Below are positions 1 to 56,927 of a stretch of DNA of 56,927 nucleotides, piece after piece (the first letter of the stretch is position 1; each line of letters starts with the position of its first letter). The DNA comes from a virus (Duplodnaviria; Caudoviricetes). The position numbers were made by a program, and so were the translations under genes. The stretch lies in the IMG/VR virus record IMGVR_UViG_3300037247_001878, positions 1-56,927 of that record; one strand, 5' to 3'. A model generated the notes under the pieces. The model ran no database searches and had not been told where the DNA came from. It saw only the letters and a program-made list of their open reading frames with translations.

Positions 1-176
1 TCCGAATGCGGGCCGGTCGAATGGGATCACTGGCAGGCCCTGAGCCTGGGCGGGAACAACGGCCCGGGCAACTGGCAGGCCCTGGGTCGGCCGTGCCACA
101 GAACCAAATCCGCGCGCGATCTCGGCATGAAGGCCAAGGCCGAGCGGATTGCCCGCAAGCTGGCCGGGGCCTGGCC
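1..176. repeat. Terminal direct repeat, left copy (circular overlap)
   Basis: 1-176 aligns with 56752-56927 with 4 mismatches (positions 32, 33, 56, 82); the last 94 bp are identical. Confidence 0.95.
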
Positions 177-318
177 CAAGGCCAAGCGTCCCCTCAAGGG
201 CCGCGGCTTCGACAGGCGGTTCATCCAGCCATTGATCGGCCGCCCCTATCTCAAGGCCCAGTATATCGAGGGCTCGGGAGTCGAGCGGGAAAGCAAGCGA
301 AGAACCCATGCCCATTAG
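1..318 (+). CDS. HNH endonuclease, 3' part (gene spans the contig join, starts at 56653)
   Basis: Reads ECGPVEWDHWQALSLGGNNGPGNWQALGRPCHRTKS, continuing in frame into ORF 127..318; HNH pattern DH..L..GG.N...N......CH..K. Confidence 0.8.
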   Translation, partial: SECGPVEWDHWQALSLGGNNGPGNWQALGRPCHRTKSARDLGMKAKAERIARKLAGAWPKAKRPLKGRGFDRRFIQPLIGRPYLKAQYIEGSGVERESKRRTHAH

Positions 319-604
319 CTCCCTCGCCACCCGTCCCCTGACCAACTCCCCGGCCGGCGGCGCCGTATCCACGCCACCGGCAACCCTGGCGGCGGACGTT
401 GCACCTGTGCCGCACCGCGCGTCCGCCGCCGCACTTCCTCCCGCCATCAGCGCCGAGATCATCCGACTGCACGACGCCGGCATGGGCGTGGACAAGATCG
501 GCGCCCGCTTCCGCATCCCTTACAACGCCATCAACCGCATCGTCGAGCGCGAGCGCGCCCGGCGCACCGCCAACGCCGCGGCGCGCGAGTACGAGGGCTG
601 GTGA
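308..604 (+). CDS. Small helix-turn-helix protein
   Basis: AEIIRLHDAGMGVDKIGARFRIPYNAINRIV is HTH-like; overlaps both neighbours. Confidence 0.6.
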   Translation: MPISSLATRPLTNSPAGGAVSTPPATLAADVAPVPHRASAAALPPAISAEIIRLHDAGMGVDKIGARFRIPYNAINRIVERERARRTANAAAREYEGW

Positions 605-1002
605 TGGCCGCCCCCGCCGTCGAGCTGCTCACCATGAACGACCTGGCCACCGCCTGGCAGGTGAAGTTGTCCACCGCCTACGGCTACGTCGCCGAGGTCG
701 TGCGCGACTTCCCGCAAGTGGAGTGGTATAAACCGGGCCGCCGTGGCCGCCGCTTCACCAGGGCCCAGGCTCGCGCCATCACGGAGCAAATATGGGGTTT
801 ACCGTCTACCCGCCCGGAAGCCGCAAGGGAAACCGGCGCTGGCTCGCCCGAGTCTACATCGGCGCCGAGGAGTGGGAGTTCGTCCTCGAAGAGGCAAACG
901 ACCGCCGCGCTGCGCGACACCTTGCAGGCAAATTCGAGGCCGCCAAGCGCCTCGGTCATCCAGTTCCCGCGAGCCTCCCGCCCAAGACCTTCGCCGAGAT
1001 AG
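601..1002 (+). CDS. Probable excisionase / recombination directionality factor
   Basis: LLTMNDLATAWQVKLSTAY winged-helix start, directly upstream of and overlapping int, with a Ser-rich tail in the overlap. Confidence 0.55.
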   Translation: MMAAPAVELLTMNDLATAWQVKLSTAYGYVAEVVRDFPQVEWYKPGRRGRRFTRAQARAITEQIWGLPSTRPEAARETGAGSPESTSAPRSGSSSSKRQTTAALRDTLQANSRPPSASVIQFPRASRPRPSPR

Positions 1003-1832
1003 CCGCGCGCTACCGCGCCGCGCGCCGCCCGGGCCGCGACCAGCGCCGCTACATCGCCCGCCTCGAGGATCTGCTCGGCCCCCGCCCCGTGGCGGGTCTC
1101 ACCGCCGCCGACATCCACGCCGCCGCCCACGCCCTCTACCCGACCGCCAAGGCCGCCACCAAGAACCGCCAGGCAGTCAACCCGGCCGCCGCCATCCTCC
1201 ACTTCGGCGCCGAGAACTGGCCGACGCTTTGCCCCTATCTGATCCTGCGCCGCCTCAAGGAGGCCGAGCCCGAACGACCGCGACCTTCGCCCGAGGCGAT
1301 CGCGGCGCTGTTGCGCGCCGCCGAGGGCGATATCGAGGACTGGCTGATCCTGGTCCTGCACCAGGGCTGGCGCGTCAGCGAGACACTGTCGCTCAGGGTC
1401 CGCCACCTGCGATTGGCCGATCGCCAGGCCGACGTCTGGATCCCCAAGTCCCGCGCCTGGAAGGCGATCGAGCTGCACGCCCGGACCCGCGCCATGCTGC
1501 GCCGGCGGGTCAAGAACCTCGATCCCGACGACTGTGTCTTCCCCTGGCGCCGGCGCCAGCGCCTCTACGACGACCTCAAGCCCGTCTGCCGGGCGGCCGG
1601 CGTCACTTTCACCCCGCACATGGCGCGCCGGCTCTTCGCCGGCGACCTGGACCAGGCCCTGGTCACGCCGCGCGGCATCAAGGACGCCGGGACCTGGCTG
1701 TCCGAGAAGTCGATCGCCGTCTACATCGCCTCCGATGCCCGCCACGCGCGCCGCGTGATCGGCCTGCTGCCGGCGCGCAAGGCAGCCAAGACCCGGGGGA
1801 ACACCCGGGGCAAGCACCGGAAATCAAGCTAA
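792..1832 (+). CDS. int: Tyrosine recombinase (phage integrase)
   Basis: Catalytic set GWRVSE (R), IPKSR (K), TPHMARR (HxxR), GTW (W), IAVY (Y); adjacent to tRNA-like att core. Confidence 0.92.
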   Translation: MGFTVYPPGSRKGNRRWLARVYIGAEEWEFVLEEANDRRAARHLAGKFEAAKRLGHPVPASLPPKTFAEIAARYRAARRPGRDQRRYIARLEDLLGPRPVAGLTAADIHAAAHALYPTAKAATKNRQAVNPAAAILHFGAENWPTLCPYLILRRLKEAEPERPRPSPEAIAALLRAAEGDIEDWLILVLHQGWRVSETLSLRVRHLRLADRQADVWIPKSRAWKAIELHARTRAMLRRRVKNLDPDDCVFPWRRRQRLYDDLKPVCRAAGVTFTPHMARRLFAGDLDQALVTPRGIKDAGTWLSEKSIAVYIASDARHARRVIGLLPARKAAKTRGNTRGKHRKSS

Positions 1833-2008
1833 ATCGAGCTAAATCAGTACCCCGCACCGCCCCGTCCCAGGGCGGGGTCGGAGGTTCGATTCCTCCTCGC
1901 GGCACCATTAAGCCCTTGAAAATCCACACGATCGCATGATCTACGCGGGCCGCTGATTTCCGGCTGGTTCCCGTTCGTTCCCGGTGTTACCCGGGGAGAC
2001 CCGGGGAG
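1791..2008 (+). repeat. Candidate integrase arm-type sites flanking attP
   Basis: Paired ACCCGGGG direct repeats at about 1791-1810 and 1989-2008 on either side of the core. Confidence 0.55.
1874..1907 (+). other. attP core: 3' half of a tRNA (probably tRNA-Thr)
   Basis: GGGGTC GGAGG TTCGATT CCTCC TCGCGGC ACCA = variable loop, T-arm, acceptor 3' strand and CCA with no D-arm or 5' acceptor strand upstream; resembles alphaproteobacterial tRNA-Thr 3' ends (from recall). Confidence 0.8.
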
Positions 2009-2033
2009 GATGTTCGCGGGCCGTTCCACGCAC

Positions 2034-2087
2034 AAAAAAACGCCCGCCCCACCATAGCCCCCGAGAGGGCGGCGACGGAGCGGGCAG
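2034..2087 (-). terminator. Intrinsic terminator for leftward transcription
   Basis: Minus strand GCCCGCTCC...GGGGCGGGCG stem followed by T7, downstream of 2149..3051. Confidence 0.6.
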
Positions 2088-2148
2088 GTCAGTGTGTACT
2101 AGGGTCAGATGACGGGTATCAGATATCGGGTATCGAGGCTGGTTGGTG

Positions 2149-3051
2149 TCACGACCGCGGCGGGTCGAGATCGCCGCCGGCAAGGATTTTCTTGTAGAGC
2201 GGCCAGTTGCCGGGGTTCTCGTAAGAATGCCAGTGATCGCCGATACCGTTCGGATTGTCGCCGGCGACGTGGTGCCAGCCCTGGGCGGCGGCCCAGGCGC
2301 GGAATGCCGGGCGGTCGAGCTCCAGATCGCACCAGTTGTCGGGCGCACCGTTGCCTTCCGGCGAGGACCGGCCACCCAGGCCGACGCGGCCGATGAAGCC
2401 GCCGCCGAAGCCGGGCGCCGCGCGGCCGAGCTTGCCGAGCACATCGTCGGCGGGCACCACGACGTTGTAGAACCGCAGGTGGCGGCCAGCGTTTGCGGCC
2501 GTGGCGAACGCGGTCTCGGCGTATTCCGCGCCGTTGAGCAGCAGGACGCGGCGGATCGGCAGCGCCGGGTCGGCGCGGATCGCGCGCAGCGCGACCCGGG
2601 TCCCGAGCGAGTGGGCGATCAGGTCGACCGGGCCGCCGAGGCGGGCCAGCGTGGTCGCCAGCACGTTGCCGGCGTCCCAGGCCAGATCCCAGGCGCGGCG
2701 ATAGGTGAGGGCCCGGCCGTGGCGCCAGGCCTCCCAAATCGACCGTGGCCAGGAGAGCCCGGCGGGCAGGGAGTACCAGCCGAACCCGAAGCCCGGGCGG
2801 CCCGGCGGCAGGATCGTGCCGCGCCACTTCGGGTAAAGCTCGACGTGGGGGTTGTCGCGGCCGGTGGACGCCGGGTCATGTTCGAAGCCATGCACCATGA
2901 CGATCGGGTTGGCCTCGCGGCCGTCAAGGATCGAACCGGCCTCGCCGTGGGGCAGACCGCTGGCGGCGATCACCGCGCCCGGCAGGCCGTCCGGCCGCAC
3001 CGCATGGACCGCGCCGCCGCGCAGGATCGAGACGCCGGGGGCTGGGGTCAT
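2149..3051 (-). CDS. Alpha/beta hydrolase (esterase/lipase-like)
   Basis: IVMVHGF oxyanion motif, VDLIAHSLG nucleophile elbow, DDVL and GDHWHSY candidates for Asp/His; start could be 3066. Confidence 0.75.
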   Translation of the reverse strand: MTPAPGVSILRGGAVHAVRPDGLPGAVIAASGLPHGEAGSILDGREANPIVMVHGFEHDPASTGRDNPHVELYPKWRGTILPPGRPGFGFGWYSLPAGLSWPRSIWEAWRHGRALTYRRAWDLAWDAGNVLATTLARLGGPVDLIAHSLGTRVALRAIRADPALPIRRVLLLNGAEYAETAFATAANAGRHLRFYNVVVPADDVLGKLGRAAPGFGGGFIGRVGLGGRSSPEGNGAPDNWCDLELDRPAFRAWAAAQGWHHVAGDNPNGIGDHWHSYENPGNWPLYKKILAGGDLDPPRS

Positions 3052-3069
3052 GGTGGAACCTTTCAAAGA

Positions 3070-3127
3070 AAATAGCCTAACCGGCTATTTTTTTGCTTGA
3101 CTGAAATAGCCCGATAGGCTATATATT
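3070..3127 (+). promoter_or_regulatory. Sigma70-type promoter with two palindromic operators
   Basis: TTGACT (3097-3102)-N17-TATATA; ATAGCC-N5-GGCTAT palindromes within 3070-3090 and 3104-3124. Confidence 0.7.
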
Positions 3128-3152
3128 AGTTATCAGAACGGAGGACAGACCG

Positions 3153-3932
3153 ATGACCCACATGCCCATGATCGCCGAGTTGATCCACCGCGGCGCGCTG
3201 TTCGTGGTCAACCACAGCGGCGGGAAGGACAGCCAGGCGATGACCGCTTATGTCCGGCAGATCGTGCCGGAGGACCAAATCCTGGTGATCCACGCACACC
3301 TGCCAGAGGTGGAGTGGGATGGCGTTATCGATCACATCGAGGCGACGATCGACGGCTTGCCCCTACGCGTCGTCCAGGCCGGCAAGACGTTTTTCCAGAT
3401 GGTCGAGCGCCGTGGCATGTGGCCGAGCCCGAGCAACCGCCAGTGCACCTCGGACTTGAAGCGCGATCCGATTGAGAAAGAGATAAGGCGAATCTTGAAG
3501 GAACGCGGTCAGTCCCTGGTCGTCAATTGCATGGGGCTCCGCGCGGAGGAGAGCGCCAGCCGCGCGCGCAAGGCCACGTTTAAACTTTCCAATCGCAACA
3601 GCAAGGCTGGGCGCGAATGGTACGACTGGCTGCCGATCCATTCCTGGATGACCGAGCAAGTCTTCAACACCATCCGTTTCGCGGGCCAGACGCCACATTG
3701 GGCCTACGCGGCGGGCATGACGCGGCTGTCTTGTGTGTTCTGCATTATGAGCAGCCGGGACGATCTCTGCACCGCCGCGCGCCTGCAACCAGATCTCTAC
3801 CGGCGCTATGTCGAGACCGAGCGCCGCTTGGACCACACGATGAACATGGCCCGGCGCCCGCTGGAAGAGGTCACTGGCATCACGGCCGAGATCGATTTGA
3901 CGGTCCCGGATTTCCTGCGCAGGGCAGTCTAA
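3153..3932 (+). CDS. PAPS-reductase family PP-loop protein (phage type, likely Fe-S)
   Basis: SGGKDS PP-loop, RQCTSDLK, GLRAEES, RLSCVFC. Confidence 0.85.
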   Translation: MTHMPMIAELIHRGALFVVNHSGGKDSQAMTAYVRQIVPEDQILVIHAHLPEVEWDGVIDHIEATIDGLPLRVVQAGKTFFQMVERRGMWPSPSNRQCTSDLKRDPIEKEIRRILKERGQSLVVNCMGLRAEESASRARKATFKLSNRNSKAGREWYDWLPIHSWMTEQVFNTIRFAGQTPHWAYAAGMTRLSCVFCIMSSRDDLCTAARLQPDLYRRYVETERRLDHTMNMARRPLEEVTGITAEIDLTVPDFLRRAV

Positions 3933-3941
3933 TTCACAAGT

Positions 3942-3966
3942 CGGGAGGCGGCTTCGGCCGCTCCCG
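3942..3966 (+). other. Intergenic hairpin with cUUCGg tetraloop
   Basis: CGGGAGGCGGC TTCG GCCGCTCCCG; no U-tract. Confidence 0.6.
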
Positions 3967-3985
3967 TCACTCAGAGGACAGACCG

Positions 3986-4609
3986 ATGCAGACCGATTAC
4001 GACGACCTCCCCATGTCAGATACACTCCCCCGATACGAAGAGCGGCGGAAAGAGGGCCAGCGCCGTATCCGCCTTGAGAGGATCGACACCAAGGCCGAGC
4101 AACAGAAGTCCTATGAGAAACGCGATCGCAGCATCCCTGGCGACGTTGTTTGGGCACGCTCTGCTTACGAGATGTACGTTGACAGCGCCATGATCGGCTA
4201 TCTGCTTTGTGAGGGTGCCTACCGCTCGACAAGGTGGACCGTCTATTCTCTGCGGGCCGTTAAGAAGGGCTTTAACTTCCGCACGGCCCAGCGGCTTTGG
4301 GACAAGGCCTGTAACGATCCAGCTAAGCTCGGCAACTGGCTGGCCGACCACTATAAGGACGGCTCCAACTATCCGACACGCGAGACGATTGAAGCCGAAG
4401 CAAAGGCCGAGGCCGAGCGCCAAGAACAACTGCAACAGGAAATGAAAAGTGAACGTGCCGAGCGCGACAAGCGCCGCCATGAACGGCGCGCCGCCGCACA
4501 AACCGCATTGGACGGATTGCGCGAGATCGAAAAACTCAATCTCAGCAACTATCAGAAAGCCGCTCTTAGCTTCGCGATAGAAGAAGTCGGGCGGATAGCG
4601 GAAGATTGA
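3986..4609 (+). CDS. Hypothetical protein with C-terminal coiled coil
   Basis: ATG at 3986 with GAGGA RBS; charged helical C-terminus. Confidence 0.7.
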   Translation: MQTDYDDLPMSDTLPRYEERRKEGQRRIRLERIDTKAEQQKSYEKRDRSIPGDVVWARSAYEMYVDSAMIGYLLCEGAYRSTRWTVYSLRAVKKGFNFRTAQRLWDKACNDPAKLGNWLADHYKDGSNYPTRETIEAEAKAEAERQEQLQQEMKSERAERDKRRHERRAAAQTALDGLREIEKLNLSNYQKAALSFAIEEVGRIAED

Positions 4610-4911
4610 GCCATGCCCCGTCTCTTGGACCTCCGCCGATGACAGCCGCCCCCGAATCGGTATATCCCGCGAGCGTGGACCACACCGAATTCCGCACCAC
4701 GCTCGCGCGCCTGGGCCTGCGCCAGGTGGATTTCGCGCGCCTGGTGGCCCACCTGTCGGGCGAGAAGCCGAACTCGGTGACGGTCAACCGCTGGGCCGTA
4801 GGCACGTGTTCGGTGCCGCCCACGGTGGCCGCGATCCTGCGCCTGTGGGAAATGCTGCCAACGGCTCGGCGGAAACAGATTCTCAAAACCGCAAGCGAGG
4901 CGACCCGCTAG
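4606..4911 (+). CDS. Small XRE/HTH regulator
   Basis: EFRTTLARLGLRQVDFARLV...VTVNRWAVGTCSVP; ATG at 4639 is an alternative start. Confidence 0.7.
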   Translation: MSHAPSLGPPPMTAAPESVYPASVDHTEFRTTLARLGLRQVDFARLVAHLSGEKPNSVTVNRWAVGTCSVPPTVAAILRLWEMLPTARRKQILKTASEATR

Positions 4912-5232
4912 TCAGTCGGGCGCCGCCGGCGGTTGCATCTGGAACAAGGCGCGGATCACGTCCAGGGTGTGGGCGTCCAGCGTCGGGGCCTGTCGACCCG
5001 GGTCGGGGCCGTCGCAGAGCAGGTCGAGCGCCGCCAGTTTCGCGGGTTGGTCTTTGAACATGCGGTTGGTGGCACCGCGGCCGGCGGCACATTGACCGAC
5101 AAGCAAGACCCCGGCCTCCAGGTCCTTGGCCGCTTTCGCATTCTCGACGCTCTGGCCGACCCAAGCCCCCACGCCCGCGCAACCGGCGAGCAGAAGCAAC
5201 GCCGCCGTGGCGGCGAGGAAGGTTTTTTTCAT
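4912..5232 (-). CDS. Lipoprotein, possible o-spanin/lysis accessory
   Basis: MKKTFLAATAALLLLAGC signal with lipobox; follows the endolysin once the IS is removed. Confidence 0.65.
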   Translation of the reverse strand: MKKTFLAATAALLLLAGCAGVGAWVGQSVENAKAAKDLEAGVLLVGQCAAGRGATNRMFKDQPAKLAALDLLCDGPDPGRQAPTLDAHTLDVIRALFQMQPPAAPD

Positions 5233-5363
5233 TCCATGCCTCCTTCGGTGACGAACTCGGCGAGCGTGCCGAAGAGCTCTTTCGCCTCTTCCGGACCGAA
5301 CACGACGGCGGCGACGAGCAGAAACACGCCGGCGACAACGCCGGCGATCAGCTGGGTTTTCAT
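5229..5363 (-). CDS. 44-aa single-pass membrane protein of the lysis cassette
   Basis: MKTQLIAGVVAGVFLLVAAVVFGPEEAKELF...; AGGA RBS; ATGA overlap with the lipoprotein; absent from the ORF track because it is short. Confidence 0.55.
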   Translation of the reverse strand: MKTQLIAGVVAGVFLLVAAVVFGPEEAKELFGTLAEFVTEGGME

Positions 5364-5461
5364 GTGCTTCGATTCCTACGGATTGAAAAAGTCCGGTATT
5401 AGGTAGCAACCACACCTAAAATCCCCTCAAAATTTTCCGCGCGTTCCCATACACTTAGCCC

Positions 5462-5896
5462 ATGACGGACTACGTTGTGACAGGCCTGGTCAAGCGCCGC
5501 GCCGAACTGACCGGCGAGATAGAGCGCACGCATGAAAGCCTGCGAAAGATGCTGGCCGATCTGGAAGCGCTGGACGCGACCCTGTTGATGTTCGCGCCGG
5601 ACTTTCAGGTTGAGACCATCCGGCCCAAGGCCTTCCGTCCGCCAAAGGACTGGTCCCGGCGCGGCGAAATGACCCGTATCATCCTGTCCATACTCAGGCA
5701 GGCCGCAGAGCCGCTCACCACGCGGGATATCGCGCTACAGCTTCTTGTCGAGCGGGCCTTGGACAAGAGCGATCAGAAGCTACTGCGGCTTATGACCAAG
5801 CGCGTTGGCGTGGCGCTCAGGCTTCAACGTGAAAAGGGCGCGGCGCGGTGCGAACAGGGGCCGGGGCAGTATATGCTTTGGGAAATAACGCGTTAG
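5462..5896 (+). CDS. Hypothetical IS passenger (coiled coil plus winged-helix-like)
   Basis: Clean 144-aa ORF just inside IRL. Confidence 0.7.
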   Translation: MTDYVVTGLVKRRAELTGEIERTHESLRKMLADLEALDATLLMFAPDFQVETIRPKAFRPPKDWSRRGEMTRIILSILRQAAEPLTTRDIALQLLVERALDKSDQKLLRLMTKRVGVALRLQREKGAARCEQGPGQYMLWEITR

Positions 5897-6011
5897 CGCA
5901 CAAACCAAGAACACGCTCGACTCTTCCCTGATTTTGTGGTCTGAACCGAGAAACCCCCGACATGTGGCGTGCCGGGGGTCCTAGTCAAACTGCCAGCAGA
6001 AGGAGATTCAA

Positions 6012-6362
6012 ATGGCAGATTATATTGATTGGCCCTCTGGCGGGGCCACTTACCGTTACTGGTTTCTAGCGAATCCGTCAAGTGCTTCGGGCATCAAGGC
6101 GGTGGCAGGAAACTACATGTTTGTTCGGTTGGCCAACGATGGCTGGGTCCCAGTTTACATCGGGATCGCTGATGATCTACAAGACCGCATCCCCAGTCAC
6201 GAACGCTGGAAAGAGGCGGTTGCGTTGGGGGCCACAGAAGTTATGGCCCACACTCAAGCAAACCGGGCCAAGCGCGAAACGGAAGAAAAGGCTCTTATCA
6301 AGCATTGGAACCCGCCGCTAAACATCCAGCATCGCAGACGAGCAAGATTGCTCGCCGGTTAG
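6012..6362 (+). CDS. Small stand-alone GIY-YIG-like nuclease
   Basis: GNY...VYIGIADDLQDRI.SH, later E..LI...NPPLN; AGGAG RBS. Confidence 0.75.
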   Translation: MADYIDWPSGGATYRYWFLANPSSASGIKAVAGNYMFVRLANDGWVPVYIGIADDLQDRIPSHERWKEAVALGATEVMAHTQANRAKRETEEKALIKHWNPPLNIQHRRRARLLAG

Positions 6363-6497
6363 GGTTTCGATCATCAAACTCTGACTCGGGCGTGGCGGGC
6401 TGCCTTTGGCCCGCCACAACCCGTTTCGCCGGTGGATTGTTAACAACCAACTTAAGCCTTTCAAGGCGCTGTTCCATGCTGAGAATTCCATCACAAC

Positions 6498-6532
6498 TTG
6501 AGGTTATTAATGTCGCGCCCCATAATGCGCGC
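6498..6532 (+). promoter_or_regulatory. Stable-RNA-type promoter of the tRNA gene
   Basis: TTGAGG-N17-CATAAT followed by GC-rich discriminator GCGCGC, ending 2 nt before the tRNA. Confidence 0.7.
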
Positions 6533-6534
6533 TA

Positions 6535-6623
6535 GGGGGTGTGGTGGAATTGGTAGACACGGGTGATTTGTAATCTCCTGGGGTTGATCCCCCGTGCAGG
6601 TTCGAGTCCTGTCACCCCTACCA
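6535..6623 (+). tRNA. Class II tRNA with Leu-type body and UGU (Thr) anticodon
   Basis: Acceptor GGGGGTG/CACCCCT, A73, encoded CCA; D region GTGGAATTGGTAGACAC; anticodon arm GGTGA-TTTGTAA-TCTCC; long variable arm GGGG-TTGAT-CCCC; T-arm GCAGG-TTCGAGT-CCTGT. Confidence 0.9.
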
Positions 6624-6692
6624 CCTAACCCATTGAAATACTTAAAAACTTTCGTTATTGATTTTGAAACCAGGGAATCGTATATTATGTGA

Positions 6693-6805
6693 AGGTTGGT
6701 CTCTCGGAGCTGGTCCGATTTAATCACGGATCAGTTTACAACTACTGACCTAAGAGGAATTTGAGTGCGGGCCAATTGTCGAGAGACGGCCCGCACTTAC
6801 CTTTT
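6693..6805 (+). ncRNA. Candidate structured small RNA
   Basis: Promoter TTGATT(6658)-N17-TATATT; nested stems 6693-6700/6744-6751 and 6708-6717/6727-6736; terminator stem 6763-6773/6788-6798 then ACCTTTT. Confidence 0.45.
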
Positions 6806-6841
6806 CAACCCGCCCCTGCCGATGCCCCTCCCGCGAAAAGA

Positions 6842-7069
6842 TCAGTCGTCCGAAATCCGCAACGTCTGACACCCGGCCGCCGCAAGGCACTGGATCAGGA
6901 ACACGGCACTAAACCCGCCCCGGCTGATCTTGTTGTTCAGATTCCGCTCGGTCTCATGAATTTCCATCGCCTCTAGGCGTACAGATAAGTCACGATACGT
7001 CACGTTTCGGCGCTTTAGCTCGGCTTTCAGCAGACCCTTGACCCGGGCTTGCCACTCGGTGTCCGGCAT
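6842..7069 (-). CDS. Small HTH-like regulator (DUF6471-like) divergent from the transposase
   Basis: VKGLLKAELKRRNVTYRDLSVRL...ETERNLNNKISRGGFSAVFLIQCL. Confidence 0.75.
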   Translation of the reverse strand: MPDTEWQARVKGLLKAELKRRNVTYRDLSVRLEAMEIHETERNLNNKISRGGFSAVFLIQCLAAAGCQTLRISDD

Positions 7070-7072
7070 ACG

Positions 7073-7177
7073 GTATCTCCGATTTCAGGGGTTATATCAC
7101 CATATTCGATATATAAGCCCTTGAATTCGAGATACAAGATCACCATATCTGATGGTAGACACCCCGGATATGGTGAT
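7073..7177. promoter_or_regulatory. Operator repeats in the divergent regulator/transposase spacer
   Basis: ATCACCATAT at 7096 and 7139, inverted copy ATATGGTGAT at 7168; imperfect long inverted repeat 7073-7135. Confidence 0.55.
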
Positions 7178-7181
7178 AAAA

Positions 7182-8147
7182 ATGACCCAGCACTTCCTAC
7201 TTTCCGCCCAAGCTCGGACCCTCAGCCTGGCCAAGGTCATGCGGCTGTCCGACCGAGAGGCTTACCAGACGTTCGCGCGCATCCGCTGGGCTCAGAACGA
7301 CGGCGAGCCCTTTTGCCCACGCTGCGGCTGCGTAGCGGTCTACACGTACCGCTCACGGCCTATCTACAAGTGCCAGGGCTGCGAAAGCCAGTTCTCGATC
7401 ACCACGGATACGATCTTCGCCAGTCGCAAGCTGCCGATCCGCGATTTGCTGGCCGCCATCGCGATCTTCGTGAACGGGGCCAAGGGCATTTCGGCGCTGC
7501 AATTGAGCCGTGACCTGGACTGCCAGTACAAGACGGCTTTCGTCCTGGCTCACAAGTTGCGCGAAGCCATGGGCGCCGAAATGAAGGGCCGCAAGCTGTC
7601 CGGCCATGTCGAAGTCGATGGCGCGTACTTCGGCGGCTATGTGCGACCCGAAAACCGCAAGGAGGACCGCGTAGATCGCCGTTTGTCCGAGCATCGTTCC
7701 GGCAAGCGCCGGGTCGTTATCATCATGCGCGAGCGTGGCGGTAAGTCCTTTCCGTTCGTTTGCCAGACAGAAGATCAGTCCGTACCCGTGATCCGCGCGC
7801 GCGTCCTGTCGGGCACCACGGTTTATGCCGACGAGTCCTCAAGCTGGGATGCGCTACACGCCAAGTACGACATGCACCGCGTCAATCACTCGATCATGTT
7901 CCAGGACGAAGGCAAGGCCGATACCAATCAGGCCGAAAGCTACTTCTCCCGTCTGCGTCGCGCGGAGATTGGCACACACCACCACATTAGCGGGCGGTAT
8001 CTGCACTCCTACGCGAACGAAATGGCTTGGCGTGAAGATCACCGCCGCAAGCCGAACGGAACGCAGTATCTCCTAGTCGCCGCTGCCGCTCTTGGCCATC
8101 CGGTGTCGCGGGAATGGAAAGGCTATTGGCAGCGGAGCGTGAACTAG
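7182..8147 (+). CDS. IS1595-family DDE transposase
   Basis: Zn ribbon CPRC...CQGC, GISALQLSR HTH, VEVDGAYFGG, VYADE, VNHS, TNQAESYFSRLRR. Confidence 0.95.
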   Translation: MTQHFLLSAQARTLSLAKVMRLSDREAYQTFARIRWAQNDGEPFCPRCGCVAVYTYRSRPIYKCQGCESQFSITTDTIFASRKLPIRDLLAAIAIFVNGAKGISALQLSRDLDCQYKTAFVLAHKLREAMGAEMKGRKLSGHVEVDGAYFGGYVRPENRKEDRVDRRLSEHRSGKRRVVIIMRERGGKSFPFVCQTEDQSVPVIRARVLSGTTVYADESSSWDALHAKYDMHRVNHSIMFQDEGKADTNQAESYFSRLRRAEIGTHHHISGRYLHSYANEMAWREDHRRKPNGTQYLLVAAAALGHPVSREWKGYWQRSVN

Positions 8148-8202
8148 CTTGAACAACAAGATTAGTTGAGGCAGGGTGCTACAACGTTAGACTAGACGAT
8201 TC

Positions 8203-9138
8203 TTAGTCACCTTTAAATAGCTCTGGAATTCTCAAATCAAAAAGAGCGCTCAAAAAGGCGCCTGAAATCAACGCGATAACTATCCAAATCATTTTTGCGC
8301 CAAAAAAGAGGCCGCTCATCTTATCAAGTCTAGTGCGAATTGTTTCGTCCTCTTGTTTTCGCGCGTCTTTTTCTTCTCTTAGTCCCTCCAGCAATTTATC
8401 AATTTGCCGACTTTGCTTCTCAAGAGACTCCCGAAAGGTGCCCTTCCAATCTCGATCCTCGCGAACCTCTGTAGTGAGCGCGGTAAGCTGACTTTCCAAA
8501 TTGGCTACGGCATCGGCCAAAGAGGTAAGTTCTACTGGCTTGTAGTTTTTGATCAGGGTAATCAAGTCATCGGGAAACTCGCCCTCCGTTGTGGTCTCAG
8601 GGGTAGGAAAGTGAGTCTGTTCTTCATCGGAAAGCTGATAGAATAGTGCAGCTATGAGCTTCTTTCTAGGTCGAAGCACGAATGGCGTCGAAGAGACATT
8701 ATAGAGTCCAAGCCACAATGGTCCCCTGTATAAAGGGTCAATGCAGAACCCACCAAGTGCTATAATCCCAGCATGACTAATTTTTCTCTTTGGGCTCAAA
8801 ACCGCAATTATATTTTCTGGCAGATCCAATTCCTCAATTGTTCGGACGAATACTACTTCTCCGGGTTCAATTGTAACTGAAGCCCTTTCCATCTCGGATA
8901 ATTTTTCGATGTCTACGGGCTGTCCAAAAGAGGCTTTCAATATCTGAGGGCTCAGCCGAAAGTCATACTTTGCACCCTCTACGCACTGTGAATTCCCGTG
9001 CTTGATGAAGCCATCCTCGACGGCGCCACGCAATCCGTCGCCCGTAATCAGCATTGCCATCGGCCAGGCTTCCCCCACGCCTGTAGTCGGCGGCTCGTGA
9101 TGGTCCACAACATCTTGTGGTTCTTGACTCGTTTGCAT
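8203..9138 (-). CDS. dCTP deaminase/dUTPase-fold domain fused to coiled coil and C-terminal TM helix
   Basis: AKYDFRL, IEPGEVVFVRTIEELDLP, IDPLYRGPL.L.LYN; C-terminal IWIVIALISGAFLSALF; start may be 9060. Confidence 0.75.
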   Translation of the reverse strand: MQTSQEPQDVVDHHEPPTTGVGEAWPMAMLITGDGLRGAVEDGFIKHGNSQCVEGAKYDFRLSPQILKASFGQPVDIEKLSEMERASVTIEPGEVVFVRTIEELDLPENIIAVLSPKRKISHAGIIALGGFCIDPLYRGPLWLGLYNVSSTPFVLRPRKKLIAALFYQLSDEEQTHFPTPETTTEGEFPDDLITLIKNYKPVELTSLADAVANLESQLTALTTEVREDRDWKGTFRESLEKQSRQIDKLLEGLREEKDARKQEDETIRTRLDKMSGLFFGAKMIWIVIALISGAFLSALFDLRIPELFKGD

Positions 9139-9196
9139 CCTACACCTGCCGGTTCACCACGTCGAGCCGTTTTCGAATCACCTATTGCCTATTATA

Positions 9197-9211
9197 GAAC
9201 AAATACAGAAC
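9197..9211. promoter_or_regulatory. Alphaproteobacterial LexA box
   Basis: GAAC-AAATACA-GAAC abutting a minus-strand TATAAT at 9191-9196. Confidence 0.6.
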
Positions 9212-9324
9212 ATTGGTATAGCAAAAAGTATGGAGGTGCGCTTGCTACCTAATACCGAAAAAGTCTTGCGATCGCAAAGGTGCGGCGGACGCCGGGCCTA
9301 TTTGGGACTTGGGTCTCACCGGGT

Positions 9325-10341
9325 TTAGTTCGTGTCGATGATCGCCTGCCAGCCATACGAACCGAGGCAGAGCTCCCAGCGGTACGGCAGGCCGGCCCAG
9401 GGCGCGATGTGGGCGAAAAGGTTGTCGGCGACGTAGACGCCAGCGGACAGGAAGCTGAGGAGCACCAGGTGGCCGCGGCCGTCTGGCACGCGGCAGATGC
9501 CGGGCCTGAGAATCCCCATGGGCCAGCCACGCGCGGCCAGGCGCGCGCGCTTGGTCAGCGCCAGGTCCTCGCAGTCGCCGGCCTCGCCGTCCTCGAGCAG
9601 GCGCCAATTGTCGTTGCCGGCCGGGTCGGGCCGGTACGGGCAGTGGTCGTTGACCTCGCGGTTTATGCGGATCAGATCGTCGATGAAGGTTGGCGCGTGG
9701 AACAGCGACACGCGTTCGCCCGCTGCCTGGTCCGGGTGACGCTCAAGGAAATCTAGCCACTGCGGCGGGTCCTGGACACGGAAGCCCAAGGTCATCGGCG
9801 TCGAGGCGCGGAGGCCCGGCGCGGGGCTGGGTTGGCCAGAGCCGGGCTCCGGGGCGCCCGCATCGTCCAGGAACGCGGGGCCGTGCCAGTGCGGCTCGAC
9901 CGCCGCCATGTAGTGCTCGGCCGTGCCCTTGCCGGCCGAAGTATTGTAAACCCGTTTCCAATATCGGGCCTGGCCCGCCAGGTCGGCGGCAGGAGGCAGG
10001 GCCGCCGGGTCGCGGTAGTAGATCAGGCGCGCGACGGCGGTGGCATAGGCGAGGTTCCAGACCAGTTGGCTCCCGCGCGGCTGGTCCGCAAGCCTGAAGG
10101 CGGCCAGCTTGCCCGCCAATGCCGGGCGGAAGCGGAGCCAGTTGCGGTACAGATCGACATGCGTGTCGGGCTCGACCTGATAGAGGCCGAGCGCCGGGCC
10201 GCCGTCCTGTTTCAGCTTCCGCAGCCCGCTCTCGGCCAACGCCGTGCCGAGCAGCAGGCGTTCGGCGGCGAGCGAGTGCAAACCGAGGCCCTGGAGCGTC
10301 GGGCGGATGACCAGGAGGGCGAACTGGAATGGGTCGATCAT
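9325..10341 (-). CDS. Endolysin: lysozyme-like domain plus transglutaminase-like cysteine peptidase (C93/BTLCP) domain
   Basis: N-term LLLGTALAES...GPALGLYQVEP...YWKRVYNT; C-term INREVN...GDCEDLALTK...GHLVL...VADN. Confidence 0.8.
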   Translation of the reverse strand: MIDPFQFALLVIRPTLQGLGLHSLAAERLLLGTALAESGLRKLKQDGGPALGLYQVEPDTHVDLYRNWLRFRPALAGKLAAFRLADQPRGSQLVWNLAYATAVARLIYYRDPAALPPAADLAGQARYWKRVYNTSAGKGTAEHYMAAVEPHWHGPAFLDDAGAPEPGSGQPSPAPGLRASTPMTLGFRVQDPPQWLDFLERHPDQAAGERVSLFHAPTFIDDLIRINREVNDHCPYRPDPAGNDNWRLLEDGEAGDCEDLALTKRARLAARGWPMGILRPGICRVPDGRGHLVLLSFLSAGVYVADNLFAHIAPWAGLPYRWELCLGSYGWQAIIDTN

Positions 10342-10598
10342 CGCTCGCTCCTCGGGCCCTCGATCCAGCGGTCGAGCTTCTCCTCGATCGACCTCAGGTG
10401 ATTGGCAATACGATTCTCGACGTCCTTGAGATAGCCGATGGTGGCGTACTTCTCGGCCACCTCGACCTTGTAGGCGCCCAGTTGCCGCTCGACCTTGGCC
10501 GCCGCCGCCTTGGCGCAGAGCGCCAGGCGGATGGCGAAGCCGAAGGTGGCGAGCGAAATAACGCCGAGCAGGCCCAGAACGGCATCGATCCAACCCAT
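10338..10598 (-). CDS. Holin-like membrane protein
   Basis: N-terminal TM helix plus coiled coil; ATGA overlap with the endolysin. Confidence 0.55.
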   Translation of the reverse strand: MGWIDAVLGLLGVISLATFGFAIRLALCAKAAAAKVERQLGAYKVEVAEKYATIGYLKDVENRIANHLRSIEEKLDRWIEGPRSER

Positions 10599-10609
10599 GC
10601 GCCTGCCCC

Positions 10610-10936
10610 TTACAGCGCCATGTTGCGGCGCGGCGGCGGCGCCGGCGCGGCATTGTTGCGCCAGCCGTCGCCGGAGCCGACCAGGCAGGCCGGGCCGCCG
10701 GGCGCGGTCACGGTGATGGTCCAGGTGCCGGTTTTCGGGTTCTCGAAGACTTCGACCAGCGCACCGACCGAGGAGATGCCCGAGGCGCTTACCGCCTCGC
10801 CATACTTTCTTGCCAGGTGCTCCACGACCTTGTAGCGCAGGTCGCAGGCCGTTTGTTCGCCCGCCACCGCCGCGCCCGAAAACGACAGCGCCGCGAAGGC
10901 GGCGAGAATCAACAAAGCCGCCCGCAGGCGGCTCAC
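10610..10936 (-). CDS. Small secreted hypothetical protein
   Basis: Signal peptide, two Cys, GTWTITVT motif. Confidence 0.7.
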   Translation of the reverse strand: MSRLRAALLILAAFAALSFSGAAVAGEQTACDLRYKVVEHLARKYGEAVSASGISSVGALVEVFENPKTGTWTITVTAPGGPACLVGSGDGWRNNAAPAPPPRRNMAL

Positions 10937-10963
10937 GCAAAATTTCGCATGATCTCCCCCTCG

Positions 10964-12427
10964 CTAAGGTTGGGTGACGATCTCGAACCAGGTCACGGTC
11001 CAGTCGATGGTGTGGGCGGCCTCGCCGGTGACCTTGATCTCCCACTCGTCGCTGGTGTCGTTGGCCTCGAAGGTCGCGTCCCAGGTGGCGGCGCCGGCGT
11101 CGGCGACCTCGGTCACGTTGGGGGTGGGCGCGCTCGAGGTGCCGCCCTCGTTGCGCGCGCCGCCGAAGATCTCGAAGTGGTAGGTGTCGCCGGTGGCGTC
11201 CTCGCGGCCGTGGCCGGTGGCGCGGATGGTGTGCGCCGAGTCCGCCGCCATGGCGCCGGAGGCGAGCACGGTCTGGGTCGCGTCGGTCGTCTGGACCGTG
11301 GCGGTTTGGCCCGATTCCGTGGTCTCGACGGCCTCGATGGAGAAACTTGTTTTGTCGCTGAGAAGTGTAACTGAACTGTCGCCTTCAATAGACAAAAACA
11401 ACTCGAAATAGTCCGTCGCGACAACGTCCAGCACAGGACTTGTTAGGGATACCCGCGACAGGGTATTACTGATTTCACTCAATTGTTCCGACTTCCCCGG
11501 GTAGGAAGACGCGCCATTTTTCTTGATCGAGAGTGAGACGAAATTTCCCGTGGCAATGAGGTCTATGGCAACCACGCCTTTGAGCCTGACCCGCGTTACG
11601 CCCGCTGGCACCGTGAGACGGGTATTGTTCGTCGAATTGTCGTGGAAGGCGTCCGTATCATACTGTTCCTCGTCAAACGGAATCGCCGCCGCCGGCGAGA
11701 AATCCTGCGTCAACAGGTCGGAGGGAAATGTGACCAGCGCGCCCTTGAACGGGAAGGCGCCGCTCCCGCCTCCGCCGCCGCCGGACTGGGCCTCCGGCAC
11801 CCAGGCGCCGCTGCGCCGCACCAGCACCTCGCCCTCGGCCGGGCCGGCGGTCGGGTAATCGACGTCGCCGACCTCGTCGAGGGTCGCCGGCGCGCCGGTC
11901 TGGGCCTCGGGCACCCAGAGGGCGCCGCGCCGCACCAGCACGTCGGCCTCGGCCGGCCCGGCGGTCTGATAGTCGACGTCGGGCACGTCGTCGAGGGTAT
12001 CTATGGTGGTGCCGTCCGCTCCGGCGGCGCCGGTGGGCCCGGTCAGGTTGTCGATCTGCACCCAGCCGGTGGTGCCCTGATGCTGATACACGTCGCCGCC
12101 GGCGGTATCGAGGTAGAGGTCGCCCTCCTCGCCGAGCTCGGCGGCAGGCGCGCCCGAGCCGGTGAACCAGGTCCGCGCCGGGGCGGTCGGCAGGGTGAAG
12201 GGGCCGAAGGTGCTGGAGTCGGCCATGTGGATGGTCATGGAGGCGCCGACCACCGTGATCGCGGAGATCTCCACCGGCAAAGGCGGGTTTAGTTCGATGT
12301 CGACCACGCGCTCGTCGAGGTCGTAGAAGTTCTCGTCGACCTCAGTGGGCGTGAGATTCGACCCCTTGCCCGAGCCCCACCGGGTTACGTCGGTGGTGCG
12401 GAAGATGAGGCCGCTGGTATGGGTCAT
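10964..12427 (-). CDS. Tail fibre / receptor-binding protein
   Basis: Last tail gene; GSGAPAAELGEEGDLYLD motif, short collagen-like GPTGAAGADG, two DVDY.TAGPAE..VLVRR...WVPEAQ repeats, beta-rich C-terminal domains. Confidence 0.75.
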   Translation of the reverse strand: MTHTSGLIFRTTDVTRWGSGKGSNLTPTEVDENFYDLDERVVDIELNPPLPVEISAITVVGASMTIHMADSSTFGPFTLPTAPARTWFTGSGAPAAELGEEGDLYLDTAGGDVYQHQGTTGWVQIDNLTGPTGAAGADGTTIDTLDDVPDVDYQTAGPAEADVLVRRGALWVPEAQTGAPATLDEVGDVDYPTAGPAEGEVLVRRSGAWVPEAQSGGGGGGSGAFPFKGALVTFPSDLLTQDFSPAAAIPFDEEQYDTDAFHDNSTNNTRLTVPAGVTRVRLKGVVAIDLIATGNFVSLSIKKNGASSYPGKSEQLSEISNTLSRVSLTSPVLDVVATDYFELFLSIEGDSSVTLLSDKTSFSIEAVETTESGQTATVQTTDATQTVLASGAMAADSAHTIRATGHGREDATGDTYHFEIFGGARNEGGTSSAPTPNVTEVADAGAATWDATFEANDTSDEWEIKVTGEAAHTIDWTVTWFEIVTQP

Positions 12428-12445
12428 ATCCGAATGAGCTCCTGA

Positions 12446-13264
12446 TCAGGGCGCCGGGTTACCGAGAATCGCCAGATGCCCCATGATGGTATTGACCCCC
12501 GACGAGACCGAGAGGCTACGCTCGCCAATAGCGCCGGGCCCCGGCTCGTCCTCGGCGTCGTAGACGACCTGCGCGTGGCCGTCGAAGCTGCCGAAGCTGT
12601 CATTGAAGGTCCGGCGCGAATAGCTTCCGCTGCCGGCCGGATCACTCGGGAAGATGATCGCGGTGTTGGAGCGCGAGGCGCGGTCGATGAAGGCGAGCAA
12701 CAGCACCTTGTCGCGCGAGATGGTAAAGTCCGGCGCAGTAACCACCGCGTTCGTTTGCTCTTTGATATTGGTCGCCAGCGCATCGGGGAAGGGCGAGGCG
12801 TTTGGCCAGTTCTGGATGACCCGATAGATCCCGCCGGTGACCGGGCAGTCGCGCGAGTAGGTCCAGGTCCATGTCGGAGGATCGCCGGCCTGGTGAAAAC
12901 GATACCAAAGCGATGCCGTCTGATCGAAGCCGACTTCGGCGCTCTGCTCGGTCGAGAATTGCCAGAGTTGTATCCAACCCGCCGGCCCGGAGATCGTTAC
13001 CTGCGGCCAAGGGTCGGGATCGATCACGCGGTCGGCCGAGATATGCGCGAGCAACAGATCGCCGGCCACGGGGTTCTCGAAAAAACCGCCGGTATCGGCA
13101 TTCGGCTCCATTGTGAGATCCGACCGATCGAAGCCGGTGATCGTAGATTTATGGTGCCAATCCCAAAGGACCGGCGAGATCAAAGGCCCAGCGGGCGGCT
13201 GATCATCGGGCGCACCCCAGCCGACGCCGACGATGTTCTGCCAGGGGTCGAGTCTTACTGGCAT
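12446..13264 (-). CDS. Minor tail protein
   Basis: Position; RLDPWQNIVGVGW N-terminal motif; beta-rich body. Confidence 0.55.
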   Translation of the reverse strand: MPVRLDPWQNIVGVGWGAPDDQPPAGPLISPVLWDWHHKSTITGFDRSDLTMEPNADTGGFFENPVAGDLLLAHISADRVIDPDPWPQVTISGPAGWIQLWQFSTEQSAEVGFDQTASLWYRFHQAGDPPTWTWTYSRDCPVTGGIYRVIQNWPNASPFPDALATNIKEQTNAVVTAPDFTISRDKVLLLAFIDRASRSNTAIIFPSDPAGSGSYSRRTFNDSFGSFDGHAQVVYDAEDEPGPGAIGERSLSVSSGVNTIMGHLAILGNPAP

Positions 13265-13657
13265 CTAGTTGTTCAGCACGAAGGTCCGGATCAGGCCGTC
13301 CGGGCCGCGGAACGAGATGCGGTCGATGACCTCGACGTCGACGAAGTCGGCCGGGTCCGATGGGTTGGTCACGCGCACCACCGAGACCTGGCGGCCGGTC
13401 TCGGTGAACACCAGGCCGAGGGCGGCGTCGTCCTCCTCGGCCGCGTCGCCCGAGGGCAGGATGTCGAAGATCGGCTGGGTCACGGCGAAGCCGCCGCCGC
13501 CGGCGGCGAACTGGAAGACGCCGGGCGCGCCCCAGCGCAGGGTCGCCTCGCCGTCCGCGCCCGGTGGCCGGCGCCGCGGGATGCGCGCCACAACCGGGGG
13601 CGGGGAACCGATTCTGCCATAGAAGCCAGAGTGAGCCTGTCGAACCGTGAAGGCCAT
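13265..13657 (-). CDS. Minor tail protein
   Basis: Position; VRVTNPSDPADFVDVEVIDRISF motif. Confidence 0.55.
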   Translation of the reverse strand: MAFTVRQAHSGFYGRIGSPPPVVARIPRRRPPGADGEATLRWGAPGVFQFAAGGGGFAVTQPIFDILPSGDAAEEDDAALGLVFTETGRQVSVVRVTNPSDPADFVDVEVIDRISFRGPDGLIRTFVLNN

Positions 13658-13658
13658 T

Positions 13659-15437
13659 TTACGTAGCCTCGAGATTGATGGTCTTCGGGATCGCCAGATC
13701 GGTGACGGTCACGTTGATCGTGTGGACGAAGGGTCCAGTGTCCAGCGGCCGCAGTGAAAGATCGACCTCGGTGAACGCCTCGTTGAGCGCCTCGGTCGCA
13801 ACCGCCAGAGAGTCGAATCCCTGATCGAGAACCACTTTCTGCGCCGCCTCGCCGTCGAAGACCTGCAGGCTGAGGACATTCCGCTCCGACGTCATGCGCA
13901 GGAAGTCCACGCCGTCGTCCGCGATCCCGTCGTTCGGCGGTTGCTGGTCATCGAAGTCGGTGTAGCCGACCTCGCCCGACACCGCCAAGATGACCGCGCC
14001 ACTGCGGGTCTGATACCCGTCCTCGACGTAGCCGTCATCCACGTAATCCGGCGTCCCGGCCGCCGCCGAGACGCTGGTGCCCTGGCCCACGGTGCAGCCG
14101 ATCGTCACCTTGGCGACGAAATCTCCTGAGTCGCCCAGGATCGACAAGGAATACTCCACCACCTTGCCGGTCGCCTCGCCGCCTGGCAGTCGCGGGGCAA
14201 CGACCTTCGCACTGTGGCGCAGCGAAATCGCAAGGACCGAGGCCCAAGTAGTCTCGAAATTTATCTCGACCGCCCGCGCCGCCTCGAGCAGCTCGGCCCG
14301 GGCCAACGCGATCAGGTATTCGAGGCTCTGCTTGCCGCGATCTTTGGTGAAGTAGCTATTCCAACGCCTGTCCTGCAGCGGCGGGGTAAACCCCGCGGTC
14401 CCCGCATCGTCGATCGGCTCGACAATTTGGAACGTGCTGCGCGTGATTATTTGGACTTCCGCATCGCCGGCGTCGGTCAGCATCTCCTGGGTCGCGGCCT
14501 CGAGCTCGAAGACCACGAATTCAGTGCGCGACCGCTCGGCCTCGTAATCCACGAACAGCGTCGGCGCGAAGGTCCAGAGCGGGAACTTCACCAGCGCCCC
14601 GGCCATGGTGACCGGGTTGAAGATCTGCTCGATCCAGATGCCTTCCCCGCGCACGACCTTGGAGGCGCCGACCCACCAGCCGGCGCCGATGCGCGCGCCC
14701 TCCTCGGGCCAGTCTTTCTCCAAGCCCTCGCCGGTGTAAGTCGTGATGACGTGGGACCGCGTCGTGCCGGCGGCGACGAAAGCGGCGATCAACGGTAGGC
14801 GCAAGTCCACGGACCCCGCGCCGGCTTGCTCCCACTCCACCCGGCCCTCGACCCGGACCTTGCGCACCGGCGCGCGTAACGGGCCAGCGTCGAGCGAACT
14901 ACGGTAGACGACCGCGGCCCCCGGCGCTCCAAAGTCCAGAACACCGGCCTCGCCGACGTTGTAATCGGATGCCGTGACAACGTGCGTCGTGCGATCGATG
15001 TGCCAGCGGGCAGCTCGCGCCTCGAGAACCGCGTCCGGATCGCCGCGGAACTCCGGCTCCACCCAGACATCATCGTAAAACGGCCGCACCTTCAGCGCGG
15101 CCGCTGCGGCGTCCCTACGTGCGTCGAAGTCCGCCGGACGGGCCTGGAACTCCATAGTCACCATTTCGCCCGCCAGGCGCTGCGGGTGCCCCAGCAAACG
15201 CCCAAAGAAGAGGGGCACGACACCCGCTGTCGCGTTGGTGTCCAGGGAAATCCACGCCCAGCGCTTGCGCCCTGCGCCCAGCAGGCCGACGCGCGGATTG
15301 ACGACCTCGACCTCGGCCCGCGCGAAAGAGCCTTCTTTTTGATGAATGAGGAGCCGGAAGACCTGCTCGTCCTCGACCTCGTGCTCGACGCCGAAGGTGG
15401 TCTCGCCGGCATCGACCCAGGCGAAGTAGAGGGTCAT
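13659..15437 (-). CDS. Tail tip / baseplate hub-like protein
   Basis: 592 aa, downstream of the tape measure and distal tail genes. Confidence 0.6.
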   Translation of the reverse strand: MTLYFAWVDAGETTFGVEHEVEDEQVFRLLIHQKEGSFARAEVEVVNPRVGLLGAGRKRWAWISLDTNATAGVVPLFFGRLLGHPQRLAGEMVTMEFQARPADFDARRDAAAAALKVRPFYDDVWVEPEFRGDPDAVLEARAARWHIDRTTHVVTASDYNVGEAGVLDFGAPGAAVVYRSSLDAGPLRAPVRKVRVEGRVEWEQAGAGSVDLRLPLIAAFVAAGTTRSHVITTYTGEGLEKDWPEEGARIGAGWWVGASKVVRGEGIWIEQIFNPVTMAGALVKFPLWTFAPTLFVDYEAERSRTEFVVFELEAATQEMLTDAGDAEVQIITRSTFQIVEPIDDAGTAGFTPPLQDRRWNSYFTKDRGKQSLEYLIALARAELLEAARAVEINFETTWASVLAISLRHSAKVVAPRLPGGEATGKVVEYSLSILGDSGDFVAKVTIGCTVGQGTSVSAAAGTPDYVDDGYVEDGYQTRSGAVILAVSGEVGYTDFDDQQPPNDGIADDGVDFLRMTSERNVLSLQVFDGEAAQKVVLDQGFDSLAVATEALNEAFTEVDLSLRPLDTGPFVHTINVTVTDLAIPKTINLEAT

Positions 15438-15627
15438 ATTGCCTAGAACCGCTCGAAAATCGGCAAGTGGATTTCAAGCCAGCCAAGACAAAGCCAGCGC
15501 TCACTCTCGTGAAAGACCCAGCCCCATTTTCTACGCTCCGGGAACAAGATCGTCATCACTTCGAGTCGACGCCATGGCGGCGCGGATGGTGGAAAAGCAA
15601 TAAACATCTGTTTATGACCTTCGACGG

Positions 15628-15921
15628 TTAGGCGCGATCGAAGAAATCCTCGGGGGATACCACCGGCATGCTTCCGGCCGGCCGGATGGTGGGGCGGTCA
15701 TCGACCGCCTTATCGGGTTTGCCGATACACGCGATTGGGCGCAGTCCGTATTTCTTCGCGAAGCCTTGCACGTAGTCAGTACCGCACGCGGACCAGAGCA
15801 CCACCTCCCGGCCGCGCGCGATCAAGGCTTCAACGGCTGCGATGCGCTTGGGCAGGCCCGAGCCCCCCTTGCTTGGGGAATCCGTCAGCGTGCCGTCGAT
15901 GTCGATGAAGATCGGCAGCAT
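15628..15921 (-). CDS. Minimal HAD-superfamily phosphatase
   Basis: IFIDIDGTL motif I, LWSA motif II, GKP..AVDD motifs III/IV; TGATG coupling to the upstream gene. Confidence 0.7.
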   Translation of the reverse strand: MLPIFIDIDGTLTDSPSKGGSGLPKRIAAVEALIARGREVVLWSACGTDYVQGFAKKYGLRPIACIGKPDKAVDDRPTIRPAGSMPVVSPEDFFDRA

Positions 15922-16346
15922 CAGACCTCCTCGAGCTCGAGCGTCCACGGCAGGTTTGCTGGGTATTCCTCGCGACCGCTCCTCCAATCCATCACCAGCA
16001 TTACCAACCTCGGGCGGTAATTGGTGAAGAGGCCATTGGCTACGCTCGACCCCGGAACCACGGTGCGCCCGGCCGGACCCGCAGAGGTCAGATAAGCCAG
16101 TTTGGTGAGGGCGTCGACCGTCACCGTGCTCCCGATCCAGTTCTCATCGAAGGCCGGCGGCTCTTGGTCGGTGCCAGTAAGACTGAGCCGGTATTTGCGG
16201 AACACCGTATCGCTCACGTCGATCAGCACCCCGTTGACCGTTCGCCGCGGCTCCGGGCCCGAAATCGGCCGCAGGGTCTCGACCAGGCCGCGCGCCGAGA
16301 AATCCGGAATACCTATACCCGTCAAGACCAGCTCGGTGTCGGCCAT
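15921..16346 (-). CDS. Distal tail protein-like
   Basis: Directly after the tape measure gene; RRTVNG and WTLELEEV ending. Confidence 0.6.
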   Translation of the reverse strand: MADTELVLTGIGIPDFSARGLVETLRPISGPEPRRTVNGVLIDVSDTVFRKYRLSLTGTDQEPPAFDENWIGSTVTVDALTKLAYLTSAGPAGRTVVPGSSVANGLFTNYRPRLVMLVMDWRSGREEYPANLPWTLELEEV

Positions 16347-18926
16347 TTATATGCTCCTGCGCGGCCCCCGGCCGATGCTGTGCCGGTCCTCGATCAACGC
16401 GATCCGCCCGATCGCCTCGGCGGTCTCTTGGTCCGAGCGCACCTGGAAGCTCTGCCCGCCGAGAACCAAGGTGAACAAACTCTCCCCGCTCGGCGCTGCG
16501 GGCAATGCTGCGGCGACCGGGCCGCCGGCCGCGTAGGCCGGGATCGGCATGAGCGGCAAGGTTAGGGAGCGGGCGAGACCGTCGACCAGGCCGCCCAGGG
16601 AGAACTTGGGCAGGCGCATGTGGTTGACCGCGCGCATGAAGCTGGTGCCATAGTAGCGCACCGCTCGCGCCTGCATGACGAACTCCTTATCGGACAGCCA
16701 CGCGGGGATCGAGTCCGACGTCGTCGTGCCCGGCCCGCGCACCTGGCCGCCGCCGGTCAGGACCGGCACCCCGGCGCCCGACGCGCTGCCGCCGCCCGAG
16801 AGGCCGAGCGCCTCCCTGGCGGCCCTGAAGGCGCGCGCCGCCAGGGCCATCAGGCGGCTGAACAGGCGCGCGAGGAAATCGACGCCGCTCTTGAAATCGG
16901 CGACCAGGCCGTCCACCATGTCGCTCCAGCGCGTGGCGATGAAGTCAATGGCGGCCTGCCCGGCGGCGACGATGTCGTCCCAGAACACGACCACGGCCGC
17001 GGCGGCCAGGACCAGGGCGGCGACCAGCAGCGCCGGCCAAAGGCCAATGAGGATGAGGAATTCGGCAGCCCCCGCGATAAGCAAGATCGCCGTTTTGATG
17101 AGGCTGACAACGGAAACCACAATGACGAAGACGGCGGCGATCGTTCTGAACAGACCAAGCCACTGAGCCACAATGGCCACGATCAGCAGCGCCGTGCCCG
17201 AGAGCTCGGTCCCGAATACCTTGTTGATCGCGCCCGCGACCTTGTCGGCCGCGGCGATTAGCCCTTTGAACGCCGGGACGATGATCTTCTCGAAGGCGGC
17301 CTTTACAGCATCGGCGAACTCAAGAACCGTTCTCTTTATTTCAAGAACTTTAAGCTGGAACTCGCTCAAGGGTTTGCCGAACGCCAGGACATCGCCGCCA
17401 GCCTGTTCGCCCGCGCCGGCGAACAATACCTCGAACAGTTCCTTGACCTTGGCGATGGCCTCGGGCAGGACCCCGATCACCAGGGCGGATACGGCGAGGA
17501 CCGCTGCGCCCAACCCGCTGAAAACCCCCAGAAGTTGCGCCACCACGGCCGCGATCAACAGCGTCCGGCCCGAGAAGTCGGTGCCGAAAGCCGCGTTGAC
17601 CGCCACCGCGAGCTGGTCGAAGATCGCGAGCAAGCCCCGAAACGCCGGGACGATGATGCCCTCGAAGGCGGCGCGGACATCGCGGGCGAAGGCGACAATG
17701 GCGTCGCGCGCCTCGAGGATGAAGGGCTCGCGCACATCCTGGTCGCGCCCGGTGAGCGCGGCGACCAGGTCCTCGACCAGCGCGACCGCTTTCGGCACCG
17801 CGCCCGAGGTCAGGTCGAGGATGGCCTGGCGGTGGCGGATCAGCGCCTCGGTCTGACGGTCCGCGGCTTCGGTCAAGGCCGGCGCGAACAGCAGGCCGAT
17901 CTGGTCCTTCAGCGCCTTGAGCGACGCCCCCAGGCGGCCCTGCGCGTCGATCAGCGCGGTGCCTATCTTGCCTTGCTGGGTCGTGAAGGTGGCGCCGAGG
18001 CGGTCGGCCTCGCCGAGCAGCTCGCGAATCCCGGCGCTGCCCTGGTTCAGGAACGGCAGCATGAACCGGGCTACGCCCTCGCCGAACAGAGCGGCGGCGA
18101 TGCCGGCCTCCTCGACACCGTCGGGGAACGCCGCGAAGGCGTCGGCCAGGTCGAGCAGGATGTCGAAGGGATCCCGCAGCGCCGCCCCCGCGGTTTCGAG
18201 CCCGCTGGCGAATTGCTTGATCGTCTGGCCGACTGGAACGAACTGCAGGCCGGTTTCGCTGACTTCGACGCCCAGCGCCCGCAGCGCTTGTGCCGCCCGG
18301 TTGCCGCCTTCGGCCTGGGCGTCGAGCGCCGCGCCGCCGACCGCCATGGCCCGCTGCGCCTCGGCCCAGCGCTCGGGCTGGAGGCCGAGCTGGTCGTTGA
18401 GGCCGCGCTGCCCCTTGGCCGCCTCGGCGACCTTGGCGTTCAACGAACTGAGCGCGGTCTCGAATTGCTCGATCTTGAGGCCCGATTGCGTGGCTGCGAA
18501 TTTCAGGCCCGTGTACTGCTCGATGCTGAGGCCGAGGCCTTCGGCGGTCTTGGCCGCCTGGTCGGCCGCCGCCGCACCGCTGCGCGCCACCGCCGTGATC
18601 GCCGCGGCCGCGCCCAAGGCCGCTGTGGCCAGCAGCGTCATGCGCCGGGTGACGGTGCGCAGCACGGACACCAATTCGGTGCCGCGCCGGCGGATGGTGC
18701 GGAAGGAATCGCCCAGGCGCTTGCCCGCGGCCTGCAGGGCGGAGACGTTGGCCTTGAGGCGCACCACCGAGGCAGACAGCTTGGCGTTCGGCGAATTGGC
18801 CGCCTCGGTCGCCTTCCTGATCTGCGCGAAGGCGCGTTCGCCGGTCTCGCCGAGGGCCTTGAGTTGGGCCTCGAACTCCTTGCCGCCCTCGAAGGCGATG
18901 CGCTGCTCGAGTGTTTTGCGGGCCAT
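16347..18926 (-). CDS. Tail tape measure protein
   Basis: 859 aa Ala-rich helical protein with hydrophobic repeats; GGQVRGPGTTTSDSIPAWLSDKEFV C-terminal motif. Confidence 0.9.
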   Translation of the reverse strand: MARKTLEQRIAFEGGKEFEAQLKALGETGERAFAQIRKATEAANSPNAKLSASVVRLKANVSALQAAGKRLGDSFRTIRRRGTELVSVLRTVTRRMTLLATAALGAAAAITAVARSGAAAADQAAKTAEGLGLSIEQYTGLKFAATQSGLKIEQFETALSSLNAKVAEAAKGQRGLNDQLGLQPERWAEAQRAMAVGGAALDAQAEGGNRAAQALRALGVEVSETGLQFVPVGQTIKQFASGLETAGAALRDPFDILLDLADAFAAFPDGVEEAGIAAALFGEGVARFMLPFLNQGSAGIRELLGEADRLGATFTTQQGKIGTALIDAQGRLGASLKALKDQIGLLFAPALTEAADRQTEALIRHRQAILDLTSGAVPKAVALVEDLVAALTGRDQDVREPFILEARDAIVAFARDVRAAFEGIIVPAFRGLLAIFDQLAVAVNAAFGTDFSGRTLLIAAVVAQLLGVFSGLGAAVLAVSALVIGVLPEAIAKVKELFEVLFAGAGEQAGGDVLAFGKPLSEFQLKVLEIKRTVLEFADAVKAAFEKIIVPAFKGLIAAADKVAGAINKVFGTELSGTALLIVAIVAQWLGLFRTIAAVFVIVVSVVSLIKTAILLIAGAAEFLILIGLWPALLVAALVLAAAAVVVFWDDIVAAGQAAIDFIATRWSDMVDGLVADFKSGVDFLARLFSRLMALAARAFRAAREALGLSGGGSASGAGVPVLTGGGQVRGPGTTTSDSIPAWLSDKEFVMQARAVRYYGTSFMRAVNHMRLPKFSLGGLVDGLARSLTLPLMPIPAYAAGGPVAAALPAAPSGESLFTLVLGGQSFQVRSDQETAEAIGRIALIEDRHSIGRGPRRSI

Positions 18927-18929
18927 TCG

Positions 18930-19634
18930 TCAACCCTTGAAGTGTTTGGCGTAGAGTTCGGGGAGTCTCGAACGCCAGCGCTCGACGATTTCGAGGAGCC
19001 GCAGGCGCTTGCGGATATTGACGGTGGAGAGGCCGACGAACAGCGGCACCATGCGCAGAACCGTGAATCTCCCGCGGCTGCCGCCGCCCTTCGCCAAGGC
19101 GGCGCCGCGCTCGAGCCCGGGCAGCTTGACGGTCGGGCGGCGCTGGCGGGCGCGCGCAAAGCTCAAGGCCACCGGCGCGGCCAGCAGCGGCGGCGCGCCG
19201 GCGCGGTCGATATAGGTGAGCGGCCCGATCTTCTCGCGGAACGCCGCGGGCGTCATCCGCTCGCCGGCCGGCGGCTTTCGGCCGATGAACGGCGGCGTTC
19301 CTTTGAGAGGTATCCAGAGCCGCGGCTTGCCGCGGATCGTGGCACCCTCCTGGAAAACCCAGAAGTAGGGAATCCTATGGAACATCAAGGCCGCCGCGTT
19401 GATCGAGACTCTGCCATGGCGCGGGAAGACATCCACGCGGAGCCCCCGTTGCAAGTTCTTGAGACCGCGGGGCGGAAAGCCCGCGCGGGCGATGTTTTCG
19501 CGGCCTTCGCCCTTGATCCCGGCGGCCGCCTCGGTGATCGCCGCCGTGGCCGCCGCCGCGATCGGCGCCTTAAGCTCGGCGATGACCTCGGCGAACTCGC
19601 CGCGCAGAGCCTTGTAGGTGTAACGCAGGCCCAT
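18930..19634 (-). CDS. Basic tail-completion/neck-like protein (DUF6441-like)
   Basis: Arg-rich, F.EGATIRGKPRLWIPL motif, position in the tail operon. Confidence 0.6.
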   Translation of the reverse strand: MGLRYTYKALRGEFAEVIAELKAPIAAAATAAITEAAAGIKGEGRENIARAGFPPRGLKNLQRGLRVDVFPRHGRVSINAAALMFHRIPYFWVFQEGATIRGKPRLWIPLKGTPPFIGRKPPAGERMTPAAFREKIGPLTYIDRAGAPPLLAAPVALSFARARQRRPTVKLPGLERGAALAKGGGSRGRFTVLRMVPLFVGLSTVNIRKRLRLLEIVERWRSRLPELYAKHFKG

Positions 19635-19668
19635 CCGCTACTCCCCTACTTCTAACTTCTGACTTCTG

Positions 19669-20004
19669 TCATCTGTCTTCCGCCCCCGGCGGCCGTTCCT
19701 TGGCCAAGTCTTTCAAGACCTGTCGCAATTTCTTCGGCTCGCCGTGCGCGGCGAGCGCGTCGAGGCTGAGGCGCTCGGCCAATTCGCGCCGGCGCCGGCG
19801 TTCGGCGAAGAACAGGAAGGCGTGGACCTGGCGCGGCGTGTAGGCCCAGGGGTCGCGGTGCCCGGCGGCGATCAGGGCTTCGACGGCTTCGGCGATTTCG
19901 AAGCCGGCGCCTTGCCAGATGGGCCGGCCCCGTCTTCGCCCCCGTCTTGTGCCAGCGCGCCCAGGTTTCCGCCGGTTAATCCCACCGCGCGTTCCATGAA
20001 AGGG
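19669..20004 (-). CDS. -1 frameshift extension of the tail assembly chaperone
   Basis: Slippery C CCT TTC at 20004-19998 in correct phase; -1 frame open to TGA at 19669, encoding WAYTPRQVHAFLFFAERRRRRE. Confidence 0.7.
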   Translation of the reverse strand, partial: PFHGTRGGINRRKPGRAGTRRGRRRGRPIWQGAGFEIAEAVEALIAAGHRDPWAYTPRQVHAFLFFAERRRRRELAERLSLDALAAHGEPKKLRQVLKDLAKERPPGAEDR

Positions 20005-20330
20005 CCCAGGCCACCACCCGGTAAAGTGACGCGCACGATCGCCTCGATCAATTCGAAGACTGCGCTGAATGGCAAACGTTTGACTACTCTCTTGATGTCG
20101 TCGTCATTCGCTTCGCCCGTACCTGCCGCGATTATCGCGGCGATTACCTCGGGGCCGAGCTCGATCAGGCGCTCCACATTCAGTTCTTCAGTTGTCCAGA
20201 ACTTTCGGAGTTCGACGAATTGTCCGAGCAGCTGGGCAATGTTCATGACCGAAATGCCCGTTACCTCAATCTCGACCCCATTACACTCGACCGTCTCGGT
20301 GAGCGGCGCGATGTCGACAAGACCTACCAT
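19872..20330 (-). CDS. Tail assembly chaperone
   Basis: Between tail tube and tape measure genes; contains the slippery site. Confidence 0.75.
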   Translation of the reverse strand: MVGLVDIAPLTETVECNGVEIEVTGISVMNIAQLLGQFVELRKFWTTEELNVERLIELGPEVIAAIIAAGTGEANDDDIKRVVKRLPFSAVFELIEAIVRVTLPGGGLGPFMERAVGLTGGNLGALAQDGGEDGAGPSGKAPASKSPKPSKP

Positions 20331-20375
20331 GTCGTTTCCTTTTCTGACTTCTGACTTCTGACTCCCGACTTCTGC

Positions 20376-20888
20376 CTACAGCAGCTCGATCGAGACGATG
20401 CCCTTGCCGATGGTGTAGTTAAGGATATCGGGGGGCGTGTCGCCGGCGGTGCTCTGGCCGGCGAAGGTGACGATGCCGAACTTGCCCGCCACCGCCAGCA
20501 CCTTGCCGGCCAGGGTCAACTGCATCCACTCCTCGCCGATCAGGTCGATCACCTCGGAGGGATTGAAGTCGACGCGCTCGAACAGCCAGGTCATCTTTTT
20601 GCCGACATCGTTGGTGCCGACCAGCTTGACCTTGGCGGAAATCGTGCCCAGCGACAGGATATCGACCTCGTCCTGGCCGGGGGTGTTCTGGGAGACCGCG
20701 CCGCCGACGGCGAGTCCCAGGTTCTCGGCGGTAATCTCCTCCATGACCAGGCGCAGTGTTGCGCCTTTTTTTATTGTGACGGAGCGGTCCGTGACCTTGG
20801 TGCCGGCCATCGAGGACTCGTGGTCGAGCGTTTCGATCTCGGGCGTGATTTGGAATTCGGGCACGTTGCCCAGTTCGCGGAATGCCAT
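20376..20888 (-). CDS. Major tail tube protein
   Basis: LGNVPEFQITPEIETLDH, EEITAENL.LA.GG, GTNDVG motifs; position. Confidence 0.75.
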   Translation of the reverse strand: MAFRELGNVPEFQITPEIETLDHESSMAGTKVTDRSVTIKKGATLRLVMEEITAENLGLAVGGAVSQNTPGQDEVDILSLGTISAKVKLVGTNDVGKKMTWLFERVDFNPSEVIDLIGEEWMQLTLAGKVLAVAGKFGIVTFAGQSTAGDTPPDILNYTIGKGIVSIELL

Positions 20889-20966
20889 GGCGTTGTCTCC
20901 TCTTTTCGCTAGTTGGGGTGGCCGGGCGGGGGTGTGGGCCGGTGCCGGTTCCGCGCTAGCGGAACG

Positions 20967-21413
20967 CTACAAATCCTCGGGCCTCAGCACATAGGTGAAG
21001 CTGAAGACCAATCCCATCTCGCCGAGCATCTGGCGCCCGCGCGCCAGGCCGGTGGCGCAGGCCTGGTAGCGGATCTCGCCGTTGCTGCCGACCAGGCTTC
21101 CAAGCTCGGCATCGGTGAGCACCGCCTTGATCAGCCGGGCGCGCAGGCGGTTGAGCTCGCTGCCGACCGCCTCGGGTGTTTCGCCGAGGATCACATAGAG
21201 CTCGGGCGTCATGGTCACCAGGTTGGGCGAGCGCGCCGGACGGCCGCGCCCGAAGGCGGCCTCGTCGGCCTCCTCGTCGGCGTCGAGCACGATGACCGCC
21301 GGGAAGTTCCAGTCCCCGGCCACCTGCTCGTTGCGCGCGCACACGGCCACGCCGTCCACGGTCCGGCAGACCGCCAGCAGCCGCACCAATATCTGCTCGC
21401 GTTTATCGCTCAT
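20967..21413 (-). CDS. Tail terminator-like protein
   Basis: DKREQILVRLLA N-terminus, F.FTY C-terminus, upstream of the tube gene. Confidence 0.6.
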   Translation of the reverse strand: MSDKREQILVRLLAVCRTVDGVAVCARNEQVAGDWNFPAVIVLDADEEADEAAFGRGRPARSPNLVTMTPELYVILGETPEAVGSELNRLRARLIKAVLTDAELGSLVGSNGEIRYQACATGLARGRQMLGEMGLVFSFTYVLRPEDL

Positions 21414-21742
21414 GGGTCCTCGATCAGGATCAGGCGCAGCTCGCGGGCGTTGCTTGTCGGCGCGGTGGATTCCACCCGGTAGCGCGTGCCGTCGATCACG
21501 ATTGCCGCCTTGACCAAGTCCTCACGCGCGAGACCGGCGGCCGCGAGGTCGGCCAGGCGCAGGACGCAGGTCGGTCGGATGGTCGGGACAATGATGCCCC
21601 CGGCGCCGGCTTCGTCGACCTCTCTCATGTCGAACAGCACGGTGAGCGCCAACGGAGCGTGGTCGACGGCTGTCAAGGTCGCCGCCACGCCGAAGGTCTC
21701 GTAGGCCGGCGCGTCGAGCAGGCCGGCGAAGTCGATGGTCAT
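21410..21742 (-). CDS. Head-tail joining protein
   Basis: YETFGVAATL...IVIDGTRYRVES beta-barrel pattern; position. Confidence 0.65.
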   Translation of the reverse strand: MTIDFAGLLDAPAYETFGVAATLTAVDHAPLALTVLFDMREVDEAGAGGIIVPTIRPTCVLRLADLAAAGLAREDLVKAAIVIDGTRYRVESTAPTSNARELRLILIEDP

Positions 21743-22125
21743 CTGAGCAGACTCGCGTGCAGCTGGAAATGGCCGTGAGGTCCCGGCCAGATATCGCCGC
21801 CCTCGGTCACCTCGAGCTCGTAGTAGATCCGCCCGGGCGTCAGGTCCTTGGTGTCGTCCTTGACGAGCGCAACCCGGATCACGTTGTCGACCCCCTCGCC
21901 GCCGGTGACGACTGTGATGCCAGCGGCGAGGGTCTTCTCGAAGTGGGGCGCCGCATCGGTGACCGCATCGGCCAGGCCGAAGCGGATCGCGGTGGCCGAG
22001 CTCAAGTCCACCGGCTTGGTCAGGTCCGGCTGGCCCGGGTCGAGCGGATCCTCGTCGTAGATCGGGAAGTCCAAGGGCCGCGCCTTGCCGGCGTGGAAGT
22101 CGATCCTCGTGACGTTATGCGACAT
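21739..22125 (-). CDS. Virion accessory protein (BppU N-terminal-like)
   Basis: PVDLSSATA, I.V.L...DTKDL.PG.IYYELEV pattern. Confidence 0.5.
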   Translation of the reverse strand: MSHNVTRIDFHAGKARPLDFPIYDEDPLDPGQPDLTKPVDLSSATAIRFGLADAVTDAAPHFEKTLAAGITVVTGGEGVDNVIRVALVKDDTKDLTPGRIYYELEVTEGGDIWPGPHGHFQLHASLLR

Positions 22126-23773
22126 CGCGTATCCCCTTGATCGTGATCGGCGCCGGCCGGATGCCGTCCCGCGGCCCCGGGCGTAGGCCGGCCACGGTAG
22201 CCACCAGCGGCCGGATGCCGGGGATGACGATCGGCGGGCCGACGAAGCCCCGCGTGAAGACCAGCACCGCGGTCGGTGCCGCCGCCACCGACAACCCGCC
22301 GGCGACCCGGGCGTGGCGGGTGAAATCCATCACCGCGGCCGCCGGCAGGATCCGGGCCGTGGCCACGCCAATGATCACGGGGTGGCGCGAGACCTCGAGC
22401 ACCGCCGCCGGGCTGGCCGCGATGGTCACCGCACCGGCCAGCGCCGGGTGCTGCCGGAAGTCCAGCGCCGCCGCCGGGGCGGCCGTGACCGTCACGGCGC
22501 CGACAACCCCGGCGTGGCGGGTAAAGTCCAATGCTGCGGCCGGGCTCGCCGCAATCACGATTGCGCCGGCAACCCCGGCGTGACGGGTGAAGTCGAGCGT
22601 TGCCGCCGGGCTGGCCGCGATGGCCGTCGCCCCGGCCAGCGCCGGGTGCTGCTGGAAATTCAGCGCCGCAGCCGGACTGGCCGTGACGGTCGCGACGCCC
22701 ACCAGCGCGGCGTGACGGGTGAAGTCCAGCGCCGCCGCCGGGCTGGCCGCGATCGCCACCGTGCCCGCGAGGCCAGGATGCTGCGTGACGTCCAGCGCCG
22801 CCGCCGGGCTGGCCGTAACGGTCGCGGCGCCCGACAGCGCCGGATGCTGTTGGAAGTCCAGGCTCGCGGCCGCGCTGGCCGTGATGGTTTCGGCACCGGC
22901 CAGCGCCGGATGCTGCGTGAAGTCGAGCGCCGCCGCGATCGACTCGACGATCGTCAGCGCGCCGGTGATCGCGTGGCTCGCCGCAGCCGCCGCGGCGTTC
23001 CACTTCAGCGTCCAGGTCCTGACGATGCGCTTGGCGTAGGCCAGCGTCGCCGCGGCCGAGGCCGCGATCGTCACCGAACCCACCAGCGCCGGGTGCTGCT
23101 GGAAGTCCAGCGCGGCAGCCGCGGACACGGTGATGGTCTGCGCACCCGCGAGGTCCGGATGCTGTGTGAAATCCAGGGTCGCCGCCGGGCTCGCCGTGAC
23201 GGTCTCGGCGCCCGTCAGCGCCGGGTGCTGCTGGAAGTCCAGCGTCGCCGCGGCCGACTCGGTGACCGTGACCGCGCCGGTGATCGCGTGGCTCGCGCCG
23301 CCGGTGTAATCGACGTTCCACTCGACGTGGCCGATGCGGACGCTGTTTCGGGCGTCCGGCGCGCCGCCCGACTTGGTCCCGATCACCTTGCATTGAACCA
23401 GCGACCCGTCCGCCGTCGCCAGCTCGTTTGCGTTCCAGGTGAAGCTCAGAACCGCATAGGTGCTGACATTCGTGTTTGAACCTGCCCGGACGAGAGTGCC
23501 GTTCTCCCACAGCTCGATGCGCGCGGTCGGCGTGCCGGTCTGGCCGCTGTCGAATTCCTCGACGCCGGCGCGGAACGCCTGCAAGTCCGCCCCGACGGTC
23601 GGGTCACCCGACGGGGTCGGGAAATCGGCGCCCCATTCCGTGTTGACGTTGTCTCCCGTGGCATCGATCGTGACCGAACTAACGTCGGGATCTTCGTCGT
23701 GGTCGAGTTCGGAGTTGGCGACCAGGCCAACATCGCTCAGCTCCCCGTCCGGCCGCAGGGTCTCGCTGGCCAT
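22115..23773 (-). CDS. Fibre-like protein with about 13-14 copies of a 22-aa repeat
   Basis: Repeat AAALDFxQHPALxGAxTxxASP (66 bp period) after an N-terminal globular domain. Confidence 0.75.
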   Translation of the reverse strand: MASETLRPDGELSDVGLVANSELDHDEDPDVSSVTIDATGDNVNTEWGADFPTPSGDPTVGADLQAFRAGVEEFDSGQTGTPTARIELWENGTLVRAGSNTNVSTYAVLSFTWNANELATADGSLVQCKVIGTKSGGAPDARNSVRIGHVEWNVDYTGGASHAITGAVTVTESAAATLDFQQHPALTGAETVTASPAATLDFTQHPDLAGAQTITVSAAAALDFQQHPALVGSVTIAASAAATLAYAKRIVRTWTLKWNAAAAAASHAITGALTIVESIAAALDFTQHPALAGAETITASAAASLDFQQHPALSGAATVTASPAAALDVTQHPGLAGTVAIAASPAAALDFTRHAALVGVATVTASPAAALNFQQHPALAGATAIAASPAATLDFTRHAGVAGAIVIAASPAAALDFTRHAGVVGAVTVTAAPAAALDFRQHPALAGAVTIAASPAAVLEVSRHPVIIGVATARILPAAAVMDFTRHARVAGGLSVAAAPTAVLVFTRGFVGPPIVIPGIRPLVATVAGLRPGPRDGIRPAPITIKGIRDVA

Positions 23774-23785
23774 GGGAGGCGCCCC

Positions 23786-24973
23786 CTAGTTTGGATCGTT
23801 GCCGGAGATCCGCAACACGCCCGAGTCCGGCGTCGCGGCCCCGGCGCCGGCGCCGACGATGCGCTTGATCCAGATCGGATAGAAGTCGCCGGCCGCCAGC
23901 GTGCCGAGGTTGAGCGCTGTCGTCCCGAAGCTCGGTCCACTGGGCGCCGTGTCTTCGTCGGCTACCTCGGTCTCTGTGCCATTCTTGCCGGCCGCGCCGA
24001 GCGCGATCTCGAAGTTGCTCTGGGCCGGGTCGGTATCGATCTCGACCTTGACGTTCGGAGCCGAAAGCGAGCCGTGGGTGTTCTTCACATAGCCGCAGCG
24101 AAATTCGGTATCGCCCGCGCCGGCGTCGTCGCTCGATACGTCGTCCCAGAGATTGTTGAGCGCGTCGTCGGTCAGCGCCGCGCCAATCGCCCCGCCGATG
24201 TCGCTGGCGCCGGAGTGGTGGAGCGCGAGGTTGGCCGAGGTGAAGACGACGCTGAGGCCAACCACCGGAGTCTCGTCCGCCATGCTGATCGGGCCGAAGA
24301 AGTCGCGAGCAATTTGAGAACACTCCGTAGGAATCAACGCCCGGCTGTGGACAATAAATACCGGCACCGTTCCGTCCGTCTCATTGCCGGTGGTGTCAAT
24401 GCCGCCGACGGACCCAACATCGTCGTCAATAGTGTGACTTGTGGCCGTAGGTCCACCAGCTAAAAGACCATCTACATAAAATCGTATATTCGTGCCATCA
24501 AATGTAGAGGTCAGGACTATTCTAGTGCCGACAACCAAAGGGTTCGGTATGTCTATGGGGGTGCCACCCCAAATAGCAAGCCTGAGATCGGCGGCGTTTT
24601 TATGAACAATTGCCCCCTTGCTGGTGCTTTGGTTCCCCCAAAACCATATGTTGGGAAGGAACGTATCAATGGCGCGCGGTGTTAAAACAATGGTAACCGA
24701 GAAAGGCGCATTCGTGCCTATTGGAAAACCTGAGATTGAGAGTTTATCCCCTGCCCCACCGGGGAAATCTATAACCGTGCCTTCGGCCCCGTCACCCCAA
24801 GAAACACTCCCATTTAAAGTGCCAACAATCCCTCCGACCAAATCTTTAGGCGACCCAGCCCGCTCCCAAAACGGAAACGCCATAAGTAAGTCGGGATCGC
24901 TCCAAAACCACCGCCACTCCGGCGCGACCTCGCGCGGGTTCACGTCCCAGGGCAGCGGCTTCTGCAGGAACAT
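23786..24973 (-). CDS. LamG/concanavalin-A-like domain virion protein
   Basis: FSVTIVL, LTSTFDGTNIRFYVDG, IVHSRAL..TE jellyroll motifs. Confidence 0.7.
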   Translation of the reverse strand: MFLQKPLPWDVNPREVAPEWRWFWSDPDLLMAFPFWERAGSPKDLVGGIVGTLNGSVSWGDGAEGTVIDFPGGAGDKLSISGFPIGTNAPFSVTIVLTPRAIDTFLPNIWFWGNQSTSKGAIVHKNAADLRLAIWGGTPIDIPNPLVVGTRIVLTSTFDGTNIRFYVDGLLAGGPTATSHTIDDDVGSVGGIDTTGNETDGTVPVFIVHSRALIPTECSQIARDFFGPISMADETPVVGLSVVFTSANLALHHSGASDIGGAIGAALTDDALNNLWDDVSSDDAGAGDTEFRCGYVKNTHGSLSAPNVKVEIDTDPAQSNFEIALGAAGKNGTETEVADEDTAPSGPSFGTTALNLGTLAAGDFYPIWIKRIVGAGAGAATPDSGVLRISGNDPN

Positions 24974-24997
24974 GGTCCCGATCCCGCCGCCCGCGCC

Positions 24998-25585
24998 CTA
25001 GACGCTGGTCAGTTCGTGGGCGAAGGCCTCGGCGTCGACCGCCTGGCCGGTGTTGCCGTAGAAGAAAAAGTTCACGAACATCACCGCCGCGCCCAGGCCC
25101 CAGGAAATCGGCGCCTCGTCCAGGTTGCCGGTCCCGGCGGTCATGAACGGGCGCCACTTGAAGTCGGCCTCGACGCTGGCGTTGGCCAAGCCGACCAGGA
25201 TGCTCAAACCGGCGGTCGGGCCGGTGGTGCCGTTCTGCACCCGCCCGGTGATGATGACGCCCAGCGCGGTCGAGAGGTCGAGCTCCGTGCCCAGCTTGCC
25301 GAACCAGCACTTGATGGTGCCACTCGCGCTCGCGCCCGGGTCTTGCTTGAGCGTGTAGTCGAAAACGCTGCCCGAGGCGTTGGAGATCGTGAAGACGCCG
25401 TTATATTCCGATTCCGCCGCCCCAAAGATGTAGACCACATCGCCGTTGGATTTCCCGTGGGCCGCGCTTGTGGTCGCGGTCGCGGTCACGCCCGAGCGGG
25501 TGATCGAGGTGACGGTCTTCTCTGTCTCGGCAGCCAAGTTGGTGGCGACGCCCAGGATGGTGCGCGCGGTCTTTGATACGGCCAT
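24998..25585 (-). CDS. Virion accessory protein
   Basis: ATTSAAHG.SNGDVVYIFGA....YNGVFTI beta-barrel motif typical of phage structural proteins. Confidence 0.55.
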   Translation of the reverse strand: MAVSKTARTILGVATNLAAETEKTVTSITRSGVTATATTSAAHGKSNGDVVYIFGAAESEYNGVFTISNASGSVFDYTLKQDPGASASGTIKCWFGKLGTELDLSTALGVIITGRVQNGTTGPTAGLSILVGLANASVEADFKWRPFMTAGTGNLDEAPISWGLGAAVMFVNFFFYGNTGQAVDAEAFAHELTSV

Positions 25586-25588
25586 GGC

Positions 25589-25930
25589 TCAGCTCCAGAT
25601 CGCTCCGTCCCAGCTGGCATGAAGGTTGCTGTAACGGGCCTTGTAGTCCGCCAGCGCCTCGGTCTGGAGCTCGGTCCAGGCCGCTTCCAGCCGCGCCTTC
25701 ATCTCAGCCACCGTGAAGCCGTGGATGGAATAACCACGGACCAGTTCAAACAGCGTCCCGGCCTGGAGGTCGGTGACTTCCTGGGCGCTGAGTTTGCTTG
25801 CCGCGCCGCCGGCCGGCTGGCGCGTCGCGTCGACGGCCGAGGCCTCCTGATCCGGCCCGGACACCGGATAGTAGAAGGCAACGCTGACCTGGGTCGCGGA
25901 ACGGCCGACGATCTCGATGCGGGTTGCCAT
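25589..25930 (-). CDS. Hypothetical protein
   Basis: AGGAGG RBS, co-oriented within the late operon. Confidence 0.65.
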   Translation of the reverse strand: MATRIEIVGRSATQVSVAFYYPVSGPDQEASAVDATRQPAGGAASKLSAQEVTDLQAGTLFELVRGYSIHGFTVAEMKARLEAAWTELQTEALADYKARYSNLHASWDGAIWS

Positions 25931-25982
25931 GCGTTCCTCCTAGTTCAACCTCACGCCCGGCCTCACGCCGGCCCGCCAGGAC

Positions 25983-26468
25983 CTACGCGAAGGTGATGTT
26001 CGGGGTGATGTCGTAGGTGTCGTTCTCAGCGAAGGTGTAGGGGCCGTTGGAGTCCACTTCGATGGCGACGATGCGCGGCGTGGTGCCCTTGCTGACGATG
26101 GCGTAGCCCTGCACCGAGCCGGTCCAGCCGCCCGCGCCGGCGGTGAAGGTCTGCTGAGCGAAGGAGCGCGTGTCGCCCGAGCCGGTCCACGAGGCGTCGG
26201 TCAGGTTCTTGCGCGCGTAGCCGGTGCCGGTGGGCTCGGTGAGCGTCGCCTCGGTGATGGTCTCGCCCGGCGCCACGTTGGTGAACAGCAGCAGCTCCAG
26301 GTCGGTGCCCCGGTCGGTGGTGATGTTCTTGATCGCCTGATCGACCATCATGGACTCGCCCTCGTCGGGCAGAAAGCCGGCCATGGCCAGGATCTGGCCG
26401 GCGAGCGCGCGCAGGCGCTCGAGCGGCGCGGCCAGGTCGAACTCGAAGGTCGCGGCGGCGGCGTTCAT
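25983..26468 (-). CDS. Virion accessory (fibre-anchor-like) protein
   Basis: LLLFTN...TLTEPTGTGYARK...QTFTA motif; Thr/Gly-rich. Confidence 0.55.
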   Translation of the reverse strand: MNAAAATFEFDLAAPLERLRALAGQILAMAGFLPDEGESMMVDQAIKNITTDRGTDLELLLFTNVAPGETITEATLTEPTGTGYARKNLTDASWTGSGDTRSFAQQTFTAGAGGWTGSVQGYAIVSKGTTPRIVAIEVDSNGPYTFAENDTYDITPNITFA

Positions 26469-26683
26469 GCTCGGACCTCCCGCGGCAGATCCTCGACGGC
26501 GACCGTCTTGCCGAGAAACGTGCCGGACAGATGGACGCGCAGGCCGCGCTTTTCCATCATGCGCTTGTAGGATTCCGGGTCGTCGCCCGGGCCGGTCTCG
26601 CCGCGGTGGTTGAGGACGCCGAGCGGCTTGCGCCGGCCGTCCGCCAGTTCGACGTCGCGTTCGAGATAGACGTGCATGGTCAT
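26465..26683 (-). CDS. Hypothetical protein
   Basis: AGGAGG RBS; ATGA overlap downstream. Confidence 0.55.
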   Translation of the reverse strand: MTMHVYLERDVELADGRRKPLGVLNHRGETGPGDDPESYKRMMEKRGLRVHLSGTFLGKTVAVEDLPREVRA

Positions 26684-26768
26684 GGTCCTCCTGCTGTCAA
26701 GGTGTCGCGCAGCGCCCGCTCGACCTCGGCCGGCGCGATCGCCGCCATGGCCGCCGCGCCGGCGCGCG

Positions 26769-27524
26769 CTATTTCCAGTATTTGCCGACCCAGGGGTGCT
26801 GGGCCCGGGTCGCGGCGTGCCAGGGCTTGCCGCGGCCGTTGAAGTGCACCACCCGGGCGTCGGCCGGCGGCGCCAGGGTGCGTTTTTGCCGGTCGTCCCG
26901 GGTCATGTCGCGGATCGAGTAGATGCCGCAGCCCTTGGGCCAGACCGGCGCCGTCCCGGCCAGGCAGTAGCTGATCCAGGCCTGGTCGGAGCCGCGATAA
27001 TTCGCCTTGCGCGCCTCCAGGATCGATTTGGTGCCCTCGAAGCGGTCCCAGACTTGCGTGACTTCGCCGGCGCGCAGCAGGTACTGGCCACCCGCCAAGC
27101 GGATCTCCTGGCTGGGCTTGGGCCAGGCCTGGCCCGGGCGCCAGCCGATAAACGGCACATCGACGTCGAGCAGCGGCGCCCAGTCGCCGGTGACCGCGAT
27201 ATCGAGGTCGACCACCATGAGCCGCGGGCCGAGCGCGGCGGCCTCGCGGCTGAACATCCACAGGCGACGGTAGGATGACGGGAAGCCTTTCTTCTCCGGG
27301 GTCTCCAGGCGCGCCAGCGCGCGCGCCGCCGGCGGGGTCTCGATCACCTCGGCGGCGCCCCAGTCGCCCCGGATATCGTCGGCGATCGCGATCAGCCGGT
27401 AGGGCACGGTCATGTGCCGCGCCAGCATGCGCCCGAGCACGGCCACGTGCTCGGGCGCGTAGTCGCGGCCGCCGTCCCACACCCAGGTGACGATCGAGAC
27501 CGTCACGGGCTCATTCCCAACCAC
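26769..27524 (-). CDS. GT-A fold glycosyltransferase (GT8-like)
   Basis: VVDLDIAVTG DxD motif, SDQAWIS, VVHFNGRGKPW. Confidence 0.8.
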   Translation of the reverse strand: MVGNEPVTVSIVTWVWDGGRDYAPEHVAVLGRMLARHMTVPYRLIAIADDIRGDWGAAEVIETPPAARALARLETPEKKGFPSSYRRLWMFSREAAALGPRLMVVDLDIAVTGDWAPLLDVDVPFIGWRPGQAWPKPSQEIRLAGGQYLLRAGEVTQVWDRFEGTKSILEARKANYRGSDQAWISYCLAGTAPVWPKGCGIYSIRDMTRDDRQKRTLAPPADARVVHFNGRGKPWHAATRAQHPWVGKYWK

Positions 27525-28230
27525 CGGCCCTCGGCTTCATTGAAAGCAACGACGCCGTGGCCCGCGACCAACCTTCGCGTCCGACCTTGAGCAGCATGCC
27601 GGCGCCCCGGCCCAGGTCGACCGCCTGCAGCCCGGCGCGCGCAAGCCGGTCGGCGAGCACCGTGGCCGCCGGCCCGGCGCAGATCACCGCGAGCGTCGTC
27701 CCCGCCGCGAGGCAGGTCGCCTCGATCGCCGCCAGCGCGCCGTAGGCCTCCATCTTCGGACAGGGTACCCAGGTCACATGGGCAGCATCCTTAGCCAGCA
27801 GCTTGCGCAGGCCGTGGTCCTCGGCGCAGACGGCCGCGACCCGGCGCCCGGCCCACAGGCCCCGGAACGCCGCGAAATAGTCCGGGCGCAGAATCCAGGG
27901 CGCGCAATCGGAGCGGCCGACGAAGGCCGAGCCGTAGACCCGCGCCGGATCGAACAGGGGGGCGAAGCGCGCCTTGGAGCGCGACCAGTTGCCATACTTC
28001 GGGCTCTTCGGGTCCATGGTCGGGATCGCCGGCAGGCAGCCCGGCGCCGGGTCATGGAGAATGCGCCGCAAATCCTTGGCGAGCGCCGGATTTGGTGCAT
28101 GGGTGCTGTTGCCCTTGCCTTGCGCGATCGCCAGCTCGCCGTCGCCCAGGCGCGCCAGTGAGGCGCCGGCGCACATTCGGTCCAGGGTTTCGTCCTCGGT
28201 CAGGCAGCGCGGCCAGGCCGGCGCGCTCAT
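27511..28230 (-). CDS. GT-D fold glycosyltransferase (DUF1792-like)
   Basis: SLARLGDGEL, AGPAATVLADRL, QAVDLG. Confidence 0.75.
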   Translation of the reverse strand: MSAPAWPRCLTEDETLDRMCAGASLARLGDGELAIAQGKGNSTHAPNPALAKDLRRILHDPAPGCLPAIPTMDPKSPKYGNWSRSKARFAPLFDPARVYGSAFVGRSDCAPWILRPDYFAAFRGLWAGRRVAAVCAEDHGLRKLLAKDAAHVTWVPCPKMEAYGALAAIEATCLAAGTTLAVICAGPAATVLADRLARAGLQAVDLGRGAGMLLKVGREGWSRATASLLSMKPRAGGWE

Positions 28231-29309
28231 GCCGCGTCTCGCAGCGCATCGAGCTCGGACTCCGGCACCAGGCGGGCGAGCAGCTTGAGCGTCCCGCCGG
28301 TCCGGCGTACCGCTGCGGCGCGGCCGAGACGGGTCAGTTCCCGGGACAGCGCAGGACGATCGACCGGGCGCAGGCTACCGACCCGGATACCGGCATGCCC
28401 CGAGGGTCGGTCCTGCTCCCAGGCGTGGAAGATCTCCTCGTCGAGCTTTTCCCCGGGCCTCAATCCGGTGAAGCGGATTTCGATATCATCGCGCCCGGCT
28501 TGGACGATCATGCGGCGCGCCAAATCCTGAATACGCAGCGGCTCGCCCATGTCGAGCGCGAAGACCGAGTCCAGCGGCGCGAACAGCGCGCCGGTCCGGA
28601 GCACCAGCGCCACCGCCTCGGCCGTGGTCATGAAGTAGCGCCGCACCTCCGGGTGGGTCACGGTGACCGGACCGCCGGCCGCGATCTGGCGCGCGAACAG
28701 CGGCACCACCGAGCCGGCCGAGCCGAGCACGTTGCCGAAACGCACGATGTTGAAGCGGGTCGGGAAGCCGCGCGCCGGCGAGGCCTGGCAGACCATTTCC
28801 GCCACCCGCTTGCTCGCGCCCATGACGGAGATCGGGTTGACCGCCTTGTCGGTCGAAATCAGCAGCATGGTCACCACGCCCGTCGCCAGACAGGCCCGTG
28901 CCAGGTCGCGCGTGCCAAAGACGTTGGTCAGCACCGCCGCCTCCGGATTGGCCTCGGACATCGGCACGTGCTTGATGCCGGCGGCGTGGAACACGAGTTC
29001 GGGGCGGTGCCGGTCGAGAATCTGCGCCAGGCCGCCGCCACAGACGTCGGCGAGCACGGCGGCGCGCGGCACGGTTGGGAAGGCCTCGCCGATCTCGGCG
29101 TCGATCGCATAGAGCGCGGCCTCGCTGTGGTTGAGCAGCACCACGCAAGCCGCCCCGGCGGCGGCGACCTGCCGCGCCAGCTCCGAGCCGATGGTGCCGC
29201 CGGCGCCGGTCACCAGCACGCGGGCGCCCGCGACCATCGCGCGCAGGGCTTCGGGATCGGAGCGCCGCTCCGGCCGGCCCAGCAGGGCCGTGGAATCGAA
29301 CGCGGTCAT
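28227..29309 (-). CDS. NDP-sugar 4,6-dehydratase, CapD/PglF catalytic domain only
   Basis: VLVTGAGGTIGSEL, FHAAGIKHVP, STDKAVNP.SVMGASKR, RFGNVLGS.GSV, GLRPGEKL. Confidence 0.9.
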   Translation of the reverse strand: MTAFDSTALLGRPERRSDPEALRAMVAGARVLVTGAGGTIGSELARQVAAAGAACVVLLNHSEAALYAIDAEIGEAFPTVPRAAVLADVCGGGLAQILDRHRPELVFHAAGIKHVPMSEANPEAAVLTNVFGTRDLARACLATGVVTMLLISTDKAVNPISVMGASKRVAEMVCQASPARGFPTRFNIVRFGNVLGSAGSVVPLFARQIAAGGPVTVTHPEVRRYFMTTAEAVALVLRTGALFAPLDSVFALDMGEPLRIQDLARRMIVQAGRDDIEIRFTGLRPGEKLDEEIFHAWEQDRPSGHAGIRVGSLRPVDRPALSRELTRLGRAAAVRRTGGTLKLLARLVPESELDALRDAA

Positions 29310-30040
29310 CGGACCTGGTGCCAGGGGAAACGCAGGTGATCGGTGGGCAAAAGATCGCCCTGGCTGCGCTTGTGCGCGCGCAGGTCCTCGTAGGGTTTGC
29401 GGTCGCGGCTGAGCGTCAGGTCCGAGGCATCGGCGATGCTGTGCCGCGTGTGGACCCAGAGCGGCGCGTCCTCGAGCAGCTCGCAGGGCGCCACCGCCGC
29501 GAGGGCGGCCAGGAACGGCGCCGAGCCGCCCAGGTGCCCCGAATAGTCCTCGTCGTAACCGCCCATCCGCCAGTAGAGCGCGCGGGTGCACAGGTAGGAA
29601 TCCACGTGCGGCTTGACCGGCCCGAAGACTGCATCGTCCGGAATCGCGTCCTTGCGCCGGGTCGCGTCCGCGCGCCCGGCCCGGAAGCGCGCGAAGCGGT
29701 ACCAGCAGGCCGGGTCGGCCGTGAAATGCTCGGCCAGCCAGATCGCCGAGGGGACCGGCAGCAGATGATCGATATCGGTCTGCAGGATCCAGTCGGTCTC
29801 GGCCACCTGGGCGCCCAGGTTGCGCGCGCCGTTGCGGTTCCAGGGGATGTCGGTCTCGATGCGGTAGAGCGCGGCGCGGCAGCCGTTCGGCAGCACTTCG
29901 TGGGCCGGCTCCGGGCTGCCGTCGTCGACCAGGATCACCCGGATCCCGGCCGGATAGCCGGCCCAGGCCACGGCCTGACGCCGCAGCATCTCCGGGTTGC
30001 GGTAATAGGGGACGATCAGCGTGAACCCGGTCACCGCCAC
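29306..30040 (-). CDS. GT-A fold glycosyltransferase (GT2/GT7-like)
   Basis: IVPYYR, VDDGS, ARNLG, TDID, GGYDEDY. Confidence 0.85.
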   Translation of the reverse strand: MAVTGFTLIVPYYRNPEMLRRQAVAWAGYPAGIRVILVDDGSPEPAHEVLPNGCRAALYRIETDIPWNRNGARNLGAQVAETDWILQTDIDHLLPVPSAIWLAEHFTADPACWYRFARFRAGRADATRRKDAIPDDAVFGPVKPHVDSYLCTRALYWRMGGYDEDYSGHLGGSAPFLAALAAVAPCELLEDAPLWVHTRHSIADASDLTLSRDRKPYEDLRAHKRSQGDLLPTDHLRFPWHQVR

Positions 30041-30717
30041 ACCCGCATGGTCTTCTGCCCCGCCGGCCAGACGTCGGGTAACTCTTCGGCGTGCAGTCCA
30101 ACCGCTTGCGCAGCATCCACGAAAAATTCCGGCGGGTATTGGAACTGCTTGAGGCCCGAGCGGCGCGGCTGGTCGTGGCGCTTGTAGGTGAAGGCGAATT
30201 CGCCGAATTCCCGGACGGCCAGACCGGCGAACAGGCCCTGGATCACGTCCGCCGGCAGATGGGTGAATACCGAATGCGCCCAGATGAAATCGAAGGCGCG
30301 GTGGCGCAGCCCTGCGAAACCGCCGGTGCCATGGATGAAGCGCGGAGAGCGTTCAGCCCAGCCTTCATCCTCGCCGAGTTGTCGCGCGTGGGCCAGGGCG
30401 GCGGGCGAGATGTCGATGCCCGTATAGCGCCCCGGATCGAGCCAGGGCACGGCAACGCGGGCGAAGCGCCCGGTGCCGCAGCCCAAATCCAGCAGCCGCG
30501 AGGCCGGGGTCAGCCCGCGCTTCCGGAGGAAGGCGAGCTGCAGCGGCCCGTGCTCTTCCCACTGCCCGCCGATCGCCGCCGCCGGGCCGTCGCGCCGCAC
30601 CCGCAAATCGGTGTGCGCCGCGTAAGCCTTGACGTAATCGTCGGTCGCCTGGTAGAGCGCCAACTCCTCCGGGTTCCGGCTCGCCTTGTCGGTGAAGCCG
30701 CTCAGGTTAAGGGTCAT
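30031..30717 (-). CDS. Class I SAM-dependent methyltransferase (small-molecule/glycan type)
   Basis: LLDLGCGTGR, YTGIDIS, FDFIWAHSVFTHL. Confidence 0.85.
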   Translation of the reverse strand: MTLNLSGFTDKASRNPEELALYQATDDYVKAYAAHTDLRVRRDGPAAAIGGQWEEHGPLQLAFLRKRGLTPASRLLDLGCGTGRFARVAVPWLDPGRYTGIDISPAALAHARQLGEDEGWAERSPRFIHGTGGFAGLRHRAFDFIWAHSVFTHLPADVIQGLFAGLAVREFGEFAFTYKRHDQPRRSGLKQFQYPPEFFVDAAQAVGLHAEELPDVWPAGQKTMRVWR

Positions 30718-32027
30718 GGCGCCTCGATCTCCCCCTCGGTTTCGGTCTCTCGATTGGCGTTGGCCCGGCCCCACCAGGGGAGCACCAGGTCGAGCGCCGC
30801 GGCGATACGCGCCGGGGTCTCCGGATCCTCGATCGCCACATCGAGGAAGCGCGGGTCGTCGGCGAAGGCCGCGCGGACGCGCGCGTGATAGTCGGCGACC
30901 CACTCGATGAGCGCGGCGTCCTCGCCGCCCCGCCCACGCGGCAGGAACGGCAGTTCGGCCTTGACGATGCGCGCGCGCAGGTCCTTCCAGCGCGCGATGC
31001 TGGCCAGCCAGTCCTTGGGCGCCCGCGTATTCAGCAGGATCAGCGTCTCCGGATGGTGCTCCCGCAAGGACCGCAGGAAGCCGGGCGCCAGGGTCGGCCA
31101 GATGCTCACCCGCTCCCACTTGGGCGAGCGCGTGATATAGGCATCGCAGATCGCCTCGACGCCGCGCGGCACATAATGCAGCGGATCCCGGGCCTCGACG
31201 AAGGCGCGCCAGAGCTGCAGTGCAATCGGCGTGCCGTCCACGTGAAAGTGGCCGTGGCTGGACACCAGCCCGGCGCGGCCGAAGGCGCGGTGCAACGTCG
31301 AGGTGCCGCTCTTGGGCAACCCGCACACGAAGACGCGCAACTCGCTCACTTGCTCTCCTCCCGCCGAAGATGCGCGCAAAGACGGGCCGGGCTCCGCCGC
31401 CAAGACATCATCCAGCGTGACGATCGGCCAGAGATCCCAGTGGCTGCCCGGGCTGGCGTTCAGCACCTCGACGCCGAGGTCCTTGAGCGGCTGGACCATG
31501 GTCCGCAGATCGACGAGCTGCTCGTCCCAGCAGCCCGGCTTCGGCGCCTGCTTGTGCGGCGCGTGGTGATGGGTTCGGCCCTTGGCGTCCCGCCCGCCGT
31601 CGGCGCCGAGCAGCACCAGGCGCGTGGCGCCGAGCAGAACGGCCATGTTGATCGCGCCGTGGAGCGAGGTGCGCCGGACGCTGAGCGCGCGCGGATCGCT
31701 GCTGATCGCGACGCCACCGGCTTTGCCGGGAAATGGCGGGGCGACCTGGCGCAGGTGCAGCAACCCGTCCCAGTCGATCGCGCTCGTGGTGGTAACCACG
31801 CGCCCGCGCCACGGGCCCTCGATCGCCGCCCGGTGCTCGTAGAGCCAAGGCCGGTCCGCCGAGAAAAGATAATCGGCGAAGGGATGGGCGATGTAGCTGG
31901 AATTGACGGCGATCACCCGCCGGCCCGCCAGGCGGTGAGCCCCCTGCCCGGCCAGCGACGGCCCACCCGCCAGGATGAACGCGGTCTCGCCCTCCCACAG
32001 TCGCGGGACCGACCACTCGGTTGCCAT
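30714..32027 (-). CDS. Fusion: Maf/MptE-like transferase domain plus sulfotransferase-like P-loop domain
   Basis: AFILAGGPSL, VIAVNS, TSLHGAINMAVLLGA.RLVLLGAD, VLNAS; then VFVCGLPKSGTSTL. Confidence 0.75.
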   Translation of the reverse strand: MATEWSVPRLWEGETAFILAGGPSLAGQGAHRLAGRRVIAVNSSYIAHPFADYLFSADRPWLYEHRAAIEGPWRGRVVTTTSAIDWDGLLHLRQVAPPFPGKAGGVAISSDPRALSVRRTSLHGAINMAVLLGATRLVLLGADGGRDAKGRTHHHAPHKQAPKPGCWDEQLVDLRTMVQPLKDLGVEVLNASPGSHWDLWPIVTLDDVLAAEPGPSLRASSAGGEQVSELRVFVCGLPKSGTSTLHRAFGRAGLVSSHGHFHVDGTPIALQLWRAFVEARDPLHYVPRGVEAICDAYITRSPKWERVSIWPTLAPGFLRSLREHHPETLILLNTRAPKDWLASIARWKDLRARIVKAELPFLPRGRGGEDAALIEWVADYHARVRAAFADDPRFLDVAIEDPETPARIAAALDLVLPWWGRANANRETETEGEIEAP

Positions 32028-32044
32028 GGTGCCTTCGGGTCAAA

Positions 32045-32076
32045 CGCCGAAGGGGCCCCGGCGGGGCCCCTCGGCG
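32045..32076 (-). terminator. Strong hairpin with weak U-tract after the capsid gene
   Basis: CGCCGAGGGGCCCC-GCC-GGGGCCCCTTCGGCG followed by TTTG on the minus strand. Confidence 0.55.
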
Positions 32077-32101
32077 GCGGTCACCGTGATCGAAAGGCCG
32101 A

Positions 32102-33118
32102 TCAGGTGTTCTTACCCGGGATCAGGGCCTGCGGCCGCGTGCAGATGTTGAGCGTGTTCATCTGCACTTCGAGCTCGATGCCCTTGTCGTTCGGCATCGG
32201 GAACTGCTTGGCCGTGAGCCGGCGGCCGAGTGTGTTGACCGTCTCGACGTAATCCGCCGGCGCGAAGTAGGTCCGGAACAAGTTGGGCACGCCGACCGGG
32301 AAGATGTGCGCCTTGGTGGCGGCGACGAAATCCGTCGCGCCAACCTTGCCGCGATAGTTCTGCCAGCGGATCCCGCCGAACTCGAAGGACCCGAAGGACA
32401 TCCCGCCGTCGACGTAGCCGCGTCGCAGCTCGGCGGCGGCGGTCTGGTTCAGGAACGTCTCGCGGACCTCTTTGTGCGCGATCAGCTCGTCGTAGAAGGT
32501 ATCGCCGACGAACGCGTGCACGCCCGTAAACGGCACGCCCTCGAGGATGTTCGCGATCTGCCGGACGACTTTGCCACAGGCCTTGCGCAGCACGCCCTCG
32601 GCAGGACTCGCAGCATCCAGGTCGAAATTGATCTCGGTTTCCTGGCTGACGCCGAACAGGGTGAAGAGGTTCAACGTCGTGTTGTCGGCGTAGGTGACGA
32701 TGCCCTTGACCGCGCCGATGCGCGAGAACTCCTGGGTCGCTTCGAGCGACTGGGAGTGGACCGCGACGCGCTCCGTTACCTGGCCCATGATCGATTCGAG
32801 CGCGGTTTCGGAGCCCCATTGGCGCACGCCCTGGACCTCCTCGGCCATGATCGCATCGTCAATCTCGAAGTGAGGCACGACCACGCTGCGCAGGTTGCGC
32901 TTGCCTTTGTCGATCGTGGTGCCGGGACCGCCGCGCGGGGTGGGCGCGACCAAGACCAGGATGCCGTCGCGCTCCTCGAGCGCGATCGAGGTGGCTGGGA
33001 CGCCGCTCTCCACGAACAAGTTCATCGAGCCGATCAGGCCCGGAACGAACTTGAGCTTGTTGATTGCGTCCGTCAGTGGGACGAGGCTGAAGGCGTCGTC
33101 CGTGAAGATGTCGAGCAT
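32102..33118 (-). CDS. Major capsid protein (lambda gpE family)
   Basis: DAFSLVPLTDAINK, VPHFEIDD, YFAPADYVETVNT, LNICTRP; follows the decoration gene. Confidence 0.92.
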   Translation of the reverse strand: MLDIFTDDAFSLVPLTDAINKLKFVPGLIGSMNLFVESGVPATSIALEERDGILVLVAPTPRGGPGTTIDKGKRNLRSVVVPHFEIDDAIMAEEVQGVRQWGSETALESIMGQVTERVAVHSQSLEATQEFSRIGAVKGIVTYADNTTLNLFTLFGVSQETEINFDLDAASPAEGVLRKACGKVVRQIANILEGVPFTGVHAFVGDTFYDELIAHKEVRETFLNQTAAAELRRGYVDGGMSFGSFEFGGIRWQNYRGKVGATDFVAATKAHIFPVGVPNLFRTYFAPADYVETVNTLGRRLTAKQFPMPNDKGIELEVQMNTLNICTRPQALIPGKNT

Positions 33119-33179
33119 GATTTCTTACTCCATTTCTCGCCGGCCGACGCCGGGGGACACTTGGCGCGCGGGCGTCGAG

Positions 33180-33566
33180 CTAGCGCGCGATGATGAAGAG
33201 CTTGGCGAGGCTGGTGTTCACAGCCGCCTTCTCCCCGCCGGCCGTCGATTCGGTCGGATAGGTCAGGAGGTTGTTGTTGACCTCCGCGAGGCGCGCGATG
33301 TAGGCAGCCGCGACATCGGCGTCGGCGCCCGTGGCGCTCGCGTCGATCGCGTCGATCACGATGCCGGCGACCTCGGTCTGGACGCCCCCGGCGGTGTCGA
33401 GCAAGCCGTCGGCGGCGATCAGCTTGCCGGCGCCGTCCTCCTGGACGACCTCGCCGACCTTGAGCTTCTGCCCCTTGAGGACGGTGCCGTTGTCGCGAGA
33501 GATGCCGCCGTTGCCCTCGGACAGGATGAATTCCGCCGTGTGGCGGGCTTCGGTTTTCAAGACCAT
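33180..33566 (-). CDS. Head decoration protein (gpD family)
   Basis: EFILSEGNGGISRD...ARLAEVN; between scaffold and capsid genes. Confidence 0.85.
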   Translation of the reverse strand: MVLKTEARHTAEFILSEGNGGISRDNGTVLKGQKLKVGEVVQEDGAGKLIAADGLLDTAGGVQTEVAGIVIDAIDASATGADADVAAAYIARLAEVNNNLLTYPTESTAGGEKAAVNTSLAKLFIIAR

Positions 33567-33630
33567 GGTGGTTTCTCCGATTCAGCCGCGCAAGCTCGCG
33601 CGGGCGTTGAGTTACGCAGGAATGGTTGGA

Positions 33631-34125
33631 TCAGGCAGGGGTTCCAGGCGAGAAACGCGCGTTCGTGCGCGCGACGGCCTTGTCCCACAGCGCCGCCGTG
33701 CTGCGCCCCGAGTCCGGCCCGGTGTGCCCGGCGATCTCGGCCGCCGAGGATGCGCTGACGCGCTGCCCGATCAGGGTCTTGCGCACGTCGCCCGTGGAGA
33801 CATTCTTGGCGATGAACTCGGCCGCCAGTTCCGCCTTGCCGGCGAGCGTGCAGAGGTCGGCGACCTGGCGGGCGTAGTGGCGCAGCTTGCGCGCGGCCTT
33901 CTTCTCCGCCTTGGCCGCGGCGCGGCGCGCGGCATTCTTGGATGAGGGCGCTTCGTCCTCCTCGTCGTCCTCGTCGTCCTCGTCCTCGTCCTGGGCCTTC
34001 TTCGCCTCGTCCTCGTCGTCCTCGTCCTCGTGCTCGGCGGCCTTGGTCTTGTCTTCGTCGTCGTCATCTTCGTGTTCCGCGGCCCGCTTGCCGCGCAGGC
34101 CGATTGCCGCGAGTGGGTTCTTCAT
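33631..34125 (-). CDS. Probable scaffolding protein (acidic low-complexity)
   Basis: AGGA RBS, Asp/Glu tracts, VADLCTLAGK.ELAAEFI motif, between protease and decoration genes. Confidence 0.65.
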   Translation of the reverse strand: MKNPLAAIGLRGKRAAEHEDDDDEDKTKAAEHEDEDDEDEAKKAQDEDEDDEDDEEDEAPSSKNAARRAAAKAEKKAARKLRHYARQVADLCTLAGKAELAAEFIAKNVSTGDVRKTLIGQRVSASSAAEIAGHTGPDSGRSTAALWDKAVARTNARFSPGTPA

Positions 34126-34148
34126 CGTCCAGTCCTTCCGTTTCGGGT

Positions 34149-35162
34149 TTAGGCCGACGGCAGCGCCGCGGGCTGTGGGCGCGCCAGTCGCGCCGCGAAT
34201 TCCTCGAAAACTTCGTCCTCGGACGCGACCGCATCGATCAGCCTGGCGGCGAGCGCGTCTACGCTGGTGAACACGTCCGCCTCGGTATCCAGCATCGCGG
34301 CCACCGAGAGTTTGCGGTTGCGCGCGACATCGGACGCGAAGAGCGTTCGGACGTTGTCGACCTCGCCCTGGAAGCGCGCCAGCACCTCCTCCGGCAAGGG
34401 CCCAAACGGATGCCCGTCGATCTTGCGGGCGCCGGAATGGATGAGCGTCACGGTGACGCCCTCGTCCTTCAGTTTGCCCGACCAATCGGCGTGCATCATG
34501 ACGACGCCGATCGAACCGGTATCGGCGGTCGTCGGCGCGAAGACATTGTGCGCCGCGGACGCGAGCCAATAGCCCGCCGAGAGCGCCATCTCGTTGATCA
34601 GCGCCCAAGAGGGCTTGGCCTGGCGCGCGAGGAATATCGCCTCGGCCGTGTCCTTGACACCGAAGAGCTCGCCTCCCGGCGTATCGTAATCGTACAGGAT
34701 GCCCTTGACTTGGCGGTCCTCGGCGGCGGCGTGGACCTTGGCCTTGATTCCATCGTAACCGGTCAGGCCCGAGTAGGGATCCAGGTGGCCGTACTTGTGC
34801 ACCAGCTCGCCCTCGATCGGGATGTAGGCGATGCCGCTCTGCGGCTCGAAAGCGAACAGGCGCGCGCTCTCGTGATCGCGCGAGGGCGCGCCGACGCTGC
34901 GCGCGTCTTTGGCGGCCGGCACGAATTCGACGCCGGCTAGGACCACGCTGCGCTCAGCAGCAACGCGCCTCTCGGACAGCGGCGGCGCGACCGCGCCGAC
35001 CTCGAACACGACGCCCGACAAATTATCCACGATGCGGGCGACGTTGAGGCGCGCGGCGAGCTCGCCACCCATCACGGCGATCGCGGCGTCCGCCGTGATC
35101 GGATGCGCCTTGTTGGTCATGATGCGATTGGCGATGCGTCGGAGATCATGAGGGACCGGCAT
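34149..35162 (-). CDS. S49 prohead protease
   Basis: YDTPGG, ALSAGYWLAS, TGSIGV. Confidence 0.9.
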   Translation of the reverse strand: MPVPHDLRRIANRIMTNKAHPITADAAIAVMGGELAARLNVARIVDNLSGVVFEVGAVAPPLSERRVAAERSVVLAGVEFVPAAKDARSVGAPSRDHESARLFAFEPQSGIAYIPIEGELVHKYGHLDPYSGLTGYDGIKAKVHAAAEDRQVKGILYDYDTPGGELFGVKDTAEAIFLARQAKPSWALINEMALSAGYWLASAAHNVFAPTTADTGSIGVVMMHADWSGKLKDEGVTVTLIHSGARKIDGHPFGPLPEEVLARFQGEVDNVRTLFASDVARNRKLSVAAMLDTEADVFTSVDALAARLIDAVASEDEVFEEFAARLARPQPAALPSA

Positions 35163-36793
35163 TACTCATCGTCCTCCTCGCCTTTCTTTTCTTTGTCCTC
35201 GTCCCCGCCCCCTGCCGGCGGCTGGACGGCGCCGGCCTCCTCGGCGGGATCCGGCAACGCCGAGCCGGCCGGCTTGGCCTGCGTTGCGCCGGTCAGGTTG
35301 ACCCGGCTGGGATCGGAATCGAGCGTCAGGCCGAGGTTGTCGGCGCGGGCCTTGTCCTCGGCGATCTCGCGGTCGATCTCCTCCACGTCGTCGCCGCGCG
35401 CAGCCACGACCCGGGACCGGGAACCGAAGCCGGCACGAACCTCGCGCAGGGAGGCTTTCTGTTCTTTCTCCGGGTCGACCCAGGGCCAGCCCTGGGGCAC
35501 CCACTTCACCCGCCGGTAGTCGCGCCGGTTGGCCAGGTAGTCGCTGGCGGCGGTGACGCCGGCGAGCGCCGCCTGGTCGAGCCAGAGGCGCCAGACCGGA
35601 CGGTTGAGTTGGTAGACCGGCGTGTTCGCCTGGAACTGCTCGAAACCGCGGCGGTTTTCCAAGAGCCCGGCGCGGAGCGAGGTGAAGTTCACATCCGAGA
35701 GGTCGCCGGTGACCTGCTCGTAGGTCAAGTCGGCGCCGGCGGCAACGCCGTGCAGATTCCACTTCATGAAGGGGTCGTAGGACGTCCCAACCTCGGCCGG
35801 CTCGGCAAACTTGATGTCGGCGCCGGCGGGCAGCACCTGAGACATCCCGGGTTCGAGGGTGATCTCGACCTCACCCTTGCTGTCGGGTTTCTCCTCAACC
35901 AGCGGCGCGCCGTCCTCGCCGACGCCGGGAATGATGAAGGCCGCGAACATGGCTGCGATCTTCTTGCGCAGCAGCTCCGCGTCCTCGTACTCGTCGAGGG
36001 CATGCAGGCGCGCGAGCACGCTGGCCAAGCGCGGGGCGCCGCGCACCTGGCCCGGGCGCTCGCGCACGAAGAGATGCAGGATCTCGGCCGCCGGCACGCG
36101 CTCCAGCTCCCAGCCGCGTGGGCGTTGAGACAGGAACTCGCCGGGGTGCTCGCGATACATGTAATAGGCCCTGCGGCGGCCCTGACGGTCGAACTCGATG
36201 CCGGCGATGACGATGTTGCCGTTCTCGCCGATGCGGTTCTCGGCGAGGGGCACGTGATCGGCCTCAAGAACCTGGACCTGGAGCGGCACCTCGGGGCCGT
36301 CCCCGGGGTTGATGGCTAGACTGCGCGGGCGCAGGCGCACGAAAACCTCGCCGGACTCGAAGCCGCCTCCGACGCAAAGCGCCTGCTGCTCGTAATAGTC
36401 GCCGACGCCTTCCGGGTCCGATTCCTCGGTCCAGTCGCGCCATTTCTCATGCAGGGTCTCGCGGACCGCCTCGTCCGGGTGGCGAGATTGGGGCCGGATG
36501 CCGGTGCCGATCGCGTTGGCGACGTAGCGGTTCTTGATCTGCCGCGCCCAGGGATTCGTGCGAATCTCGTGCCGGGCGCGGTTGCGGAGCGTCGCGGCGT
36601 GGGCAATGACGGTGGTATTGACGCCCGAGGAGGTGGTCAGCCAGGCGCTCTGCCGGCGCCCGGTCCCGGCGCCGGCGTCGTAGGCCGGCAACAGCGTGCC
36701 GCCGGCAGCGCCGTGAGACGCCTGAGCCCCGGGCTGGAACCCGGGTTTGAAGGTCACGCGCCCGATGCGGCAGTTCGTCTCCATCCTCACCAA
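35162..36793 (-). CDS. Portal protein, lambda family
   Basis: LRNRAR, GIEFD, RPGQVRG.P, TGDLSDVNF.S.R, WVDP.KE. Confidence 0.93.
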   Translation of the reverse strand: MVRMETNCRIGRVTFKPGFQPGAQASHGAAGGTLLPAYDAGAGTGRRQSAWLTTSSGVNTTVIAHAATLRNRARHEIRTNPWARQIKNRYVANAIGTGIRPQSRHPDEAVRETLHEKWRDWTEESDPEGVGDYYEQQALCVGGGFESGEVFVRLRPRSLAINPGDGPEVPLQVQVLEADHVPLAENRIGENGNIVIAGIEFDRQGRRRAYYMYREHPGEFLSQRPRGWELERVPAAEILHLFVRERPGQVRGAPRLASVLARLHALDEYEDAELLRKKIAAMFAAFIIPGVGEDGAPLVEEKPDSKGEVEITLEPGMSQVLPAGADIKFAEPAEVGTSYDPFMKWNLHGVAAGADLTYEQVTGDLSDVNFTSLRAGLLENRRGFEQFQANTPVYQLNRPVWRLWLDQAALAGVTAASDYLANRRDYRRVKWVPQGWPWVDPEKEQKASLREVRAGFGSRSRVVAARGDDVEEIDREIAEDKARADNLGLTLDSDPSRVNLTGATQAKPAGSALPDPAEEAGAVQPPAGGGDEDKEKKGEEDDE

Positions 36794-37002
36794 CCCTTGC
36801 GCGTCTGCGGGTAAACACGACGCGTCTTGACCGTGCCCTCGAGCGCGGCGATCTGTGCGACAACCGATGCCAGCACCCGGCTCATTTCGTCGAGGTTGCG
36901 GTAGCTCACTTCCTTGTCGCCCTCGCGCAGCTTGAGCACACCGGAGGCGAGCGCCGCCTCCAGCGCGTCGCGGCGTGCCTGGAGCTCGGTCAGCGTTGCC
37001 AT
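36787..37002 (-). CDS. gpW-like head-tail protein
   Basis: LE.ALASGVL.....DKEVSYR between terminase and portal. Confidence 0.8.
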   Translation of the reverse strand: MATLTELQARRDALEAALASGVLKLREGDKEVSYRNLDEMSRVLASVVAQIAALEGTVKTRRVYPQTRKGW

Positions 37003-37003
37003 G

Positions 37004-38938
37004 TCAGGACAGCCAGCGCGACTTGCCGGCGCGGATCGCCGGAGCGGCCTCGTCCACCTCCGCCCCCGGCGGCGCGACGACCGCGCGCAGCATGTCGAGC
37101 TGGGCCGGCTCCGGCGGCGCGCCGCGCTCGATGGCGAGCGCCTCCCACTGCGCCAGCGTCATGCGGCCCATGCCGATGTGCGGCGAATAGGCCGCGGCGC
37201 GGGCGTAGACGGCGCAGTCCAGGACCTCGTTGCGGTCCTGTGGCGACTTGTCCCATTGGTAGGACGTGAGGCCGCCGCGCTTCTGCTTCGCGACCAGCTT
37301 CTCGGCGGTCAGCTGCTTGAAGACCTCGTCGTCCAGGCCGCTCGCCAGGTGCACGAAGCCGGGCGGGAAATTGCCGGTCTCGTCCGGGCCTTCCAGGTTC
37401 AGGTAGCCGTAGAGCTCGGCCTTCAGGTACCAGGAGCCGACCATCCAGTTGAGCGCGCTCGATCGCACCAGCTTGCCGCGCGGCGTGTAGGTCATCTTCT
37501 TGGGCGTGCCGATCGGCCAGTCGGTGCGCCCCGAGTAGCCCTTGATCGAGATCGTGGCCGGCTTGCCGCGTACCCAGTCGTAGGCCATGGTCGGGCGATA
37601 GCCGGAATCGACCGCCGTGCATTCGAGGCGCAGCTCGCGGCCCTGCAGCGTGAACCAAGACTGCTGCCACAGTTCGGTGAGATCGCCCCAGACCTGGAGG
37701 TCCGCCGTGTTGCCCGCGAGCACGACATGGTCGATCAGCGCCGAGGTCTTGCCGACGCCCCATCCCCAGATCGAGGCCTCGAGGCGGTCCGCCTGCATGT
37801 CGACGCCCATGGTCAGGAACAGCACCCAGGCCGGCACCTCGCCGCGGCCGTGGCTGGCGATCGACTGGGCGCGCTTCTGCAGATCCTCCCACTTCGGCGC
37901 CTCGCCCTGGACCTCGAAGCTGCGGCCCAGCCAGAGGTTGGCGAAGCCCTTTTCCCTGTGCGGGTCGCCCTTGGTGGCGAGGTAGGCGGCGGCGATGTCG
38001 TCCCAGGTAACGAAGGGGGAATAGAGCGAGTCGATGTGGAAGGAGGGATGGCGCCCGGGCCCCGGCTCGGCCGCGATCCAGCGCCCGCGGGCCAGCATGC
38101 CGGTCTTTTCGAAGTGCTCGATAATGCAGCCCCGCGCGGCGCAGACATAGACGGCCTTGTGCGGAAAGTCTTCCTCGAAGCGCAGGTTCTCGAAGATGAG
38201 CGTCTGCTCGTGCCCGCAGTGCGGACAGGAGACATGGTAGTAACGCTGGTCGCCGGCTTCGAAGGCCGCGTCGATACGCGAGCTGCCTTTCAGCGTCGGC
38301 GTCGACATCTCCAATTTCTTGTAGGTGCCGAGGGCGCGGAACGCGAGCTGACGTGCGTCAACCATGAGCATGGGGTCGCCCTGGCCTTCCAGGTCTTCCG
38401 GCCAGTCGTCGATCTCGTCGCAGAGTACGTTCTTGACCGTCTTGGAGCGCAGGCCGGCGGTCGAGTTGGCGCCGCAAATGGTTAGGCTGCCGCCCGGGTA
38501 TGACTTCGAGAGCACCGTCGAGCCGCGGCCCGAGCGGCTCTTGAGCGGCGCGATCTTACGCCGCAGGACCGGCGAACCGTCGATCGTCGGCTGCAGCTTG
38601 TCTCGGTTGAAATCCTTGGCCGCATCGACCGTCGGCTGGACCGCCATGGCCCGCGCCGGCGCGACATCGGCGATGTAGCCGAGCCAGGCGATGCCGAGGC
38701 CGGTCAAGCCGGGCTGCGCCGACTTGCGCACGCTGATCCGCGTCGCCGGGTCCTCCGGCGCCAGGAGGTCCAGGATCTCGGGCAGGTAGGGCGTGACCTC
38801 GGGCGACCAATGGCTGCCGGCATAGGGACCGTCCGGCACGACGATGTTCTCCGCCGCCCAGGCGCTCGGCTGAACGACTGGGTCGGGCGCGAGGCCCAGC
38901 GCCAACGCGGCTGCGACGACGCTAATCTTCAGTTTCAT
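37004..38938 (-). CDS. terL: Terminase large subunit, gpA family
   Basis: RKSAQ.G.T Walker A variant, VLCDEID, STPT, CPHC, GVDMQ, DSGY, NEVLDC. Confidence 0.95.
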   Translation of the reverse strand: MKLKISVVAAALALGLAPDPVVQPSAWAAENIVVPDGPYAGSHWSPEVTPYLPEILDLLAPEDPATRISVRKSAQPGLTGLGIAWLGYIADVAPARAMAVQPTVDAAKDFNRDKLQPTIDGSPVLRRKIAPLKSRSGRGSTVLSKSYPGGSLTICGANSTAGLRSKTVKNVLCDEIDDWPEDLEGQGDPMLMVDARQLAFRALGTYKKLEMSTPTLKGSSRIDAAFEAGDQRYYHVSCPHCGHEQTLIFENLRFEEDFPHKAVYVCAARGCIIEHFEKTGMLARGRWIAAEPGPGRHPSFHIDSLYSPFVTWDDIAAAYLATKGDPHREKGFANLWLGRSFEVQGEAPKWEDLQKRAQSIASHGRGEVPAWVLFLTMGVDMQADRLEASIWGWGVGKTSALIDHVVLAGNTADLQVWGDLTELWQQSWFTLQGRELRLECTAVDSGYRPTMAYDWVRGKPATISIKGYSGRTDWPIGTPKKMTYTPRGKLVRSSALNWMVGSWYLKAELYGYLNLEGPDETGNFPPGFVHLASGLDDEVFKQLTAEKLVAKQKRGGLTSYQWDKSPQDRNEVLDCAVYARAAAYSPHIGMGRMTLAQWEALAIERGAPPEPAQLDMLRAVVAPPGAEVDEAAPAIRAGKSRWLS

Positions 38939-39524
38939 CGTCGTCCTCCCCCGCGCCGAGGTGCTGCAGTTTCGATTCGAGCTCGGCCTCGAGCCCGCGT
39001 ATCTTGTCTTTCAGGAAGCCCCGGATTGCTTTCAGATCGCCGCCGGTGACGCTGGCGAGCCCGTCGGCCCAGGTCTCGATCAGGTCGAGTTGCTGGCGTA
39101 TCTCCCGGCCGCAGGTGACCATCGCGGACTCGACATCCGAGACCAGGACCAGGAGGCCGTCCTTGAGCGCGTTCTCGCGGTCCAATTGTTCGCGCTGCGC
39201 CCGCACATAGAGCGTTCGTTCCGTTTTGTAATTCAGATCGTCGTCGTCGCCGAGATCGCCGACGGCGCCGTTTGGATCGGGAACGCCGAGTTCCGCCTGC
39301 GGGTCGCGGTTTCGCTTCCATTGGGCTTCGGCCGTTACGAAGCGCAGCTTTTTTCCCGGGCCCAGCGCCGCGCCCGAGATGCGGCCCGTCTGCACGGCCA
39401 GGGTTATCGCCGACTTGACCACGCCGACGCGGCGCGCGAACTCCGCACGCGAAACCAACTCCCCGCCGTTCACCGCCGCCGCGGCTTCCAAACCGTTGCC
39501 GTCGTCCGTGCTAAGACTGGTCAT
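38922..39524 (-). CDS. terS: Terminase small subunit
   Basis: N-terminal wHTH SRAEFARRVGV, coiled coil, overlaps terL. Confidence 0.8.
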   Translation of the reverse strand: MTSLSTDDGNGLEAAAAVNGGELVSRAEFARRVGVVKSAITLAVQTGRISGAALGPGKKLRFVTAEAQWKRNRDPQAELGVPDPNGAVGDLGDDDDLNYKTERTLYVRAQREQLDRENALKDGLLVLVSDVESAMVTCGREIRQQLDLIETWADGLASVTGGDLKAIRGFLKDKIRGLEAELESKLQHLGAGEDDDETED

Positions 39525-39559
39525 GACGCTCCTGTCGGTGCGCGGAAAGCGGCGCGGCC

Positions 39560-39690
39560 CTTCAGGCGCGCATCGTTCAGTGAGCGTTCAGCCGTTCAGT
39601 TCAGTTCAGGGCTTTTCAGAACCCGGACACTAGCGCCACATCGCGCGCAGCCGAACCACGTTCGTTTTTGGGCTGGGAAGGACCCGTTGA
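39560..39690 (-). other. Probable cos region
   Basis: Minus strand ACGGGTCCTTCC matches the lambda cosQ context (GGGTCCT at 39685-39679); clustered GTTCAG repeats at 39575-39609 upstream of terS. Confidence 0.6.
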
Positions 39691-39945
39691 CTCTCGATCG
39701 GCATCGGCTAAAACGATCGGGGCGGGGCGCTCGGCATCGTTGCCTCCAAGCATTTGAGGAGCCGAGTTGGCGCCTCGATGCCGAGCGGTGCGTGATCCCC
39801 CGTCCCGCCGGCGCGGGTTTCTCCGCGCCCTCGAACATTGGCCCGTCTCCCGGGTTGCTCTCATGGAAACGCCCGCCTCGGCGGGGCCGGTGCGGGCGCA
39901 GTTTTGAACGCTGTCTGAATCGCTACCGAATTCGGGTACCGGCTG

Positions 39946-40848
39946 TCAAGCCCCTTGCATGCGGGCTTGGGTTTCCGCGGCTTTCAGGCGCTCGACGCGC
40001 TTGAGCCACAGGCCCCGAGTCGCGTAATAGCCCGCGACTCCGTCGAGCGCGGTCGTCAACACCCCGAGTGCCTTGTGCTTATTCGTCCGTTCCCCGCCAC
40101 CGCGCTCGATGCGCACGCAGTCCTCGATCGAGCGGTCCATGCCGATCACGTGGTAGAGCAGGCGCGCGCCCAGGCTGCCGCGCCCGCCGAGGTGGTCGTA
40201 GATCCCGAATACCTCGTCCTTGGCGTCGAGCGTCGCGTCGGCGGCGGGCCCAGTCCCAGAGATCGCGGTCCGGACCCGTAGCAGATCGTAGGCTCGTCCA
40301 GGATGGAGCCCGCCGGCGATGAAGGCCCTGTGGAAGCGCAGCGCCATGTCGCGCTGGCGCTGGCTTAAGGCACCGCGCTTGAGCATGGCCTCGATGCGGT
40401 CCGGGGCCCGCCACGCCAGGATATCGCGCCCGCTCTCGGGATCCGCCAAGGTCTCGCGCGCGAGCGGCCCTTGGCGCCGGCGCGCCGCGCTCGGGCGGCC
40501 GGGCGAGCCGCTGACCGGAAGCGAACCATGGGCGCGGCGCCACTGCGCGCGCTCGCTCTCGCCACGGCGGCGGCGCGCCCGCCGGTTGCGCCAGACGAAC
40601 AGCCGGGACAGCGGCTCGGTCACCTCCCAGAGCTCGACCGCACCGTTGCTGCCACGCCGCCGCAGGCGGAAGAACAGGCGCCCGAGGCGCGGGTGGTAGC
40701 CCTCGAACAGGAAGCGCCACTTGAGATCGGGCCGGGCCTCGGCCTGGACGGTGACCCCGTCGGGGAACTTGCAACCCAGCCACTCGAGCTCGGCCAATTC
40801 GAAGGGGAAGCCGTGAATCGTGTCGGCGATCGCCTCAACCACGCGCAT
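39946..40848 (-). CDS. Probable late-gene regulator (DUF6456-like)
   Basis: Last early gene before cos; RGALSQRQ..ALRF motif and C-terminal HTH-like segment. Confidence 0.5.
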   Translation of the reverse strand: MRVVEAIADTIHGFPFELAELEWLGCKFPDGVTVQAEARPDLKWRFLFEGYHPRLGRLFFRLRRRGSNGAVELWEVTEPLSRLFVWRNRRARRRRGESERAQWRRAHGSLPVSGSPGRPSAARRRQGPLARETLADPESGRDILAWRAPDRIEAMLKRGALSQRQRDMALRFHRAFIAGGLHPGRAYDLLRVRTAISGTGPAADATLDAKDEVFGIYDHLGGRGSLGARLLYHVIGMDRSIEDCVRIERGGGERTNKHKALGVLTTALDGVAGYYATRGLWLKRVERLKAAETQARMQGA

Positions 40849-41809
40849 GCGCTCCTCTCCGCTCCTTGCGCTCGCGGTCCCTGGCGGCGTCGCCGGCCCA
40901 GTGGTACATGTTCACGGCAACGCGCCGGCTCAGTATCTCCTCGAGCGCCTCGCCGAAGCTCTCCTTGACGTGCATGGCCGTGAACTTGCTGGGGGCGGCC
41001 AGTTCGTACACCGTGCCGTTGTCGCTCACCGGGGTGAGTTCTTTAAGCCAGGTGTTCCATACGGACTCGCCCAGTATGGCGACGATCTGCCGTTCCGAAC
41101 TGCGCCAAAGCGCGTTGGCCGGCGTCTCGGGCTTGGCCAGCGCCGTCACCTCCCGCTCGCGCGCCTCGCGCAGCTCGATGTAGCCCCGCAGCGCGGAGGC
41201 CAACGCGCGCCGTAACAAGACGCCCTCCAAGCATTTCTCGCGCAGTTCCGTCCAGGTCGGGAAGAACCGCTGTGTGTCCGCCCATTCCCTGCAGGCCGCT
41301 TTGACCGCGTCCAGCGGATACTCGGCCAGCAACGCCGACAGGGCATTGATCTGGGCCTTCAGGTCGTCGGGCGTAAGCGCCTTGGAAACCGTCAGAAGCT
41401 TGAGGAAACCGACCGCCTGCCCGCAATCGCGTTGACCTGCGCGTGCGTCGAGACGCTCGACCAAGTGCAGCGCCGCCTTGGCGTCAGCCAGGGACGCGCC
41501 CTCGGCGAGCGTATAGTCGGCGGTGTAGGACTGGGACCAGTCCTCGCCAGGCCGCGCGCCTGGGCGCTGGCGCCAACGCTCGACCCGCTCAATCCGGGAG
41601 ATCACGGATGGCGGCAACCACGCCTTGATCGCCGCGTCGATCGCCCCTGGCGCCGCCTCGGCCAGCAGCGCCCGGGCCTCGGGCAGGGTCGCCGGGGCGT
41701 TCCTTGCGGAGCCAGACGGCGAAAGCGCTATGGCCGTGCCCGGACCATCGCAGGTGGGTGCGGGTGCGCCCGTTTCCGGCGGTGAAGTGGGTTTTGAAGT
41801 TGCTTGCAT
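40835..41809 (-). CDS. Replication protein with C-terminal DnaA N-terminal-like domain (start uncertain)
   Basis: L.EYPLDAVKAAC.EW....FFPT and LGESVWNTWLKEL...LAAPSKF motifs. Confidence 0.65.
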   Translation of the reverse strand: MQATSKPTSPPETGAPAPTCDGPGTAIALSPSGSARNAPATLPEARALLAEAAPGAIDAAIKAWLPPSVISRIERVERWRQRPGARPGEDWSQSYTADYTLAEGASLADAKAALHLVERLDARAGQRDCGQAVGFLKLLTVSKALTPDDLKAQINALSALLAEYPLDAVKAACREWADTQRFFPTWTELREKCLEGVLLRRALASALRGYIELREAREREVTALAKPETPANALWRSSERQIVAILGESVWNTWLKELTPVSDNGTVYELAAPSKFTAMHVKESFGEALEEILSRRVAVNMYHWAGDAARDRERKERRGAHARG

Positions 41810-42464
41810 GGTCGCGAACCTCCTGGTCGCAAAAGCCGCGCTCCCGGCCATAGGCAAAATCCCATGGCCCCGCCTCCCAGTCGGCGCCCAGACGCGTCCC
41901 GCGCGCACGTCTCGAGTCGGATGATGGTTCTGATGATGGTTCAGATGACGGTTCTTCCTTATAGGGGACTCCCGCAGCTGGAGGGTTGCTCCCGCAGCTG
42001 GAGGGTTGCTCCCGCAGCTGGAGGGTTGTGCAACCCTCCCGCGTCTGGATGGTTGATTGCCCGTCCGAGGGCTCGTGCAACCCTCCAGTTTCCGGAGGGT
42101 TGCTTTTCTTCTCCGCCGCCCGCAAGGCCGCCCAAGAGGTCGGACCGTTCCGTCGGTAAAGCGCGTCGGCGCGGTCGATATCGATCCAATAGCGGGTCGT
42201 TTTGCCGGCCTGTTTTCCGTCCTCGTCCTGGGGCGCACGGCCGCCCTTGCCGCCGCGTTTGAGCACCAATACGCGGTCGTTCCGCAAACACCGCAGATGG
42301 TTGCGCACGGTGCTGCTGCCGAGCCCGGTCTCGCGCGCGACCCGCTCCACCGAAGGCCAAGTGAAGCCGTCGTCGTTCGCCTGGTCGGCGAACTTGAGCA
42401 GAATTAATTTCGGCGCCGACGGCAGTACGAGCCGCCATGTGGGCGAGGTGTAGTGGACGCTCAC
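41589..42464 (-). CDS. Replication initiator (N-terminal wHTH, internal origin)
   Basis: KLILLKFADQANDDGFTWPSVERVARETGL; internal iterons; EPSSEPSS linker. Confidence 0.8.
   Translation of the reverse strand: MSVHYTSPTWRLVLPSAPKLILLKFADQANDDGFTWPSVERVARETGLGSSTVRNHLRCLRNDRVLVLKRGGKGGRAPQDEDGKQAGKTTRYWIDIDRADALYRRNGPTSWAALRAAEKKSNPPETGGLHEPSDGQSTIQTREGCTTLQLREQPSSCGSNPPAAGVPYKEEPSSEPSSEPSSDSRRARGTRLGADWEAGPWDFAYGRERGFCDQEVRDHASNFKTHFTAGNGRTRTHLRWSGHGHSAFAVWLRKERPGDPARGPGAAGRGGARGDRRGDQGVVAAIRDLPD
41969..42103. repeat. Replication origin iterons
   Basis: CTCCCGCAGCTGGAGGGTTG x3 tandem (41969-42028), inverted CAACCCTCC at 42031, palindrome GCAACCCTCC-N7-GGAGGGTTGC at 42077-42103. Confidence 0.8.
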
Positions 42465-42757
42465 GGCGCAGCCTCCGGCTCATCGGACCGCCCGGCCGCC
42501 TTGATGGTCGCGGCGACGAAACTGGGCGAGCGCGTCATCAGGCAGCGGACGCATTGTTCCACGTGGCTCGGGAGATCGACGGCCAATTCGGCTAAGATGT
42601 CGTCGCGCGCACGCGCGCTGGGGATCAGCGAGATAATGCTCGCCAGGACGACTCCGAGGATGGCGATCGCTTCTCCTTGAGTGATTGATTCAGCCTTGAT
42701 TTCCGCGCCGAAGCGGTCGACCATTTCGCCGAGGATTTTCTCGCCCCGCTCGCTCAT
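42461..42757 (-). CDS. Hypothetical protein
   Basis: Coupled overlaps on both sides. Confidence 0.6.
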   Translation of the reverse strand: MSERGEKILGEMVDRFGAEIKAESITQGEAIAILGVVLASIISLIPSARARDDILAELAVDLPSHVEQCVRCLMTRSPSFVAATIKAAGRSDEPEAAP

Positions 42758-43719
42758 GGCGTGGTCTCCGGGCTCTCCGCCGCAGGCGTTGGCCCGCAGG
42801 TGGGTGCACCAACGCTCTCTTTCGTTGCCCCGGGCCGCCGGCCAACCCCCGGGGCAGCCCCGGCGCGCGGGGCGAAAAGATCGCGCCCGGCGCGCGCCGC
42901 CGGGTTAATCCAGAGCACCTCCGTGCGTTTCCTAGCGCCGTCGGCGCGCGCCGCCCATTCGACCCGGTGCCAGTCGGCGAGCGCGTCGTCGTAGAGCGCC
43001 GAGGGGTAGCCCGAGAGGACCACCATGCCTTGCAGCCCGCGAACGAAGGCGAGCAGCTCGACGTGGTCGTCGCGGGTCATTTCGACGGCGTAGATCCCGC
43101 GCCTGTATTTCAGGTCGTAGGGGTTCTTCAGGCTCCGCGTCTCGGGCAGGTAGGGCGGGTCCAGGTAGAACAGGGTCTCGGCCCCGTCGTAGCGCGCCAT
43201 AACCTCGATCGCCGGCTTGCACTCGATCACCACGCCGGCAAGGCGCGCCACCACGGCGCGGAGCGCCTGCGGGTAGGTCACCCACTCGTGGGCGGGAATA
43301 CCGCCCGCGCGGGTAGAATTGCTGCGAAACCCGGTCCGCGCGGCGCTCGGTCGCGCATGCGCTGTCGAGCCGAAGCCTTGATAGGACCGGACGCACAGCC
43401 GCCGCGCCGCCTCCACGGGGTCGCCGCTCGGTTCGTAGGCGCCGTCGAATTCGCCGCGTGCGAAGGGGGTGAGTTCCAGCGCCCGGATCAGCTCGGCCGC
43501 GCGCGCGGGGTCGCGCAGCACCCGGAAAAGCTCGACCACCTCGCGGTCCAGGTCGTTGTAGACCTCGGCGTAGGCGCGCGGCTTGGCCAGCAGCACCGAG
43601 GCGGCGCCGCCGAAGGGCTCGACGTAGACCCGGTGCGGCGGGAAATGGGCGACAATGCGCTTGCGGTCGCGGAACTTGCCGCCGTGCCAACGCAATACCG
43701 GGCGGGTGGGCGCGGTCAT
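42754..43719 (-). CDS. DNA adenine methyltransferase (D12/Dam class)
   Basis: RWHGGK, YVEPFGGAASV, YNDLD, FYLDPPY. Confidence 0.9.
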   Translation of the reverse strand: MTAPTRPVLRWHGGKFRDRKRIVAHFPPHRVYVEPFGGAASVLLAKPRAYAEVYNDLDREVVELFRVLRDPARAAELIRALELTPFARGEFDGAYEPSGDPVEAARRLCVRSYQGFGSTAHARPSAARTGFRSNSTRAGGIPAHEWVTYPQALRAVVARLAGVVIECKPAIEVMARYDGAETLFYLDPPYLPETRSLKNPYDLKYRRGIYAVEMTRDDHVELLAFVRGLQGMVVLSGYPSALYDDALADWHRVEWAARADGARKRTEVLWINPAARAGRDLFAPRAGAAPGVGRRPGATKESVGAPTCGPTPAAESPETTP

Positions 43720-45317
43720 GCCACGTCCTCCGCGTCCGCTTTCGCAACCAGGTTCGCCCGCACGACAGCTTCCGCGACCTGGGGGCTCACCGAGTTGCCG
43801 CACTTCTCGATCTGCGCCGTCTTGGTCAGCGGCGCGCCGTCCTTGAGCGGCGCGATCTCGTAGCTGCCGGGGAAGCCCTGCGCGGTGAACAGCTCGCGCG
43901 GGGTCAGCATGCGCATCCCGATATCGGCGATGACGTAGGGCGTGCCGCCGATCTCGACGGTGACGACGCCGAAGCGCGCCTTGGTGGTCGCCGTGTGTAG
44001 CGGGTCGCGGAGGTCCTGTAGCTGCCCGCCGTCGCCGAAATACTTGATCAGGAAAGCCCGAACCTCGCCCAAGTGCATGCCGCCGGCGGTGATCGTCGGC
44101 ATGGGCTCCGTGACCGCCTGGCCGTGGCGGCAGGTGCCGCGCAGTTTGATCAGGTGCGAGGTCACGACCTGCTGTTGCGTGCCGCGCTGGGTCACGGTCG
44201 AGAGCGGCTTGCGCAGGTCGTGGCCGACCATGCCGCCGTTGTGCTGGGCCAGGAAAGCCGTCACCAGGGCGTGCTTGGCGCCGCCGGCGACGACCGTGCC
44301 GAGCGGCTTGCCGAGCCCCGGCACCCGTGGCGCCTGGCCCGGTCGCTCGCCATAGCCGGTCTGGATCAAGGTCGACGCGACCAGGGCGAATCTGTTCGCC
44401 TGGGTCGTGATCGTGTGGAGCGGTTCCTGGACGCCCTGGCAGGGTTTGGAGCCAAAGTTGTTCTTGACCAGGGTCGGCAAGACTAGAGCGTGGCCGCCGG
44501 TCGAGGTGATCGTGCGCAGAGGATCTCCGAGTCCGTAGACGCAACCTGCGTTGCTCTTGTGCATATCGGTGCGGATGACGAACGGCTCCGCGGCCTCGAT
44601 CACGTAGCGCTGGATCCCGCGCGCGATGCGCCGCTGCGTCGCCGCGGCGAGCGGCCGCTTGCGTTCGAAGATCGACGGACAGGGCAACGAGAAGTCGATG
44701 CACTCGGCCGCCGTGCGGTAGGGGATCAGCCCGGGCCCGTGGCTCGGCGCCGGCCAGACGATCGGGCGCCCGTCGCGTCGGGCCACAACGAACAGCCGCT
44801 TGCGGATGGTCGGCGCGCCGTAGTCGCAGGCGCGCAGCTCGCGCCACTCGACCCGGTAGCCGAGATCCTGCAACTGCGAGACCCAGCGCTCGAAGGTCAG
44901 GCCCCTGCGCCGCGGGCAGCGCCGGCCGCTGCGGGTCAACGGGCCCCAGCCGGCGAACTCCTCGACGTTCTCAAGCACGATCACCCGCGGCCTGGCGCGC
45001 GCCGCCCAGCGCAGCACGACCCAGGCCAGGCCGCGGACCCGCTTGCTGACCGGCCGCCCGCCCTTGGCCTTGGAGAAGTCCTTGCAGTCGGGGGAGAACC
45101 AGGCGATCTCGACCGGCGCTCCGCCGCAGGCCACGACCGGGTCGACGGCCCAGACGTTCTCGCAGTAATGCGTCGTCGCCGGGTGGTTGGCCCGGTGCAT
45201 CAGGATCGCGTTCTCGTCGTGGTTGACCGCGATCGAGACCGGCCGGCCGAGCGCCCGCTCCATGCCCAGGCTGGCACCGCCCCCGCCGGCGAAGTTATCG
45301 ACCGAGAGGTGATTCAC
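43716..45317 (-). CDS. DNA cytosine-5 methyltransferase
   Basis: DNFAGGGG, FSPDC, LENV, RKRLF, RML.PREL..AQGF, GNSV; repeated PL.T.T inserts. Confidence 0.92.
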   Translation of the reverse strand: MNHLSVDNFAGGGGASLGMERALGRPVSIAVNHDENAILMHRANHPATTHYCENVWAVDPVVACGGAPVEIAWFSPDCKDFSKAKGGRPVSKRVRGLAWVVLRWAARARPRVIVLENVEEFAGWGPLTRSGRRCPRRRGLTFERWVSQLQDLGYRVEWRELRACDYGAPTIRKRLFVVARRDGRPIVWPAPSHGPGLIPYRTAAECIDFSLPCPSIFERKRPLAAATQRRIARGIQRYVIEAAEPFVIRTDMHKSNAGCVYGLGDPLRTITSTGGHALVLPTLVKNNFGSKPCQGVQEPLHTITTQANRFALVASTLIQTGYGERPGQAPRVPGLGKPLGTVVAGGAKHALVTAFLAQHNGGMVGHDLRKPLSTVTQRGTQQQVVTSHLIKLRGTCRHGQAVTEPMPTITAGGMHLGEVRAFLIKYFGDGGQLQDLRDPLHTATTKARFGVVTVEIGGTPYVIADIGMRMLTPRELFTAQGFPGSYEIAPLKDGAPLTKTAQIEKCGNSVSPQVAEAVVRANLVAKADAEDVA

Positions 45318-45367
45318 GCCGCCCTCCCGGCTTGCGCGCGGCGGTTGCGCGGGTCAGACTGGCGGGC

Positions 45368-46063
45368 ATGATGTTGTCGCGGATCATCGTTGCCGCCCTC
45401 TTGACCGCGTCCGCGATTTTCGCCGCGGTCAGGATCTATTGGCCGGACATCATCGCCCAGCCGGCCAGCGCGGCGGCGTTCCTGGGCGCGCTGGCGGGCG
45501 CCGGCGGCGGCCTGCTGGCCATCATCTTCGGCGCCGTGATCAACGCCGAGCTGAACCGCCGCCGCGACGATCGGCTGCGTGGGGAACAGGCCCGCACGCT
45601 CGCTGTCGCGTTGCGCGCCGAGCTGAGCACGCTTATGGCCGAGGCGGCCTCCCGCGTCAGCAGTGTCGAGTCGCTGCGGGCGACGGATGGCCCTGTGAAC
45701 CCGGCCCAAGTCGTCCATCTGGACATCCCGGCCAAGAAGGTTTTTGGTAGCAACACCCACCACCTCGGCGATCTTGGCGACCGCGCCGCGATTGCCGTGA
45801 TCGCAGCCCACGCGGGGTCGGATGAAATTCGCAGCGATATCGCCGGCGCGCGCGCCCACGCGTCTGACGATTTTATAGATGACAACAACCTCGAGGTATT
45901 TGCGCGGAATTTCCGAAATCTTTTCGAAGCGGCCGCAAAGGGCATCAATGCTCTCAACGCGTTTCTCGGCGAAGCCGCGAGTTTCCCCGACCCGGGATCG
46001 GTCTTGGATCAGGCGCTGGCCGCCCACGCGAGCGAACCTGGTCCCAGAGTATCCACTAAGTAA
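45368..46063 (+). CDS. Membrane protein, oppositely oriented moron-like gene
   Basis: Two N-terminal TM helices plus a helical domain, fits between minus-strand genes. Confidence 0.6.
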   Translation: MMLSRIIVAALLTASAIFAAVRIYWPDIIAQPASAAAFLGALAGAGGGLLAIIFGAVINAELNRRRDDRLRGEQARTLAVALRAELSTLMAEAASRVSSVESLRATDGPVNPAQVVHLDIPAKKVFGSNTHHLGDLGDRAAIAVIAAHAGSDEIRSDIAGARAHASDDFIDDNNLEVFARNFRNLFEAAAKGINALNAFLGEAASFPDPGSVLDQALAAHASEPGPRVSTK

Positions 46064-46112
46064 AACGCGGGGCATTTCAGGTACTCGCCTCTGGGCGCTC
46101 GGCCGTTCCGCT

Positions 46113-46694
46113 CTAATCCTCTATCAGATACGGTTGGTCGTAGTTGCCGCGCCGTCTTGACCGCTCGAGCAATTTCGCCTGAATTTCGGTCACGTCCAAC
46201 GTCGGCATCATTGACTCGATTTTGGGCAGGCTGTTCAGAAACTCGATAGCGGCCGCAGAATTGAGGCCATTGGCGATCACCTCGGTCTGTGCGCGGACGC
46301 TTTCGGCTTCGATTTGCACCCGCGCGACCTTCTCCAACGTGTCGATTTCCGCTTTAGCCACACGCCGGAGTTCCTCCCGGCGTTGTCGATATTCGTTCTC
46401 GCCGCGCCGCGCCCAAGAGAAGTTGATCTTCGGTTGGAACTCCTTGGGTATGCCGAGTTTCTCGGCCTCGGCCTCTATTTCTTCGTTGGCCTTCTTTGCA
46501 GCCGCTATTGCCGCGTCGCTCGCCGCCTTCCAGACATCGTTCGTGGCGAAGTCGTGAACCGCAGAAATCTTTTGCTCGAATTCCGCAAGCATAGCGGTTG
46601 ACCGCTGATCGGCGGCGGTTTTGCAGACCCTTTCGCGCTGCTTGATGAGTCGGATGAGGTCGTCTCGCTCGCCTTTTGTCATTTGGCCTTGCAT
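46113..46694 (-). CDS. Hypothetical coiled-coil protein
   Basis: AGGAGA RBS, TGATG coupling. Confidence 0.7.
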   Translation of the reverse strand: MQGQMTKGERDDLIRLIKQRERVCKTAADQRSTAMLAEFEQKISAVHDFATNDVWKAASDAAIAAAKKANEEIEAEAEKLGIPKEFQPKINFSWARRGENEYRQRREELRRVAKAEIDTLEKVARVQIEAESVRAQTEVIANGLNSAAAIEFLNSLPKIESMMPTLDVTEIQAKLLERSRRRGNYDQPYLIED

Positions 46695-47839
46695 CACACT
46701 GTCTCTCCTTCGCTGTCTTCTGATACCTGATCCCTGGCCTCTGGAGTCTCGTTCCCCCACACCGTCCAGCCCTTGCGTTCGCTCCGCGCGAAGAGCTCCA
46801 GGTAGAGCCCGCCGACCAGGCGCTCGATGCGGGCGCGCACCTCCTCGGGCTTGGCCGAGTGGTCGCCGCGCGGCGCGATCACCAGCTCGTCGACGTCGGT
46901 GGCCAGGCGCGGCGGAGCGCCCTTGCGCAGCAGCAGGCAGACCTCGACGTTGGCCGCGGTCCAATGGCCGTTGCCCCGGTGGAAGTCCTTGAGGTGGATG
47001 CCCTGCTCTATGGCCTCGGCATCGAACGACGGGTTGGTCTTGAGCCAGGTGAAGGCAATGGTCGAGAACTCGAACACCGGCTTGTCCGACCCGTCGTCGG
47101 CCCAGGCGGTCAGGATGCGGTGCGTGTTCCAGATGTTCGGCCCCGAGGTCCAGTAAAACAGCGCGGTGTCGGGGGCCGCGAGCGCCCGCACGATCGGCCC
47201 CATGGCGATCAGTTCCTCGACCGTCATGGTCGCGTAGTGCATCTCGGCCGAGCGCCCGCCGCCCGACTCGCTGTAGTTCACATATTCGCTCGGCACGTCG
47301 ACCAGGATGGTCGCGAATTCGTTCGGGCGGTCGAAGGCGAGCGCCTCAAGGTCGTCGATGGTGCAGCCGGTCTCGCCGGCGTTGCGCGCCTTGGCGGCGC
47401 GGATCTTGATCAGGTTGCGCAGGCCGCTCGAGCTCGGCATGCGCTCGCCGCTGTGGCCCGCCAGGTAGGCGTTGAAGTCGGCCTCGGGCATGGCGGCGCA
47501 GGCCTGCCAATTCGCGGATTGGCTCTTGTTGATGCCAAGGTCCTTCAACGTGGTCGCATCATGCGACCGCGTTGGCGCCGCCGCGCCCTTGTTTTTCTCC
47601 ATGGCGCCGAGCATCTCGCCGGCGCGGCGCTCGGCGCGTAGCTTGATCTCTGCCGACCAGCGCATGAGGTCCAGGTCCTGGGCCTGGCGCGCATAGGCCC
47701 GCATGGCCTCGGCCTTGTCGCGGATGTCTTTGACCTCGTCGAAATCGTGGGCCACGGCGAGCGCCTGTCGTGCGGCCTCGTAGCGCTGCAGGGCGCGGCC
47801 GGGGGTCGAATCGGGAACGCCGACTTTCAAGACCATCAT
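46694..47839 (-). CDS. MT-A70 family methyltransferase with N-terminal helical domain
   Basis: HYATM, LFYW, F.W.K, HSAKP, YLELFAR...GW.VWGNE; motif IV reads DVPS. Confidence 0.8.
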   Translation of the reverse strand: MMVLKVGVPDSTPGRALQRYEAARQALAVAHDFDEVKDIRDKAEAMRAYARQAQDLDLMRWSAEIKLRAERRAGEMLGAMEKNKGAAAPTRSHDATTLKDLGINKSQSANWQACAAMPEADFNAYLAGHSGERMPSSSGLRNLIKIRAAKARNAGETGCTIDDLEALAFDRPNEFATILVDVPSEYVNYSESGGGRSAEMHYATMTVEELIAMGPIVRALAAPDTALFYWTSGPNIWNTHRILTAWADDGSDKPVFEFSTIAFTWLKTNPSFDAEAIEQGIHLKDFHRGNGHWTAANVEVCLLLRKGAPPRLATDVDELVIAPRGDHSAKPEEVRARIERLVGGLYLELFARSERKGWTVWGNETPEARDQVSEDSEGETV

Positions 47840-48405
47840 TGCGGCTCCGGCTCGTCATTTATGTAATTTAGAAATAGCCGCTGTGCTTCTGGCCATGCGA
47901 CGTCCCACGGTTTCTTGATCGCCTCGAATTGAGCGTATGCAATTGCGGTTCGGCGGCTTCCGGAGTCCCGCAGGTTGCTTGCGTCGCGGTGTCGGCGCCG
48001 GATTAGGCTCCGCAATCCGGAAGAGGACGGCATCTTGTCGCCGGTATGGGACGCCAAGTAGGCTTCGAAGGCGGTCGCGGGCATCTTCGCCGATGCCTGG
48101 GCGCGGGCGGAGAGGTCGCGCGTGATGCCGAGCCCCTTGAGGGTCGCACGTTGCGACGTTTTTCCTGGCCGCCCTGGGCCGTCCTCGCGCGCGCCGCTGG
48201 CGGCCATCTCGATCAGCAACCGGCCGAGCCGGTGCTCGGCGCGCAACTTGATCTCGACGGCCATGCGCTGCAGGTCGGTGTCGCGCACGATCTCGCCGTA
48301 GCGGCGCACCGCCTCCATCTTGTCGCGGATCTCCAACACCTCGTCGATGGAGTGGGCCTCGGCGAGCGCTGCGCGCGCGGCGGCGTATTTTATCAGTGCG
48401 GTCAT
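47836..48405 (-). CDS. Stand-alone paralogue of the MT-A70 N-terminal domain
   Basis: Shares Y.AAR.ALA.AH..DEV..IRDK.EA, EIKLRAE.R.G, TLK.LGI and MPSSSGLR with the downstream gene. Confidence 0.75.
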   Translation of the reverse strand: MTALIKYAAARAALAEAHSIDEVLEIRDKMEAVRRYGEIVRDTDLQRMAVEIKLRAEHRLGRLLIEMAASGAREDGPGRPGKTSQRATLKGLGITRDLSARAQASAKMPATAFEAYLASHTGDKMPSSSGLRSLIRRRHRDASNLRDSGSRRTAIAYAQFEAIKKPWDVAWPEAQRLFLNYINDEPEPQ

Positions 48406-48427
48406 GGGGCGAATCGGCTCGTTTTTG

Positions 48428-48625
48428 CTACTCACCGAAAATGTCTTCATGCGACCCGAGTTCTTCTGCTGCTGCCTTGACCATGTTCCAAAGGCGCACG
48501 GGGATGGACGCGCAGATGGTTGTTTCGGGTGACGCCAGCGCCCTCTGGTTTTCAGCGTTATCCCTGTCCAGACACGCCAACACTGCGTCATACAATGCTT
48601 CAAGCTTTTCAGTCCTCTCGGCCAT
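48428..48625 (-). CDS. Hypothetical protein
   Basis: AGGAGGAG RBS before ATG 48625. Confidence 0.55.
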   Translation of the reverse strand: MAERTEKLEALYDAVLACLDRDNAENQRALASPETTICASIPVRLWNMVKAAAEELGSHEDIFGE

Positions 48626-48644
48626 AGCAAAACTCCTCCTTTTC

Positions 48645-48983
48645 TCACGCTGCCAGCGGCGCCCATTTTCGTCGTATGACGTAGAGTGCGCCGCCTCGAC
48701 CACCACAGCCGATGTTCGGTATGCTCCAGCCGATATCGCGGAATTTCCGGTTAATTGTGTTAACCATAACGCTGACATGACCGTTCATCATCCCGGTCAG
48801 CTCCGCTAGTTGAAAGGTCGTTAACCCGCCAGGAGTCCGCAGCAATGCCTTCACGATTGTCTCCGACGCCGGCCCCAGCGCCACGGCGCCGGTGTCACAA
48901 AAAATGATGTTCCGGTGGAATCGTAGATCATCGTTGGATAATTTGCCGCCGCAGATTGGGCACTCTGAACTTCCGGCAGACAT
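48645..48983 (-). CDS. Zn-ribbon plus winged-helix-like protein
   Basis: CPICGG, then GLTTFQLAEL...VSVMVNTINRKF. Confidence 0.55.
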   Translation of the reverse strand: MSAGSSECPICGGKLSNDDLRFHRNIIFCDTGAVALGPASETIVKALLRTPGGLTTFQLAELTGMMNGHVSVMVNTINRKFRDIGWSIPNIGCGGRGGALYVIRRKWAPLAA

Positions 48984-48997
48984 ATTGCTATTCCGCT

Positions 48998-49192
48998 CTA
49001 TTTCGTACTTGCTGTTTCGGCCCGGTCCAGCTCACGCCAGCCATCGAGCCAAGCCCGGATGAAACCGCGTGCGAATGTCACCGAACCGCCATGTGTCCGG
49101 TGATCCTCATAGGGGCACGCCGTTTCCGGGAAGCCATCACGGCGGGCTTGCCGTCCCTTTTCTCGCACCGTTTCAAAGGCCTGATTGCCCAT
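48998..49192 (-). CDS. Rmf/CrpP-like small protein
   Basis: KGRQARRDG....CPY...RAWLDGW pattern. Confidence 0.6.
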   Translation of the reverse strand: MGNQAFETVREKGRQARRDGFPETACPYEDHRTHGGSVTFARGFIRAWLDGWRELDRAETASTK

Positions 49193-49211
49193 CACTCGGC
49201 CTCGTTTTCGG

Positions 49212-49409
49212 TTATGGACCCGATCCATGCGGCGGCACCAAGCGGCCGGGATCAGTTGTCTCGCCGAATAGGCCATCCAAGACAGCCTTGATTATATTGT
49301 TCTGGTCAGTGTCGATCTGCTCCGGCTTCCATGCGTCGTCATATTCGACAACATCTGTCAGGGCCTCGCGCATGTTGATCCACCGGGCTTCTGCTTCGGC
49401 TCTGGTCAT
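49212..49409 (-). CDS. Hypothetical protein
   Basis: Short co-oriented ORF. Confidence 0.4.
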   Translation of the reverse strand: MTRAEAEARWINMREALTDVVEYDDAWKPEQIDTDQNNIIKAVLDGLFGETTDPGRLVPPHGSGP

Positions 49410-49475
49410 AGGCTCATACCCTCGTTTGTTGACACTTAGGTGGTGAGGCGGGCTGCCGGTCCTGTCGCGCTACTT

Positions 49476-49691
49476 TCAGGTCTGACCTATGGACGGGCAC
49501 CTTCCCACCTCACCGCCAAAATGCTCCCGCAGCGCCCGCAGGCAGGCCATCAACTCGGGCCGGTTCCTTGTGGCGCCGGAGATATGTTCTTCGTAAATTT
49601 GGGCCCGTTCGACGCCGTGTTTTTTGAGGGCGTCCCGCTGTAGATTGAGGTTCTGGTCTTCGGTCGAGACCCGTGCATATCCGATCAGCAT
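49476..49691 (-). pseudogene. Truncated serine resolvase/invertase
   Basis: MLIGYARVSTEDQNLNLQRDAL...ISGATRNRPEL..CL then loss of similarity before the DRL motif. Confidence 0.8.
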
Positions 49692-49864
49692 CGCGATTCC
49701 CCCCTGTACTTTTCTCCATGGGTTTCCGCGACATAGCCGGAATCGGGGTTTTGCACCACAGTTCCGCACGCCGCGCTGCCCCGTAAGGCTGTCGCATTAT
49801 ATCACCAGGCACGGTTCTGGTGCTCGGGGGGCTAAAAACGGGGTGTGCGAAACTCATCTCGACC

Positions 49865-50422
49865 TTACTTTTCAGGTGCCGTGGTGGGCGCGTCGGTGCT
49901 GCAGTTGGGGGACCCATTGACGTTGGCCGCCGGAAGCTCGACGTAGGCGCCTGCAAGCCCGCTACGTGCGAGATGCCAAGCATCATCGGCCCCATAGGCG
50001 ACCAGCACGGAAGGCGCCCCAGCGTTGGCCGCAGCGCGCTCGCCATTCTGCCGGTGGAAATACAGGCGGCCCTCAAAGAACAGGGCGCCGCGCGCCGCAG
50101 TCGCGCGCCAGACGGTCTCCCAGAACCACCGGGTTTCGGTCCGGGCGAAGGTGAGTGCGGTTCCCTGGCCGTGTTTCGCGAGGCGCCGGAGCCATTTCAC
50201 GGCCTCGCGCCCATAAGGCGGGTTGAGCCAGACGCGGCCGGCCCATGGTTGGGATAAGCCGTCGTCGGCCGGGGTGTAGTGTCGCGCCGCCATGTTCCAA
50301 GGCCGATCAGCAGGCGCGCAGGGATCGAGGTCGAAATGCCCCAAAGCAGCCAGGATCTCGGGCGGCGTAAGCCAAACGTCTGAGATCATTTTTGCGCTTT
50401 GATGTGAGCCCATAGAAGCCAT
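49865..50422 (-). CDS. Phage N6-adenine methyltransferase
   Basis: WLTPP, FDLDPCA, DGL...W, VWLNPPYG, ARTETRWF. Confidence 0.88.
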   Translation of the reverse strand: MASMGSHQSAKMISDVWLTPPEILAALGHFDLDPCAPADRPWNMAARHYTPADDGLSQPWAGRVWLNPPYGREAVKWLRRLAKHGQGTALTFARTETRWFWETVWRATAARGALFFEGRLYFHRQNGERAAANAGAPSVLVAYGADDAWHLARSGLAGAYVELPAANVNGSPNCSTDAPTTAPEK

Positions 50423-50423
50423 T

Positions 50424-50744
50424 TCAGCGCGACTCCGAATCTGCCTCAAAACGGGACGTGTCCTTACGGAAGGCGTCGAAGTGTAATTCCACGTCGTGTT
50501 TCAGGTCGTTAAAGTGGTCTGAGGTATTTCCGTAGGAGATCAGCAGCCCGTGCGCATCTGCTAGGGCCTGCTTGAGCCGCTCGACCTCGGTGACTTTCTC
50601 GTCGGTCAGGCACCGCCAATAGTCAGCATCCCCCCAGCAATCCTCGCAATACGGCCCCCAATCGTTGTCGGTGTAGAGACTGTCGTCGCCACGTCCAGCT
50701 CGCCCGGTAGTGCCTTCGCACTGGCAACAGATTTCAAGGCTCAT
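50424..50744 (-). CDS. Hypothetical Cys-containing protein
   Basis: CCQC...CEDC; coupled ORF in the early operon. Confidence 0.55.
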   Translation of the reverse strand: MSLEICCQCEGTTGRAGRGDDSLYTDNDWGPYCEDCWGDADYWRCLTDEKVTEVERLKQALADAHGLLISYGNTSDHFNDLKHDVELHFDAFRKDTSRFEADSESR

Positions 50745-51237
50745 TTGTCGTCTCCGGCGTTGTCGCTTTAGGGGACGCCCGCCGGGCGGCGGCGATCTCC
50801 TTGGGATCGGTGGGGCAGTCCGACCAATCAGACGCGATCCGCCGTAACGGGCTGGCTGCCTCGATCACCTCGTCAATCGCTTCGCGGAACTCGTCGCGCC
50901 AGCGATCATCGTCGTACTCGTATGAACCACGGCCCAGTCGCAGCCATTCCCGGCGCCTTATGGCCTCCATGATCGCGGTGAAAGTCTCGGCTACCTGCGA
51001 GCGGTCGCGCTCGTTCACGGCTTTCAACCGCTCGATCTCGTCACTTTGTCGCTTGATGATCTCGCCTCGCGCTCGCCTCGATTCCAAGAGTTCATCAAGG
51101 GTGACGCTGTAGGATCGGCACTCCATGGCAACTGGCATATCCCATCGGGAGCCCTCGCCGCCGACCTTCCTCAGTTGAACCCACCCATCGCGCCCCAGGA
51201 ATTGGATGCTGCGGATTTTGATCGAATTAGTGGTCAT
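50734..51237 (-). CDS. Hypothetical protein
   Basis: Coupled ORF in the early operon. Confidence 0.55.
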   Translation of the reverse strand: MTTNSIKIRSIQFLGRDGWVQLRKVGGEGSRWDMPVAMECRSYSVTLDELLESRRARGEIIKRQSDEIERLKAVNERDRSQVAETFTAIMEAIRRREWLRLGRGSYEYDDDRWRDEFREAIDEVIEAASPLRRIASDWSDCPTDPKEIAAARRASPKATTPETTNEP

Positions 51238-51404
51238 TCTGGCGATTCCCCAGATCGTTCGAAACGGGACTTTTCCGCTAATGCGGCTTTGTAAATGTCG
51301 ATAGCGATCCGGGCGATGGTTTCTTCAGAAAGACACCGCTCGGCCACAGCAGCCATATCAATTGTCTCGGCTACCGCTTTTTCTATCGCTTCTAAATCAG
51401 TCAT
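51234..51404 (-). CDS. Hypothetical protein
   Basis: MTDLEAIEKAVAE start, ATGA overlap downstream. Confidence 0.45.
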   Translation of the reverse strand: MTDLEAIEKAVAETIDMAAVAERCLSEETIARIAIDIYKAALAEKSRFERSGESPE

Positions 51405-51666
51405 GATCAGTCTCAATAAGGGACGCGGCTGCGCGGACCTCTTTAAGCTCTTGCTCGCCAATCTCACGCCAGCGATCGCCATGGGTCAGATAGAGCTTGA
51501 CCATCCAATGCAGAACGAACGCCTGCTCGGCCTCGGCTTTCCGTGGGATGTCCGCGCCGGCGGCCTGGAAGATATGAGCAATAGGGCCGCAAACGAAGTT
51601 TGGCCGGCCCAATATGTCTTGAAGCTCGGGCGTCATTTCGCTCGGGTAAACCATCGAATCGGTCAT
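51397..51666 (-). CDS. Hypothetical phage protein
   Basis: ILGRPNFVCGPIA...RKAEAEQA motif; coupled overlaps. Confidence 0.6.
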   Translation of the reverse strand: MTDSMVYPSEMTPELQDILGRPNFVCGPIAHIFQAAGADIPRKAEAEQAFVLHWMVKLYLTHGDRWREIGEQELKEVRAAASLIETDHD

Positions 51667-51866
51667 TTCTTGATGCCTTCCGGATCTGGCTTACAAACCG
51701 ACGAACTGCGGCCCATGTCCGTCAGAGCCCGCCGCGCGAGCTGTCTTGCGGTCTCGCCGCCCAATGCCCGGCCATTGTCTTTTCGGCCACGGGCGATCTC
51801 GATCAGCGCTTCCTGAAAGCGGACGGCGGTCTTGAAGCAATCGCTCACATGCTCGTGCAGGCTCAT
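51663..51866 (-). CDS. Hypothetical protein
   Basis: ATGA overlaps on both sides. Confidence 0.5.
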   Translation of the reverse strand: MSLHEHVSDCFKTAVRFQEALIEIARGRKDNGRALGGETARQLARRALTDMGRSSSVCKPDPEGIKK

Positions 51867-52075
51867 GGCTCGCCGGCCTCACAATCGGAGCCGAGCGCAC
51901 GGGCTACCGGCGCTAGAGCGGCGCTAATACGGTTCATACGTTCGGCATTGCAGGGCTGGCACCAGAGCTTCGACCACCACGTTCCTGCTGGTCTTCCACA
52001 GCTCTCGATACAGGCTATGCCAGAGTGATGCTTTGGGCCGTTATGCGGGTCGTGAGGGTCCTCGTAGCGCTTCAT
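51863..52075 (-). CDS. Hypothetical Cys/His-rich protein
   Basis: CIESC...CQPC; ATGA overlap. Confidence 0.5.
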   Translation of the reverse strand: MKRYEDPHDPHNGPKHHSGIACIESCGRPAGTWWSKLWCQPCNAERMNRISAALAPVARALGSDCEAGEP

Positions 52076-52231
52076 TTCGGCGGTTCCCCAGATCGTACGG
52101 AATCGGACCGGCGCGGCCGCCCGGTTATGGCTTCACCCAATTGCTTCCGGCACTCCTGCAACGTAATGGCCATCAAGCTGATATTGTCATCGTTCAACAT
52201 CTTCTGGATATCGTGGTCGAATCCGCTAGGT

Positions 52232-52492
52232 TCACCCATCGGTCGCTCCTGTCTTAGAATCGGACTTGACCGCCCCGCAGGCTCTCAGCAACTCAATGAT
52301 CGGATGGCCAGTTGTGGGGTGAATGCCTTTGGCTTGCTTTTCGCGAAGGGCGTCCATGGCGACCTCTTTCCCAAGCTCCCGCAGCCGTTCGATCTCAGCC
52401 TTTTCCATAAGCTCGAAATTCGTCCCCTCACACATCCGCTGAATTTCACCGGGGCTGCTACAGCGAGCCAATTTTTCCCAAATTGTCATCAT
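52232..52492 (-). CDS. Hypothetical protein
   Basis: GGAGG RBS, ATGA overlap. Confidence 0.5.
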   Translation of the reverse strand: MMTIWEKLARCSSPGEIQRMCEGTNFELMEKAEIERLRELGKEVAMDALREKQAKGIHPTTGHPIIELLRACGAVKSDSKTGATDG

Positions 52493-52776
52493 TTCGGCAC
52501 CTCCGGGATTCGTTCGTTAAGGGACCCGCGCGCCGTCGCTAGCCCCGCGCGCCGGACCTCGGCGCGGTAGCGCAAAACCAGCAGCCGCAGGGCGCCGTAG
52601 TCGAGATTCCCGTGGACGAAGTGCTGCACCGCCTCGAGCACGCGGTCGATGGCCTGGATCAGGGCCTTGTCCCCGTGCGGCGGATCCTGGGTGTCGGGTC
52701 CGGGGTTGACATGCGGGCGCCGCCGCGGCGGCTGCAGGTCGGTCTCGTCGAGCGTCCGATCCGGCGGCCGGCTCAT
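52489..52776 (-). CDS. Hypothetical protein
   Basis: Co-oriented ORF. Confidence 0.5.
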   Translation of the reverse strand: MSRPPDRTLDETDLQPPRRRPHVNPGPDTQDPPHGDKALIQAIDRVLEAVQHFVHGNLDYGALRLLVLRYRAEVRRAGLATARGSLNERIPEVPK

Positions 52777-52809
52777 TTCGCTTGCGCTCCAGATATCGGA
52801 TGACAGGGA

Positions 52810-53304
52810 TCAGGCATCGGACCTGGCCTGGGCCCTGCGCCGTGCGCGCGTCCGACTTAATTTCACGCGCACCGCATCGTGGCTCTTGCCGACGATGACC
52901 GCGAGCTGCCGGTCGGTCAGCTTCCCCTGGCCGCCCGAGCGGGCCAAGCGCAGGACCTCGATTTCGTGGTCTCGCCAATCGTCGCGCGGCGGCCGGAGCG
53001 GTCCTTTACGCTCCGGCCCGCCGCCGCCCAAGCCGGGGCGGGATGTTCCACGTGAAACTGTGTCATCGGGGTTCGGCCGTGCCCGCGGCATACCGGCGAA
53101 GCCGTAGTCCCAGCACAGCGCCAAGGCCTGGCTCACTGGGCCGCGGCAGATTGCCTTTAGCGCCCCCTCGGCGTCACAGACTCTATGGGGGTTGACCTGC
53201 TCCGGCTGGGCCAGATGCGCGCCCGCAAGCCGGCCCTGCACGACCGCCCAATAGGCCGGGTTGACCGAGGTGGCCGGGATCTGGTCGGGACCCGGATCAG
53301 GCAT
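52810..53304 (-). CDS. Hypothetical protein with C-terminal HTH
   Basis: W...EIEVLRL...TDRQLAVIVGKSHDAVRVKLSR; TGATG coupling. Confidence 0.55.
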   Translation of the reverse strand: MPDPGPDQIPATSVNPAYWAVVQGRLAGAHLAQPEQVNPHRVCDAEGALKAICRGPVSQALALCWDYGFAGMPRARPNPDDTVSRGTSRPGLGGGGPERKGPLRPPRDDWRDHEIEVLRLARSGGQGKLTDRQLAVIVGKSHDAVRVKLSRTRARRRAQARSDA

Positions 53305-53972
53305 CAGTCGGCGACCTCCTTTAGAAACCACTCCCGGTCCTCGGGCGGGGTCATGTCCCAGACCAAGCGGAGCGTGGCGCGATACTTGTTCACCTCGAGC
53401 TCGACCGGCGCGCCTTGCGCGCGCTGCGACCGTTCCAGCTCGTGGCCGAGCAGCAGCACCCGCTCGCGCAACTCGCTTTCCGTCTCGTGCAGCCGTTCGT
53501 TCTGCGATTGCAGCGCGGCCTTGTCGGCGCGCAGGTCGCGCGCCTTGCCCTGTTCGTCCTTGAGCGCCGCCTTGATCTCCTCGACGCCCTTCCGGTCGAC
53601 CTTCCCGCCGGCCTCGGCTTTCTCCATCGCCGCCTCAACGACTTCCGGCTCGGTCGAGGGCGCCGCCAAGAGGTAGAGAGCCTCATGCGTCACTTTCAAA
53701 TTCGTCAGGCTGACGACTTTTTTGCCAAATTTCTCCGATACTTGCATCAAGCGGGCTGCCGTTGGTTCCGACATCCCGAGTTCGCGCTCGATCCAATACA
53801 GAAACTTCTTGCGGCCCAGCGTGTTCTTCGCGGCGGTCAGGTCGCGCCCGATCTCGATGATGTCCTCGACGCTGCGCCGCAAGCGCGTGCGGATGCGGTC
53901 GGCCGCCGCGCGCAGGTCGAGCGCGGCGGCCGGCGCCAGCGTGGTGTCATCGAAGGGCGCGACCTGGTTCAT
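53304..53972 (-). CDS. DUF3102-like phage protein
   Basis: IIEIGRDL.AAK..LG...FL.WI..E.GMS..TA.RLM motif plus coiled coil. Confidence 0.7.
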   Translation of the reverse strand: MNQVAPFDDTTLAPAAALDLRAAADRIRTRLRRSVEDIIEIGRDLTAAKNTLGRKKFLYWIERELGMSEPTAARLMQVSEKFGKKVVSLTNLKVTHEALYLLAAPSTEPEVVEAAMEKAEAGGKVDRKGVEEIKAALKDEQGKARDLRADKAALQSQNERLHETESELRERVLLLGHELERSQRAQGAPVELEVNKYRATLRLVWDMTPPEDREWFLKEVAD

Positions 53973-54925
53973 CGGGTCTTCAGCGTCTTCAGGAACCCGT
54001 CGAGTTGGGCCGCGCTCTTCTTCTTGATCCTGCCTTTATAAGTCCCGCTCCGCGCCGCCATCTCCACCGCGTTGACCGCCCGGCCCATGAGTTCCCACTG
54101 GTGTTGGCTGTCGATCTGCTTTCTGGCCCGGGTGTCCTGGAGCGCCTCGTGCAGCGCCTGGATCGGGTCGCGGTCGCCGTCCATCTTCCAGCCGGCTTCA
54201 CGCTCGTAGCCTTTCCAGAAGTCGACCGCCTGCTCGCCGTAAGCCCGGATGGTCGCGAGCGCGGCCATGGTGATCGCGAAAGGGAAGTGTCCCTGGCTTG
54301 GGTTGCAATCGTCCAATCGGCGCAGATCGTCGACGAACTCGGTGACGCAGATGCGCAGGAAATCCGGACGCTTCCGATCCTCGTAGCCGTAGACTTTCTG
54401 ATACAGGTTCTTCACCGCCTGCCCGTAGCGCCCCGATTTCAACAGCGTGCTGTTGAACGTCAGGCCGATCTCGCGCTGGGCGCCGTGCAGCTTGTCGGGC
54501 AGGGTCTCGACCGCCGCCTTGCTGTCGCAGGTGTCGTAGAGGCGTTTCACGTCGGACAGGTTTTGGCAGGCCCAGACCTTGACGGTGACCAGCCTCGGCC
54601 GCTGTGGGCGGATGCCCTCGCCAGCCAGCCGGCCGTCCCAGAGGAACGCGCGCGAGTGCGCGTCGGCCTTGTATTGCTGGCCGTTCGGCAGCCGGGCCAT
54701 GTCGACGACCTGATGGGTCGGATGGAGCGTGTGGAGGTGCGTGGCCTTGCGCGCGTGACGCTCGGTGTCCCGCTGCACCGGGTTGTCCGGCACCGCGATC
54801 CAATCGTCGACCGTCATCGTCATGGTGCCGGCAAAGATGATGCCCACCCCGGCGACAGGAACGGAACGCGCGGCAGCGCGCGCATGGCCTCGATCGGGGG
54901 CCGGCAGGGGTTCGACGTTGCTCAT
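53969..54925 (-). CDS. Divergent ParB/Srx-like domain protein
   Basis: DNPVQRD and YKADAHSR (DGxxR-like); AAGGAG RBS. Confidence 0.45.
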   Translation of the reverse strand: MSNVEPLPAPDRGHARAAARSVPVAGVGIIFAGTMTMTVDDWIAVPDNPVQRDTERHARKATHLHTLHPTHQVVDMARLPNGQQYKADAHSRAFLWDGRLAGEGIRPQRPRLVTVKVWACQNLSDVKRLYDTCDSKAAVETLPDKLHGAQREIGLTFNSTLLKSGRYGQAVKNLYQKVYGYEDRKRPDFLRICVTEFVDDLRRLDDCNPSQGHFPFAITMAALATIRAYGEQAVDFWKGYEREAGWKMDGDRDPIQALHEALQDTRARKQIDSQHQWELMGRAVNAVEMAARSGTYKGRIKKKSAAQLDGFLKTLKTR

Positions 54926-54994
54926 GCGGTTTCTCCTTGCTTGGGTTTTGCGTGTATCTTGGCCGGTAAACAATTGCCCGGGAGGACTCGACTC

Positions 54995-55258
54995 ATGGTC
55001 CGCGATCCAAAGACAAGCGGCCTTGCCAACGGCTCCGTCATGCTCTTCACCCTTCTCGCCCGTTCTCTGGACGAGGCTGGGGTCCTCGACCGCCAAGCGC
55101 TCGCGGCAGGCCTGAGATCAGTCGTCGCAGGCTCCGAGCGAGACGCGAGCCGGAACCTCGACCTGATAATGCTCGCCAACGCTGCGGCGATGCTCGACGA
55201 CCCGCCGCCGCCAGGCTGGACGCCTCGGGTCCTGCCAGGCGGTCGATCGACGCGCTGA
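54995..55258 (+). CDS. Small hypothetical protein opposite to the early operon
   Basis: GGAGGA RBS, fills the gap between minus-strand genes. Confidence 0.5.
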   Translation: MVRDPKTSGLANGSVMLFTLLARSLDEAGVLDRQALAAGLRSVVAGSERDASRNLDLIMLANAAAMLDDPPPPGWTPRVLPGGRSTR

Positions 55259-55294
55259 GCTCGGCATAGTTGGCGTCCACTTCCTGGGCGCTGA

Positions 55295-55651
55295 TCACGG
55301 CAACCACCCCTCGAACCACAGCAGGAATCGCGCGCACCACCCGGGCGCGCCCTCGAGCGCGCCCTCATGGTCCTCGGCCTCGGCCTCGGACAGGCAGGCC
55401 CCCTCTTGGCAGGCCGTCGCGCGCCGAGCGCCGGCCTCGGCGCGGCGAGTGCGCTCATGGGCCATGTAGGTGCGGAGGCGGTCCAGCTTTTTGGTATTGA
55501 TGTCCTTGCCGGCTCGTAGCCGCGCGATCAGCGACCCGTCGTTCACGGCGTTCCGGCCGAAGCTGCTCTCACTTATCCCCATCTCCCTCACGAAAACGTG
55601 ACATTCACGCAATATCTGCTCGCGGGTGCAGCATTCCGTCGAATTCAACAT
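55295..55651 (-). CDS. Cro-like regulator
   Basis: GISESSFGRNAVNDGSLIARLRAGK motif, divergent from the repressor. Confidence 0.75.
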   Translation of the reverse strand: MLNSTECCTREQILRECHVFVREMGISESSFGRNAVNDGSLIARLRAGKDINTKKLDRLRTYMAHERTRRAEAGARRATACQEGACLSEAEAEDHEGALEGAPGWCARFLLWFEGWLP

Positions 55652-55673
55652 CTTGTGACTCGTCTATATTTAG

Positions 55674-55779
55674 TCGCGAATCGGCGACGATATACCACAT
55701 ATTCGTATTTCTGCGATCTCGCAAGCGTTTTTCGCAGAATTGCGCCGCGACGAAATCGCCGCTATGTGTAAACTTGCGA
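55674..55779. promoter_or_regulatory. Rightward-operator-like region of the lysis/lysogeny switch
   Basis: TCGCA-N4-TGCGA variants at 55674, 55703, 55732 and a partial site near 55766. Confidence 0.65.
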
Positions 55780-55780
55780 C

Positions 55781-56248
55781 ATGGCGAGGGAACCAAGCAC
55801 ATTAGGAGTCCAGATCCGCGCCCGGCGGAAGCTCCTTGGCATGAATGAACGGCAACTGGCCAAGGCAGCGGGCGTAAGCAAAGATATCATCAATAAACTG
55901 GAAAAGGGCGGCCAGCGGGATACGGTTTCGGAAAGCGCACTTGGCCTCGCGCGGGCCCTGCGCTCTAGCGTCGAGGATTTGCATTCAAACAACGCGGCAG
56001 GGCAGCACTTGGCCGAGGCCCTCCCCTTGTCCGACGAGCGCCTGCGAGACCTGATCGCGGATGCGGCCGAGCAAGTCCTCATCTACGTGCGCGAGGCAAA
56101 TCTCGATGATGACCCCCAGAGTGTCGCCAAAGAGATCGCAGCCGCTTTTGAACAGATGGAAGAATCCGAACGCCGGCGTGCGCAACCGGTCTTCGTGAAT
56201 TTGGGCGGAAAGGTCGTCGAGTTGAGGCCCTGGGGCAAACCCGTCTAA
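55781..56248 (+). CDS. CI-like XRE repressor without S24 peptidase domain
   Basis: IRARRKLLGMNERQLAKAAGVSKDIINKLEKG HTH; divergent from cro. Confidence 0.8.
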   Translation: MAREPSTLGVQIRARRKLLGMNERQLAKAAGVSKDIINKLEKGGQRDTVSESALGLARALRSSVEDLHSNNAAGQHLAEALPLSDERLRDLIADAAEQVLIYVREANLDDDPQSVAKEIAAAFEQMEESERRRAQPVFVNLGGKVVELRPWGKPV

Positions 56249-56254
56249 CGTGTC

Positions 56255-56461
56255 ATGGCCCGCAAACTCAAACGCTCCGACTGGGTGTTCTTGGGGTCAC
56301 TGGCCGTGGGAGTGCTGATCGGAGGCGGCGCATGGCTAAAGTGGCCCGGTGCCCCGTGGTGGGTCTACGCTGGCGGTGGATTCATCGTCACCGCGATAGT
56401 CTACTCTGCGCTGATCGAACACTTCGCCAACGTGGCGATGATCGACCAAGACCGCGACTAA
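56255..56461 (+). CDS. Small two-TM membrane protein (possible exclusion factor)
   Basis: Two hydrophobic helices, immediately downstream of the repressor. Confidence 0.55.
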   Translation: MARKLKRSDWVFLGSLAVGVLIGGGAWLKWPGAPWWVYAGGGFIVTAIVYSALIEHFANVAMIDQDRD

Positions 56462-56528
56462 GCCCTCCGCGCCATTCCGAACTCATCGGCAGCCTGCGCG
56501 GTCAACCCGCGGCGATCGGCCCGTGAAA

Positions 56529-56582
56529 AAATCGCAGTTCCGCGATTTCTCTCTTGCTTATCGCATTTTTGCGAACTAAGAT
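56529..56582 (+). promoter_or_regulatory. PL-like promoter with two operators
   Basis: TTGCTT(56554)-N17-TAAGAT; TCGCAGTTCCGCGA at 56532 and TCGCATTTTTGCGA at 56561. Confidence 0.7.
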
Positions 56583-56652
56583 TCCCTCTCAAATAACTTA
56601 TTCGTTCGGCATGGTCGCCAGCCAACCCCACGCCGAAGCATGAGGACCCGCC

Positions 56653-56927
56653 ATGCCCGATTCCGAGTCCCGGCGCCGCCCGACCAAGGCGATCAAGGCG
56701 GCCGTGCTCAAGCGGCAGCGGCATCTCTGCAACGCCTGCGACCGGCCCTTCTCCGAATGCGGGCCGGTCGAATGGGATCACTATCAGGCCCTGAGCCTGG
56801 GCGGGAGCAACGGCCCGGGCAACTGGCAGGCCTTGGGTCGGCCGTGCCACAGAACCAAATCCGCGCGCGATCTCGGCATGAAGGCCAAGGCCGAGCGGAT
56901 TGCCCGCAAGCTGGCCGGGGCCTGGCC
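56653..56927 (+). CDS. HNH endonuclease, 5' part
   Basis: MPDSESRRRPTKAIKAAVLKRQRHLCNACDRPFSECGPVEWDHYQALSLGGSN; GAGGA RBS. Confidence 0.8.
   Translation, partial: MPDSESRRRPTKAIKAAVLKRQRHLCNACDRPFSECGPVEWDHYQALSLGGSNGPGNWQALGRPCHRTKSARDLGMKAKAERIARKLAGAW
56752..56927. repeat. Terminal direct repeat, right copy
   Basis: Matches 1-176. Confidence 0.95.

Follow-up and report, generated by a model that had tools for sequence, protein, structure and literature searches.

Natural tRNAs in which the identity of the body disagrees with the anticodon are rare, and the known cases (allo-tRNAs, nev-tRNAs and tRNAProX) are chromosomal. The tRNA gene analysed in this study is located at 6535-6623 in the window (the whole stretch of 56,927 nucleotides of viral DNA under analysis) and resembles the allo-tRNAs of soil and sediment bacteria, which are presented, in the portions of the two reports used here, as natural bacterial class II tRNAs charged by a synthetase that ignores the anticodon (Mukai et al. 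2017, PMC5389517; PMC7609411). According to the same portions, the anticodons of allo-tRNAs span many sense codons plus UAA, some allo-tRNAs are active in E. coli, inserting the amino acid of the body, and the genes are often located near toxin-antitoxin genes, one of them overlapping a transposon-related ORF (PMC5389517; PMC7609411). The allo-tRNAs are described there with an 8/4 or 9/3 acceptor/T geometry (12-bp branch) and with serine (G73, long arm) or alanine (G3.U70) identity, whereas the tRNA at 6535-6623 has the canonical 7/5 geometry and a leucine-type body with A73 and G3-C70 (PMC5389517). The terms IS1595 and tRNALeu are absent from the main text of PMC5389517, the supplementary figures S5 and S6 of which may list relevant irregular tRNAs, and our literature search found no paper on IS1595-borne tRNAs. 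Unlike the allo-tRNAs, the present tRNA lies inside a delimited element of the IS1595 family.

The nev-tRNAs are eukaryotic and specific to nematodes, where they are encoded on the chromosomes and not on a mobile element. They reportedly accept leucine, and their anticodons, which differ from the one found here, are reportedly those for Gly and Ile. The likeness to the present tRNA is in the class II form, the long variable arm and an anticodon for neither leucine nor serine, as given in the part of the report used here (Hamashima et al. 2012, PMC3333845). Another bacterial mismatch of identity and anticodon, thought to be deliberate, is tRNAProX/ProRSx of Streptomyces and relatives (PMC10404621; review PMC11415595). 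In that system a proline body is joined to a dedicated second synthetase, as outlined in the review, the main text of which contains neither 'transpos' nor 'phage' (PMC11415595), whereas the transposon of this study carries no synthetase gene, no aminoacyl-tRNA synthetase family being detected by Pfam, PHROG or NCBIfam in its five ORFs. The transposon itself is like the 'transporter IS' of the IS1595 family, with a DDE transposase carrying an N-terminal zinc ribbon, short inverted repeats, an 8-bp duplication and passenger genes. The ISNwi1-type 'transporter IS' with passenger genes were reportedly described by Siguier, Gagnevin and Chandler in 2009; the described IS1595 passengers are, to our knowledge, protein genes, and we know of no description of tRNA passengers. 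Stop-codon-recoded phages are said (Borges et al. 2022; Peters et al. 2022) to encode suppressor tRNAs that match their own recoded stops. There too a mobile genome brings in a tRNA that alters codon reading; here, unlike in those phages, the tRNA came with a transposon inserted in the phage and reads a sense codon, and we see no hint of recoding in the codon statistics or in the transposase.

With about even chances, we read the locus as a real tRNA gene with its own promoter, probably derived from a tRNA-Leu(UAA)-like gene the anticodon of which is now UGU, that travels as a transposon passenger and would put some leucine at threonine codons.

Structure, signals and identity of the tRNA gene

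ARAGORN identified a single tRNA in the whole window, at 6535-6623 on the forward strand with the anticodon tgt, and Rfam RF00005 matched 6535-6620 over model positions 1-71 of 71 with 50.1 bits (gathering score 29, E 8.2e-08), in agreement with the complete 89-nt cloverleaf with encoded CCA and UGU anticodon proposed in the initial annotation. From the sequence and the Infernal alignment, the acceptor stem GGGGGUG/CACCCCU gives G1.U72 and G2-C71, the D arm is GUGGAAUUGGUAGACAC, of leucine type with a 3-bp stem and the loop AAUUGGUAGA, the anticodon stem GGUGA/UCUCC contains a U29.U41 mismatch, and the anticodon loop UUUGUAA presents the anticodon UGU, so that G35 and U36 are present. The variable region of 16 nt forms a GGGG/CCCC stem, the T arm GCAGG-UUCGAGU-CCUGU gives G49.U65, and A73 is followed by the encoded CCA. 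The 7-bp acceptor stem and the 5-bp T stem make up a canonical cloverleaf, and the conserved tRNA nucleotides U8, A14, G18G19, U33, A37, G53-T54-T55-C56, A58 and C61 are all kept.

It is unlikely, in our estimate, that this is a captured tRNA-Leu gene the anticodon and stems of which have drifted, leaving a silent or decaying passenger with a poorly folded or unstable product and no effect. Consistent with decay are the three non-Watson-Crick pairs (G1.U72, U29.U41 and G49.U65), the Rfam score of 50.1 bits, which is below those of six canonical tRNA-Leu genes scored alongside (54.8-60.0) and the lowest among the class II tRNAs compared, and the folding energies: the unconstrained minimum-energy fold (-33.7 kcal/mol, z -0.88) is not the cloverleaf, which with the acceptor and T stems enforced lies 2.6 kcal/mol above the minimum, as compared with a gap of 0-0.3 in four canonical tRNA-Leu genes. 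In E. coli, six variants of allo-tRNA(UAU) showed no activity after conversion to CUA, as described in part of PMC5389517. Against decay, the universally conserved tRNA nucleotides and the CCA are intact, and in comparison with the loop UUUAAAA of viral tRNA-Leu(UAA) genes the anticodon loop is changed only at positions 35 and 36, a pattern other than that predicted by random decay.

A promoter-like site at the right distance also argues against a silent gene. The putative sigma-70-like promoter TTGAGG-17-CATAAT at 6498-6526 (+), found by a consensus scan as a pattern match with 9 of 12 positions, stops 8 nt ahead of tRNA position 1 and agrees with the claim that the tRNA has its own promoter; the tRNA may be expressed from this site, and in 5800-8600 we counted 4 promoter-like sites versus 1.0 expected from shuffles. 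The sequencing runs listed for 5394-7150 include no RNA run. Downstream, the hairpin GUGCGGGCC...GGCCCGCAC followed by a T-rich tail at 6765-6806 (+), read from the sequence, is a candidate terminator and would be the first terminator-like structure 3' of the tRNA; the terminator scan did not flag this hairpin. An Rfam match of 6692-6804 to a eukaryotic snoRNA family was taken as chance (25.2 bits versus a cut-off of 36). A Logan contig of 1,111 nt from run X1 spans 5792-6902 with 0 differences, indicating that the UGU anticodon is not an error of one assembler, X1 being probably the source sample and the contig therefore not an independent sample. The stretch 6311-6834 is also covered by contigs of runs X2, X3 and X5, and in X3 and X5 a change is seen at 6563, which is G28 of the anticodon stem and pairs with 6577.

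For the identity of the body, home-made isotype profiles with the anticodon masked, standing in for the tRNAscan-SE isotype models, gave 54.7 bits for Leu and 20.1 bits for the next isotype, with Thr outside the top five, the Leu profile being biased to the query, as 27 of its source loci were retrieved by a pattern copied from the D arm and the anticodon-loop context of the query itself, and the Thr profile being built from 7 Thr sequences only. The nearest phage-database matches include an annotated tRNA-Leu (80.9%), and together these results bear out the leucine-type body claimed at the outset. The claim of a leucine-type D arm stood in part: all 27 viral loci with the same D arm and loop context have Leu anticodons (22 complete tRNA-Leu and 5 tRNA-Leu(CAA) 5' fragments), whereas the exact D arm is not exclusive, being found also in viral tRNAs for Asn (23, of 84-90 nt by ARAGORN), His (8) and Gln (8). 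A leucine-like shape is therefore no proof of leucine identity, and in the viral tRNAs of the same D arm that we inspected the base at position 73 suits the anticodon, being G73 where the anticodon is that for Asn.

These long-arm viral tRNAs bear on a second alternative, the probability of which we rate as low, namely a working threonine tRNA of odd shape that ThrRS charges via G35 and U36, A73 being compatible, and that supplies the decoding of ACA and ACG, the class II shape being a leftover of its ancestry, as in the long-arm tRNAs for Asn and His of viruses. Changes in the anticodon alone were reportedly enough to make E. coli tRNAs accept threonine (Schulman and Pelka 1990; Saks et al. 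1998). In E. coli, the exact acceptor pairs used by ThrRS are G1-C72 and C2-G71; both are missing here, where G1.U72 and G2-C71 are found, and the class I body with a short variable loop is missing as well, G35 and U36 being present. Threonine identity involves these anticodon nucleotides in addition to acceptor-stem pairs, while that of E. coli tRNA-Leu is essentially A73 and A14, leucylation can dispense with the anticodon arm, and G73 blocks LeuRS, as stated in the part of PMC9976931 used here. The present tRNA has A73 and A14, which leave LeuRS unblocked, together with the class II shape and D arm of tRNA-Leu, and lacks a leucine anticodon (NAG or YAA); the low rank of the Thr profile for the masked sequence is a further point against the threonine alternative. 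As judged from these elements, LeuRS, not reading the anticodon, should accept the tRNA via A73, A14, the leucine-type D arm and the tertiary frame. ThrRS may correctly charge part of the tRNA pool via G35/U36, and since these are ThrRS determinants, dual charging by LeuRS and ThrRS is possible.

The IS1595-family transposon and its cargo segment

The tRNA lies within a 3,864-bp transposon of the IS1595 family inserted in a temperate phage. The left terminal inverted repeat at 5394-5417 (+) is complementary at 22 of 24 positions to the right one at 9234-9257 (-), the two being the best inverted pair in 5000-9700, and the terminal motif is kept at both ends of about 55 related elements. The 8-bp target-site duplication AAAAAGTC is located at 5386-5393 on the left and at 9258-9265 on the right, in support of the initial proposal of a transposon-carried tRNA. 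The transposase of 331 aa at 7152-8147 (+) matches Pfam DDE_Tnp_IS1595 (1.8e-41) and Zn_ribbon_IS1595 (1.2e-10) and NCBIfam NF033547 (3.4e-46), and with the repeats and the duplication enclosing both transposase and cargo the element belongs to the IS1595 family. The transposon probably jumped recently into the phage, the host of which would be GC-rich and probably alphaproteobacterial. An inner repeat pair, 6914-6939/8150-8175 (21/26), that would mark out a 1.26-kb IS excluding the tRNA was rejected, as it has no target duplication and the outer repeats fit the family motif.

Next to the left repeat is a 144-aa gene at 5462-5896 (+), conserved across the element family by homologues and DNA matches; the homologues (28-76% identity) adjoin a terminal repeat in all 13 related elements mapped, and no firm match to it was found in Pfam, PHROG or PADLOC. 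A 75-aa gene at 6842-7069 (-), divergent from the transposase, has homologues of 51-73% identity in 9 of the 13. The position of the variable passenger gene is occupied by a 311-aa protein of dCTP-deaminase/dUTPase fold at 8203-9138 (-) (Pfam DCD 3e-13; PHROG dCTP deaminase 4.3e-12), without a match in PADLOC. The cargo segment of 1,036 bp at 5885-6920 (+) comprises the tRNA, a small GIY-YIG gene ahead of it and the non-coding DNA that follows. In one contig of run X2 and one of run X3, 5 other letters take the place of this segment between 5884 and 6921, which indicates that some related elements in other samples are without it, a point in favor of the decay alternative discussed above.

The small gene is a 116-aa ORF at 6012-6362 (+), just upstream of the tRNA, with weak similarity to GIY-YIG nucleases (Pfam GIY_YIG_2 8.1e-06; weak NCBIfam match to the Cho nuclease region, 0.0015). 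Its presence raises a third alternative, which we consider very improbable, that the product has the shape of a tRNA but works outside translation. It might be a decoy or antidote against a nuclease that attacks tRNAs, act together with the small GIY-YIG protein, or take part in transposition or in the choice of target. The frequent location of allo-tRNA genes near toxin-antitoxin systems, as described in part of PMC5389517, and the siting of the related elements L073, L077 and L080 beside host tRNA genes are in line with such roles. On the other side, PADLOC, Pfam and NCBIfam detected no nuclease or toxin family in the cargo beyond the weak GIY-YIG match, transposition does not need the tRNA, given its absence from 46 of the 56 elements delimited below, and the anticodon loop is fully canonical for decoding.

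Cargo tRNAs of related elements

Using the conserved repeat motif, we delimited 56 elements of the IS family, and in 47 of them the two copies of the target duplication agree at 7 or all 8 positions. By default ARAGORN calls only, a tRNA-like gene is located between the repeats in 10 of the 56, all above the Rfam cut-off (44.7-59.6 bits), and not one of these 10 is an ordinary tRNA. The idea of mobile tRNAs that alter decoding, put forward in the initial annotation, thereby gained strong comparative support, nine related elements carrying other mismatched, suppressor-like or irregular tRNA genes. By masked profiles, the tRNAs of L035 and L046 (leucine-type, A73, anticodon UUA) were assigned to Leu, and those of L042 (serine-type, G73, anticodon CCA) and L087 (serine-type, G73, anticodon UGG, inside repeats with the duplication GAAATTCC) to Ser; the tRNA of L105 has G3.U70 with the anticodon AGU, and those of L038, L051 and L074 are irregular with enlarged anticodon loops. 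Relaxing ARAGORN to -ps90 gave 17 calls versus 9 at default, with weak calls in L048 and L055 in the slot that follows the transposase, while the 243 calls at -ps80 were taken as noise. The variable passenger genes of nine related elements, and another cargo ORF in L051, had no firm match in Pfam, PADLOC or NCBIfam.

Several sister tRNAs with irregular loops or odd T loops could themselves be products of decay. Against the decay alternative, class II bodies with foreign anticodons make up 5 of the 10 cargo tRNAs, a combination not favored by drift, and between L035 and L046 the tRNAs are identical at 82 of 88 positions, the transposase genes at 660 of 985 and the farther flanks at 32-42%; this sister cassette is conserved far above its surroundings, which we read as selection on the cassette. 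A leucine body with UUA, or a serine body with the anticodon for Trp or Pro, cannot serve as an ordinary supply tRNA, a point that argues against the threonine-supply alternative. The tRNA at 6535-6623 is 60-64% identical to those of L035 and L046, and the family pattern supports the class, not this particular copy.

Searched in metagenomes without transposase bait, the pattern of a leucine-type D arm with UGU gave 9 places, among them 5 tRNAs of 3 distinct sequences. One leucine-type UGU sequence, on three contigs, is located 1.0 kb from a transposase with Pfam DDE_Tnp_IS1595 (1.2e-37), and the earlier statement that no Leu-at-Thr tRNA was known on an IS no longer holds. The metagenomic tRNAs L230 and L234 carry G1-C72 and C2-G71 as in tRNA-Thr, which favors a threonine role. 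Scanning viral sequences for the T arm plus acceptor yielded only unrelated tRNAs of class I, 8 in all, and a second viral scan a single non-tRNA match, and with no close homologue in either viral scan there is no covariation support for the tRNA at 6535-6623; none of 5 loci from a transposase search of viral contigs has a tRNA. Among 401 alphaproteobacterial genomes, a leucine-type D arm with non-A at position 35 was found in 9 genomes versus 12 reversed-control matches. The 9 include the genome of L035 itself; the others gave five leucine-type genes with an interruption that we take for an intron of tRNA-Leu, one gene with a large insert in the anticodon loop, one non-tRNA match and a leucine-type tRNA with the anticodon GUC, for which no IS1595 gene was found within about 8 kb.

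These findings suggest a recurrent class, in which family transposons would combine foreign or stop anticodons with bodies (Leu, Ser and possibly Ala) charged by synthetases that do not read the anticodon, other cargo tRNAs having enlarged anticodon loops. A bolder proposal, which we offer tentatively as a possibility below even chance, is that IS1595 transposons spread through bacteria and phages a toolkit of tRNAs that change decoding (ochre suppressors, possible suppressors of frameshifts, and bodies of leucine, serine and alanine identity that bear foreign sense anticodons), kept by selection as controlled misreading pays the element or the host, and that the tRNA at 6535-6623 is an active Leu-at-ACA/ACG member just delivered into a temperate phage. 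The payoff might be damage that falls hardest on invaders with codon usage unlike the GC-rich host, or an addiction or stress-variation device. If the family repeatedly carries such tRNAs, a 3-4 kb element moving horizontally, also into phages, could change what a codon means, with a bearing on the onset of genetic-code changes and on the tolerance or use of mistranslation. For annotation, a label based on the anticodon would make the gene at 6535-6623 a tRNA-Thr, which is the label given by ARAGORN, and for genetic-code engineers the orthogonal-looking natural Leu and Ser scaffolds with new anticodons are of interest.

The elements L073, L077 and L080 adjoin normal tRNA genes of the host, at 6-7 bp from their 3' ends. 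An origin of the cargo tRNAs by capture of a host tRNA next to the repeat is not supported, as these lie in the interior variable region and not at the ends.

Codon usage and decoding

The loop U33-UGU-A37-A38 appears well formed to decode ACA and, by wobble, ACG, and under the preferred reading of a leucine-charged passenger some leucine would be placed at threonine codons. As initially noted, ACA is rare, accounting for 45 of 868 Thr codons in the phage genes. The further proposal that through rare ACA the tRNA could preferentially harm AT-rich foreign genes was weakened, since a UGU anticodon should also read ACG by wobble and ACG is common (302 of the 868), so that the effect would not be confined to rare ACA or AT-rich foreign genes. 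The frequency of ACA per 1000 codons is 10.2 in the transposon genes versus 3.1 in the phage genes, three times higher, a point in favor of the threonine-supply alternative.

At the positions of the ACA and ACG codons of the transposase, 56 relatives mostly have Thr, Ser, Ala or Glu, Leu being never the commonest; the transposase has 2 ACA codons versus a family median of 1, and no alignment column with at least 8 ACA was found among 57 transposase sequences. A 'private code' or codon lock was rejected on these results for the transposase, the one gene to which they apply, and we saw no indication that the tRNA is required by the element. In L035 and L046, which carry tRNAs with UUA, the transposase genes run without interruption to a TAG and a TAA stop, respectively.

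Structure and amino-acid identity of the tRNA gene

ARAGORN detected exactly one tRNA gene in the window, at 6535-6623 on the plus strand with the anticodon TGT, and the entire Rfam tRNA model aligned with this query, scoring 50.1 bits (gathering score, 29). As judged from the sequence and the Rfam alignment, the 89-nt product is a class II cloverleaf in which the D arm reads GUGGAAUUGGUAGACAC and the anticodon loop UUUGUAA, the variable arm forms a stem, position 73 is A and the CCA end is encoded. A sigma-70-like site lies upstream, ending 8 nt before position 1. All the structural details in the initial annotation, including G2-C71, the weak G1.U72 pair and the U29.U41 mismatch, were confirmed, and the weak pair G49.U65 is newly added. 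The Rfam score is lower than those of all six canonical tRNA-Leu genes scored alongside (54.8-60.0 bits), and the cloverleaf lies 2.6 kcal/mol above the minimum-energy fold, compared with 0-0.3 for four canonical tRNA-Leu genes. As a check for assembly error, an independent assembly of sequencing run X1, which is probably the source sample and therefore not an independent sample, was found to match 5792-6902 with zero differences, indicating that the UGU anticodon is not the slip of one assembler.

For the body type, isotype profiles were built from the ARAGORN-labelled tRNAs of the loci retrieved herein (L-numbers) with the anticodon masked. The query scored highest with Leu (54.7 bits, for a profile set biased by the many members retrieved using the query's own D arm), followed by Gln (20.1) and Ser (11.0), with Thr outside the top five, in agreement with the leucine-type body originally proposed. 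In the phage database, the best matches are confined to the tRNA region, at 80.9% identity, and come from two Stenotrophomonas phages, one record of which labels it tRNA-Leu. When viral contigs were scanned with the D arm and loop context fixed and the anticodon left free, all 27 loci carried Leu anticodons (22 complete tRNA-Leu genes and five 5′ fragments of tRNA-Leu(CAA)). The query is 70-72% identical to two viral tRNA-Leu(UAA) genes, and only positions 35 and 36 separate its loop from the UUUAAAA-type loops of viral tRNA-Leu(UAA).

E. coli tRNAs have been turned into threonine acceptors by anticodon changes alone. Since the threonine determinants include G35 and U36 (PMC9976931), both present in the query, ThrRS may charge part or all of the query tRNA pool. 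On the side of leucine, the exact D arm with a base other than A at position 35 was found in 114 viral loci, among them tRNA-Asn (23, of 84-90 nt), tRNA-His (8), tRNA-Gln (8) and four leucine-like UCA tRNAs, so the leucine-like shape of a viral tRNA is by itself no proof of leucine identity. The query is distinguished from such viral tRNAs by its retained A73 and A14, the viral Asn tRNAs inspected having G73. According to the same source, A73 and A14 form the leucine identity core in E. coli, leucylation does not require the anticodon arm, and G73 keeps LeuRS off serine tRNAs (PMC9976931).

Within this viral set (IMG/VR loci L114-L227), the Asn tRNAs carry GUU (for instance in L114, L124, L129 and L197; lengths by ARAGORN), two of the eight His (GUG) tRNAs are 88-89 nt long, and further Asn-like tRNAs with very long variable arms were left uncalled by ARAGORN. 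The leucine-like UCA tRNA of L171, L189, L202 and L217 (83 nt, A73; labelled SeC by ARAGORN) is a possible opal suppressor.

The IS1595-family element and its phage

The window, 56,927 bases long, is a virus record that looks complete. With its integrase, tape measure, major head, portal and large terminase genes and a G+C content of about 66%, it represents a temperate tailed phage or prophage. Of the 868 Thr codons in the phage genes, 302 are the common ACG and 45 are ACA, whose rarity had been anticipated. The UGU anticodon should decode ACA and ACG alike.

Within 5000-9700, the best inverted repeat pairs 5394-5417 with 9234-9257 (22/24), and AAAAAGTC is present on both flanks of these repeats. 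The tRNA stands inside, and its carriage by a transposon, predicted in the initial annotation, was thus borne out. An inner, weaker repeat pair, which would exclude the tRNA, was rejected after neither a target duplication nor a match to the family motif was found. Besides the tRNA, the element carries a 144-aa gene, a small ORF and, on the opposite strand, a 75-aa gene; its transposase belongs to the IS1595 family (Pfam, 1.8e-41; NCBIfam, 3.4e-46). At the variable passenger position of the element (8203-9138, minus strand) lies a low-GC gene (46-49%) with the dCTP-deaminase/dUTPase fold, for which no PADLOC match was obtained; none of the genes at the matching position in nine relatives belonged to a recognisable family. 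The small ORF (6012-6362; 116 aa), with weak similarity to GIY-YIG nucleases, immediately precedes the tRNA.

Two further marine runs contain contigs in which 5884 is joined directly to 6921, so that the intervening 1,036 bp, with the GIY-YIG gene, the tRNA and the sequence behind it, constitute a cargo segment absent from some relatives. Other contigs of the same two runs contain relatives of the tRNA 3′ half and downstream sequence. The stretch 6624-6806, from the tRNA to the first hairpin that is followed by T-rich sequence, is kept in contigs of other marine runs; a contig of run X2 covers 6575-6834 with five differences and one gap, and an Rfam search of 6624-6806 gave nothing beyond one chance-level snoRNA match.

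Opposite the ACA and ACG codons of the query transposase, its relatives mostly have Thr, Ser, Ala or Glu; the alignment contains no conserved ACA position, and ACA use is unremarkable. The element seems, as far as codons tell, independent of its tRNA, and a transposase locked to altered decoding of these codons is not supported here.

Cargo tRNAs of related elements

From one-genome-per-species contigs, 80 relatives of the transposase were retained, nearly all of them labelled Alphaproteobacteria; viral contigs yielded five. A conserved terminal repeat motif delimits 56 elements of 2.5-6.9 kb, the query included, and in 47 of these the two flanks agree at 7 or all 8 positions. The usual layout, from repeat to repeat, is a variable passenger gene, the 75-aa gene, the transposase, a variable region and the 144-aa gene. 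With default ARAGORN, a tRNA-like gene was found between the repeats of 9 of the 55 related elements (10/56 with the query), and all ten exceed the Rfam cut-off (44.7-59.6 bits).

None of the ten is an ordinary tRNA. Two, L035:6103-6190 and L046:6085-6171, located about 110 bp behind the transposase, are leucine-type with A73, CCA and the loop CUUUAAA; their anticodon, UUA, is predicted to decode the ochre stop. Serine-type class II bodies with G73 are combined with the anticodon CCA (Trp) in L042:6816-6905, within a related IS1595-family element, and with UGG (Pro) in L087:2886-2981 (minus strand), between repeats flanked by GAAATTCC. On the masked profiles, L035 and L046 were classed as Leu, and L042 and L087 as Ser. 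In addition, L105 carries the alanine mark G3.U70 with the anticodon AGU, L037 a class I body with UGU and an odd T loop, and L038, L051 and L074 irregular or 8-nt anticodon loops. Unlike the cargo tRNAs, those outside the repeats in the same loci look ordinary by anticodon and length. In three loci a family element lies 6-7 bp from the 3′ end of a normal host tRNA-Arg(TCT) or tRNA-Gln(CTG) gene (L073:3572-3648, L077:7672-7745 and L080:7859-7932), which may reflect target preference.

The L035 and L046 tRNAs are identical at 82 of 88 positions and their 40-nt upstream sequences at 31, compared with 660 of 985 for the transposase genes and 32-42%, unalignable, for the remaining flanks; a hairpin and T run follow both tRNAs with differing sequences. 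This excess of identity over the surroundings reflects either purifying selection on the cassette or its more recent exchange compared with the rest. The query tRNA is of a different lineage (60-64% identity to both), which points to separate acquisition.

The tRNA and its transposon context are confirmed. Mistranslation by the query, with its leucine body and threonine anticodon, is a plausible reading that gains strength from the mismatched cargo tRNAs across the family. Against it in this copy stand the Rfam score and fold energy relative to canonical tRNA-Leu genes, the threonine determinants G35 and U36, the frequent ACG codons of the phage and the apparent independence of the element from the tRNA; for this copy it is unproven.

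Known systems and tRNAs found independently of the transposase

The closest published kind is the allo-tRNAs, class II tRNAs of serine or alanine identity with many foreign anticodons, including ochre; some of them are active in E. coli, toxin-antitoxin genes are frequent neighbours, and one overlaps a transposon-related ORF (PMC5389517, PMC7609411). The query has neither the 8/4 or 9/3 geometry that defines them nor their identity elements. The nematode nev-tRNAs and the Streptomyces tRNAProX/ProRSx pair share the principle, with a different host, body and genetics. The literature search for IS1595-borne tRNAs found none, and the terms 'transpos' and 'phage' are absent from the main text of a 2024 review of tRNA-based mistranslation (PMC11415595). 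Anticodon-mismatched natural tRNAs being an already known kind, it is mobility that marks the query.

A metagenome collection was scanned for a leucine-type D arm followed by the UGU loop, with no transposase in the search pattern. Five of the nine places found were tRNAs, of three distinct sequences, and both of the two scored on the masked profiles were assigned to Leu. One sequence is present on three contigs (38-39% G+C), 1.0 kb from an IS1595 transposase ORF (Pfam DDE_Tnp_IS1595, 1.2e-37, plus a zinc ribbon); the ends of this element were sought but none could be defined. In one locus, L230, a DUF5343 gene (5074-5796) separates the leucine-type UGU tRNA (4865-4951) from the IS1595 transposase (5980-6870), and a serine recombinase gene lies nearby (1746-3386). 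On a contig of 62% G+C (L235:6424-6499 and 6649-6722), a 76-nt UGU tRNA with a leucine-like D arm adjoins a tRNA-Ile whose anticodon is the rare UAU.

The 1.5-Mb alphaproteobacterial genome G184 contains, at L247:8269-8353 (minus strand), a class II tRNA of leucine type that carries the Asp anticodon GUC (54.4 Rfam bits) and has no IS1595 gene within about 8 kb. In an Alphaproteobacteria sample (L239, L241, L242, L244, L245 and L246), several leucine-type tRNA genes are interrupted just past the first anticodon-loop bases and are read as putative intron-containing tRNA-Leu genes; L246 has a large insert within the loop.
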